Below the pieces are notes generated by a model that worked only from the letters and a program-made list of their open reading frames with translations, was not told where the DNA came from and did no database searches. DNA of 64,000 bases from Yuukianura sp. NJ FZ-2021 (Eukaryota), in assembly GCA_046563655.1 (NCBI GenBank), contig CM102290.1:15004001-15068000 (forward strand). The letters are read 5' to 3'. Position 1 is the first letter of the stretch, and each line of letters opens with the position of its first letter. Shown here piece by piece: positions 1-64,000 of the stretch. The translations under genes and the position numbers were made by a program.

Positions 1-1818
1 GACGCAATTTTAACAGAAAAAGTTCAATTGTTCATTTCCAAAAATTCAAACTGACTTTAGCCTTAACATAATCAATAAGCCCAACAAACACAACTTCACT
101 TTACTTTTTTCCCAACTCAATTCTCGCGTGCAAATTCCTCAAATTACGGAAACCGTAAATAAAAAAAAATCTCCAAAACGTTTTCTTGCGTTTTAGCAAA
201 AATTGGAAACTCAGGGTCGAAGTTTCCATATTTTTCATATTCGCCATTTCTCATGTGATCCAACCAAAAAGTAGAGACTCTTGCACAAAAATTTGTCAAT
301 TTTCATTAAACTAATTGCTAAATTAATTGAGGGTTTCGACATGAAACAGTAATGGAATTGAATTCCAGGGATTTCATAACATCCTAATCCAACTAACAAA
401 AACTTTCACTCTCGCACCAGAGTGAGCAGCACTTTGGCTTCTAACTTCAAAAAACTTCCAAAATCCGAAATCCCAAATTCATTTTTATGGTATACTTTCA
501 AAAGTTGTTCAATCGAAAACTTTAAACACAACATACACGACGATCCAAAAGTTGTAACGGATAGCATTAACTTTTACGTTTCTCAAAATCACTTTTCCCA
601 GTTTTACTGGATCAAACTGATCAAAGTCAAAAACGTTGAAATATTTGTGCTTTTATGTTTCATTATGTTTGACATAAGTAAAGTTTATGTTTGATGTAAG
701 TTGTATGCACGACATAAATTTCTAAAAAGTGGTTCCCACGAGATTGTCGTTCGTGTGATTTTGTGACTCACATGACCAAAGTGTAGTGGTTTGTCAGGAT
801 GCTGATTTGAAATGTAACAGTTAAGTATTTTTTAAGTTTCTTTAATTACTTCTTGTAATGAAAACCATTCGTGAGAAAAATAATAAAAAGAAAAGGTTAT
901 TGTTCCTTTGTAAAACTTTTTTGTCATTGTTCGTGATTTGAACTAAGAAGTTGGAGTGGAAAAGAAGTGGGACAAAGAATAGTTTCAGATCAAATCCATC
1001 GCCACTTCCGTTCTCTTGTGTTGGAAATATTACATTTTGAGCCTGCCTTCAACCTAGATCGATTTAAAATCGGCTGTTCCCATAGTCAATCCACACCACA
1101 CGACCTTCACCACATTTTTCAAAGCCCCAATTTTTCAAAAAACTTCCATAGCTCAACTTTCCCCTTGGAATGAAACGGAAAAGGAATTATATGGAAGTTC
1201 CTCCCAACTTGGAAGTTTGAAGTATGCTGAAGTTCTGGTGCTGGAGTGACATTCCACTGTCATGTGACACAAATTTAGTTGGGTATTGATTAATCAATAA
1301 CACCCGATAAATATGGAAGAGCGAATGACAAGCACCGCACTTTCACCGCATTGTTACCACCATTTCATCCACTTTGGACCAACCTTTGTCAAATGTCGTC
1401 AATTTGACCTTTGGAGTAACCGAATGTGGTGACCTTAAGGTAAGAGCGAAGATGGTGTGCTTCAAGGTTCCTTGACAACCAAATTATATTTCCTACAAGA
1501 GGTTATCCAATAGCTCAGGGTTTCCCAAAATATTTCTCCACCAATTTTGTTTATGCTTCTTCCTAACCCACCCCAAATTTTTTTTCCAAACTTTGAACAC
1601 GAAATCGCATAGGAATAAGAAAAAAAAAGTTAAAAATTGTTATAGAAATGGAGCTCCAGTTTAACGTGTTTCATTTTTTAAATTCTGGGAAAAAATTGAA
1701 AAAAAAACCCGAGTTATTGGACAGCCTGGTGCAGAAAAAGTTTTTTTCTTCTGTTTACGAACCTTGGTGTGCTTAGTGGTTACCCCAAAAAGCATAAAAG
1801 TGAATATGGTGTGCTTAC

Positions 1819-3160
1819 CCCATAAACCAGTCCACGGTGTCCCGAAGGTACTCTGGTAACCTATCCAGCTTGCCTGATTTTGTCTACGACTGTCCCGAGT
1901 TCCACTAAATAGTTTGGGTGTGCTGTCGGTGTGCCTTGGTGGCTGTCACTCTGAGGAACTTCGGATGTTAATAAGATGAGTTCCGTCGTTCAAGTGTTGA
2001 CGATGTCCAGGATGAGAAGATGAGGAGACAAGTGACTCAGAGAGGAGCAGATAAGGACATGGACTTTGTTAACACGAGGCATTAAGCCTTCACTCCATTC
2101 TGGGTCACTCTCGATTTAAGATTGGAGTCTCCGTTAAACCAGCAGCTGATTACGGAATCTAGTGCGCACAACAACACAATCACATTACACAACTCAAACA
2201 AATCAAAATATGAGGTGACCTTGAGCAGTGCACTTACCACTATGGTTCATGTCCTCCAGATCTCTTGATGACGTAATTCTGAAATGGAGTCAGGACAAGT
2301 CCAAGATGACGACCAGATTATCAATGTCCACCGATCGGCTTTTGATTTAAAAAGTGATCCAAATCACACGTTGGGTATCATGACAGTCCAGTAGTGGCCA
2401 ACAGCACTTTAAAAACCAGTCGTCTCTTCACTAAATAGTCCAATCCTGGTCATCGTTTCCTCTCCTCTCTTATCATAACCTACAAAGGAAACCACAAATT
2501 CACTTTACTTTTCAGTTAAAAGTTTCAACTTAAGTTAAAAGGTTAAATCCACTTTGAGGAGACTACAAAAGATTAAAGTGGATGTCCTTGAGCTATTTTT
2601 AAACCGATTGATTTTTACCTTGGCTCCTCCAGATGATCAGAGGAGGAATGGACAACTTCTGAGTAGTTGATGAGTAGAAGACTGATGTTGAGTTGTACTT
2701 GACAAGAGATCAATTGATTGTGGATAACTTGTGGACGGAGCAGTGGAATTGACGTTAATTACGGACTAATCAGCTTGTTAAGTAAAGAGAGCTCCCCTTG
2801 TTTGCTTATGAGAGACAGGTGACAATGGAGTCCTTTGTTGAAGATTTGTTAATTACAGGTGATATTGGATCACACCACGTAGATTACTCACCAAGTCAGT
2901 TGGATTAGTCCGTGTAGAGTCCAGTATAACGTTAACGTACGTGTGTACGTGTACGTGTGTCCGTGTCCAACGTTCGACACAAAAGAAAGGGAGTTTAATA
3001 ATAAAGAAGTGAAAGGCTCTCTTTTCTCCACTCCTCCCGTCCCACTTGCAGCTTTTCCTTTGGAACAAGGCCATCTCTCTTTCTCTGTCTTTGGAGACGA
3101 CGCAGGCGCCATGACACTTTTTACGTCCACACCACTCAACTCACCTTTGACCTAATGTAC
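1819..3160 (-). ncRNA. Chain of putative spliced non-coding exons (lncRNA, or long 5' leader of a gene left of the window)
   Basis: Minus-strand donors at 3145 (AAG|GTGAGT), 2892 (TTG|GTGAGT), 2619, 2238 (GTG|GTAAGT) and 1819 (GGG|GTAAGC); acceptors at 2479 (tttgtag|) and 2158 (cactag|). Exons 2479-2238 and 2158-1819 have stops in all three frames. Confidence 0.4.
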
Positions 3161-3869
3161 CTCGCAAATTCCAGAATTCGCTGTATTCTTCCATCTCACG
3201 GTCACGCACGATCAAAAACGTTTGGACGACGCAAGCTGGATCGCCCCATGTCAACATAACAACGACTAAAACGTTTGTTAAACGAAACTGAACAACTTCA
3301 GGAACTTCCTTTCCATGTGCACGTTATTATGTAGTTACTTCCCATTCCTTTCACAGCAAAAATTCTATTTTAACAGCAAACATTTTGCCTTTAGCAGCAA
3401 AAATGTTTTTACATCAAAGAATCTGTTTTTTTAACAGCAAAAAAGAGTTTGTTACAGCAAAAAGTGTGGTTTACAGTTTTGTGGCGTGGGACACACAAGT
3501 TTAAGAGTGAGTGCCGAATGGAATCCGAATTTATTAAGAACTTGAATAAGATTACAGTTACAGATTAATCGAATACAGTTAATTGCTAAACTCACTTTGA
3601 GGACGAATGTCCACACATCCATCTCAGCCTCACTTGGCCAAATTCCACACAAGTCGCATACACACTGCCCACTTCTTATTTCAGGATTCTGTTGTGGTTC
3701 AAGGATTTAAAGAAACGCAAGCAAAACCAAATTTTAAAAAATTAGTCATAAATACTGATTTAGAGGATGAACGTAAATTATGCGACAAATTGAATAAAAT
3801 GAGTCAGTTTCATATGAGGGTGAGGCGTGCGCTAAGAGTCGCCACTAACTAGGTTAAAGGAGGAAGATT

Positions 3870-6800
3870 TTAGGCGATGTGCTCAGCCTCCTCTCCATCT
3901 TCCTCCTCCTCCATCTGCTCCAGCCAAAGAAGCCACTGGTTCACCTACACAAAAACAACTTTCAAAATTTCAAAAAATGACAAATATTTTCAAAATGGCA
4001 TACCTGAAACAAGGCTTTTCCCTTGCCAGGGTAGTCGTCTCGAATGTCGTCTTCTTTCCACTTGAGAAAAGCTTCTTCATCGATGATCTCCAAATCATAC
4101 ATGTTCACGAACCAACGCAGAAGCAACACTGCACCACAAAATTACAAAATTACAAATTGAAACTAATCAGAAGTTCCATTAGTTCGATATTTCCCAGTAA
4201 AGTTCACTATTTCCCAGGGGAATGGGAAATACCGGGAAATACTGGGAAATAGCGGGAAATATTGAATTTTGTTAGGGTTATCGTTACCTTTTGGACAGTC
4301 CATAGCAAACCATGTACCCTGGAGAGCATAAATCCCAATGACGTGGAGGTCAATCCTGTCTTGCAAGTACTTGGACAGAATCGGCTTGAATTTGGACAGA
4401 AGCTCCCGCTCCTTGTCCCGCACTACTTTCTCAGGCAGTTCAGTCTCCTGACTCTGGGAAACTTCCTGTTTCAAGTAATCACACCAATCATTCCACTTAA
4501 TCACAGCTAACTAACTGTAACTTTTAACTTTTAGATGAAAGTCATACCTGAATGATGAACTTGAATATCACTGTCATAAGAGCACTAATGAAGCCATGAG
4601 TTTGGTGATACGCAGGATCCACGTTCTTCTCAATCCAGTTTGCCAAATCCTCCGGTTTTGCACATTCCTAAAATTTCACACATTCACACACAAAATTTAA
4701 CTCAACTCAACTAATAAAAAAAACTACCAACGGTTAACTAAATTCATGTCAGTACTTCTTAGAGGTAAAATAAACACGGTAGTTCATCGAAAAAATTTTC
4801 ATCACGAAAGCTTTTTTGAAACTTTTTTTTAAAACAAAAAGTTGTAACGTTACCTGCAACTCCTTCATCATCTCCGCCTGAATCTTCAACAGTGGAAAGA
4901 GGAAAGAGAGTTCACGCTCTTCCAGAATGTCCGCCATCCGATCCTTCGTCCGATCACTTTTCGGTAAAGTGTTTAGCATTTTTATCTAAAAACAATCAAA
5001 AAAGTTAGCAAATCTCCTAAAATTTGCAACTTTTTATAAAGGAATTCCACTTTTTACCTTGCTGTCTTCAAACATTTTGCATAGTTTGACCTTGTCCATG
5101 GTTTTGCTGAGTTGCTGCAGAACGAGAAGGAGGAAGGGGTAGTGATTTCCGCCTTCCGTGAATTCCGCAATGTCAGCCAGGGACAGATTCGCTTGCATGA
5201 CTGCCTTCGCAGCATACGCAGCCACGTACGACTTGATTCGCGGAATGTCAGCCTCAATCTCACCCATCAAATCCAAAATGTTACGGAAGATCTCGTGAAA
5301 CTGTCCAGAAGTCACGACGCCAGATTCCACGAGATACAGCATCAGAGTGTACACTAGCTCTCGATCTCCCTCTAAATAATCAAACTCTCAGCTTCAAAAT
5401 TTTGAACTTTTTGAAAAAATTTTGAAATTTTTTGAAAAACCTACCATTTCGATCCATTGCCTTGTTGAGCATGGCCGTCATGACGTCAACGACCATCTTC
5501 TCAGGGATCTTAACCTCAGCAACACTCTCCCCAGCCAGCTTCACATCCTTGTGATCCAAATACTGCTCCAGTAGTCCAGCCATCCTTTTCATAATCTCCT
5601 CCTTAGTTGGTCCCTGCAACAATTTCAACAATTATTTTTTGAAAATTTAAAAATGTTTGATGTTAATGTTAGTTTGACGACGCTGAAAGTGACCTTCTCC
5701 TTGTTAGTCTTCATCTTGTCAATGGTTGTTTTTGCCGTTTTGGCGAGTATGACTTCCTTTGGTGAGATGACATTCTTGGGAGGAGTCAACTTCGGAGGAA
5801 CGGCCTTGCCGTGGTCAGGAAAAGGCGGAGCAAAGAGATTTGGAGTCTTCGGAGGCTGATGAGAAAACATCTTGACAGTCGGAGGAGGACGCAGAGAAAG
5901 TTCGTCATGCGCAGAAGGAGCGAGAGACAGGCCTCCGGAGTTCCCGAGTCCATTGGAAGCGTGCCCTTGGTTGTGGCCCTTCCGGAACCGCGGAGCTACG
6001 GCACTCTTTTCATATCCTACAAAACACTTACATTAATACTGCTCAAGTATTTTCCAAGCACAAGCAATTGCCAGTACTTACCATTGTTCATGTTGTGGTT
6101 ATTTCGCATTTGGTTGTGCCCAAAGCCGTCGTGAATTTGATTTTGAAAGTGGTTGCTGTTATTCTTGTGTGCGTAGTAAGAATTATTCTGTTGGCCATTG
6201 CTAGCCTGGTGATTGTGGAATCCACTCATACCGACTGGACGGTAATTATTGATCGGACCGTTGCCGTGGTAACCGTTGCTGTCGTGTCTACAACATAACA
6301 GACAAGTTTAGAACAAATCTTTCTGATGATGTCGTAGGATAAGAGTGTCACAAGGCGACAATGTCGCCTTTTGACACTCTTGGTGACATTTTTACCCAAG
6401 GGATTTGTCGCCAGGGGTGATGACCCCTGGACCAGTTCCAAGGCTGGACACTCCTGGTGGAATGGCAGCAAACACGTCTTCCATCCCAGTCATTTTCTTC
6501 GACAGGAAAGGGCGGCCCCGTCGAGACTCTGAAAACAAAATTCAGGTTTCATAATTTCAAAATTGAGACATTTTGAAATTTTGATGACCTTTGACTTACC
6601 GATATTAAGAAAACGAAAGTCGTCAGTGACAGAGGTGTCGAGGATTCCGAGCTCGTCGTAGGCTTCTCTCCGAATGTCCTCGATGGGTTTCGGATTTTCC
6701 TTCACAGTGCCAGTCTGTTTCGGAAGCCAGTTGTTCGCTCTCAGCTCGGCAATATCTTGGAGCATAAAGCGAATTCGTGCCGGAAGCTTCTCGTTTTTGG

Positions 6801-7826
6801 AAAGTTCTCCGATCCGTGAAAAGTATTGATTCATCAAATACTTGCCGCGATCATTGTCCAACAAATGCCCACAAGTATTCATGATTTGACAGAGGCACTC
6901 CAGCTCCTCCGCCTTCGTCTTCTTGACCAACTCCTCGCAACATCGGTGCAAGATGGAGTGTGTGAGCATCTCCAGCTTCCCCAGCTCACCAATGAACTAA
7001 AAGTTATCAGTTACTTAGAATCTCAACTTAAAAAGTACTTTTAACTTTTTAACTTTTAACTTTTTAACTTTTAACTTCATACCTTGATGTTTCCGAGCAT
7101 CTTGCGCTTGGCGAGCAGTTTGTCCTCCTCCTCTTCCGGCGTAAGGCGCTCTGTTCGCTGGTCGTATTGGGCAGAAGCTCGTGTTCTGTTCGTGTACTCA
7201 TCTTGACACTTATTGAGAAGGAGACGGCGGAACGTAGTTGTATGCTCAGGATTTGGAGGATCAAAGTTTGGAACTTTCTTCGACAGTTTCTTACATAGCT
7301 GTGCATACATGCATACGTACTTGGGTTCTTGAAGAGCTTTTTCAAAGATCTGCAAATGCCACCAAAATACAGTCAATCTTCATCAGAAAAAGACAAGAAA
7401 AGTTTGATTTGACTCACTAAAAGTATCACTCCTTTCAGAAGACTTTGCGTATCGAGCCCAACATCAGTCAGAAGCTCATTGCTCAGCCGGTCGAAGGTTT
7501 GCGGCGTAAGCTTGTTGAGAATGGAGCGAACCTAAAGCAACAAAAACCAATCAACTTAGGAATGCTGCCAATACTTGTGTCATGTATCCAGTATCTTACT
7601 TTGCGGAATTTGACATCGTCATTGGACTCTGGAAGTGCATCTCGTTTAATAGCAGAAGGCGGAACCCATCTTTCGGTTACTGATTGGGAGCGTAAGTCGT
7701 CCCTGCAACAAAAACAACTTCCAGTACTTGGCTCAACAATTGTCTAATTTTAAAAAGTACTTGGGCAGCATCTTACCTGCCTCCTAGAGCACGAGAAGCA
7801 CCTCCCTGTACTGCTAACCCTTCCGT
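3870..7826 (-). CDS. eIF4G2: Translation initiation factor eIF4G2 / NAT1 / DAP5 / p97, about 901 aa, 15 coding exons, predicted non-AUG (ACG) start
   Basis: Phase-consistent GT-AG exons: 7826-7777, 7702-7600, 7531-7418, 7349-7083, 6996-6600, 6528-6396, 6287-6082, 6016-5694, 5613-5445, 5371-5058, 4985-4854, 4667-4548, 4465-4288, 4128-4004, 3944-3870. MIF4G domain (FRKVRSILNKLTP..IFEKALQEPKY..FRRLLLNKCQDE..KMLGNIKFIGELGKL), DAP5-type motifs (RWVPPS, GTGPGVI, DELSLRP), MA3 and W2 regions (KWKE..DYPGKGKALFQVNQWLLWLEQ). No N-terminal eIF4E-binding region. AATAAA at 3535-3530. Confidence 0.95.
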
Positions 7827-8452
7827 TGTTGGTTTATGTGCCACGGCGTTAAATAAAGGTGTACGACGGTTAACTGGAGACGTTGACGAAGGAATGATGG
7901 ATCAACAACAGCACAAACCCTCAGCACAAGTAAATTCTGGAACAGTCAACAGTAGGAGAGTTAAAAGTCTATGTATATTCTAGTTAAAAGTGACGACGTG
8001 ATCAGGGAGATGAGATTGCAGTCAACTTCCAGGAATAGAAATGACGTCACTCTCATCCAATCACATGCATCATTCCTCTCCACTTGTCCACATTTCCCAT
8101 GTACTAATTAGAGATTGGAAATATTTGAGTGCGCGTTATACGCGAGTGCGAGTAATACGCAGATAAATAGACAATCATCAAAAACTAACAATGCAAGGAA
8201 TGACGACTCGTCTCCGTTATGGTAGACGACGTCAGTTTGACGTTATATCAAGATTAGCCTGTATCCCGTTAACTCAAACCCAACCGGTTATCATGTCTAT
8301 GATCACAATACGGTAGCCAGTTGAACAGGCTGTGATCTCGGTTTAACATAAGTAAAAAGTGTATCCATTCTGCATCTACTAAGTTCCGTACTACACAAAT
8401 TAAGTCTACAATTGACAGAAGATGCATGATGAATGAGTAAGATATGAATTAC

Positions 8453-9010
8453 TTGAGTTCCTTCGTTGTGGTTGACTGAGGAAGGTGACGATGCAGCGGA
8501 GTCTGAGACGCAATTGACGAGATTGTTTCCTGTTTAGGAGCAAAGGTCACGTTCCTATTGTTAGCACTACGGAATAATGTCCGACCTTTGGAAGTTCGTG
8601 AGACAAGGAAGGTTGGAGTGGCTAAGTTCGTCAAAAAGGCCACAAACACAATGGCAAGGGATTAGCGGAGGCAAGGCAACGAACTCAGTTGACCTGATTC
8701 CGTTCCTTCTGGTTGGAGAGCAGTTCTGAGATGGATGGCTGGGTCACTCACTTACTCCTGTAACCTATGACCTACACAGTGAATTTAGAATTAAAAAGTA
8801 GAAATGAAGTTGAGAACAAAAGACAACTCCTTGTAAAAATGGAGATTGAGAGATGAATGAATGAGTGTCTTGAGATGAGTAATGAACTCTGGGAATCCAC
8901 AGTTGAGACGCAACGCAGGAACGAGCAAGGGGGGACGGAGGGGGAGGAAACCACAGGCATGAGAAGCCAATGGCCGCAGCCCCACACACCAACTACGCTT
9001 CGACCTACTT
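8453..9010 (-). other. Probable non-coding 5' UTR exons of eIF4G2
   Basis: Minus-strand donors CAA|GTAATT (8453/8452) and GGA|GTAAGT (8756/8755). The segment 8693-8453 has no minus-strand ATG. Confidence 0.5.
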
Positions 9011-11006
9011 TCCACTTCCCGCCGAAAATATCCCAAACTTGTTTTCAAAAACTCCGCTTTTCTTTCAAAAACACCTTTCAAAAATTCTGGTACTGCTGAT
9101 TCCAAACCTTTGATATAATGTAAATTTTTGATGGCTAAAAAGGTGTTATTCTAGTTTGAAAAAAATTCTTTATTTACCTACTTAGCACTTAGAACGAAAT
9201 TAGCACGATCAGCTGGAAAATCCGATTTTTCCAAAATTCATGTTTTTTTTTAACTCAACTTTAAAATATTCAGGAAGGACCGATTATTTTGTGCTTTTGA
9301 TCTGATGGCAAATTTTATTTCCTAAAATGATGTTATTTTGTAGTGTAATTGTTTATTTGCGACGGAAATAAACCTAAACAAATACAAAATAAACTACTTT
9401 AAAAATAACATCAAATAGTAAGTTCTTCCGGAATAGTATGAACCGCCCGAAAATCAGGGTTTTCTAAAGTTCCATTTTCTTAAAAAATAAACTAAATTCT
9501 TTTTTTGAATTTTATGAATGATGGGATTTTCATTTGACTCCTTCCAGAGTTAGTAAGAGGCTTCATAAAATCTAAAAGTTCTTACTTGAAATTTATTTTC
9601 GGATTTAGTTTTGTACATTGTTCTAAAAACGTCAAAGATTTATTTGTTTCGCCTCAAGCAAATTTGAGTTGGCGGGACGTAGTTATGTGTGGGTTGAGGG
9701 TAAATTCCCCCTTCCGTCCTTCTGCGATTCCTTGTGTTCCGTTCGTTAGCATTGAAATTCCAATGAGACAATGGGCACACAGGTGAAGGCGTTGTTAAGT
9801 GGGCACTTAAGCGTCACTTTCCCACGATGCCAAGGGGATGTTCGGTGCTAAAGAGCTGCAATTGGCGCATCTTTGCCACTCAAATCGCTTATTTTCCGAA
9901 GCAACGCTTATAATGTCAAGTATGGCCAAATATGAGGACAGGACTAAGAAGAGGGTGTAGCCGGAGGGGATTTGGGGCTAACAACCCCATTTCGTGTCCG
10001 GGAGATGATCTCATTCTAAAAACAACAAAAAATAGGCACAAACCTTGTCAACAACAGTTCAATCCAAATCCAAACTCACGATTAGCAAACAAGCTTTCCA
10101 AAAATTCGCAACGAGAGAGTTTGCGAATTTGTGGATGATTTTCTGCAACTATTATCCATCCACAGTCATGCACATTTATTAGCACAATTGTGAACCTCAT
10201 CTGAGGCAATGTTAATTTGACACACCATTTCTAAATTACTCAATTACTTCCGAACACACAATTCCTTACAAATTAAAACAGTTAACATAGGCGTGTCTAA
10301 CTTAATCAAAAACCAACAAAAATCGCGAATTTGGAAAAAATGTGAGTTGCTTCAAAGCACCAAAAGTTTTGACAAAGTCGGGTGGAAAGGAACAATTTAA
10401 AATTTAATTTAAATGGATTAAAGCTAAACAAGCTCCACACTCCAGAGTGTGATAAACGAGGCTGCAACCTGTGCAAGTGAATTACTCGTCTAAAAAATTA
10501 AACAAGGTAGGGCAATGCTCAAGGGTTGAGCATAGGTCTTCTGGAGGAAGTTGACAATTGACGCGACATTGAGACCGGCCTACCGAAAAATTGTGGACGA
10601 ACTGAAAAACCGTTTTCATGTAATTGATGCTCTGAAACGTAGCTAAAAGTTTTCAGTGTGAATGTGAGATCTTATTTTGTGCATGAGTTGGATTGCACCA
10701 AAGTCATGTTTCAGTTTTGAGGGCCACAATATCTGCATAATTTTACATTCATGTGCAATAAGTGTGCAACATGCACAAAATTTAACGTTGAAGGAAGGGT
10801 GTCGCTTGAGCCCCAAAATATTTTCACTGAATTGATGTTCTTAATTTGTTGAGCAAGATGCACATAATGTATTTTCTGTTGCCATGGCATTGTACTATTA
10901 GCGAAAACAGCGTAAACCGAACGGTATCAAAATAATATCGAAATTGAGCTTTGTGCATGATGCACAAAATTGAACGTTGAGGGGCAGGGTCGAATATAGC
11001 TTTTTT

Positions 11007-11999
11007 AATAACAAACACCAAAAAATTGGAAAAAATCCTTCGGCGACAATTAAAGACAAAAATAAGGGGTGAGAACCCAAAACTAAGCTCACAACGATTT
11101 GGCCCTGATTCGGCTCTATTAACTCTGATTCGGGGTGAATGAAGTCTACTTTTGAAAGTTCATTCACCCTGAAAAACCCTACTTCCCGACATGTTGCCCC
11201 CGCCCCCTTCCCAAGGATATTGTCCACACTCCTGGATATGTAGTCCTCAGTTCACAATATTGTCTACACTCCAGGAATTCCTCCCTTCCCAAGATATTGC
11301 CCACTCAATAATTTAACAATCAACCATGCATCGAAGTGCTTTTCTGCTCTTTGTATGTTAAGGTGGCCCTTAAAAGGGCCTTTGGCTGAAGAGATGAGAT
11401 GATGTAGGCTATTGATTTCGGCACCAGCGCTGATATTCCTGTCGCGTAATTCTCTACTAAGGAATCTAATGAGTAATGACGAATTTGATGACGAAATGAT
11501 GAAGATTCGCTTGGAGGGTGATTAACAGTTATTCTTGCTTTCTATCGAAATTTCATAATAGGATTGTTATTTCTCAATCTATTTTCTAAGATTTGGTTGT
11601 GCCTCTTCCCGTGATGGCTGGTATCCACAACAATGGCTCATTTGTCTGTGCGGAGCATGTCAAAGTTGAAGCGTTTGAAGAATCAGTGAGCTCTGTTAGC
11701 CGTGTATTTACAGGAGCCGAAGCCCCATTCGAAGCGATGAGATTAGTCAGCATTCAACTACTTTGGTTCCTGTTCATCGCTCTAAGCGAACGAAGAAGTT
11801 ATATTACCGTTAGGGGTTCTTTTAGATGCTTAAGTTTGCTATATTTGTACTTATACAATTTCTATAAGCATTATACTTTATTGAGTTAAGAGCCTCATCG
11901 GTGCCACATCGTTGTGAGCTTAGTTTTGGGTTCTCACCCCTTATTTTTGTCTTTAATTGTCGCCGAAGGATTTTTTCCAATTTTTTGGTGTTTGTTATT
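11007..11999. mobile_element. About 1 kb element bounded by 92-bp perfect inverted repeats (non-autonomous DNA transposon-like)
   Basis: 11007-11098 (aataacaaacacc...ctcacaacgat) is the exact reverse complement of 11908-11999. No transposase ORF and no clear target-site duplication. Confidence 0.65.
11344..11385 (-). promoter_or_regulatory. Replication-dependent histone mRNA 3' stem-loop plus histone downstream element (orphan)
   Basis: Minus strand reads CCAAA GGCCCT TTTA AGGGCC ACCTT (stem-loop 11380-11365), followed about 12 nt later by AAAGAGCAG (11352-11344). Confidence 0.8.
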
Positions 12000-12553
12000 T
12001 TATAATTTTTTTCTTCATAGTTTCCTAAAGGTATAAACCCACTCTATACTCGCCATTTTCAGGGAAATTTCCCTGGCAACGAATGGGAAACGCAATTTAT
12101 GATTTTTTTCCTCGATGGCAAACCGTTTCCCAGGGGACGCGAGAGAGAAGGATTTCATAGGGAAAACAATATATGCTTTTCCATAACTTTGTCTTCTCCT
12201 TGCGTTTTCCAAAGTTGAACTCAATCCTACTTTTTTCACGGGAAGGCGTTGATTATCAGACTTTGACTGTCTGATTCAGACAGTTGTCAAGGCGATTTTC
12301 TACTTTTTTGTCTCGACAAAGACAACTTCCACACATTTTGCCTCTACCAATTTATACTTTCTCCAGGACAAAGGAAAATTTGTGTGAAAAAATCCCAGGC
12401 AAATTGTTGGGGGAGAGTTGAGAGGAAAAGTATAAATTGGTGAAACTCAAAAAATTCCAAAGGCAACTTTGCCCGGCTATTTTCCTTGGGAAAAGAAAAA
12501 AGTATAAATTGGGCTATAGATCTTCATATGAAGTGTGACTTAGCCTCAAGCCT

Positions 12554-13330
12554 TATTTCCCTTAGCAAGGGGTCATAAAATACTGTTGCTGTGGAATTTT
12601 GTCATTGGAAACCTCACTAATCGATTCAGAACCCTCGAAATATGTGAGATTCAAATTTTCAGCTATTTACTAATGTTGCCTGAGTTATTAATTAAAAACC
12701 GGAAAAGTCGACGTTCAAATTCCATTCCTGAGGTTTACCTCATAGTAGGTTGCTAATGGCAACCAACTTAATTCGTGTTTGTTGTCACCTCAGGAAAAAG
12801 GCAATTTGTTACTCAGAATTGTTGGGATTGTTACGGTAGAATGCCTAGTTGTCATAGTGAATTTTGAAAGTACTGGATCGAAAAGATTAAAATCAAAATT
12901 TTAAAATGTAATTTTCTAAAATATATACCCGAATTTGCTTATCTAATTATGTCAATCCTACAGGAAATGAGTTGCTGCGTCATATTTTTTTGGTCTCTAG
13001 TTGGGTCGAGCCGTATTTCCCTTAGCAACGGGCCGTAAAACCCTGTTGCGATGGAATTTTGTCATTGGAAACATCACCAATCGATTCAGAACCCTCGAAA
13101 TATGTCAGATCCAAATTTTCAGATTTTTTTTAATTAAATTGCCTGAGTTATTAATTAAAAACCGGAAAAGTCGACGTTCAAATTCCATTCCTGAGGTTTA
13201 CCTCATAATAGTAGGTTGCTAAGGGCAACCAACAAATTCGTGTTTGTTGTCACCTCAGGAATGAGGTTTACCTCATAATAGTAGGTTGCTAAGGGCAACC
13301 AACAAATTCGTGTTTGTTGTCACCTCAGGA
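12554..13330. repeat. Local direct duplication of about 245 bp plus a 70-bp tandem duplication
   Basis: 12554-12797 resembles 13014-13260 (tatttcccttag...gtcacctcagga). 13192-13260 is repeated at 13263-13330. Confidence 0.85.
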
Positions 13331-13619
13331 AAAATCAAAATCGGTTCAAATACATGCACCATGTGTTAAATCAAGTGCATAAATAATAGAGTCGAATATA
13401 GTTTGTTAAAATCAAAATTATAAAAATTTCTTGCAAAGGCAAATTGGAACCCTGGCATGCACTGTTTACATGTTACGAATTTAAGCCCGATTTTCTACCG
13501 TCTAGTCAGACTTAATTTAACAACGTAACTAAACATACTGCCAGGAAATGACCAGATCAAAACTCCGTTGTTTATAAATACTTTGAGTGCAATCGAAACC
13601 AAAACTGTTTTGCGGAGGC

Positions 13620-13850
13620 ACGATACTGCGGGTACGTAAAGTAGCCGCCCACTTCTACGTTGTTAATGTACGACTTTGAGTGCAATGCAGAGCTACTAAA
13701 AACACTCGAGGCATAGATAACCCCCCGACTGCGATGGGGCTTATGTTTCAGTGCAATGGGTCCTAAAAAACGTTACGGACGGACGGACAGACAAAGTCGT
13801 ATCAATAGTCTTCTTCAGCACGTCGTAGACGTGCGTCTCCAGAAGACTAA
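13620..13850 (+). mobile_element. Helentron/DINE-1-like non-autonomous rolling-circle element fragment
   Basis: GGACGGACGGACAGAC microsatellite (~13777-13792) followed by the hairpin gcacgtc-gta-gacgtgc (13818-13834), nested in tagtcttct/agaagacta (13806-13849). Left boundary is approximate. Confidence 0.4.
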
Positions 13851-14408
13851 AAGTAACTTTAGAAATTAACATCACAATTCACAAACTAATTAATTAATTC
13901 AAATTAGTAATTCAAACCACCACGGTGGGTTCAGTGCTCAGCAGACCAAAACTTGGATTGAATTTTCCAAAGAACTTTTAAAAAATTGTTTCCATTTAAA
14001 AAATTATGTTGCTAAACAAAGGCCGGGCAAAATAAAGTGTTTGAATTATGGAAATTAGAAAAACCACAACACCGTTATTTTTTGTGAGGAAAAACGTCAG
14101 GGCCGCATTATAGAAAAATACTGCAACGGTTTTAAGTCTTTGAGTTAACTTAGGAATGTGTTCAGTTTTTGCAATGCACCTTCAACTTACAACAAAGTAG
14201 ATTTTAACAATGGCAAAAGATGGAAAAGTAAAATTGGAATCTCAGGGTGGCAAAATTTTGTAGAAATCGTAGATAAAATAGTGTCTGGGATTTGAAGTGG
14301 CAGCGAATAAGTAAAAGTGACTGATGACTTGCGTAAATGATGAGATGTTAGTTCCAATTCCCGACAAATGATGCGAAGATACGTTTGGATTTGGTTGGTG
14401 GTCGATTC

Positions 14409-15423
14409 CTATACTGTAGGAAGTATGTCCGGGATTATGTACTTGCACAGTTCAGTTTCAGAAGATACAAACATAACTTTGGACGTTGTGTTCTCATCTA
14501 GCCTGTAACAGATTAAAGTGTTTTAGAAATGAACACTTTAGCAGATCCAATTTCAATTTGTGCTTACCATCCTTTGATTACAGTCCAACATCTAAAAAAC
14601 ACAATTTGAACTTAAACACATTTGAATTTGAAATTTTGAAAAACGGAATGTTACCCTTGAAAAATTGAAGGTGCGTTGTAGATTAAACAGACTCCGAGTC
14701 GTTCTGGATAGTGTCTAGTTAGGAGCCAGATGAGATTTTTGATCATCTGGTAGTCCATGGAACTCAGCCCAAAGTTGTTCAGATCGAAAATTATACACAG
14801 ATTGTCTGCCACTTCCTCAAAACACTTCTTACACGCTTGCTCCTGGAAAACAAAACAGCTGATTGTGTTAAATCCAAAAACTAGTATGCTTTGAATTTGA
14901 ATAAAGTTTAACTCACGAGGCAAAAGACAATGAAGCGAGTCAGTTCGTCAATATCACGCTCGTTGACATTGTGGAACTTAGCTGGAATGTAGATGACCGG
15001 ACGCCCTTCGAGGTCACGATGCTTGAGAACCATTGCACGTTTGGACTGGAGATGAGCTTGGATAACTTCGTCTTCCTCTGACAACTGGTTCACTCCGTAC
15101 TCCTTCCGCCACTTGTTCGTTTTCAACAGTTGCTGAAAAGATATAACAATTTAAGTAAACACTCAGCAGTTGATTGGTTACTTTCTGTTTACTTGGAATG
15201 CGAGGTCAACTGTCTTGAATGCTTTGAGGTATCTACACAAAGTAATCAATGATTATCAATCACAGGAATACTCCCGTTAGAATTAGTTGATCATTTCTGT
15301 TATTTACCTGCGAATAGCGTAGTCATTCTGGAACTGGTCAGCGTCTGCATCGAAGATGAGTTGCAGTCGATTCTTGAGTTCTTCGAAATCTCCTTCGGAG
15401 ACAAGTCTGGAACATTCGCCCAT
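14409..15423 (-). CDS. CRAL-TRIO (Sec14-like) lipid-binding domain protein
   Basis: ATG at 15423 (MGECSRLVSEGDFEELKNRLQLIFD..RRYLKAFKTVDLAFQQLLKTNKWRKEYGV..HRDLEGRPVIYI..IIFDLNNFG..LTRHYPERLGVCLIYNAPSIFQGCWTVIKGWLDENTTSKVMFV..LPTV*). Short introns, including a 24-nt exon at 14591-14568. Stop at 14411-14409. Confidence 0.9.
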
Positions 15424-17218
15424 TCTAGTAAACTAGACCACCCTCCAACAATTAGTCAAAAAGTTGAAACTTAAGTTGAAACTTGAAACTTGAACGGTTG
15501 AAAGTGAGTGGTGATGATGAATAGTTGCTGCTTACTGGTGTGGTGATACTAAAAAAGTGAAAGCTGAATAGGGAATTTTGTACAAGTTATTCATGAATCA
15601 CGAGGCGACTTACTTAATTCAGGCTTGCACAAGACAAAGTCAATTGAAAGGTTGAAGATGACGAACGTATCTGTACGTTGTACGGAGTAGACCAGCAACT
15701 CCGTTTCAGCAATCCAGCGTTAGACGTCGACGTTAGTAGCAGACGTTGTTCTAAAAATCGCTGCAAGTCTCATCATCCGTACTTGGCGTGCCAGTGCCAG
15801 TGTCTTCCGTGACAATTGTTGTCTGAACTCTAGAAAAAACAAAAACGTTTCATTACTGTCTTGCGACGATTAGTTAATGTACTTGAAATCCAACCAATTA
15901 CTGACCTCTGACCTCTACATCAAATGTCAAACGTCACCTTATGTATTGACCTGTCTTTGACTTCAGCTAAAACCCGAAAATTGTACAACTTTTAATCAAA
16001 TGTGGAGCCTTCCAGAAAAAAGTCTCAACACAGAAACGGAAACCCAGCCATATGCTGCCACAAAGTCCGCTTACAATTTTTTGCTTATTTCAAAAAACAG
16101 GTTATGCGTTGCGTTGTTTAGCTAAAACTGTCAATTCACTTGCGTCATCATACCTGTCACTCCATGTCACGCTACGCATGTATCTACGACAAAACAAAAC
16201 AAATCATCACACAGTGAATGTCCACTCTCCCAAGTAGCAAGGACATGAACATAGACGACTCCAATTCATCAAAATTATTACTTAAACTATTTATCAATCA
16301 CAGAATTAGTCACGCAGTAGGATTTACGAAACCAATTACTCAAGGCACGAAGTGGGACACGCCCTTGACCTCAAAAAAGAAAAGAAATTATGAAATTGGA
16401 ATTTTATTTTAAAAATAGGGGCAGCTTTTTCTATATTATTTTAATAATTATTATAATCATTTTAAGTTGTATTTATCTAATATAATATATATTTTGAGGG
16501 TGTTTTTTGTACCTTCATAAAAGAATGACAATATTTTTCATATACTACTAAGGAATTAGATTTAGGTAAGAAGAACATTTAAGTTTGAAAAAGATATTTC
16601 TTTGTTTTTCGGAAAACTTACGACTCCTCCTCAACAAATTAGTGGATCTTCTAGCAAACCAATGTTAGGCTAACAACCTATTAGGTTATCAACGCTTACC
16701 TAAGATTAGGTTAACTCCGATTAATTAATCTATTTCGGCCGTTTACACGAAAGTATTACTTAAAACTCTAGTTAGTAAATATGATTTACCCTCTTATGTT
16801 AGCCCATTCGTGCTACTCGGGCCAAGGGTATGCAAAACCTACGATTACTAATCGGTATAATTCTACAAATGACAGGGTTTAAATCACTGGAACATTGGGA
16901 TTGTTTGTCTTCTTTTTTTCTGACTAGGTCAACTCAAAATGTCTAGTGCAGTGAAAGATGGGTTAACCCATCAACTAGGTTATTAACCCACTTTCTTACC
17001 GTAAGAAGTTTAAAGTGTGACATGTCAAATTGACCCGTTGTGGGTCAACTTTAAATCACAAAGAATAAGGAATTGTATTTGACGATTGGATGACCACTCA
17101 CACTCAAGTGGTCTAGTGAATAATATTTAGAGAAAAGGAATCAGTCGATTTGTTCCAGTAGCCGTTCCATTTTTTTGGTTGGTGTGATGCGTTGTAGTTG
17201 TATTTTTTGTTGTTGTTG

Positions 17219-18818
17219 TTAAGCGATTTGTGCGGAATCCTCCCCCGGAGGTACACTTGAATTGTCATCTTCTTCCGAAGACTCTTCATCCTCATGGTTG
17301 AGATGGACGCCGGCTTCCGGAGCAGCGTTGGAGTTTCCAGCGACAGCTGACGAAGGCCGCATGCTCCGAGAAACACGATCACAAAGTTCCTCGTATGTCT
17401 TTCCATCCAGAAAACAAACCAGAATCACCTGACGAATCAAAAAAAGATATTGAAATTGGAATGAAAAAGGGCGGGAAGTTTGAAAGTTGTACCGTCATGT
17501 TGTCACAGCCCAATCCACCCATTTGACAATCCGGAGCAAGACAGCTCATCATCAACTCTTCACAAATTGTCTCCGGTTCCATTCTGTCGGCTATCCGTCG
17601 ACGTACGAACTCCACAGCTTCCTAAAACGAAATCAACACGAACAAGTTAGGTTAAGGAAGAATTTGAAATGTTATGTTGAACGTACTTCGTTGGTGACGA
17701 CGTCCCAGATTCCATCACAGGCCAAAATGATAAACTCCCAGTCTTCGTTAATTTCACGAATTTCAATATCCGGAAGAGCAATGACCATTTGTTGATCGGC
17801 ACCCATGGAGGCATTTCGTTTGAACACAAAATCACCCAAAGCACGAGACAGGGCCAAGTTCCCATTCACTCGGTTGTACTCTACCCAACCACCTAAAAGT
17901 ACAAAGGAAACGATCAAAATGCTGCCAACATCACAAGAAATGCTGCCAACATCGTAACTCGTACAATATCCGTACCTGCTCGACTGATACGGGAAGACTC
18001 TTCTGGATTATTTGGTTTGTGATCTAATGAAAGCGGTTCAGCCCGACCACCGATTGAGCACACAGCTCTGGAATCACCTACGTTAGCCTGCAAACATACA
18101 TTTGAGATAACATTAAAGTGACACGCTATGAAAAGCTGTAGCGGATTGACATTGGACTTACACAGTACAGAGTTTTGTCTTTGATGAGAACTGTAATGGC
18201 AGTGGTGCCTGCCAATTCCTCTCGCATATTCTCATCTTGTTGCATGGCATCATCGAATTGAAGAAAACCCTGGAAACACAGTTCGATTAATAATCGTTTT
18301 CTGATCGTAGGGTAAACGTTGTGAGGATGATGTAAATCGTTTACCTGTTTCACCGCCTCAGCGATGTTTCCTCCTTGGTACTCGGGACGCTGGACAATGT
18401 ATTTGTGCAAGTGATTCCCAGCGTGAATAGCAACTCTGCTTCCTAATCACCAAAAAAATGACGTAACTTGATTGGACAGAGTTCGTTTTAAGTGTTGTCG
18501 GTTGACGATTACCTCCGTGTCCGTCGTACACTGCGAAAAATGCAGAAGTCTGGTCATCTGGAATGGCGAGAATGTGAGTATGAGCATCCTCCATTGTCAC
18601 TCGCCAGCCCTGCATGCAACTGGAACCGACCTGGAATCATTCCAACCAACAGTAATGCATATGTTACCAAGCATTGGTCGTCGTAACCCAATAAATGTGT
18701 AATCGATTACTCTCATGATTGAAGTCAATTAGTTTGTGTGTGGACTTACTTTGTACATGTGATTTTGTAGGACGGAGGACTCCTTGGCCGTGACAGGTTC
18801 TGATAACGTTTGTCCCAT
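17219..18818 (-). CDS. PP2C/PPM Ser/Thr phosphatase (T23F11.1/Ptc2-like group with [10 protein letters not shown]-terminus)
   Basis: Spliced motifs [74 protein letters not shown] and GLGCDNMT, with an acidic tail. Gly2 fits an N-myristoylation consensus. Confidence 0.95.
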
Positions 18819-19050
18819 TCTGGCTCTGAAAGTGAAGAGTGACTTTGGTAGGTACTTGGAAAGTTTCTTACCGATTACGACTGCTACAGTTGACGACGAC
18901 GTTAACTTAAGAATGGAACGTTGACTTCACAGTGTGATTAACACTGTCCTTAGTTAATTGGGCTTTAGAATTAAAGTAGAGGGCAAAGTGAACAAAATAA
19001 GAGAAGGAAAAAATCTAAATGAGAAATTATGGTTCGATGGGACAGTCAAA

Positions 19051-19283
19051 CTCGGCTGCACGCGACAGCGGAAAGGCTCTATGTACCCAAAAAAATAATA
19101 ATTATTTCAGCATAACTACTGGCAACTCTGTTACCTACGCAACGTCAAATTAAGTTTCTAAGTTAGTTTAAATAAACTATTACGTATTTGAAATGGTTTT
19201 AAATAAATTAATTAAATAAATACTAAACATAATGGAAATTCTACTTTTCAAAATATATTTTTGGGTACATCGTGCAACCGAGC
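19051..19283. mobile_element. Small MITE-like element upstream of PP2C
   Basis: ctcggctgcacg...atgtacccaaaaa at the left versus tttttgggtacat-cgtgcaaccgag at the right (imperfect inverted termini); AT-rich interior. Confidence 0.45.
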
Positions 19284-21246
19284 CTCACTGCACTTTAAAT
19301 CAGGGTGATACCGGTCCGCTCCCTCTGGGGTGCGCCAAAATCGCCCAGAATATGCCGAACCAACACTTGAAATTACATAACAATCAAATCAATTAAACTA
19401 TAATACATAATAAACTAAATATATTAAACTATAAACTTATATAATTGCAACTGTTTCTGTAAAGACGTCTGCTCAATTCAAATTTTCCTACACACCGCTT
19501 GCCCAGTTTAAATTTAGGCGAAAAAATATTCCGATTAAGAAACGTTAATTTTTCAAATACTAAACATTGTTACTTATGGACAGATAGAAATAAATTAATC
19601 TTATATAAAAATACATAAGGTGTTAAAATTAACTGTAAATTGGAATTGATAAATATCAGTAAATTAATTAAAGTAATTAATTAGTAATTTAAAATAAATC
19701 ATAATAATAAGCCCATGCTAGCTCACAACCATTCTCCTACTAAAGCAAAACGTATGAAAATGAAAACTAAACGTAACAAACACTACAATTTTTGTACTAA
19801 ACAAGCAATAAATTTCTAAGGTGGCGGTACGGCCAGTTTTAAACCGGTTTGACGTTACGCGCACCCCGATTTTACGCCTCTGCTGCATGAGAAGGCAGAC
19901 AACAAAGAAAACCGAGTGATTTCAAAACATCCCACTGCAGAAAGCATAGGAAAAATAGAACCAAACCGCTCACCGCTACCCTGCGCTGCCAGAGAGCGCT
20001 TCAGCTTGCCTCTTTTGAGTATCAAAGGTCAGCGTCACTTTGAGTGTCATCATGACCTTTGACCTCTACTCATCAAAAATGGAATTTAAATACTCCAATG
20101 CTTTTTTTAAACTTTGTTTAAAATTGAAACTTACTTGCGTCGCTGTCGAATGCGTAGAGTTGGACTGCCAATTTTGATCCACTTGTTTGGCCCCCGAGCG
20201 AACACTGCTCGGTCCTCCATCATTTGGTGGCGTTCGTGGTTCAACGCCGACTCTTTCTCACTCTCCATACTGCTGTCAACTGCCGGAAGAAGTTGAGTAC
20301 TGCCTGACAGAACTGGATCAGATCTTGACCGACCTTGAACAGGTCCTGACCGATTCGGAGCAAGTCCCGACCGACGTTGAAGAAGTCACGGAAGCCTTGG
20401 AAGAAGCCTCGAATGCCGCTAAACAACTCAATCTTTTCTTGATTTGCTCAAAGTGCTGACGATTTTTCACAAATTCAAACGACGACGTCCAACGAGCGAC
20501 AGGAATCCAAAAGCACGAAGAGCTGCAAAATTCCGCCGACTTCAAAAATTTCCAAACTGGCAAACGCAGCCAGTTTTGGATAACAAACAATCCACAAATA
20601 GGTGATTCAACGTCATGGCAACGTCAAATCCAATTACAACAAATAATTTCAAAATTTTCAAAAAATAAATTATTTTCACAATTGTTAATGTTGCAGAAAA
20701 CGGCTTCCAGGAAAAAGTAGTTTTTTAGTCACCCGTCCTCCAATAAGGGATCGTCCATGGACGGATTTTTGCGGACCGTCCATTCCGTCCATGTAAATAT
20801 GTTTGAACCTACCCAACTAACTTGAATTTTGAAAGTTTTCATTAATCGTAGAAAACTTTCCGTCCACGGTTGTCCCGTCCAAGGTTGTCCCGTCCACCAC
20901 CCGTCCTGTTCAATAGTGCCCTTCGAACCATGAAAAAAGTCTTAGCATTTTCGTAAGTTTGTTCCCTGTTGTGGACGTTGGGCGGAAGGAGTCCGTTTGA
21001 AGTCTTTTCTTATTTTGCATCTCCAAACGCATCTCCCTCGCCAGTCCCTCTCCCAAATCCCTTCAAATTTCTAAACTTTGAAACACTTTTTAAAAAAAAA
21101 CTTTGGAATCGGAGTTGAGTCAAAGGTTGGAGTGGAACAGCTTGGCCCAGCACAACGTCAGCTTGCCACCGCTCTAATCCCTCCTCAACCGTCCACGGTT
21201 CGAATCCCCGTCGGACTAAGGGCTCCAAGGGCCCTTTGTCCTCAAT

Positions 21247-21651
21247 TCAGTTCAAAAGTGAACGTGACACACAAGGGGGCCTTCCGTCTCACCAAACAGC
21301 CACGGCCATTCAATCTCAAATTCACAACCTTCTCTTCTGCATGGCAAGAGGAACCTTTTGTGAAAGTGAATCAGTACAAATTCTTTTTTCAATTTTCAAA
21401 TTACTTTTCGAAAAAAGATTTTGGAAAAAAGTTTCTCCAACGGGACAGAACATTTTGAAAAGTCTACAGTAAGACCTTTTCTACAAGAAAAGTGAAAACG
21501 TTTTTTTAAAAAAACGCAGACTCAGTCAAGCCGACACAAAGAAGATTCTGCCAAAAGTTCAAATCAGAAATTCAAAAAGTCTCTCAAATTTTTTTCAAAA
21601 AACTTTTGCTTTTCAAGAACTTTTTTTGGAACAATCTGTTGCCAATAGAAG
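21247..21651 (+). promoter_or_regulatory. Putative initiator and non-coding first exon of neurotactin
   Basis: TCAGTT at 21247-21252; strong donor AAG|GTAAGT at 21651/21652; acceptor ctttaag| just before the ATG at 24250. Confidence 0.5.
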
Positions 21652-24249
21652 GTAAGTAGAACTTTTAGCTGTGTTTTTTAGAATTTGATTAGGTGACATA
21701 ATCATTGCGTGCAAAGTTCACGTTTTCACGATTGTTTTTAAAATGAAAATGTAAGATTTTGTTTAAATTTAGACATTCTTTTTTGAAAATGTTGCTTTTA
21801 AAAATGAAGCGATACAAGGGGGAGTTCATAATTCAAAATTTTGACACCCTGTTTGTTTTTTGGTGCGTTTGTGTTTGTTGTTCTAAATAAAACTTCTGGG
21901 TGTTGGATAAACATTGGATTTGGGGGAAAGCGGGAAGTTTTAAAACTAAACAAAGTGGACGATGACAGAGCGAGTGCAGGCGGAGGTCAGAGGTCAAGGA
22001 TTTCCTCTTTTAATGAATGAACTGGTTAATTTTGAAAAAGTTCTGGAAAATCTCTCAGGAAGTCTCAAAAGTTTAGCTGCTGTGGGAATTCCTGTCATCA
22101 TCGTCATGGTGCATGTCTGGACTTGACATTAACCCTCTGGGAAACTGATTCAAATCAGGATTCACTTTTACTTTTTCTAAAAAGTTGTACTTTCAACTTT
22201 TAAACAACTATTTCAAAAATCCGAAACAAAATGACACGAAAATTCCCGGATTTTCCCGGTTTCGGAGAGCAAGAAAAGATAAAGTTTACATCGATTTCGG
22301 CATTTTTTTTATTTTCTGCTTTTGCTTTACTGAAATTTTGAATTGTGTATGAAACTTTTGAGTTTTTGGTGTTTATTATATCCAGTGGTGACTTTTTTTT
22401 GAAATTGAGTTTTCAAAATTGGAAATTGAGTTTTAAAATTTTGAAATGCGTATCTTAATGTGCTTTGATGAGGTGTACAGTGTATGTAATTATGGTTTTG
22501 CGTTAAGGGTGATTTATAGCCGGAGATTTTGTCGCCCGATTTCTGGTTTCAAAACTTCATTTCCGCGATTGCACTTCACTTCCCCTGTCCACACCGCCCC
22601 CTTATTTCCCACACTAAACCTATTTCAAAGGGGGGGGGGACTTTAACAAAAAGGGTCCCTGGTCCCTTAAAGGGACTCCCTTTGATATCCTGTGTGGAAA
22701 CCACCGGATAGGGCATCTCGCATGACAACCAAAGCGAAGGGCCCCCAATTTTATGGAAATTTTATCCATTCTACTAAAAAAATCGGAGTGGAAATTGTGC
22801 TGTGCACAGATTACGTCATGCGCGTCATGGGGGGTGGGGGGATCACAAGAAAAAAAAAGTTGCAACGCATGGGATATTTTTTTATCAAAAAGAGTTCAAA
22901 AAAGCTTCTTTTGTGTAGTGTCAAATTCTGGATTAAATTTTGGAATTAGATTTTCAACGTTCCTAAATTTCAAAAAGGAACTTCCTTAAACACTTTTTCT
23001 TTTAAAAACTTTTAGAAAATCTTTTGATGAATCATGAGAGTCAACTTGAAATCAAACACTAATGGTTGAAACGTGTTAAATTTTTATTAGTTGTGTAACC
23101 AAAAGAGAGAGAAAAAAAGTCAAGTCATTTCAAAATTTGAAAAGATCTCTCCAATTGACTAATGTCAAAGTTTATCTCAAAACGGAGGGTTGTTCAATTG
23201 AAACTGACTTTTAAGCTGTGACTAATTTCAACTCAAGTGCCCCTCCCTTCAAGTTGACCTCGGGTGACCTCTGACCTGCTGACTTGTACTCAAATTGGTT
23301 CCAGTGGAAGCGTGTAGTAATGGATTTGGTCCAGCACATTAGTAGAGGAGTTTCGGTGTTAAAAATGGATGAGAATCAGTCCAGAATTGGTGGGAAAATT
23401 GAATTGTGTGAGTTTTTGAATTGTTGGGAGCGCGGGAAAAAGAGAGAGAATGGAGGGGATTATGGCACTTTTGTTCATCAATCTCCGTTAACGTGTCCCT
23501 CCGGGATTTCAAAAACTCCCGCCATCTCCAAATCAACCAATAAGCCACAATCCCCAATTTCAAAAAACCGCGGCGGCTCATGCCCAACCAGATCACGGCC
23601 CACCGTTCATTTTCATTTGATCAGATTTCGATTGCTACTTAAAAGTTCATTTCATTCATAATGCACAACTTTGAATCACATGACACTTGTGGACGGACAT
23701 TTGCGGACGGCCAGACATAAAATAACAAAGACAGTTGAGAAAAGTTTGTTGTATCTGAGTATATGGACGGATCCGTCCGGACTTGCCCGTCCATGGACGT
23801 CCAGAAATGGACGTAAGGGTCCCTGTGCCAATTGCATGAGTGGAAGTACCTCTCACTTCCTTTGTTTCCCTGGAAGGACCAAAATCCATTGACATCATCT
23901 TCTCCAATTTTCCAGCACTTCACTGTTTTGTTCTTTGGGAGAAGGGTGGTTGGGAAGAGCTTCATTTGAACACTGTTTGAACAATTGAACGATTTAGGAT
24001 TTTCAAAATTTTGAAAAGAACCGCGCTGGTTTTGGTTATTAGGGTTCACTCTCGCTCTGGACTTTAACTTGGGTAACAAAACTCAAATTGTGCGCTCAAC
24101 ATCTACAAATATTTTTAGCCTAAAGTGGTCTGCCAATCTTCCAGCAATCTTTTTATGGTTAACATTTTGAGTGTGGATTAAAACCCAGGAAATTTTCAAA
24201 TCAATTACATTTAGTAAAATTGTGTTTCTTTTTGTGCTTTAAGGTCAAC

Positions 24250-27200
24250 ATGAGTGACATCATTGTCCAGGACACTCTTCCAGAAAACGGAGTCAAAAGC
24301 CTGGACAAACTGGAGATTCAGCTGGAGGAGCAGAACGTGAAAGTGGTTGACCTTGAAGCAGAGACCGCCGCGGTCCAAAACGGGAGCGGTGGAGACAAAG
24401 AGCAGGACAGCGGTGGGTCCAACGGTGCTCCAAAGGTGGCACAACAACACTCGACGCCAAAAGGCGCTAAAACCAAATCCACCAAACTCAGTCTTCTGAA
24501 ATTTCCGCCGATTCTGAGGAATAAGCGCCCTGCAGACGTTTCATCGCTTTCACTTGACAAAGTAAGTCGCTTTGCTTCTTTAAACTCAAACAACTTCTGT
24601 CACTTTCGGTTTCTTCTCAAACCATGACCGCCTAAATCCCTCGATTTATGTTCAAATTACAAAGTAATCAACACTGCTTACGGCGGCATTTTGTTTGAAA
24701 TTTAAAAAAATGACGGAAAATTTATTGCAAAAAAAATCTCTTAAAATTCTTCCTTAGACAATCTGGATCGCTTATTTCTAAATCCAATTTGATAAATTGT
24801 TTTTAAAAAAAAAAGAGAAAAAAAAACCTCTTTTTTCTTTAAATTTTTAACTCGCTTTTTTTAAAGCATGACCACTGTGATGAAAAGCATGCCAAAACTT
24901 TCACTTTTGAAAAATTGAATTTTGGGAATCGCCGCAACAGCTTTATTCATAAGTTCCATTTGTCATTCAAAAAAGCCTGGACGCAATCTAGAAACAAGGT
25001 TCTGGGGGAAGGGGTGTCAAAGGCCCCCCTTTTTGAAGTAAGGGTTTGAAAAATCCTGTTAAGGGCCCCTCTCTGTCTGCTTCAAGGGCCCTTGTACCCC
25101 TTTTCTCTTTGTATTTCAAAAACACTTGAGCGTTTTTGCCTTGAATTTCTTATGGATGAACAATCCTGTTTCAAAAAAAAACAGTTGGGCAGATGCCCAC
25201 GGTTTTTGTGTCCTTTTGTCACAAAATTTGAAACACCAACTGCTGCGACTGGTTGGACAAACGCATGCGCAATTTAAAAACAAAAATTTAACACTCTTTT
25301 GTTTAAAACTTTGTTTTCATTGTTGTTTTCATCTTAACTGTTGCTCACGTTGAGAGAAATCTGAACTTCAGTCGTTGGTTGACTTTCGGCCGACGGAGTC
25401 ATGCACCCACCAACGTGTCTGGTTGACTTTCGGCCAACAGAAACAAGTGTACCCGCCAATTAGAAAGATTTGAATCTAGAGATAGTGACAGGAACAAGGG
25501 AGGTAATGAGGCAGAGATGGGCACTCTGGAACTTTTCAGAGTTGGGCAAAAATAGAATGTTGTCACCACTTTCAAAATTAGTTGCTTATTTTCCCCACAA
25601 TCTAAATGGGCACTTGGAACTTCCGTTAGTGCTAAGGCTAATTACGGAGTGCTGGCAAGGCACAGCGGCAAACAATTGTTTCAAACCATTTGAATTTCAC
25701 TCCAAATTTTAAACACTTTTGGAAAGCGTTTGGGCGCCATTAATTACACTGACAGCTTTTTAGAACAAAAGAAATGGCGGGAGTAACTACTATCTTTCAA
25801 TTTACAACAAAAAACAAGCCCCTGGAATGAAAGTACTTCCAAAATGAACCAAATTTTAGACTTTTTAGAACAAAGTAAAAACTAAAAAATCTTAAAAAAA
25901 CTAGTTTGGAATTTTTCAAAGTAGCTTCAGTTTGAACAACAAAAAATTCTTGGAAGAACTAAAAATACAAACAAGAAAAGTTAAGTTTTTGTTTTCTTTT
26001 TGTCCAGGACAAGACGGAGAGTTCGGTCAAAGGTCAAGTGACCAACGGCGGGTCTCCGATGGTTAATCCGAAAACGGCCAACGGAACTCGTGACACTTCA
26101 AGTGTCCATCCGGAAGTACCCACCAGTGACGAAGGGCCCCCTGACACGGTCGTTGCCATGGACACCACTTCGACCCCTTTGAATTCTCCCTCCTTCCTGT
26201 CCGCCTTTTCAACTCCGCGCTGGACCAACTTCCGTCGAGTGTTTAGCAGCTTCAACCGCTCCACTCCAGCACCTCTCGCCCAAGTAAGTCCAAACACATT
26301 CCACGACGCTTGTGGACGGAAAGTCATGGACGGATTTTACAATGGACAGACTCAATGGACGGACCATGGACGATGAAACCTCATTTGGATCACAAATACA
26401 CATCATTTTAGGAATGATGTCCGTCTGTCCGTCCGTCCTTGAATTTCCGTCCATGAGCGTCGGGTGCCTCGTTCTCGTCCCGCTTTCGTCCATAAATCCT
26501 GTTGCACGGTTGGGTCCCTTAGCAGCTCCCTTGACAACACGGCCTGATTTATGACCACGTCCAAAGCCCTACAAATACCATTGTTGAAGGGCCCCCACAA
26601 TCCTGAAGGGCCCCCACAAAACACACAACTTCTCTCCATAAAATAATAATTACGAGAGTCAAATGCTCGTTCCACGTCTGGAGGTGGGGGTGGAGGGGGG
26701 TCAGGGGGCGACCTTGAGAGCGACCACTCAAAAACACTCAAAAATTTAACACTTTTCCCTCCCTTTTTCATTCTCATGCTAATTCCCACATCCCAAAGGC
26801 TATTCTTTACTTTTTCACTCAAAAACTTCTTTTTTACTTTTACCTACTTTTTTAAAAAAGTGTGTTCAAATGGAGCAAGAGGTTGTTCTAAATTTGAATT
26901 CCCTGGAGAATTGTGTCTTGTATCCTTTTTGTAGAGTGGTTTTTTAAAAAGTTTTTAAGATTTTGGAATTTGTTGAATTTGAGTCTTAAATTAGGAACTA
27001 AGAGGAGATTGGATCCACATTTTTTAGAAAAGAGTTTGTTTTAAATGCTCACTTGAGAGCAGAGTGACAACAGCTCAAGTGCTTCAGCTGTCGCTTTTTA
27101 AAAAAAGTTGGATGGTAAATTAGCACCAAAGTTTAAAAAAAATCTCATCGCCGTTTCGGGAACTTTTGCGCTTTAAAACTGTCCCGATGGAACTGGAAAT

Positions 27201-30200
27201 GAAAACAGGAAAAGCTACAGTTTGAAAAACTTTTATGAAAAAAAGCACTTTTCGAAAAACGGTTTTTTATCTTGTAGCACGTTTCCTTCCGGACTTTCAA
27301 AAAAAAATTTACCATCAACAAACCGGAAGAAAAATTTTGTAACTTGATCTTTTTATCGAGCGAGAAAATTAGATTTCTTTTTCTCTTATTTTAAAATCTT
27401 CCCACTATTTCCAGAATGAGCTCAAATTGCCAAATTGTGACAAAATTGGCTAAATTTGTGACTATGATTCATAAATTGTTGTTTGTAGTTTGTATTTAGC
27501 GCGTTTTTTTTTGAATGTTAGGAGGAAGTAGACCTGGATGGCTCAGTTGTGCAGACTCCTGCCGTGACTGTTGACATGCCTGACGACGCCAAGGAATGTG
27601 AGAAAGTCGGAAATGGCGGGAATGCCCGTCAAACAAATCTCATTTCGCCCCTCCTCAGTCTCTTCAAATCAACTAAAACGCTGGAACAACAAGGCACAGT
27701 GAGCCAAAAACTTTTGTCCTTACTTTTTATGTTCGTCACAATTTTAATGGAAACAGTCAGAGCCTCTCTCTCCTTTTCAAATATTTCCGCTCTTTTTTAA
27801 GAAAAGTCATTTTGACTGTATTTTCAAAACAAGTTGGTCTGATTACTCTAATTAACTCTAAATGAACCAGTTAGCTTTTGTCAAATGTACAAGTCTACGT
27901 CGTACGCTTGCTAACTCAAAGGTCAATGACCTCGGGCGGTCAGGCAACAGAGGTCAATGACATCGCTGTGCCATTTCTTCGATTTTTAGTTTTTCAAAAT
28001 CACACAGCAATCCAACTTTCTTACTTTTTAACTTGTTCACTCGCGACAAATTTCTTTTTAAAAAGAGTATTTAAAACGGCCAAAAAAGAAAAATTAGAAA
28101 CAGCCAAATTTTTATTTTTGAAACTTTATCATCATCAACCAATCAGCTTTCGCTTTTTGATTTTTGTGGTGTCACATTTTCTAAATTTGATGCCAAGTAT
28201 TACTCTTGTTCTAAATTTGGAAATCCATTAGTTCAATTTGTGCTCCAAATGTTGTTCCACTTGACAGAAACATGGTTATTTTTTAGTCAAGGTCACGCCA
28301 GGTCACGTAGCTGCCTTGTGATGCAATTTGTTTTCAGGAAATTTGAATTTTACTTATTTGAACAAACTTGTCAGTTTTCTGTTTGAACATGGATTGTCAA
28401 TTTTTGGAACACAAAGTCCCTGAGTCATGCGAGTCACGACTCAGGAGTCACAAGGATCTGAATCTGAAGTTGAAGTTTCATTTCAACAAACACGAACCGA
28501 AAGGTCACTTCTGTTTGGGAAAATGTTGAAAACTAAGACACATTTCTAATTTTTCAAAAATGTTTGAGACCAATTTGTTGGTTCGTTTGAACTTATTTGA
28601 ACAAGATTCTTGGCAAAAGATGCATTTCCACTTTTACTTTTTTTTCCAAAGGAATAAAAACTTTTGAAGAACATTGAATATTTCATGGTCTTGCTTTTAG
28701 TAGTTCTCCACTAGTCATTGGAGTAGTTTCACTTTTATAAACTTTTCTTTAAAAAAATTCAAATTGAAAATTGAAAATTCTGAAACTTCCAACTTCCGTA
28801 GAGTGCAGCAACAGACAAACATCTTCCTTTGGAACAAGAAGAAAAGACGGTTTTTGAGAAAGTAAAGTTTTGGTTCAATTTGAAAGTGTGTGTTTGAACA
28901 AGTAAAGTTTGGTTGAATGATAATTAATGTGAAGTTGTACCTTCCAGAAGTTGGACTCCGCCGTGACTCCACAAACTGCTTCACTTCCGGACAAAACTAA
29001 TAAAAGTGAGCAACAAGTACAAAGTGTTTTCGACGAAAGTGGAGCTCAAATGGAACAAATTGCATCCCAAAAGTCACCCAAGGAACAAGTAACTTCAAAA
29101 CAATTTCAAATCAATTCACGTCCCAAAAACTACCGCGCTGTTGCCACATTTCAGGCTTTCTTCAAATGAGGCACCAGCAACGGTTTTTTAAAGTTTTTAC
29201 TTCGTATTTTCATGTACTTTTTTCAAAATTTTGTAGGAAATTGAAATCAAGACAAATTTGGCTCCCACTTTGAATGGCAACGGGGTTGCCAAGGGCGGAG
29301 CCCCTTGGAGGTCAACGTTTCTTGGATCATGTGGCAACAGAAAAAAAGTGGCGGTGGCAACACTGTCCGGATTTTTGATAGTTTTAGCTGGAATTGTGGT
29401 GATGTTGGCCTGTCAACCGAACCGAGCAATTGACATTGGGTCACTCGTCATTGATGGAAAATTCATCAACACCATGACTTCTTGTGGCCAAGTCCAAGGG
29501 TGAATTAAACTTTTTCAAAAAAATGAAAATTTCGAAAAATTTGAATTTTTGTTCTGAAATTTAACAGAATTTTGGAAGACGGTGGATACGCTTTTCGCGG
29601 AATTCCGTACGCCGTTCCACCTATTGGGGAACTCCGATGGCGTCCAGCTCAACTCCACTCGCATCTCTCTCACTGCTGGAATGGAACCTACAACGCCACA
29701 AAGTAAGGTCAAAGGTCAAATATTTTTTCGAAATTTTGATTTTTGGATTCAAAATTTGGAAACTTTTTTTGAAAGATCGAAGTTGCCATGTTGGCAATTT
29801 TACCGAAATGGGAACTACGATGGATCCGAGGACTGTCTGTACCTGGACGTGCTCACTCCGAAGCCCTACTATGACTCTCCCCTTCCAGTCGTCGTTTTTA
29901 TCGGCGGAGAGTCGTTGTCGGGCGGAGAATCCGCGGACGTGAAACCCACGACGAAATTATCCGCGGATAAAAGTGTCGTGTTTGTGTCCGTGTCCATCCG
30001 ACGGTCTGTTCTTGGATTCCTTACGGTGGAGGCTCTGAGTCGAAAGTAAGTTTAGTTTATTACTCAAACTTATTAGTTCCGAATTTCAAATTTTGAATTT
30101 GCCGCCTTTCTAAATTCACTCCCCGTCCACTCCATAATATTCACACTTTCATGCACCACAAACTTTCTTTTCTCCAAAAACTTTATTTTGGGAACAAAAC

Positions 30201-31710
30201 CCATAACGCAGAATGGCTCAAAGTCTGGAAAAACTTTAGAAAAAGTTTTGGTCAATGGGCAATCGCTCCTTCCAGCGATTTGGTCCTTGTCGCAAATAGA
30301 ATTAATAGCCACAAATATCCTTTTTCCAAAGTTTTTTTTTGAAAACTTTTTTTTCGAAATTTCAGTTCCTACCCTATGACCTCTGGAAACTACGGGCTCT
30401 CTGACCTTTTGGCTGCACTTCACTGGGTCAAACTCAATGCCCAGCACTTTGGAGGAGATCCGAATCACGTGACTCTGCTGGGCCACCAATCAGGATCCAG
30501 CTTGATTTTGGCACTTCTTACGACGCATGTCAGCAAAGGCCTTTTTCATCAAGTTTGGGTGTCTGGCGGGTCACCACCCACAGCATTGCTCACTGTTCAG
30601 GTAAATTTCAAGGTTTGTTGACTTGATTTTCTTCAACAGGTTGGGCAATACCTCATGTTTTTTTTATTTTGCAAAAAAAGTGTCTTTTCATTTCAGACCA
30701 TCATCGTAGCAATTCTTTGGATTGGTACCAATTTTTGATTATTTTGTTTTTCTGTCAACAAACGAGGTAGTGCCCAACCTCTTAAGGAAAATTAACTTTT
30801 AGTTGTCAAGGAACCTTGGTTGAAATTCAAATCTTAAAGGTCAAAGGTCAAGGTCACTTTTTTTAAAACTTGTTAGGAAGCTGAAGCTCAGAATGAAAAG
30901 TACATGAAGGAACTGGGGTGCACTTCGATCGAGTGTTTGCACAACAAAGGGCCAGAGGAGCTTTTGGAATTTGTTCCAAACCACTGGCGCATTTTTCATC
31001 AAGATCTTCCGAATCGGGCTGAGAAAAGACATCGCTGGCTCGTGCGTGACGGACTCATTCTGCGTGACACCAGCGCAGACGCAGACGAAAATGTTCCACT
31101 GAGCCACCTTCCGGCAGACTCTCTCATCAAAATCCCATTCGTCGCAGGAGCCGCAGCAGAAGTTGACGCAAGTCCAGAAATGTTTTCATATTTGGACTGG
31201 AACGACACTTCAAAGTTCTCCACTTACTTGGAAAGCAGTTTGGGCACTTTCGGACCCTCTTTGCCGCGAGAGGTCATGGACAGATACTTCCGTCCAGAAT
31301 CCACGCCATGGCAGACTTTTGCGTCACTTTTGTCCGATGTACGCACAATTTGTCCGCTGTACTACACCGCTCTGGGACGGGCTGATCCGTACGTCAAAAT
31401 GCCGGTTTACTTTTACGTTGCTACGCAACGGAAAATGACGTCGATTGGATTTGTGGGTGACACTGAGGCGGATATTAGAGCGATTCTGGGGCTGTACGAG
31501 GCTGGAAGTCGCGAGGAGCGGAAGTTTGTACAGAACATGCAGAGTTTGTTCTACAACTTCGTGGAGAAAGGAGAACTGAGCGAAGAAATGCAGGACGTGA
31601 CAAAGTCCATTGTGAAAGTGGATGAAAGTGTACAGAAAATATACACGTACCCAAACTGTGACTTTTGGCAACAACAAAACTTTTTCCCCAATCACAGCCG
31701 AGTGGATTGA
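24250..31710 (+). CDS. Nrt: Neurotactin: type II membrane adhesion protein with a catalytically inactive cholinesterase-like ectodomain, about 880 aa
   Basis: Phase-consistent exons 24250-24561, 26008-26283, 27522-27698, 28948-29088, 29237-29499, 29568-29702, 29776-30045, 30366-30600, 30877-31710. Long low-complexity cytoplasmic N-terminus, one TM (VAVATLSGFLIVLAGIVVMLA), then TSCGQVQG, FRGIPYAVPPIGELRW, SEDCLYL, GNYGLSD and FGGDPNHVTLLGHQSG (no nucleophile Ser); oxyanion region reads FIGGES. Confidence 0.88.
26301..26467. mobile_element. GGACG-rich foldback/MITE-like element in a neurotactin intron
   Basis: cacgacgcttgtggacggaaa pairs with tttccgtccatgagcgtcgggtg. Related GGACG/CGTCC clusters occur at ~20730-20910 and ~23688-23815. 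Confidence 0.5.
30609..30819. mobile_element. MITE family copy 1 (CCAAGGTT termini), in the last neurotactin intron
   Basis: caaggtttgttgact..aacaggttgggcaatacc ... ggtagtgcccaacctcttaag..gttgtcaaggaaccttgg; shared with copies at 39444 and 54415. Confidence 0.7.
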
Positions 31711-33049
31711 AGAAAATACAATTTGAAAGAATTTTGAGAAATTTCTAGCTCATTTTAAACTTTAAAAACATTTTATGCTAACTCTGCAAACGGTTTTTGA
31801 ACAAGTCAAATTTTGTAAATATTTTTAATATTTAAATTTTTAAATTTAAACCAAGAAAAATCAAAGTATTTGTGTAAAGGATTCATGTATACTAAAAAAA
31901 AATTTAAATGTACAGCATGACTCAAAAGTATCGCACTGTTTTTACTTTCACCAAATGTATTTAATACTTTTGTATTCAAGTATTCTGCAACAACATGATA
32001 CACCTAGTATGTTAAACTGCTAGTACACTATGTTCCATAACTTTTCCTTGTTGGCAAAATTCTGGAACACACTGTACATTTTCACAAAAACTTTTTTTTT
32101 ACCTAACAATTGTTTTTTCAAAAGACTATGACTAATGCTGAATGTACACTTTAAAATGTTTGTATTTTCGTGGAAAGTGTTGTGTAAATGTATTAAATAT
32201 AATTGTTTTGCGTGGGATTTATGCATTTCATTGGTGAGAGTGTAAAAAGGCGGGAGTTGGATTTGAATGTTTAGCTTTCTCAATTACCTTTATATTTAAT
32301 GGGCAGATTTCCGTAACTTTCTCCTTGGAATTGGTTCCTTAAGGCTCCCCTTGAGCTTGGGGGTTTGCATATTTAACCTTCCCTCCACTTGAGCCTTGGA
32401 GGAATGGAAATTTGAAAGCAATTTCCCTGAGCCCTTGTCGCCTTAACGGCCGACTTGGAAATGGCGGATGGGCGTTATTTACTTTCCTCCGGAGACTGTT
32501 CCCAATACACTTTTAAGAACAGCTTAATTATTCACACAACTACAATTTACAAACACTCACACAAACCAAGTCAACCAGTCCCAATTCAATTTTTCCACTT
32601 GCACAAAACAATGCATTGCACTGCAGTGTCAAAACGGTGAAAGCTTCACACATTGAAAAAGTGAGAAAAAAAAGTAAGGCCTGGTGCCCACATCCACGCA
32701 AAACCCAAAAAGTTTGACAAACCTACAATTATAAACATTGCTGAAATTCACATTCGTTCAGAAAAAAAAAACAAGACCTAAAGCCTGGTGCACACAAAGA
32801 AACAATTTACGAATTTTGAATCAAAAGATGAACAAAAAGTGCTGTAAAGCCACGTTCGGACCGAAATTAAAAGGCGAATGTCACCGTAAAGTGGAGTAAT
32901 GCAGGGTAAAGCCAAATTCGCACAGAAAAGAGCCGGGAAATAGCATGAGTAAGGCCTTCGCACACGAGGATTACGCAACTCAGCAGTACGTTAGTTTTGC
33001 TTAGAAAACAAAAGCAGGGTTCCTCATTTGGAATTTTGAAAAGGAAGTT

Positions 33050-34141
33050 CCCCGGAAACAATTTTTGAGTATGAACCGTCAGCATTGCGTCAGTTTTGGG
33101 AATTACAATGACGATTACACATTTTTGATTCAAAAATGATGCGCTCACGCTGGCATCATTATGAGTAGGGTAAGCCTGGCGTTATATTTCTTCAAAAACT
33201 GAGTTAGTTGCATGCATGTTGTTGTGAGGACAGAAATGAGGCGCACAAATTTACGCCTTCGATTTGCTGCAAAGGAGGCGCAATTATAATTGCATGATTC
33301 TGACGCTTGTTTCCAATCATTCAAATATTTCAAGATTTGCATTGCATGGAAAGTGCGTAAAATTGCAGTGAAGCTTCCTTCAGTCAATATGATGCGTCCG
33401 TCCCGACAGCTTCCAGACGCAATTATTAGAACACTAAACAACCAATGTCATTGCTACACGCTCTTTTGTTGCGGGACAAACTTCGTCTAAAAACTTCGGA
33501 TAAACTTATAGTTTCGTATCCCACATGACCAATTAACAATCGTATTGGATGATAATTTTTATACTAATCATAATCAAATAAGACATACATGGTTCCGTGT
33601 CATTTAGAGCATTTAAACTGCTCGCTCACACGTAGAGATGCTAAATCTACCTAACTATGCCGGTGACAGCTGATAATTACGTCACTTTGTCTGTATGTGT
33701 ACAAAGGTGACCATACTTACCGTAACTTAACCAATTAATCACATAATTGATGTCAGGTTATAAGTTTTTTTCTTGATTTTAGTCGTAAGAAATTTAAGTT
33801 CCGAATGCATGGAATAAGTACTACAACTTTCGACTAGTCTTTCAATAAATCATTCGTAGCTTAGTTTGTAGTGTGATAGGTCAAAAATAATAGAGAAGTG
33901 AAGGTTGTTGGTTCGAAACTCCGGAGAAGAGTTTTTTTTCTATCTTTTGCATGCGTCAAACTGGAGTATGTTCCAAACCTCAATTTGACGCCTCCGGAAC
34001 TACATCATATTTAAGATTTTGAAACGGCGTCCTCGACGGATACTTGCATTGCGCCAATATGACGCTAAAACCTTGGACAGCCAGCTACGTTATGCTGACG
34101 GTTTTTACTTTTTGTCTCTAATGCATGAATTGTTTCCGGGG
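33050..34141. mobile_element. About 1.1 kb non-autonomous TIR element between neurotactin and brat
   Basis: ccccggaaacaatt (33050-33063) pairs with aattgtttccgggg (34128-34141); subterminal aaccgtcagcat pairs with atgctgacggtt. Confidence 0.55.
33855..33925 (+). repeat. Degenerate tRNA-derived (SINE-head-like) sequence
   Basis: A-box-like TAGCTTAGTTTGTAG and B-box-like GGTTCGAAAC at pol III spacing; no clean cloverleaf. Confidence 0.35.
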
Positions 34142-37100
34142 TTTAATGAGATTTAGGAATCAAAGAAAGTGGGGAGCTCGAATCCACTCAAACGCACAGA
34201 AATTGATATAATTGGTGAAGCCGAGAGCGGGGAAATTGAATATGCATACCCTGTGGCTCTTCCAACTTTGAATTTGAAACTCCAAAGAAAAGCCTAATCA
34301 TTACCATCACTCAACCCACTTTCGGCATTTTGTATTCATTTTCCATTGTTTTCATCAAAACTCTTTTCAAAATGACAAAAGTTTAGAGTGTCAACTAATA
34401 ACGTGGGGAACCCTGATTTGTAAACAATTTCAATTTCAAATTAAATCTGATTTTCCATCTGGACACTTTTCCCACACTTAATTAAATTCAAAAGTAAAAA
34501 GTGGACTACTTTCTCCGTCCAACTTTGAAACTCTTGAAAATGGTCCAGAAGTACTGTGGTTGTAGAATCTGTCAAAAATTGTGCTTCTGCAGTGACAAGC
34601 ACAAGTTCTCCTAGTTCATTACAACTTTTCATACTAAACTTTACAACATTCGTACAACTTTACCGTAAAACTTCACTAAGAAGCCCCTCCTTCTTTGTAG
34701 TCTCTCCATCACTCAAACTTGTTGCAGAACTTTATTTTAGCGCTAAATAAAAATAAAATTTTAGGAACTTTTTGTTACCGTAAATCCACAGTAACGGGGC
34801 CGCAGTCTGTCAAAGTTTTAACTTTTGATGTAAATTTGTCGTCGTGTGCTGCAAACTAAAATTTAAAAAAACAGAACTTCCTTTGAAAGTAATTTCGAAA
34901 CTATTTTCGGAGTTTTACGGTACTGATGTCTTTCCAGTTGAAACTTTCCCTGGAAGTTTTGTGCTTCCCGTTTCTTGGAGTTGGGAAACCGCAGCCCTTG
35001 ACGACGACAAGTCTGAACCGGGTAACTGCGGTCACGCCTTCTGCGTCGCTTGGATTGGCACAACCTACGGCACACTTTCACATATTCTGTCAACGTAAGG
35101 CTCCATTTATGGTCCAAATTGGATAATAAGACGAGATGAACTCACATTTCTCACAAATACAACCACATTCACAGTTGTTGGAACGTCGTTAAGGGCTCCT
35201 TTCCCTTAATGACACCATGTCAGCAACTTCATCATGCCAAAATGTTAGTTTTTTGGGGAAAGTTGCTGCTTAGACGAACTTTTGAGTTCATCATTCAAGG
35301 TTCATTACTTTTGTTTGAGACTTTTTTGGCGGGAAGATAATTAGGGAAATTGGGATTTGAAAAAAGTGTAAACACAGGAGCGAGGGAAGGTAAAGCTTTG
35401 TTCATTTCCCCCGTCATTACGCTCCTTTCTCTCTTTCGCGCCGTAGGAGCGAAAGTGAAACTGATGTTCACAGAGAGGATATGGATTCAGGGATTCACAT
35501 CAAAAGTTTGTGACGACATGGGGGCGGGGTTTGGCCCACAGCCTTATGGCTTTAAAGGGGGGTCTAGAGGGGGGGGGCTAAAAGTTTGAAACTTTAGTTG
35601 CAAAAAATAGAGCTTTAGAATGCTGTGCTACTGGTGGAGCTGTAAAGCTCGTTTTCTAGGAAAAAAGAAAGCGACTAGGCACATGAACTTCATAAAATCC
35701 TCAAATCCTATTTTGCATTTTCCCGCTCCTCTCCCTTCTCAACTTTTTTTTTCAAAATCTGATTCTAGCAGGTTCTCAAATATCTCAAGTCTTCTTTAAA
35801 CCTTTTGGGGCAAAGTCAGCAAATTTCTTTAAAATTTTAAAATGTAAGCTCTTTTTTAAACCTTTGACAAATCAAAATTTGTGCAAAAAAATATCAAACT
35901 TTGGATCTTTTCTAAACCTCCACCAAAGAGAATTTCAGGGTCCTTTTTTTTAATTTCTAAAAATTTTGCATATTTTTCTGAATTCATATGCTTTGAAATT
36001 AGGTTATTTTTCTTCCTAGAAAAATTTTCTCTTGATTTTCAAAGTTTTTGAAAATTGTAAATATTTTGAATGGCACAAAAAGTTGAGGGATTAATTCATT
36101 CAAAAGGACTCACTTTTCTTCCTAACTTTTTCACTTTAAACACAAACACACAAACTTTTAGCTTCTACAAATTTCTAAAAAAAAAAATGAACTTTGGAGC
36201 GATTTGTGTGCCTCCAGCAACTTGTTCCGCATTTCAACCAATGTTTGAACTCAGACATTGCTTAACCGCTAAAATCAAACCGACTCTAACTAACCTTCTG
36301 ATCTGTGGCTTTTAAATTTCAAATTTAAAAATCCCGCCGGCCTTTCGGTTGAAGCTGACATTGGTGGTTTGTAACCACGAAAGCCTTGCTTGTCGTGGTT
36401 TTGGTGGGAAATGGTGTCATGTCCTCCAGAAACGGAAGCTGAATGGGCTTATTTATGAACCGAGGCCTTTCGCTCCTTGGGCGCGAAGAGAAAGCCTTTC
36501 TTGGGCGCGAAGAGAGCGGAAGTGAAAGTTTTGATGAAGAAGATCCCATTTGGCATCTTTGTTGTTATTTGATTTGATCCGGAGCGACTTAATGAAGGTT
36601 CTGCCGCCTCCAGAAGATCATCTTAAATTAAACTCCCGCCGCCTCTCAAACAAAGGACTTCCCGCCAAAAGAGAAACTATGACTCTCCTAACTCAATCTC
36701 CACCAAAAGTCACTTTGTTCAAATCAAAAACCAAAACATATTTCCAATAAAGTTCATCAAACTTCTTCTTGAAATGAAAAGTGAGTTGTGTCGTAGGTGA
36801 AAGTAGACTTGTAAAAAGTGTAAAGTGAAGGGAGATGTATCGATCTCCTCCCCCGCCCCCTCCTCCCCCTCCTATTCTCATCTTCATCTTCAGAGCTACT
36901 TTCTCCCTCCAAACTTCCAGTCCACTGAGCACTTTCCCATAAGAGTCTCCCCAGCTGCCCCCCTGCACAGGAACACACATTTCCATTACACAAAATTAAA
37001 ACGGAGTTCCCGCTCTTCAAAAAACAAACTCAACACCAAAACCAACAACTTTCATCAAAAGACGAAAAGTGCAGCCTAAAAACTAAAAATACGAAAAACA

Positions 37101-38100
37101 AAAAGTATTTTGTGTTAAAGTTTTTCAAGTTAAGTTTTAAATTGAGATGTTTCAAAGTTTTTTAGTAGAATGATGTTTTTAAAAATAGTAATGTTTATTT
37201 CAATATTCATTTTTGGATTTCGATAAGGAACAAACAGTTTTTCTTTAGTTTGCCAACATTTCTTTTTGTTCTTCGGCGAATAGTTATATTTTTCTTTGTT
37301 TAAATTTATAATTAGTTTAATATATTTTAATTCTTTTTCAATTTAAGAGACAAATGACAGAAGAATTGTGAACTTTGCGAGACTTTACGACTACTAATTA
37401 TGAATTTCTCTTTTTTTCTGTTACCTAAAAACTATGAATTCTCGTTGGTTCACACTTAAAAGTTGATGAAAATAAATGAAAACTGTTAGGAAGAATGAGA
37501 CTTATCAAAAATATTGTTGGATTCTTCCGCATGCGCTTAACACAAAAAAAAGAAGTAAAATTAGAAAGAAAAAAGCTAAAAAAAAATATGCGATTGAACT
37601 AACTAAACGAATAAATCAAAAAAAAATATAATGAAAAAATTATTACATAAAAAAAACTGATCATTGCGAATTAAAAAAAAAACTGAAAAACCTAGACTAA
37701 AAAAGTTGTTTTGGATTGTGTCCGCACATTAAATAAATAATACGTAACATGCCATCAAACGAAAAAGACTTGGACAAATTTGAGGGTTTTCACTGCGTCT
37801 GTGCAGAAATAAAAGCTGTCCAATCACTTAGCTCCAAAAACTGTTCAAACACGCAGACTCAACAACTCGCACAGCCCGATAACGATTTTTTAACATTTCA
37901 AAAAAACTTTCGATTCTAAATCGTTTCAACTGTTGAATAAAAACGTTTTAACCATTGGAGTAACTGTTGAATAAAAACGTTTTAACGCTGAATAAAAACG
38001 TTTTAACCGTTGGAGTAACTTGGTTTCACCAGGAAGTGGGAGACTGATGGTTGACCTGCGGGTTGACCTGCGGGTTGGGGGACTGTTGACCTGCAGATCG

Positions 38101-40609
38101 TCACAAGGTCATGGGGGGTACTTGGATGTATCGGTAGATGTAGAGACGGTAGTCCTTGGAGGCCAGAACAACAGATCCATCGTCCATGAGAGCAACGTCG
38201 AAACACTGCGCATGCTTGACCTTTGACTCCAGTGCAGACACTAACTGTCCCTCTTGCGTGAAGATCGTGAGGTTGAAGTTGTTGTGGTTGTCTGCCACGA
38301 GTATTTCTCCGTTGGAGTTGAGCCCCACTCCGATTGGGTAGTTCGTTAGCCCCTCCCCTCCGATTTGACGCAGAAAGACACCTTCGTAGTTGAAGACTTT
38401 GACGCAGTGAGCTCTGTTGTCCGAGATGAAGATTTCTTGCCGATCATTCACCACGACGCCATTCGGAAACTCCAAGTGCTTCGAGCACCCGAACTTGTGC
38501 AGAACGGTTCCCAGCTGATCAAAGATAATCACACGCATCACTTTGCACTCCACCACGATGATCCTTCCCTTCGAATCAACTGTAACTCCGCGCGGATGCT
38601 GCAGAATGTTCGCTCCAAACTTACGCACAAACTGACCATACTGATTGTAGATTTGGATTTGGTGAGTCGGCGATCTCTCGGTGACGACAATGTCGCCACT
38701 CGGTTTCACCACGGCAACGCGGTTGGGATACAGAAGCTGCCCATCTCTCTTTCCACACTCACCAAATTGAAATTTGAATCTTCCCTCGCGATCAAAGATC
38801 TGGATTCGGTGATTATTTGTGTCTGCGACGATGATTTCAGAGTTGGCGTTGACCGTGACCCCTGATGGTTCTGTGAACTGAGACTCCGAAGTTCCGAATT
38901 CCCCGAATTTACAGTGATAAATCATCTTCTGCCGCTTGATCCCTGGGTTCTTTGGAAAAGTGGGTGGAGCCACCAACTTGGGTGGGTCCATGAGGGGGTC
39001 ACTCTGACTTCCCCCCATGAATTCCGACATCCCCCCACCCCCGTTGTGACCATTTTGATAAGACTGCTCTGACGTGCCATTGGACCACTTCTCATATGTC
39101 GACAGACCACCGAGGTCCATTTGGTTGTAGAGATTCTGAGGGGGGTTGGAGGGGCAGCGTTTTGGGTGGGTGGAGTCAATGACGTGGTTGGGGGGCTGCA
39201 CGGTCTTGAGAGGGGCCGACTGAAGTGAAGTGGCTGCATGGTGGTAACCGTTGCCACTTTGGGTCGACGGCTGACTCGGCAGTGGCCTGGCGATTGGAGC
39301 AATTGTGGACTGCTTCCCCCCGATGGTTGCCACTGGCTCGTTGCCACCGGAACGAATGTAGCCCAGAGTATTTCGAACAGCGTTCTGGAACGAACATAAA
39401 AGTTTGAGAATTTGAATTTCCATTCCACAAGTGTCTGCTTTCACCCAAGGTTCAACCTAACCTACTAGCCTAACAACGGAAACTTAATTTTCTTTAACAG
39501 GTTGCGTAATACCTTGTTTGTTGACAAAAAAAAACGAAAACAAAAATTGGTACCAATTTTAGTACCAATCCGAAAAATTGCTACTATAATTCATATGCAA
39601 AATTTAAAAAAATTCGGCTGTATTGCTGTAAAACTACGAACACTTTTTTTTTCAAAATTTCATTGTATTACCTAACCTGTTGACGAAAATCAAAGTCAAG
39701 AAACCTTGGGTTTCACCGTGGAATCCCACGATGTCGCCGTGTGGAGCCCCAAAAACACATAAAATGAAGGAAGATGGGAATATTTACCTGCATTGCTGAG
39801 AAGTTGGCAACAAATTCCAAATCTCCCGCTGCTGCGGCTGCCATGGCCAACGACGGTTCTGGGACCGTTGCAGAAATGGCTTGTAATCTCGTCTCGAGCA
39901 GTTTCTTGAAAACTAAGACTTGCGGCGGAGAGGCATCTCTGAGCAGTCTGTCACCAAACTCCACTGCTTGATACATTCTGTCCAGTGTCTCCTGGACTCT
40001 CTGCATGACGACTGACAGAGTCACTTGACGTGTCGTGTACATGCTCTCCAGTTCCTTCAGCAACTCATTCTTCCTCTCATCCAGCAGCGTTCGGTAGAAA
40101 GCAAAGGCCTCCGACACTTCAGTCTGAGCCTTCACATACTGCGACTGCAGTCGGTGCGACGCTGATTCAAAAGATTTCAGCAGTTCCAGCGTCGATGAGT
40201 AGCTGGCTGAAGTTTGGCACTCTTCCCACCCCACCGGACTAACAAGTCGATCAGCCCCTTCTGAGTTCTTGTCCAGACAGTCTTGGCAGAATTGGACTTT
40301 GGGCCGACAGTTGTCATGGTGACAGAGACAACACTTGGAGGAGCCCTGGACAGGCGGGGAAGACAGTCCAAAGTCACCCCCACTCCGCACATGCTCTGGA
40401 CTCCCTCCGTGGTAACCGTTGCTAAGGACTCCGTTCGAGATGGACAGATGCGGGAAGATGATGGAGGAGCAAGTGGATGAGCTGGAGCTGGAACCATGGC
40501 AACCGTTGCTAAGGTCAAGGCCAAGTGCCCCCTCGCCCCCCTCCAGCAGGAAGGAACCAAGAGTGGGTCCGCCCAGGAGTGAGTCCACTGAGGGCGTTGG
40601 TGAACCCAT
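38101..40609 (-). CDS. brat: Brain tumor (Brat) TRIM-NHL translational repressor, about 701 aa
   Basis: Exons 40609-39788 and 39384-38101 (phase 0). Brat-like start MGSPTPSVDSL, coiled coil, and a highly conserved NHL domain (IKRQKMIYHCKFGEFG..FTEPSGV..DTNNHRIQIFD..SKVKHAQCFDVALMDDGSVVLASKDYRLYIYRY). Confidence 0.95.
39444..39710. mobile_element. MITE family copy 2, in the brat coding intron
   Basis: cccaaggtt..ttaacaggttgcgtaatacc ... aattggtaccaatt ... gtattacctaacctgttg..gtcaagaaaccttggg. Confidence 0.7.
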
Positions 40610-43600
40610 TGTTTTCCACTTCATATAAACAAACACACAACTTCAGCAGCAAGTCCTCAATCTAAAAAAAAACAATCAAAAGTTAAATTTTCGAAATTTG
40701 GAAACTAGGTTTTCAAATTCACAATTTGATGCTAATTTCCGTTTTTGCACAGATTTCTATCAATTTCCCACCATTGTGACGTAAATTTCAAGGAAAAGTG
40801 ATACTTGAGGTCAATGACCTCTCGATGCAAAAAATGTGAGAAAATTTCACGTTTTTTCTCAACCATCTTTTCCAAAAACACCACACTTTTTTTTTCAAAG
40901 AATCTTTTTCAGTGTTCGGAGATTTTAAAACACGGAAAACCCATAACGTTTGGAACAAAAAAAAGTTTGACATTGTGCCTAAAACTTTGTGATTTTGACT
41001 CTAGACTTTTCCATTTTCATTTTACAAGGACAATGGAGGAAGAGAAATGAAAAGTCAACTTTCTCCAGTTGCTCTCTAATCGTTTGTTCCTGTTTTCACT
41101 CTCTTCAACTTTCTCCCACTTTTGAAACCTCTCTGCATTCCTTAATATTCAGCACAACTCTACTTTGTAAATAATTGGGAGACCCCAGCAGTGTGCCCGC
41201 TCCGGAGCGGAGGTGGTGAGGTGGGAGCGGAGAGAGAGAGCGGCTTTATCACACTTGAAAGGCAAAAGCCTCTTTTCCATTCTTTACCAACGAACCGAAA
41301 ACTTCTTATCCAAAATTCCCGCCTCGCATACTAAGGGGGTGGGGGGGGCACTCTGGCGTGAATTGATCCCATTGTCTGTCACACAACGTGGCTCCCACCC
41401 CCACCCACCCCAGGATTACGCCATTATCATGATAACCCCCCCCCCATTGCCAACCCCCCCCCTTTCCTCATCACTACATCAACACAGCACTCGGAAGCCA
41501 ACCTACCATAACACAAACAACCATTCGCCATAATATCTAAACAAATTTTCAAAAATGTCAAAAAGTTTAGCTTTCAGAAGACTCCAAATGTAAAGAATAT
41601 TAAAATTACAAAACCAAAAGATCAAAAACAAAAATTGTGAAGTTCCGTTTTTGTAAAAAACGGAATTTGAGTTTAGCGAAATGAGATGCAGGGAACATTG
41701 AAACTTTCTCCAGCGCAACAGGCAAACCAAAAGCTCAAAATCCCTCCTCTACTTTTTTTTTGACATGAAACATGAACCAAGTTCCTTGTCAAAATTTTCA
41801 ACACGAAGATGGAAACTGGGAAAATTTGGGCAGAATTTGAGTGATTCTCTTTTCAAAAAAAGTTGATTCACTTTATGAATAATGTTTGAGCTGATTTATC
41901 AGAAACTACTTTGCAAAAAACACATGTTGCAGAATTCTTACAAAAAGTCTCAAAATGAGAACTTTGAAAAATATTTAATAAAAACCACTTTCTAAAACAT
42001 TAATGTTCTAAATTATTTCCATTTCGACCTTCATGTAAACATCCAAAAACCAAAAGGCAAGAGCTAAATTCTTTAAAATTGCCATTTCTCAAATTTTTTT
42101 TTCAAAAAAAAAATTTTTTTTTTGTGAAACTAGAGACTAGAGAGTGTATAGAGAAGGTGTGTGACACCTTCCCCCCTTGTTTCCGTGACACCGTGAGAAA
42201 GCAATTACTCCGCTCCGACGACACCCCATCATAAATATTCCACATACCTTAACCAGATCAATAGGTCCAACCTTTGAGCGATTCCAGCCATTCTACAACC
42301 TTGTTTCCAGCCATTGTTCCACAGAACACAAGAGTTTGAAATTCCAAGAAAAAGTGGCCGTTTGTGTGATTGATCAGACTTTTAGGCTTAAGTTTTCCGG
42401 AAACACAGCGATTCAAGGTGGACATCGCTTGAAGCGATTCTTTTTGTTTGTGTTGGAGAGACAGCGCTTGAGTTGGAAGTTTGGTCGGAGCCCCACAGGT
42501 TTTGTTGTGTCCAGAAACTGTCCACTTCCACTTGGCCAAAGACTCACGTTGCTTTTACAAAGAGAAAGTTCCACAAACACGCAAGTGAAAGTCTTTGCCC
42601 AAAAAGCACAATTTCATCCTACAGCCCCCCACAAGTCCCCCTACGAAGTCCCCCCTCCAGCAAGTGGACTGTAGGTGGGGCAGCCTAACTGCAGAGTGTA
42701 GCTAATGAGAAATAATTGATGAGATAATAAAGCGATTGTAATTAACTCATTCCGAGGGAGGAAATTGAGTTAGGTTTGGTCATGGGAAGAGCTGGGGGAG
42801 CGCAGTTAGGCTAAGGTTAGGCTAAGGTTAGGCTAGGCTAGGTTGGGGTTTGGACTAATGCACTACACACAGCCTCAAAGAACAATCAAATTAACAGGTT
42901 CTGGAACTACGAACTTTCTCCAGAGGAAACCTCGTCGGCCGTAGTTTGTGGGCTCCTCCAGCCCAGAACTACTCCAATCGCTGGAATCGAATCGCTGGAA
43001 TCGCTGGAATCAAAACTGTTGGGTGTAGAAACAAGAGGGGAATTAGTTCTCTTTCTCTTACCAAACACGCCATCCTCATAAGAATTCAACTAATTGATAT
43101 AAAGAGAAATCTTGCCCTATTGATTGCCCCCCACCACCCCTCTCAGGAGGAGGAGGAGGAGGGAGGAGGAGGATAAGGTTAGTAATCCATTTGCAACACA
43201 ACTAAAATTTCCCACCGACTCCTCTCTTTCCACTTTCTCTCTCCCGGGAGAAGTTTGTCAGGTGAAATGGAGTTCCATTAACCATCCACCTTTTCCCACC
43301 AAATATCCCCCACCAGCATTATTGAACTCACAACCACATGCACAAACAGAAACAGAAACTCATAGCCTAATCTTAGCCTAACCTAACAATGTTAGCCTAA
43401 CATCAACTCTCCAGCACACATGAAAATACGTCCCACGACTGCCCTCCAGCCACAACTCCAAAATTAGGTTAGTTAGGCCATCATCCAATTCAACTTCAAC
43501 TTTCACTTTTCACTAAAATTTGAAAAGCCAGGCTCCTTTTGTTTCTTTTGAGAATTGGAATGGACGATAGTGGAACTTAATCCTCGGGATTACATTCTGT

Positions 43601-46207
43601 TTGGCCCTAAGTCCATGGATGACCATAACTTAGGTTGTGCCTTGAGTGGACAAATGAGAGTAAGAGACACCGATTGAAGCTGTCCCATAACTTAGGCAGG
43701 CGTACTTTCCAATTGGAATGGCGGGTGACAATTGCCGCAGTTCCACTTCATCCACTTTCTCTTTTCCTCACCCCTTCCTACACTCAAACTCTCCAACTAA
43801 TGGGCAGTCACCTTCTACACACAGATAAATTACACAACTTCCAACAGGATTTCTACACAACAGGATTTGTAAACAACAGGATTTGAAAAAACACAAGTAA
43901 AACCTCAGGAGTGGAACAAGGTTCATTCGGGGGTAATTTCGACCAAAGCCAATCCGCCTAGCCTCATTGATTTTCCACATGAACCGCAACCCCCCCCCCT
44001 CAACAGGGGGGGGGTCTGGATGGGGGGGGGGGTTTCTATAACTTCTGCACTCTGTGTTGAGAGCAACAGGGTGGTTTGGAATTATTTTGGTTGTGAGAGT
44101 CGTGGTTGGGAGAAAGTTGGTGCCTTAGTAAAAAGTGAAAGGGCGGTGAAAGGAGGACGGTGGAAGGAAATGAATCATGAGAAGATGACACATCACAACG
44201 GCGTCCACTGCTCCACTTCCAGTCTCCAAAGTGGTCCATAGAAAATTGAGACTTTCAAGACCATACATTACACTTTCCGCATGCGCACAACTCTGACCAA
44301 CAGTGTTCTAATCCAATCAAGAGGAAGATGATGTTATCTGAGGACAATCGACTTAGGAACAAAGAGTCACATGACGACGGAGGTGAGGACCAGCCACTTC
44401 CATTCCCACAAGGACCAAAAACTGAACCTCTCTCTTCTCAAAGTGTCATTCCAACGGAGGTCAAAGAGACAAACGCCGTCCAACTTTCTACCCGGAAAAT
44501 AGACCAACACTAAAAAAACTGAAAAGAAAAAACTTTCTTTTTTTTTCTTCGCTTTACAAGGTTGGAGAAAGTGTAAAAATCTTTTCCTCTTCTATCAGAT
44601 TCAACCTTAGAAAAACGTAACGTGAATCCAAGAGGCAACAAAAAGTGGACTAGCGAGGGAAAGGAATCGCTTCCAACATTAACTTTTTTTTTGTGAATTT
44701 TGTTAGAAAGTGAAAATAAAAATAGGGGAAGGCTCTGCTTAAGCTTCTTTTGATCTTAGACTCCAGACATTCTCCCGCCAACTCCAAAAACTTTTCTCCC
44801 ACCTTCCCAAAAACTAATTAAGTCTTTGCAATTATTTTCACGGGAGCTCACCAGGGATTTTGTAATACACCGAACCCAGTTTTCACCTGTTGCTAAGGAG
44901 ACGCACAGCTCCAACCATTCAAAACCATTCCCTATGGCTCTCTTTCCATCTTTTCGAAAAATATGCTTCTTCCAAAATACTTTTCCACAAAAAAACTACT
45001 CGGCTTAAGTACTTTTTTGAGCCCTAAATCTTAAAATAGGACGAAAATGGCTGAAAACGGATGAAATTGGATGAAAATGGAAGAAATTGGATGAAACAAT
45101 GAATTAAGCAGAGTGTTTTGGTTTGTCACAAGTGATTTGAAAATTCTGAAGTTATGGTAACATGCCGTGGGTGGCAACACGTCGTTGTGCAACACGCCAA
45201 TCAATGTTTGATAAACTAAATAATGGAATCACCACTTTCACTCCGCCCTTTGGCCCCTCCATGTCACTTTCTCTTTACTACTCACAAACATGGAACTCAC
45301 TAAAAGTCAAACCTCATCAAATTTAAAACAAAACACGCCTCCCAGTCACTCTCAAAATTCAACCATTTTCAAAATTCAGGACCAAAAGAACATCAAACTG
45401 AGAGATAAAATGCCATTCACGTCAATTCCGCTTTTAGTTTGTGGAAAATGTAAGAAAAAGAGTGACAACGGCCTCACCTTGGGCAAAAACCAAAAATGAA
45501 GAGCGGGAAATTTAAAATTGTGCATTAGGGCCTCCGTTGATTTAAATTTTGGCGGGAAAAGCGGAAGTGAAAGTGTGCTGTTAGTCATTGCTCATTTAGC
45601 CTCCAGGCCAGGCAGTCCAAAGTACTTGATCAAAACTGTCATTAAGGCAGAGGAGGAAGGGGAAAAAGCGGTTTTTTGAAAAGCGGGACTTTTGAATTTG
45701 CGTGGTTCGTCGTGTCTAATGTCTTGAGAAAGAGGTCCCTCGAGACTTTTTGAAGCCTTGGAGGAAAAGTTGGTTGGCATAAATGTGATGTGTCTATTGA
45801 TTCCCATAAAACCCAGAGACTCAACCAAACAACTCCAATCCCCTTCCAGCACGTCGCCATCAACCGTCGCACCAACACTCTCATTTTTGAAAAGAGAAAA
45901 TGTGTGACAGTTTGAGATTTGAGAGATATGGACTCACGTTAACAAGCTCATAGACATCACATGCACTCCAAGTACAAAAATTACTCAAAAACCATGCGGG
46001 CACAACGTCACCGTCCAAATTTCAAAAATGCCCGCCATTTCTTCCTTACCCGCCCATTTTCCAGACATTTCAAACACTTTGGTTTGAAATACCATTTTTA
46101 ATTTAAAAAGAAATTTTTAAATTATAAACGAAACGTCAAAGACAAAAAATGATGAGCATCTTTGGTTTTTTCTATCTGTTGTGATTGGCGTGACACCTTT
46201 GAGACCC

Positions 46208-46262
46208 TGGTGACATCGGATGTCGCCCTGTGGTGACATCGGATGTCGCCTTGTGGTGACAC
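46208..46262. repeat. 23-bp tandem repeat with internal palindrome
   Basis: tggtgacatcggatgtcgccctg, about 2.4 copies; each unit contains gacatc-g-gatgtc. Confidence 0.8.
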
Positions 46263-47286
46263 CATAGGGTATCCACTACCCCTAATTGGACATCAAAGCA
46301 ACATCTCAATTAGTCTTTTCACAAAGTTCCACTTTGTCACTTTTAAACTTCCGCTAAACTTCAAACCCGAAACCCCGCCAATTTCCTCCTCATAAGCCAC
46401 TCATGTGACCAAGGTTCCTATTACAACAAAATAGTTTTCCTTTAACCGGTTTAGCAATAACTCCTGTTTACGAAAAACCCCGCCCCGAACAATTTTCTCC
46501 GCCAGTTTTCCGCCAATCCCATTTGATTACATATAAATAATTGCCACAGGAAGGCACGGTGACGCCAGTTTTTTAACAAAATTTAAAAAGTTCTAGTTAT
46601 TGCCTAACCTGTTCAAAAAAAAACTATCTTCTTGTTTAAGAACCTTACGTGACCTTCCACAACAAAATATTAAAAAGTGGAAATATCCTTTGTACTGATT
46701 CAGTGGTTTATAGATTTGAGAGTGAAAGGGAAGGAAGTAATCGATTACTTGCGATTAGGATTACCGTAGTAAAAACCAATTACTCCAGTCGATTATCCAT
46801 TTGAAGTTGCATGTTTGTTTTGAATTGATTTTTGTTGGAGGGAAGACAAAAGAGAGGAGAGAGAGTTTATCGGTAATCGATTACCCACCGTCCACCTCCA
46901 ACTTTCTCCCAAAACTAAATCCCGCTTTTCACTCTTCTCCGCAGGGAAAATCTCAATTCTGTTGAATAGTCTCACTTTTGTGCAACTAACATCCCCCCAT
47001 AACATGCAACCAACTTAGACACTTAATTGGAGTGACCTTGGTTGACCCTCAAAGTGCTAAATGTCAAAGTGCTGAATGACGTGAGAGGAGAGGGATGATG
47101 CAAATATTTGAGGATGGAAGGAGATGACTTTTGGCGGGAAAGCAATAAGCGGATTCTGCGACTTGTTATTTGGTGCACGAAATTCAAAATTTGATTGAAT
47201 CCTGGTGGGTGTTTGCCAGAGCAGAATTGGAGATAGACCTCTTAACGCAGGAGGAGAAAGCAAATATTATCCAAAAGATCTCACAA

Positions 47287-47360
47287 CGTTAGGCTTACGT
47301 TAGGCTAACATTAGGTTTACGTTAGGCTAACATTAGGTTTACGTTAGGCTAACGTTGGGC
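47287..47360. repeat. 11-bp minisatellite containing TTAGG
   Basis: cgttaggctta/cgttaggctaa/cattaggttta units, about 6-7 copies. Confidence 0.85.
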
Positions 47361-48110
47361 TCCACTCTCTCCTCTTTTCAACACACCACACACTCCCCAC
47401 TCCACAAACCTAACTTCCGCCCCTCCTGCTGCTCCCCAACCTAACGCTAACCTTACTTCCGCTCACCTCATCCCCAATCTAACCGTAGCCTAATCACTTA
47501 ACCTAACGCCAACCTAATATGAATCTCACTCAAAGTTCGGCTTTTAGTGTAACTTTTAACCCAGAATAAGGTTTTGAACAACAAAAGTTGAGACCGTGAT
47601 TTGGCCAAAGGCCTTTCCAGGTCCGTAGTCAAAGGCTGTGAGTTTACGACGACCGTGGGTTCTGTTTGCCCCACCGCGGCGGCTCAGTTCAAACACACAA
47701 AAGTGTCTGATTTCCTTTGTATCCACCACACAGCCTCCATTTCCTGGTGCCTTCGGGAGTTGAAAGGACAGAGTGACCAGGGACTTGAAGTGCCTTCATG
47801 TGACAACATAAACACATCCACACTCCACCCTTGTCACTCCCTCCGCCTGGCGGCAAATTCCAAACTCACTCCTCAAACTGTCACTTTCCTCCACATCACT
47901 CCGCATTAAAATAATTGTGATGGACAGCACTCCTCCTCCGGAGGAGACTCCAACCTCCGATTCAAACTTTCACTCCACTGGCACACGCAAACACAAACTC
48001 AAAGTGTGCCATTATTCCCGGAGGAAAGTCCATTACTCCTTACAAACCGATTATGGATTTCTACCTCAACAAAAAACTAAAAACTACAAATCCAAACGAT
48101 CCACTAACAC

Positions 48111-48243
48111 ACAAAACGACACAAAAACGAACCTTTTCTTACAAAACGACACAAAAACGAACCTTTTCTTACAAAACGACACAAAAACGAATCTTTCCTC
48201 AGAAAAACGACACAAAAACGAACGTTTCGTCAGGAAAAACGAC
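48111..48243. repeat. 30-bp minisatellite
   Basis: acaaaacgacacaaaaacgaaccttttctt, about 4 copies. Confidence 0.9.
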
Positions 48244-49503
48244 TTTTGTGAAAACGGTTTGTTGAAAAAATGACATTTTGAGTAAATGGGGAAGAAAGTG
48301 AAGTGGAATTCCTTTAGAGCAGTCGAAAGGAAAAGAGAAAGTAAATCCCATTCTAAGAATATCGAAGAATTTCAACGGAAAAAAACAGCAGTTTAAAAGA
48401 AAAGGCGCAATTTCTTGCCAGAATCCTAAGAAATATCAATTTATGTCGTCGAATATAAAAGTCCTTCTTCAGATTATTTTTTATATTTCAAAAGTACAAG
48501 AAAAGGCAGGGATTTTTTCTTGTGCTTTGGGTTAGATTGAACAAACTGTTGGTCAGTTATATTTTGAAATTTAGTTTTTCCGCGTCTGCGCTGTTGGTGA
48601 TGTTTTGTGGTGTGGAGGGAGGCGGGAGATGTTCATTTTTTGAATGTCATCCCAACTGTCAACTCTCAACTTTTCCTATTTCCAAATTTGAATTTGGAGC
48701 GAAGAGGGAGCATTCTTATTAGAAATGAGGAAGAAAAAAGAGAGGAGAAACTTTCTAAAAATTCCCCTTTTGCTCTGCCTAAATGGATTCACAATCCAAC
48801 TGAATGACCTCAATTTGTCACTTCGTGTCACCTTCACTCCTACAACTTTCACGGTAACTTAAAGTCCAAAAGTTAGCCTTGTCTAATCCACTCACCAAAA
48901 TCTTTACTTAATTAACTCCAAAAATTCATTACAAAGTACCTCATCAAATTTTGAAAAAAAAAAGTTGTCTGGTCGGCCAAAAAACTTTGTATTCCCAGAC
49001 CACCAATAAATCAGAATTACAAAAGAGGAGGCTTTGCTAAATTTTTAAATTAAGGAAAATGGCTGATCTTGCAAAAAATGAAGTTTCAAAAAACAAGTTC
49101 ATTTTTTTTCAACGTGACACAACTTCACCTAAAAGTCACAACGCAAGAAGTGATGGACTAGCCTAACTGAATGAGAGAAAAGCGTGAATTAACAAAATGT
49201 TAGTGACTGACCTCTGACCTGGAACGGTTGAAACGATCTCTACACCACAAAATTTTCCTTCGGTTTGCAACTTTTTCACTTTTGACAAGCAAAAGTGACT
49301 TTTTGCAGAAAGAGGAGCAGCGGAAAAGGTAATGTTCAGGAGCTGATTCAGACACAAAATGAATAACAAATTGGATTACAAGGTCCTTCAACTTTTTGCA
49401 CACGCAAAAAAGTTTGCATTCATGCAAAAAATTAACAAACTGCACCAGCACTACCGACCTTGTTGCAAAATGTAAATCAATTTTTAGTAAAGTTTGGACT
49501 TAC

Positions 49504-50680
49504 TCAACATGCACAAATCCAGAGTCAAATGAGCACAATTTCTAAAATCAATCAACGGAGCGGCGCGTGTTTCCTTATTCAAAACTTGGGAATTTTTAGG
49601 TGAAGGTTATCAGGCCAACAACCTAACAACTCCACACGCAAAACTAACAAAAAACAACAAATCTCGGCAAAAAAAAAATCACAAACGTTGTTACGAAAAA
49701 CCTTGTTAGGTAAACCAAAAACTGAAATTCTAAAACTGCAAAACTACGCAAACGCGTTTAAACTGAAAAAGGGAAAACTTAATAAGCAAAAAAAAATGTT
49801 CAAAATCCTCTGAAAAACATTAAAAAGTGAACTGAAATTGGAAATATTATTTTAAAAAACTGGAAAACTTGGAAGAATGGAAACTTTAACGAAAAAGGTA
49901 ACTTTAACGACTAAAAAAAGTTGAAAAGTTGATATTAAAAAAACTTATTAAAAAGTTGTAAAAAGATTGGAGGTAGAAGAATAACAAGGAAAGAAGTTAG
50001 GAAGTGGGTTCACTGCCGTCTTTGGCCCAACTGAAAGGGAGAGTTGATGAAATTGTGAGTGGAAGTTAAGGATTGAGTAATGGTGTCATCGGAGAGTGAA
50101 GTAAGTTTTGTAAGTGAGGGAAGTAACTATGTCAGAGGGGCAGTGGAGGGAGTAACTATGATACAATGTGAAACTAGTTAGGAAGTGGAATTACCTCACT
50201 CCACCACGATTACCTTAGTTATGCATGGCAGAGACCATTGAACCTTGGAAAAATGAAACCCACCCTCAGCCACCCACCCAAAATTACAATTTCACTTTCT
50301 AAACAATGCCCAAGGGACTGTGTCACTTCATGCCCATTGTTCTCTCATAACCCAAATATCACACTAATACATCAAACACTCACTAATCCAAAAACATAGT
50401 CGCATAATATAAAATATACTCGCACAATGTCAAAATATACACAAGCACTACACCTTTTTTCAAAAGCACTAAATCCAAAAAGCGGTTCAATAAAACTTCA
50501 AAAAATAACTTTGCTCACCTCATCGCTTTTCAGCGTACAGCGACAGTTGAGTCAGTTTCCGTTCCAGGTGGGGCTTGATTCCGTTTGGTGGGGCACAGAC
50601 TCCGCTTGGTGGGGCACAGACTTCGCTTCGTGGGGCACTGAGACTCTGCTAAATTTTGACTGTTTGTGACTAGTAGGGAG
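49504..50680 (-). other. Candidate non-coding first exons of brat
   Basis: Donors TGA|GTAAGT (49504/49503) and GAG|GTGAGC (50519/50518); minus-strand TCAGTT near 50035; acceptor ttttag| near 40661, upstream of the brat ATG. Confidence 0.4.
50580..50640. repeat. About 21-bp tandem repeat
   Basis: ccgtttggtggggcacagact, about 3 degenerate copies. Confidence 0.8.
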
Positions 50681-53235
50681 TGAGATGTTGTTGCGTGGAG
50701 GTTGGTGGAGCGACTGAAGGGAGTCTGGACTGCCTCTGCGTAAAACTCTCCACAGACTCTGGAACTCATGGAAACAAGTGACACACTACCTTACACGCCA
50801 AATCATAACTCTAACACAACCTGCATTAACATACTCTAACATAACCTACATTAACATCATGTTGCCACATTCAACTGGACACCGTTTCATCAACACAGTT
50901 CATTTACATGTTCTAAATAAAATCAATCTCAATTTGACAAAATACGCACAAAAAAGTAGAGACTAAAAAGTAAAAAGTCCATTTGTGAAAATATCGTACT
51001 GATTGAAACTAAATACTCCAACAACAGTATTTTGCGACCGAGGGAAATATTTTTTGTAATCATTAGACATAGAATTTGGAAAAGAGATTGCATGTGATCA
51101 TTATTTGTGATTTTTACATAAATTGTTTGCGTAATAACACACAATACTAATAACATTTTTCCTCTTCCGAGAAATTCAATACCCAAAAAACACATTTTCT
51201 TATCGTGGCGTTTCGAAACTAAACAAAAACAAAACTGAGAAAAGAGTGACCTTTTGGTTGGTAGGAAAAAGAAGCAGCAAAGGCAAAAGGTCAACCCAAT
51301 TTCCATAAAAACTTAAAAAACAACAAAGAAGTACAATTACAAATTGCAACTCAAAGTTGTCTAAACTTTCATTAAAGGCGGTTACTAAGCGACATTTCAA
51401 TTCTGTTTTACCAAAACATTTTTCCAAATTTTACTTGATCAATTTTTTCAGTTTCCCTAATTCAATAATTACCGTAGGGAAAAAACAAGTTAAACCTAAA
51501 GATTAAAAAACTTAAAAGGAAACAAAATAGTGGAAACCATTTCTGGAAATTTAAGTGGAACAAAATTCGTTATTTCCCGCACTCCAATATTCCAGCACTT
51601 CAATTATGGAAGTTTGGTCCCAGAGTGGAAATTGTTGTTTTGTGTTGTAAGTTTTTGTGTTTGAAGTTATGTTTTGTGTTTTTTGAAGATTTGGTAAGAG
51701 AGTGGGTGTGGTGACTGTGTGGGTTGAATAATTGATTGAGCAAGTTGTAGCATGATGTCCGCCGTTCCTTGTGATTGAGCTTGTCTTTTGTCCGTGTATC
51801 ATAAATATTTGAGGTATGCTGTTGAGAGAGTGGAGACCATAAAGTTGGCAAAGGTCAACCAAAAAGGAAGGCTTCACCAGGGAAATGTACCCACCGCACT
51901 CCCAACTTCAACCAAGTTGGGTGACCCAGGTCAAGGTCATTCCAGTCGAATCAGACCACCACAATGTCCAGTTCCATGCACCTAACCTTGTCCAGTTGTG
52001 TGAGTTCCAGTGGGTCCAGACGAGCTGGACCTAAGTTGGGGTGGGAAAATAGCCGGCCTGACGAAAGTGACTCACGGATCCGGGCATTTGAGGAGGGTGG
52101 AGATGCGTCGTGTGCCTCCAAATCCCTCCAGCATGACTCATCTCACAATGGAATGGAGGAAGCTGCGACGAGGGAAAGCGGGCCTTCCAAGGCTCCCCTT
52201 CGCATCTCCCCTCTCTCCATCTGGTCCACAATCAAAGGGAGCCTTGGAATAATTATCCCCCGGCACGATCTCCCCCTCCTCCCCCCGGCCCAAAGGCATC
52301 TTCCACTACAGCCACATTCACACTTTAGTCACGGACTGCACAATCACACTCCAACACACTTTCTCCCAACCCAGCAACAGCTCAACTAATTAAACACACC
52401 AAAACACCCTTAATGACTTCAAAGTCACAAATATTGACCTCACGTGACCTCATCTTCTCGGAGGAGTTGAAGTAAAGGTCAGAGTCATTTGTTGTTTCCT
52501 GTCCATTGAGTGTCTCTTCACTTCTCTTCCGAAAGGTGCAGAATCATTTCCAGCATAAAATGAAAGTGAATGGAATTCCAGCTCTCCAATGCCGCTCAAA
52601 AATATGATGTTCAAATACGAACTGTGGACATCTCATGTGGAAACAGAGCGACATGGAGCCACTGCCCTCAAAAAAGTAGGGGAAGCCAAAGAGGAAAACA
52701 TGAAAAGGAAAGGGGGAAACCCAAAAAATAGAAAAGAGAAAAGAGATAAAGAGTTTCATACAAGAGAGGAGTTGCAGAAGAGAAGCTGGAGAGAGGGGAA
52801 GAGAGAAAGAGAGAAAAGGATTAAAATATTCTGTTGATTTTTGCAGGAATCCTCTCATTTGAGTAGTTTCTAGGCCAGTTGACATCCAGACATTGAAATA
52901 CACAGGAAAAGAGAAATCAAAGGAGAAAAGAGAGTGAAAGTTGAGATTTCTAAAATAAATCTCCTCATTCCAACCTCATTACCATTTACTTCTCCTCCCC
53001 TTTTTAAAACTCACAAAACTAAAAAAGAGAGAACAAACTTTCACAAAATCTCGCCACGCATAAGGAGCAACAGACAGTAGGCGGAATAAACAATTCAAAA
53101 TCAACGACACTCTGTCCTACGTTTTTTCACAAATGAAATTTATTACAATTTCATTCCAAAAATTCAATTTTTTCTAAAAACTAGAAAAAATTTACAAAAA
53201 TTTATGGTTGAGATTTGAAAAAAGTGAATTGTTTT

Positions 53236-56200
53236 TTAAAACTTTCCGCCTTTTTGGTGGAATCTTAGCCTGAGGCGGCTACAGAAGTCATAGACAGGAA
53301 ATCCTGCGACACTGTAAAAGTCTCCATCAATCTTCTGCACAAAAGAGTTGCCCAAACCTTGGATCCCGTAAGCTCCTGCCTTGTCCCTGTCAACACAAAA
53401 AATAACCATCACATGGTTACCGTAACCACTGAGTAACCACCTTAGTCATAACCAAACTTTAGCAATTCTAATCGCACTTACTAATTCTAGGCCATAGTTT
53501 CCAGATCCCATTTCCCACAGTTAACTTTTGAAAAATTTAAACAAAGGAGGAGAAAAGACACGAAGAACTTTCCCATTTCTTTTCTCATTTGAGAAATGCG
53601 TGAAACACAATGACTTTTCCTTGACACTCGCATCACAGATTACGTCAGTCCAACACTTCCATAACCTAACATTTCCAACCTAACATTTCCTCAGCGTCTT
53701 CCGCTCCGCCATTCGTCCTTCCCCTTATTTTTTCTCAAATGAGGGCAGTCCAAGGCTCAAGTTGACTTTCTCTCCCCGGGGTTTTTTGTCGCCAAGGAAA
53801 AAGCGGGGAATTTCAATTTGAATTAGAGTGGCCATTGACTCAAACGTACCTTGGTCCCACCCACTGGTCAAATGAAAATATTTCCAAAAAAGGCGGGATT
53901 TGGAAAGTTGGCAGGAGAGAGATTCCTCCTGTGGTCCTAATCATAGAAACCCATTCCTCCCTAAGCCTCTCCAAACGACTTTCTCCTCCACTTTCCCCAA
54001 CATTCAATTTCTCCACCAAATCACTCTCACATTAACTTCACCAAATTCAACCTCACTGTACCAAAAGTCAACTCAAATGTTCAAATAACTGAGCACATGA
54101 CCTCAACACACCAAGGTCACCTTACAATACACATTCATTTAGTGATTAAGGTTGCCTTACATCGGTTCTCCAGTGTTGATGTAGTGCATGATGTCCGTGT
54201 CAGACAGAGACCCCAGTGTGACGATCGTGTAGTTGAAAAAACAGTCAACTTCTCTCCCTGTGTCACCCTTCCAAGACAAAGCGACTCCAGTGAACACGTC
54301 ATGCTCCCTTCCCCTCAAACTAACAAAAATTACAGACTTTTTAACATCATTTCTTTCAAACCTACCATCGTAGCACGCGGCGTGCCAAAGTTGGGTCAAG
54401 TTTGTGGGACTTCGCCCAAGGTTCCTTGACAACCATTTCGGTACTCTTTAACAGGTTGCATAATACCTCGGTTGTGTACCAAAAAAAAAACGGAATACCA
54501 AAAGTACCAACTCCAAAAATTAGAACTTCGGGTACCAATTCGTTTGTAAAATTTTAAAAATTCATTTAAAATATTATCGTTACGGTAACCTGGAATGCAA
54601 ATTAAGTTTTTTGTGAAATCTAAAAAAAACATGAATTATTATGGAACCTGTTAACGAAAATTAAGTCAACAAACCTTGGGCTCCCCCAAACCTGCTTGTT
54701 TTGTGTAGCAAATTGACAATGCAATCGTACTTTTGGAGCATTTGGAGTGCCTTGGTAGGAGTCTCTGGCTTCCCAAAAATGTGTCCATCACAAACCACGA
54801 TCGTGTCAGCTCCGATGACGAGGTCAGGCTCACCCACTTCTGCTGGAAACTTCACATGCTCCACTTTCTTCTTCGCCAACGCCATCACATACTCCCCCTT
54901 ACTCTCATAGTCAGACGGATCCAGTAGACTTTCATCATAGTCAGACGACTGACAACTAAAGTTCAAACCCTCAAAACAAAAACAAAACATCAAATCACAA
55001 CTGTTCACAAAAGAATTCATCTAAATACAAAACTCTCGCTCAACCTGCCAAAAATCGATTGGAAAATAACAAAAAAACCGTGAGAAAATCGTGGTGTAAA
55101 CCTTGCCTTAGCCCCCCGTAAATCTTTTCCGTCTAAAAGAGAAACATCTTCATGCATGATCTTTTCGGTCGTGCTGAGAGGGGAGTTTGGATGAGAGTTT
55201 TGAAGGTGAATGAGAGTGAAGGGGAGAAGAGTGGAAAAAGTATGGATTTTTGGTCTCCTGTAGCCAAATCCACTAAACTTTTTGGCATGGGAGAAAGAGA
55301 GGCAGGGAAAGTAATAATCCTTCCGTTCTGCTCAAACCACACGAGAACAAACAACAGGTTACAAAAACCAGAGGAAAAAGGCGCCAAAAAATCTATAAAA
55401 TAACAATAGGTTTCACTCTGGCTTGGACCCACAACTCTCCCTTCAGACCAAGAATGATGATCCGCCTTCCCTTCACTCCGCAGTTCATTTCTTACTTCTG
55501 GGTGGGGCAGAGGTGGCAACCAACCGGTGGTGGCTCCTGTTGCCCCACCATTTACACACGACGACAATCTCCAAGCCAAGGACTTTCTCCCTTTCAATAA
55601 CTGTCACTTGGAATTTGAATTCAAATTTATATGGACCCCCCTTCATAACGTCGGTCTCTCTATCCAGAAGTACAGAGCTAGTCACAAATCCAAAAACAAA
55701 AACTTTCCCGCTTTCACTTTTCGTAATTTTGGCGTTTCAACTCCAAAAGTACGCAAGGTTAGTTTTAAATTCTTACATAAAACATTTTCCTCTATTTCAT
55801 AAAATTTTAACTTTTGCGATTTTCTTATTAAACTTAATTTTCACTTTTTGGTTTCCACAGTTTGCTTTATCACTTTTTTCTAGTAAAAGTATGTAAGTGA
55901 AAGTGGTTGAAACGAGTTGAAAGTGCTAGCCCTGTACACTGGTGACATTAGAATATGCTTAGTACTTCCAATATTTTAAAGACGATTAGAACAACAAAGG
56001 AAATCGTACATGTGGAAACTCCTTTCATTATGCACCACTTTGTCCTCATTCACTTTTTCTAAGTGAAACTCCAACCTGAGACAGATGGTTCCACTTTCAC
56101 TTTGTCCCATTAAAAGACGCTTCTCCATACAATCGCTGGAGAAATGGGTGGAGAAATGCTGAAATGGCTGGAGAGGGACACAGCGGATGTGGACTCATTG

Positions 56201-58321
56201 TCACTATTTGCCCTCTGCACTTAAACTCACCAAAATGAAGGCACAAGTCACTCATTCACTTCTCTTTTTTCAAAATCAACTGTACACAGACTGGAAAAAA
56301 CAACTTTCTCCACCATCTCGCTTCTCTCCCCAACAATTCAAATCCAAGAACAGAAACAAAAGATTCTCAAGGCTTAAAAGCTTTTCTAAATTTTTAAAAA
56401 ATCTCAAACTACAAACATTTTTCAAACCGGTTTAAAAATTTAGCGGGTTTAGCTTTCTCGTGCGCCCAAAAAAAGTTAATATCCCAACTACGCTTCCTTC
56501 CAAAACTTCCAACTTTTGTTTTTTTTTAAATTGCCATACAATGCTATGTTTAATACGCTCCACGCTACTTTTTTTTTTAAAAATCCTCCGACTTGTAAAA
56601 TTGTAAGAATAGAATAAGGAAAGTGAAGTGACTTAAAGGAGCATTAGAGTCGGTTTCCCCTTTTCCTTGGAAATGTAGCGGGAGAAAGTTGTGGTAAATG
56701 GAATTGGGCTTAAGGTAAGAAGTGGAATTGGAGGATTTGGGTGGTCGTGATCATTGTGAAAGTGGTTTATGTTAAGTGTGTTATGTGGACTAATGGAGAC
56801 GTGGATGGACGGGGAGTATTAGGGGGAAAGTGGCCATTTCCTGCCCTGTGCTGGACACGGTCTCCTTTGTTCTTAATTATTTAAACGGAGTAAGAATGAG
56901 GTTGGAGAAAGTGGAGGAGAAAGCAGGGCATTCCAGCCCACCTTTCTTAGGAATCACGTATTGATTAAACTCAACCTCTACTACAATCCACTACAAATCA
57001 CACACACAGTCACCAACAGCTCCCCAACGCCCTCTACACTCCCAAACACAAACATTTCCCGCCAATGGAAAACTAAATGGTGGAGGTTAATTCTACAAAA
57101 GAAAGTCAAATGGACTGAAATTTGAGCCAAGGATCCTGATTGGCCGAGGCGCATTCCACGAGAAGCTTCTGATTGGCTCCCTGAGATTGGCGTAGAGTCT
57201 TGGACTTGAAGTTTCCTCTGAAGAAGGAAAAAGTGAGGAAATGGAAAGTTGGAGGAAATGGAAAAGGTAAGCGGGACAAGCGAGTGAGGGGTAATGAGCG
57301 GGAGGAAATGAAGTGCGGACACTTTGTGGTGTAGTCAGTTGGGAAATGAAAATGTATTGATAAAACGTGTTCATACAGGGACTAACTTTACATTTTTATG
57401 AATTATGGCTACTTGGTTTCAAAGGAGTTGGTGGTGGTGGTGACAGGAAGCAGAGCAAAGGAGGCAACCTCCACAAAACCAGTTCACACAAATTACAATA
57501 CGCCTTTACGTCATTTTTTCCAATCGCTCCATCCCCACCGAAAAAATACCAATTTTCTATAAAAAACGGAAAAAAAACTAAACTAGAATGAACACTCTTG
57601 CCAAAAAAAAACGAAGAAAAAACATTTATGCCTTTGTTGTTGAATATTTATGGCTGTTTTAGTAGATTTGATGTTTTGTTGGTTTAAGGATGTTCCAGCT
57701 GAGAAATTAAGTATGACTAAATAAAAGATTGGTTTTATAAGGGAGATTTTAGGATTAGATGATGAGAAAGTTGGGAGTTGGTGAAATGAGAGTCATAAAA
57801 GAGTGGGAGAAAGTAGCAACTGACATCAAATACTTTTAGGTGAAGACACACTGTGTCCTCCTACACTAAAAACTTGTTAGTTCTTCATAATCTTAATCCT
57901 GGCTTTACCCCGGTGGATCCCCACAATTGAAATCCAACACAAACTGATTTTTACCACCAGCGGAACTTTACGTTTTTGTGTCCAACGTAAGAGATTTATG
58001 GTGGCCAAAGTTTAACAATTGACGGGATCCTACATCAATTTATAGAATTGTATTCTTTCCGGTAACTTTTGAATTGGAACGTAAACGGATTATTCTAAAC
58101 GTGACCCCAATAGCTTTCCCCCATTTTTACACAAATCAGGAATCGAAAGTAAAACTTTGGAAACGTTATGGCGACGTTACTTAGCGCCTAACTTAGACTT
58201 CCGTTAGTTAATTAGATAAAGGTCAACTCACCAGTTGCTGCAGCATCTCCTTCCGACGAGGTGACCCACTCGCAAGTACAATTCGAAGTAAATTCAATTG
58301 ATCCAGTTGTTGGCCGAACAT
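53236..58321 (-). CDS. Stand-alone Maf-family (YhdE-type, ASMTL N-domain-like) dTTP/UTP pyrophosphatase, about 212 aa
   Basis: Phase-consistent exons 58321-58232, 54969-54731, 54319-54161, 53386-53236. Motifs [33 protein letters not shown] and [20 protein letters not shown] near 53140. Confidence 0.93.
54415..54680. mobile_element. MITE family copy 3, in Maf intron 2
   Basis: cccaaggttccttgacaac..ttaacaggttgcataatacc ... ggtaccaatt ... aacctgttaac..gtcaacaaaccttggg; reverse orientation relative to copy 1. Confidence 0.7.
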
Positions 58322-59682
58322 TTTATTTCCAACTGATGATTCAGACAGGGTAGCCTAGAAAATGACCAAATAAGCACAGTACAGACGATTTGTCAACAAA
58401 ATACATCGATAGTTGTAGTTGGATATTCGATAAAGTCTAGCACAGGCTCCATCTCTTTCTGCTTTGTTTAAATGTGAAGATACTGCGACATACTGGATAC
58501 AAACTGATGATTCCGACTTGAGGATGCTGTTGACAATCAATTAGTAATTGCTAAACATGCACTGGTACTGTACCTGTTTGTCGATGATGTTAATTGTTGA
58601 TGGAGACAATTAAAACGATTATTAAAGTTGACTTTTCCCGAGGACGAAGAACAAAGAAGAGAAAAATGAGGAGAAAATGAAGCCAAGAACAGCTGACCTC
58701 TGTTGACAAAAATTCAAAATTATTCCCGCCTTTTCACCCAATCCAGAGTCGGGCATCTCGAAAAGTATTCTCACCTTTCCTCCTGTTATTCCCAGCATCT
58801 CATTCGAAACAAAAAGTTTCAAAACGTTAAAAATTTCATCAGTTACTTTTTTTTAATTACTTTAATTATTACTGAACTTAATTGATTTAAAGTATATGCA
58901 ATCTGTTGTTAATTGCTGTACAATAGAGAACAAGAACAAACAGAAATTACCAAAATAAATATTAACACTCTTGTAAAATATCCGTAGTTTTAAGCACCAT
59001 TTAAGTTGAAATAAAAGTGGCTAATAATTTAACTATTCAATTAACTTTGTGGTTCATTATAATGTGAATCTAAATTAAAATAAGTAAAGGTAATTAGCTG
59101 CTTGCCCGCCTATGCAACGACCATGGGTTTGTGTAGGTGTTTTAGTGGGACTTTGTTGTTATGCCAAATTTATCACCTTCTGATTGGCTGTTACACGTCA
59201 GCTGATGTTTCTGCCAGAGATCATCAGTAGACGAGATCACTAAACACTTTTGTACTAAGAAGGCACTGACCTCACTCATCTGCATCTTGGAACAACGTAA
59301 ATAACTTCCTAGAGGTCAACAGACACCGCCAGAGTCAACATTACACTTCCTCTTGTGGTTTCACTAATCTCCTATCACTTATCACTGCACAACGACGTAC
59401 AAGGTTCGCAATATCCTTCTTAGTCCTTTGTTAACTTAGGTTACCATGGTAGCAACCAACTCACTTAATTCCCGTCCTTTCATTGACAGAAACAGACGAA
59501 GGAGATAACAATCGGTTGACTGGATTGGGGTTGGAAGCCCACTTCCCGGTTTTCGAACAGAACTGCTTAATCGTGATTAAGCAACTAAATACTGACACTC
59601 ACAACTGATTAGTTGAGAGCCAATTTACAATACAAGTGCCAAATTCATCGTCTTCACTGTCGTTTTCATTGAAGTATCCACA

Positions 59683-61999
<2,317 letters not shown>

Positions 62000-63386
62000 A
62001 AAGGTTACGAAATCCCAACAATCAGAGAAAATGTGGATTCGGCGCAACAGTCATGAACAAAAAATGCGCTGGGAATGTTACGTTTTAGGCCAAATTGATC
62101 AAAATGAGCAAGTCTTTCAAAAAATAAGTGCGATGAATCATGTATTAGCATTCAGTTGCAATCCAACGCTGCTTTTGAACCACATTTGGCAATAAATGCT
62201 CAAATTTTTACTCCAAAACTCCAATTCAAATTTTCTTTTTTGCTTTCTGCGAATTTCAATGTTGGAAAAACAAAGTTAACTGGCAGCAGTGCGGGTGAGA
62301 ATTTTTATTGTAGGTGAGAGGAACTTTTTGCAATTTTTTTGCCTTGCCAGGCTGTATGACGAGAATTCTCTTCCAGAAAGTTGGATCTCCTGGAGTACAT
62401 TCAACTCGTCACCTTCAACAACCTCCAGCATCTAAAATTACACCAACAGCTATACTCATGCTAGCCACATTTTCAAAATACTTTTTCAAAATTTCAAAAA
62501 TAATTTGAAACATGCTTCAGGATTTGGAAATTTTCTGCCTCCCAACTCACATCTTCAGTCTCAACCACTGAACTGTTTTTAAAATGGGCTTTTTAAATTT
62601 TTGCAAAAGCTGCATTTTAAACAATTTGTGCCGTGAGATGGTGGCTGACTTATGTAAAAGTTTGAATTATTTGAGTGTTTTTGGATTTTTTAAATTTGAA
62701 ATGAGTTGATGTCATGTTGTCATGCACATCCGTTGTCAACATTTTAATTGTTAGGCTGTTGACGTTGGGCGTGTGACGTGGTTTGGAACATGAGGGAGTG
62801 TCGCCGTGACATTGAATGTCACCGTGACATTGGGAAGTGACGATGCTTGTGATCATGATTAATGTCCTCATTCATCCAATTCCCGCAATTTTAGTGTACG
62901 TCCACATTTGTTCTACCTTTGCATTTCAATCCAGCATATTTTTACTGGCGGTGGATTAGGTCAAAAAGTTCAAGGTTAAACGTGCTCTACTATGTATTTT
63001 AATGTGGAATTTTGAAATTCAAATTCCAATTTTCCAAATTTTGTGAAACGCTTGGCTGAAGCACGACTGAACATATTGTATAGTTTGGATTTACGTCAAC
63101 TTTAAAAAGTGAATTGACACACAAACTGTGTTGGGATAACACAAACAAAGTTCCAAGGTCACCGCTGACGCTCGTCACGAACTCTTTGCAAAATTCCATT
63201 GTGTCTAATCCTACAGATCCTTTGACCTTGACCTTTAGTCCATTTTTAAAGCATTTTGGACCATAGTGTACAAGTAGCCAATGCAAAAACTTTGTCTTTG
63301 AGCAGAAAAACAGTCGTGACGATAGGAGCGGCGGAAGGGGCGGAGCCTCGCTCAGAGCAGCTATGAACTGCATTACAAGTTTGTAC

Positions 63387-63460
63387 TGAATTTGCAAGTT
63401 GTGAATTTGCGAACTGTGAATTTGCAAGTTGTGAATTTGCGAATTGTGAACTTGTGAATT
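63387..63460. repeat. 15-bp minisatellite
   Basis: tgaatttgcaagttg/tgaatttgcgaactg, about 5 copies. Confidence 0.85.
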
Positions 63461-64000
63461 GGATTAATTGAAAGTGCATCTCCATGCGGAGGGAGCTTCC
63501 TGGAAAGGCTAATCTGGTTGAGAACTGTCGTCATGTTGAGGTCTGTTGGATGTGCTTGTGATTTTGCGGTTGCTGAAAGTTAATTAGTGGAAGTTAATTA
63601 AGAGGAGAGTTAAAGTTAACTAGGTTTGGTTAGTCCCTACCACCCCACTTTTGAGCAGAGTTGAGTTGGGAGAGCAGTGTTGCTGGAGTGTGGTCCAGTG
63701 CTTCACTCCTGTCCAAACGCTCAAAAGTCTTGTTCGGAGAGTGAGGTTAGTGCTTTTGTGCAGTGTGTTCCACAAGAGTGTGTTAAGTGTGCCACCAGGT
63801 GGGACGACCTCAAACAAAGTCCAATCACCCCAACTTCAATTAATGTTTTCTCTTCATTCCACATTTCAACTCCGTTCCACGTCAACCCACCATCAAGCGT
63901 TCAAGCGAACCGCTGCACTCAAAGCGCAAAATTGAAGCGCCTGAACCCAACAGTTAGCACGGAGGCAGAACGGAATCGTCCGAAAGGCAGAACACACAAA

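Follow-up and report, generated by a model that had tools for sequence, protein, structure and literature searches.

A springtail eIF4G2/NAT1/DAP5 gene whose main reading frame likely begins at an ACG codon in the position of the vertebrate GUG start

The window, i.e., the whole stretch of 64,000 nucleotides of Yuukianura sp. DNA that was analysed, carries on its minus strand the springtail orthologue of eIF4G2, also known as NAT1 or DAP5. Its exons, lying between about 7900 and 3900, encode MIF4G, MA3 and W2 domains in that order (Pfam searches of the window exons), the MIF4G being split over two exons (E 4e-23 and 8e-14 in stop-to-stop frames), and the same order was found in protein P0001 and in the open reading frame of L002, a springtail-like transcript. 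When the 133-residue MIF4G exon was used as a query it retrieved eIF4G2 proteins, of which the nearest named ones were those of the springtails Orchesella (77% identity) and Allacma (73%), with the transcript-derived proteins P0001 (79%), P0005 and P0006 closer still, whereas matches to eIF4G1/3 reached only 40-46%. About 51 residues precede the MIF4G, and the long N-terminal region that binds PABP and eIF4E is absent. Spliced alignment with springtail proteins, in conjunction with the Pfam matches, gave a coding region of 15 coding exons and about 890 codons counted from the ACG described below (3870..7826, minus strand), a length that is approximate because the internal splice sites are approximate and two donors have the non-consensus sequence GTCACT. 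The original prediction had put the protein at about 901 residues, and L002 has exactly 901 codons from its own ACG.

The 5' end of the frame was the main subject of the analysis. Upstream, it is shut by an in-frame TGA (7902..7904), 26 codons 5' of the ACG and inside an exon that probably begins at 7936. Downstream of that stop the frame reads SIIPSSTSPVNRRTPLFNAVAHKPTTEGLAVQGGASRALGGR, an open frame of 42 codons (7901-7773, minus strand) that ends at a GTAAGA donor, the exon itself ending at 7777. Within this frame is the proposed initiation codon, ACG (7824..7826), in the context ccaacaACGg, with an A at -3 (7829) and a G at +4 (7823), from which translation gives (T)EGLAVQGGASR. The coding region continues, after a first intron of 74 nucleotides (7703..7776, GTAAGA...TTGCAG) placed by spliced alignment, in coding exon 2 (7600..7702, DDLRSQSVTERWVPPSAIKRDALPESNDDVKFRK), which was placed likewise and is 84% identical to the springtail transcript protein P0001. 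In the spliced frame, an ATG appears for the first time at codon 103 (7308..7310), about 50 residues into the MIF4G; in relatives this domain starts at residue 52-57, and their first methionine is at 104-109. The 102 codons that precede this ATG are conserved as protein, as the identity of exon 2 illustrates. The stop, the ACG with its flanking A and G, and the lack of any AUG before about residue 103 were all as the original prediction had described them.

No ATG occurs in any frame in the 230 nucleotides 5' of the ACG, and the next 240 nucleotides contain eight. From the TGA to the end of the exon the frame has further near-cognate codons, namely ATC (7898), ATT (7895) and a second ACG (7883), all in poor context, and a GTG (7842..7844) six codons 5' of the ACG, in the good context aacgccGTGg (G at -3 and at +4) and potentially an additional or alternative start. 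The original prediction had overlooked this GTG. Three springtail transcript proteins have valine, and one has methionine, six residues ahead of the threonine. In addition, three springtail genomic sequences share an in-frame isoleucine at -23 and a fixed distance of 72 nucleotides between ATC and ACG, a hint that the sequence 5' of the ACG may be under some constraint.

An acceptor-like site, ttccag followed by AATTTACT, is found at 7937/7936, 110 nucleotides 5' of the ACG. In the closest relative, the genomic contig L022, its counterpart (tttccag followed by GAATTACT) is likewise 110 nucleotides from the ACG, and in a second springtail contig, L003, a tttcag site is at 123 nucleotides; in both contigs the nearest upstream ATGs lie beyond the acceptor-like site. 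The retention of the acceptor position, and the location of the relatives' ATGs on its far side, indicate that the TGA at 7904 and the ACG probably share one exon, as had been proposed. The probable start exon (7777..7936), defined by conservation only upstream of 7777, would then comprise an ATG-free leader (7936-7827) and the first 50 coding nucleotides (7826-7777), followed by the GTAAGA donor at 7776 that was picked by spliced alignment. An acceptor at 7873, which the original prediction had named beside 7936, was rejected as a conserved site, there being no AG at that position in L022.

A block of 36 nucleotides (7818..7853, minus strand) that spans the GTG, the ACG and the GAAGGG after it is 100% identical in the window and L022. 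Conservation is lower in the coding sequence immediately 3' of the block, which has four synonymous and two replacement changes. On its 5' side, the same two sequences differ by six replacement and three synonymous codon differences (codon rows read by eye), which argues against coding constraint there. The differences are consistent with a leader whose initiation context is under constraint, and not with a coding sequence.

A metagenome scan produced 37 loci, 13 of which, with the window, made up a set of 14 sequences covering the start region; a search of genome contigs with a broad alignment gave 27 pattern matches, none of them a relative. The set consists of a springtail type, i.e., the window, the genomic contigs L022 (very close to it) and L003 and the spliced transcript L002, and a more distant type of ten copepod transcripts at about 36% identity (L008, L011-L016 and L019-L021). 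Alignment of these orthologous start regions, which had been suggested as a check on the ACG, found the codon invariant in 14 of 14. It is preceded by ACA or ACG, so that an A is always present at -3, and is followed by GAA GGG in the springtail type and GCT GGA in the copepods, with a G always at +4. The neighbouring codons vary synonymously (GTA/GTC/GTT/GTG, GCT/GCC, GGA/GGT), and ACG makes up 55 of the 432 other threonine codons in 11 transcript reading frames (12.7%; range 4-28%). That a codon so rare among threonine codons should be invariant points to constraint at the nucleotide level and not to codon usage, and on these alignments the invariance is in excess of chance.

Five of the transcripts (L002, L008, L014, L015 and L019) have an upstream stop 8-17 codons before the ACG. 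In L002 this is an in-frame TGA 8 codons 5' of the ACG, and the codons between the two (TTT GTA CGA GAT AAA CTA ACA) include no near-cognate; in L014 and L015 the stretch from the upstream stop to the conserved peptide has no near-cognates other than a tandem ACG ACG. The copepod leaders, of 61-127 nucleotides with the spliced leader included, are free of ATG in any frame (10/10), and the 550-nucleotide leader of L002 has a single ATG, out of frame. Nine of the ten copepod transcripts open with CCAAGCT(A/T)..TTGCTTGATTCACTTCTACAAGAG, the 3' part of the published 46-nucleotide calanoid CopepodSL (as given in Table 1 of PMC4664967), and the presence of a spliced leader at the 5' end means that these nine mRNAs have true 5' ends and complete ATG-free leaders. 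The peptide of the ACG exon is present in all four springtail or springtail-like transcripts (P0001, P0005, P0006 and L002), and its elements G-G-A-S-R...G-G-R are conserved from vertebrates to arthropods, from which we infer that the ACG exon is translated.

These elements also permitted the start position to be followed across animals, via a common pattern that, with the start as 0, reads 0-[E/D/A]-G-x4-G-G-x-S-R. Springtails have T EGLAVQGGASR and copepods T AGVIRAGGVAR at this position, while Xenopus NAT1 (P0021), annotated from GUG, has (M)ESAIAEGGASR and a newt protein (P0063) has (V)ESAIAEGGASR, both colinear with the window without gaps; read-through models of newt and fish give V ES..EGGASR. 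The original prediction had claimed such a gapless fit to human DAP5, and both the peptide and the fit held up, the comparison here having been made with Xenopus and newt. A regular expression for the pattern had hits in 31 out of 120 proteins (T 9, L 14, V 6, M 2) and in 38 of 98 further ones (T 24, L 14). Where the 33 matches with threonine are named, all (10/10) are from arthropods: a scorpion, two stick insects, two crabs, a shrimp, a leafhopper, two lice and a bug. For leucine there are 28 matches and the named ones are all lophotrochozoans (16/16), including gastropods, a bivalve, a cephalopod, a chiton, a brachiopod and an annelid, and the six valines, all named, come from three vertebrates and three starfish. 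The two methionines are those of Xenopus, annotated from GUG, and of P0096, for which it is the residue that was seen. About 20 more arthropod proteins outside the regular expression show TT[DE] by eye (spider-like, ticks, mites, beetles, a barnacle), and P0024 (KTDG) is a chelicerate sequence whose closest named relative is that of Centruroides, at 83%. The codon families of threonine, leucine and valine each contain a near-cognate (ACG, CUG/UUG and GUG, respectively); for the 33 arthropod proteins it is the threonine residue that was seen, the codon itself having been read in springtails and copepods only.

The region downstream of the ACG has its own conserved arrangement. In the window, the next ATG that the mRNA contains 3' of the ACG (7667..7669, minus strand) is out of frame, within the Arg-Trp codons AGA TGG, and opens a 7-codon reading frame in the context cgaaagATGg. 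The feature recurs in 12 of 12 sequences (the window and 11 transcripts), in which the ATG closest to the ACG on its 3' side is 65-83 nucleotides away. This ATG is out of frame, sits in conserved [R/K]-W codons (AGA TGG or AAA TGG), is flanked by an A at -3 and a G at +4, and starts a frame of 6-8 codons. These same 12 sequences have three to seven out-of-frame ATGs ahead of the first in-frame one, the window having seven. An arrangement of this type was described by Ivanov et al., with EIF4G2 as an example, as keeping a non-AUG codon the sole productive start (PMC3105428). A search for a conserved hairpin downstream of the ACG gave none (RNAalifold, 11 transcripts: -3.67 kcal/mol, with a covariation term of +0.29 and one compensatory pair).

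The GUG start of eIF4G2 has been reported for human, mouse, Xenopus and zebrafish (PMC9945437), and vertebrate EIF4G2/NAT1/DAP5 is described as translated solely from this conserved GUG (Takahashi et al. 2005 Genomics, as cited in PMC9945437, PMC5666671 and PMC3105428; Imataka et al. 1997, as cited in PMC5666671). Taken with this precedent, it is likely that the main reading frame of springtail eIF4G2 is translated without an AUG and that it starts at the ACG at 7826-7824, in the position of the vertebrate GUG. That the springtail lineage uses a different near-cognate at that position, as originally predicted, is supported by the 14 invariant ACG codons, the stop at -8 in L002, the ATG-free copepod leaders, and the threonine of named chelicerates, crustaceans and insects. 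An ACG start would, on these alignments, be ancestral for at least springtails and copepods, and is probably ancestral for arthropods.

In such a scheme, a 43S complex would scan in a cap-dependent manner over the ATG-free leader to the ACG, which would be recognised in its optimal, A-rich A(-3)/G(+4) context, with the initiator tRNA presumably inserting methionine, and the product would be a protein of about 890-900 residues with an N-terminus colinear to that of the GUG-initiated vertebrate protein. Ribosomes that scan past the ACG would be caught by the strong-context, out-of-frame AUG at 7669-7667, a presumed trap, and after it by the further ones; as these AUGs would capture the leakage, little N-truncated protein is expected from the AUG at codon 103. 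Initiation at the in-frame GUG, six codons 5' of the ACG, may yield in addition a minor form extended by 6 residues. If the vertebrate gene is a guide, output would vary with the levels of eIF1, eIF5 and 5MP, as discussed for that gene in PMC9945437. Any regulatory purpose of so weak a start is, at this stage, conjectural.

Of the other explanations for the start, the one that survives best, if improbably, is that the GUG at 7844-7842 is the principal start in this species and the ACG is secondary or vestigial. That GUG is the first near-cognate in good context on the scanning path, it is identical in L022, within the invariant 36-nucleotide block, and P0001, P0005 and P0006 have valine or methionine at -6. 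However, the aligned codon in L003 is TTG and that in L002 is GTA, which is not a near-cognate and lies two codons after a stop, and the ten copepod sequences have no equivalent, while the ACG never varies; the excess of replacement differences upstream of the block also tells against it. Furthermore, under the mammalian NAT1 motif, initiation was reported at 104% for ACG versus 49% for GUG (Sci Adv 2026, PMC13754004), values from a different context and only indicative here. As a universal start the upstream Val/GTG was rejected, based on the GTA of L002 and the copepods.

It is quite unlikely that an alternative transcript splices an AUG-bearing 5' exon in frame to exon 2 (7702) or to 7873, such that the ACG region is skipped or replaced. 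Many models from Hymenoptera start with MPSR|DD, and those from Penaeus with MPYR|DD, precisely at the exon 1/2 junction, and AUG-bearing alternative first exons may exist in some arthropods; in the window itself, a script identified four upstream ATG-to-donor candidates in the right phase. The four are, however, unconserved and have weak donors, the peptide of the ACG exon is present in the springtail-like transcripts and conserved well beyond them, the AG of the 7873 acceptor is missing in L022, and P0004, the Allacma model with an upstream exon, is at odds with the transcript of its close relative (P0006). Least likely of all, and very improbable, is a start at the first in-frame AUG (7310-7308), the sole canonical codon and the one at which the Orchesella model P0003 begins, or at the weak upstream AUC/AUU (7898/7895), which the recurrent isoleucine at -23 and ATC-to-ACG spacing of springtail genomic sequences might favour, for the former would remove 102 conserved codons and about 50 residues, or about a quarter, of the MIF4G and is preceded by seven out-of-frame ATGs, and the latter are in poor contexts and are ruled out in L002 by the stop at -8.

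If the ACG is the start, its conservation in springtails and copepods, together with the threonine of chelicerates, decapods and insects, defines a testable start site for arthropods, and it would be the non-AUG character of the start, rather than a particular codon, that evolution has preserved. It would also explain why many arthropod gene models, e.g., those of Orchesella, Allacma and many insects, are truncated or have an invented first exon, and would provide a practical fix for their annotation. The expectation that annotation would truncate the protein was borne out, as Orchesella P0003 starts at an internal MYAQLC and Allacma P0004 swaps the ACG exon for an invented upstream one.

A broader reading is possible, and in our estimation falls a little short of probable: that the start has been fixed in position as a near-cognate across Bilateria while the codon was swapped by clade, with GUG in deuterostomes, a leucine codon (CUG/UUG) in lophotrochozoans and ACG in arthropods, that change to AUG was not seen, that a short out-of-frame AUG reading frame is conserved about 80 nucleotides downstream, and that selection has favoured weak, fidelity-sensitive initiation in its own right. 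Were the last point true, weak initiation could serve, e.g., as a sensor or in an autoregulatory loop for start-codon stringency, and were the swapping by clade true, ACG would be a candidate for the start in insects, including Drosophila. The original prediction had given CUG as the Drosophila start, which is not backed by the review in PMC9945437, where the position of that non-AUG start is said to have "not been precisely determined".

That the main reading frame of eIF4G2 lacks an AUG is already known. As far as was checked, what is new is the ACG codon, its conservation between hexapods and copepods, and the fact that the residue at the fixed start is clade-specific; the literature passages searched, in which Takahashi 2005 was covered through papers that cite it, do not mention ACG as the start of an arthropod eIF4G2.

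Among known systems, the closest is vertebrate EIF4G2 itself, an orthologue with the same domain order, whose start, at the same aligned position, precedes the last residue of the GGASR motif by 11 positions, is flanked by a purine at -3 and a G at +4, and is followed by out-of-frame AUGs ahead of any in-frame one. It differs in its codon, which is ACG in the springtail and not GUG, and in its surroundings, since the springtail context is A-rich (AAACCAACA ACG G) and the mammalian one is the GC-rich NAT1 motif, given as GCCGCC(A/G)NN-XXX-G in PMC13754004. The GCCGCC of that motif, at -9 to -4, is absent before both the ACG and the GTG of the window (the latter preceded by TTTAACGCC), and only the purine at -3 and the G at +4 are shared. 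Drosophila NAT1 (CG3845) is, like the springtail gene, an arthropod orthologue for which a non-AUG start has been reported (PMC9945437), but it has a long N-terminal extension (P0208, 1527 residues), and its start region did not align, a PITTA motif being seen there. Outside eIF4G2, the unrelated yeast genes ALA1 (ACG) and GRS1 (UUG) make functional proteins from near-cognate main starts (PMC5666671), ACG being an established initiator, and TEAD1, also unrelated, has a non-AUG extension (PMC3105428). In comparison with ALA1, GRS1 and TEAD1, only eIF4G2 shows here a codon that differs between animal clades at one fixed site.

Downstream of the proposed ACG start (7826-7824, minus strand) of eIF4G2, an out-of-frame ATG (7669-7667, minus strand) lies within conserved Arg/Lys-Trp codons, AGA TGG or AAA TGG, and occurs at the same place in the spliced springtail-like transcript L002 and in ten copepod loci. 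In all 12 sequences this ATG, flanked by A at -3 and G at +4, starts an ORF of just 6-8 codons, and in all of them, without exception, the third base of the Arg or Lys codon that holds it is A. The constancy of that final A looks as if selection were acting on the out-of-frame ATG itself. The copepod loci are distant eIF4G2 transcripts from metatranscriptomes, nine of which (L008, L011-L014, L016 and L019-L021; the tenth being L015) begin, over their first ~35 nt, with a stretch that matches the 3' portion of the calanoid copepod spliced leader described in the literature; this match identifies those nine as mRNAs of copepods whose 5' ends are complete.

Upstream of the ACG, the sequence ATC AT(T/A) (7898-7893, minus strand) precedes it by exactly 72 nt, or 24 codons, in three springtail genomic sequences: the window and the contigs L022 and L003. 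The springtail transcript proteins P0005 and P0006 likewise have Ile at -23 (in codons before the ACG), and in L002 the reading frame is shut at -8, downstream of the position of this motif. By sequence comparison, ATC AT(T/A) is a conserved leader element. Further upstream on the minus strand of the window, six ATGs are clustered at 8100-8056, the cluster stopping shortly before a TGACGTCA palindrome (8049-8042) that is accompanied by an initiator-like TCATTT, and downstream of these an ATG-free stretch starts. Read by eye against consensus motifs only, 8100-8042 may be the promoter and transcription start region. The 8-17 kb interval of the window holds no long open frame, and the next recognisable coding sequence upstream of eIF4G2 is an open frame at 17672-18007 (minus strand), containing LSRALGD...ACDGIWD, presumably PP2C-phosphatase-like motifs.

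The 5' ends of the public springtail eIF4G2 gene models P0003 (Orchesella) and P0004 (Allacma) are erroneous: one begins at an internal Met within MIF4G, the first domain, and the other carries a substituted, unrelated N-terminus of 130 residues. Predicted proteins of Hymenoptera (P0182, P0185, P0189, P0194, P0196, P0197, P0201, P0203, P0205, P0209, P0210 and P0215) and Penaeus (P0171-P0174) open with MPSR|DD or MPYR|DD exactly at the exon 1/2 junction, which suggests, from the protein sequences, either AUG-bearing alternative first exons in some arthropods or annotation artefacts.

In the long-form orthologues P0208 (Drosophila mauritiana, 1527 aa), P0214 and P0079 (1553 aa), an insert of several hundred residues separates the N-terminal motif from MIF4G, and ITTTAG is retained in P0079. 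Fly sequences have PITTA(T/S)D close to where P0214 begins, a lead toward the Drosophila eIF4G2 start.
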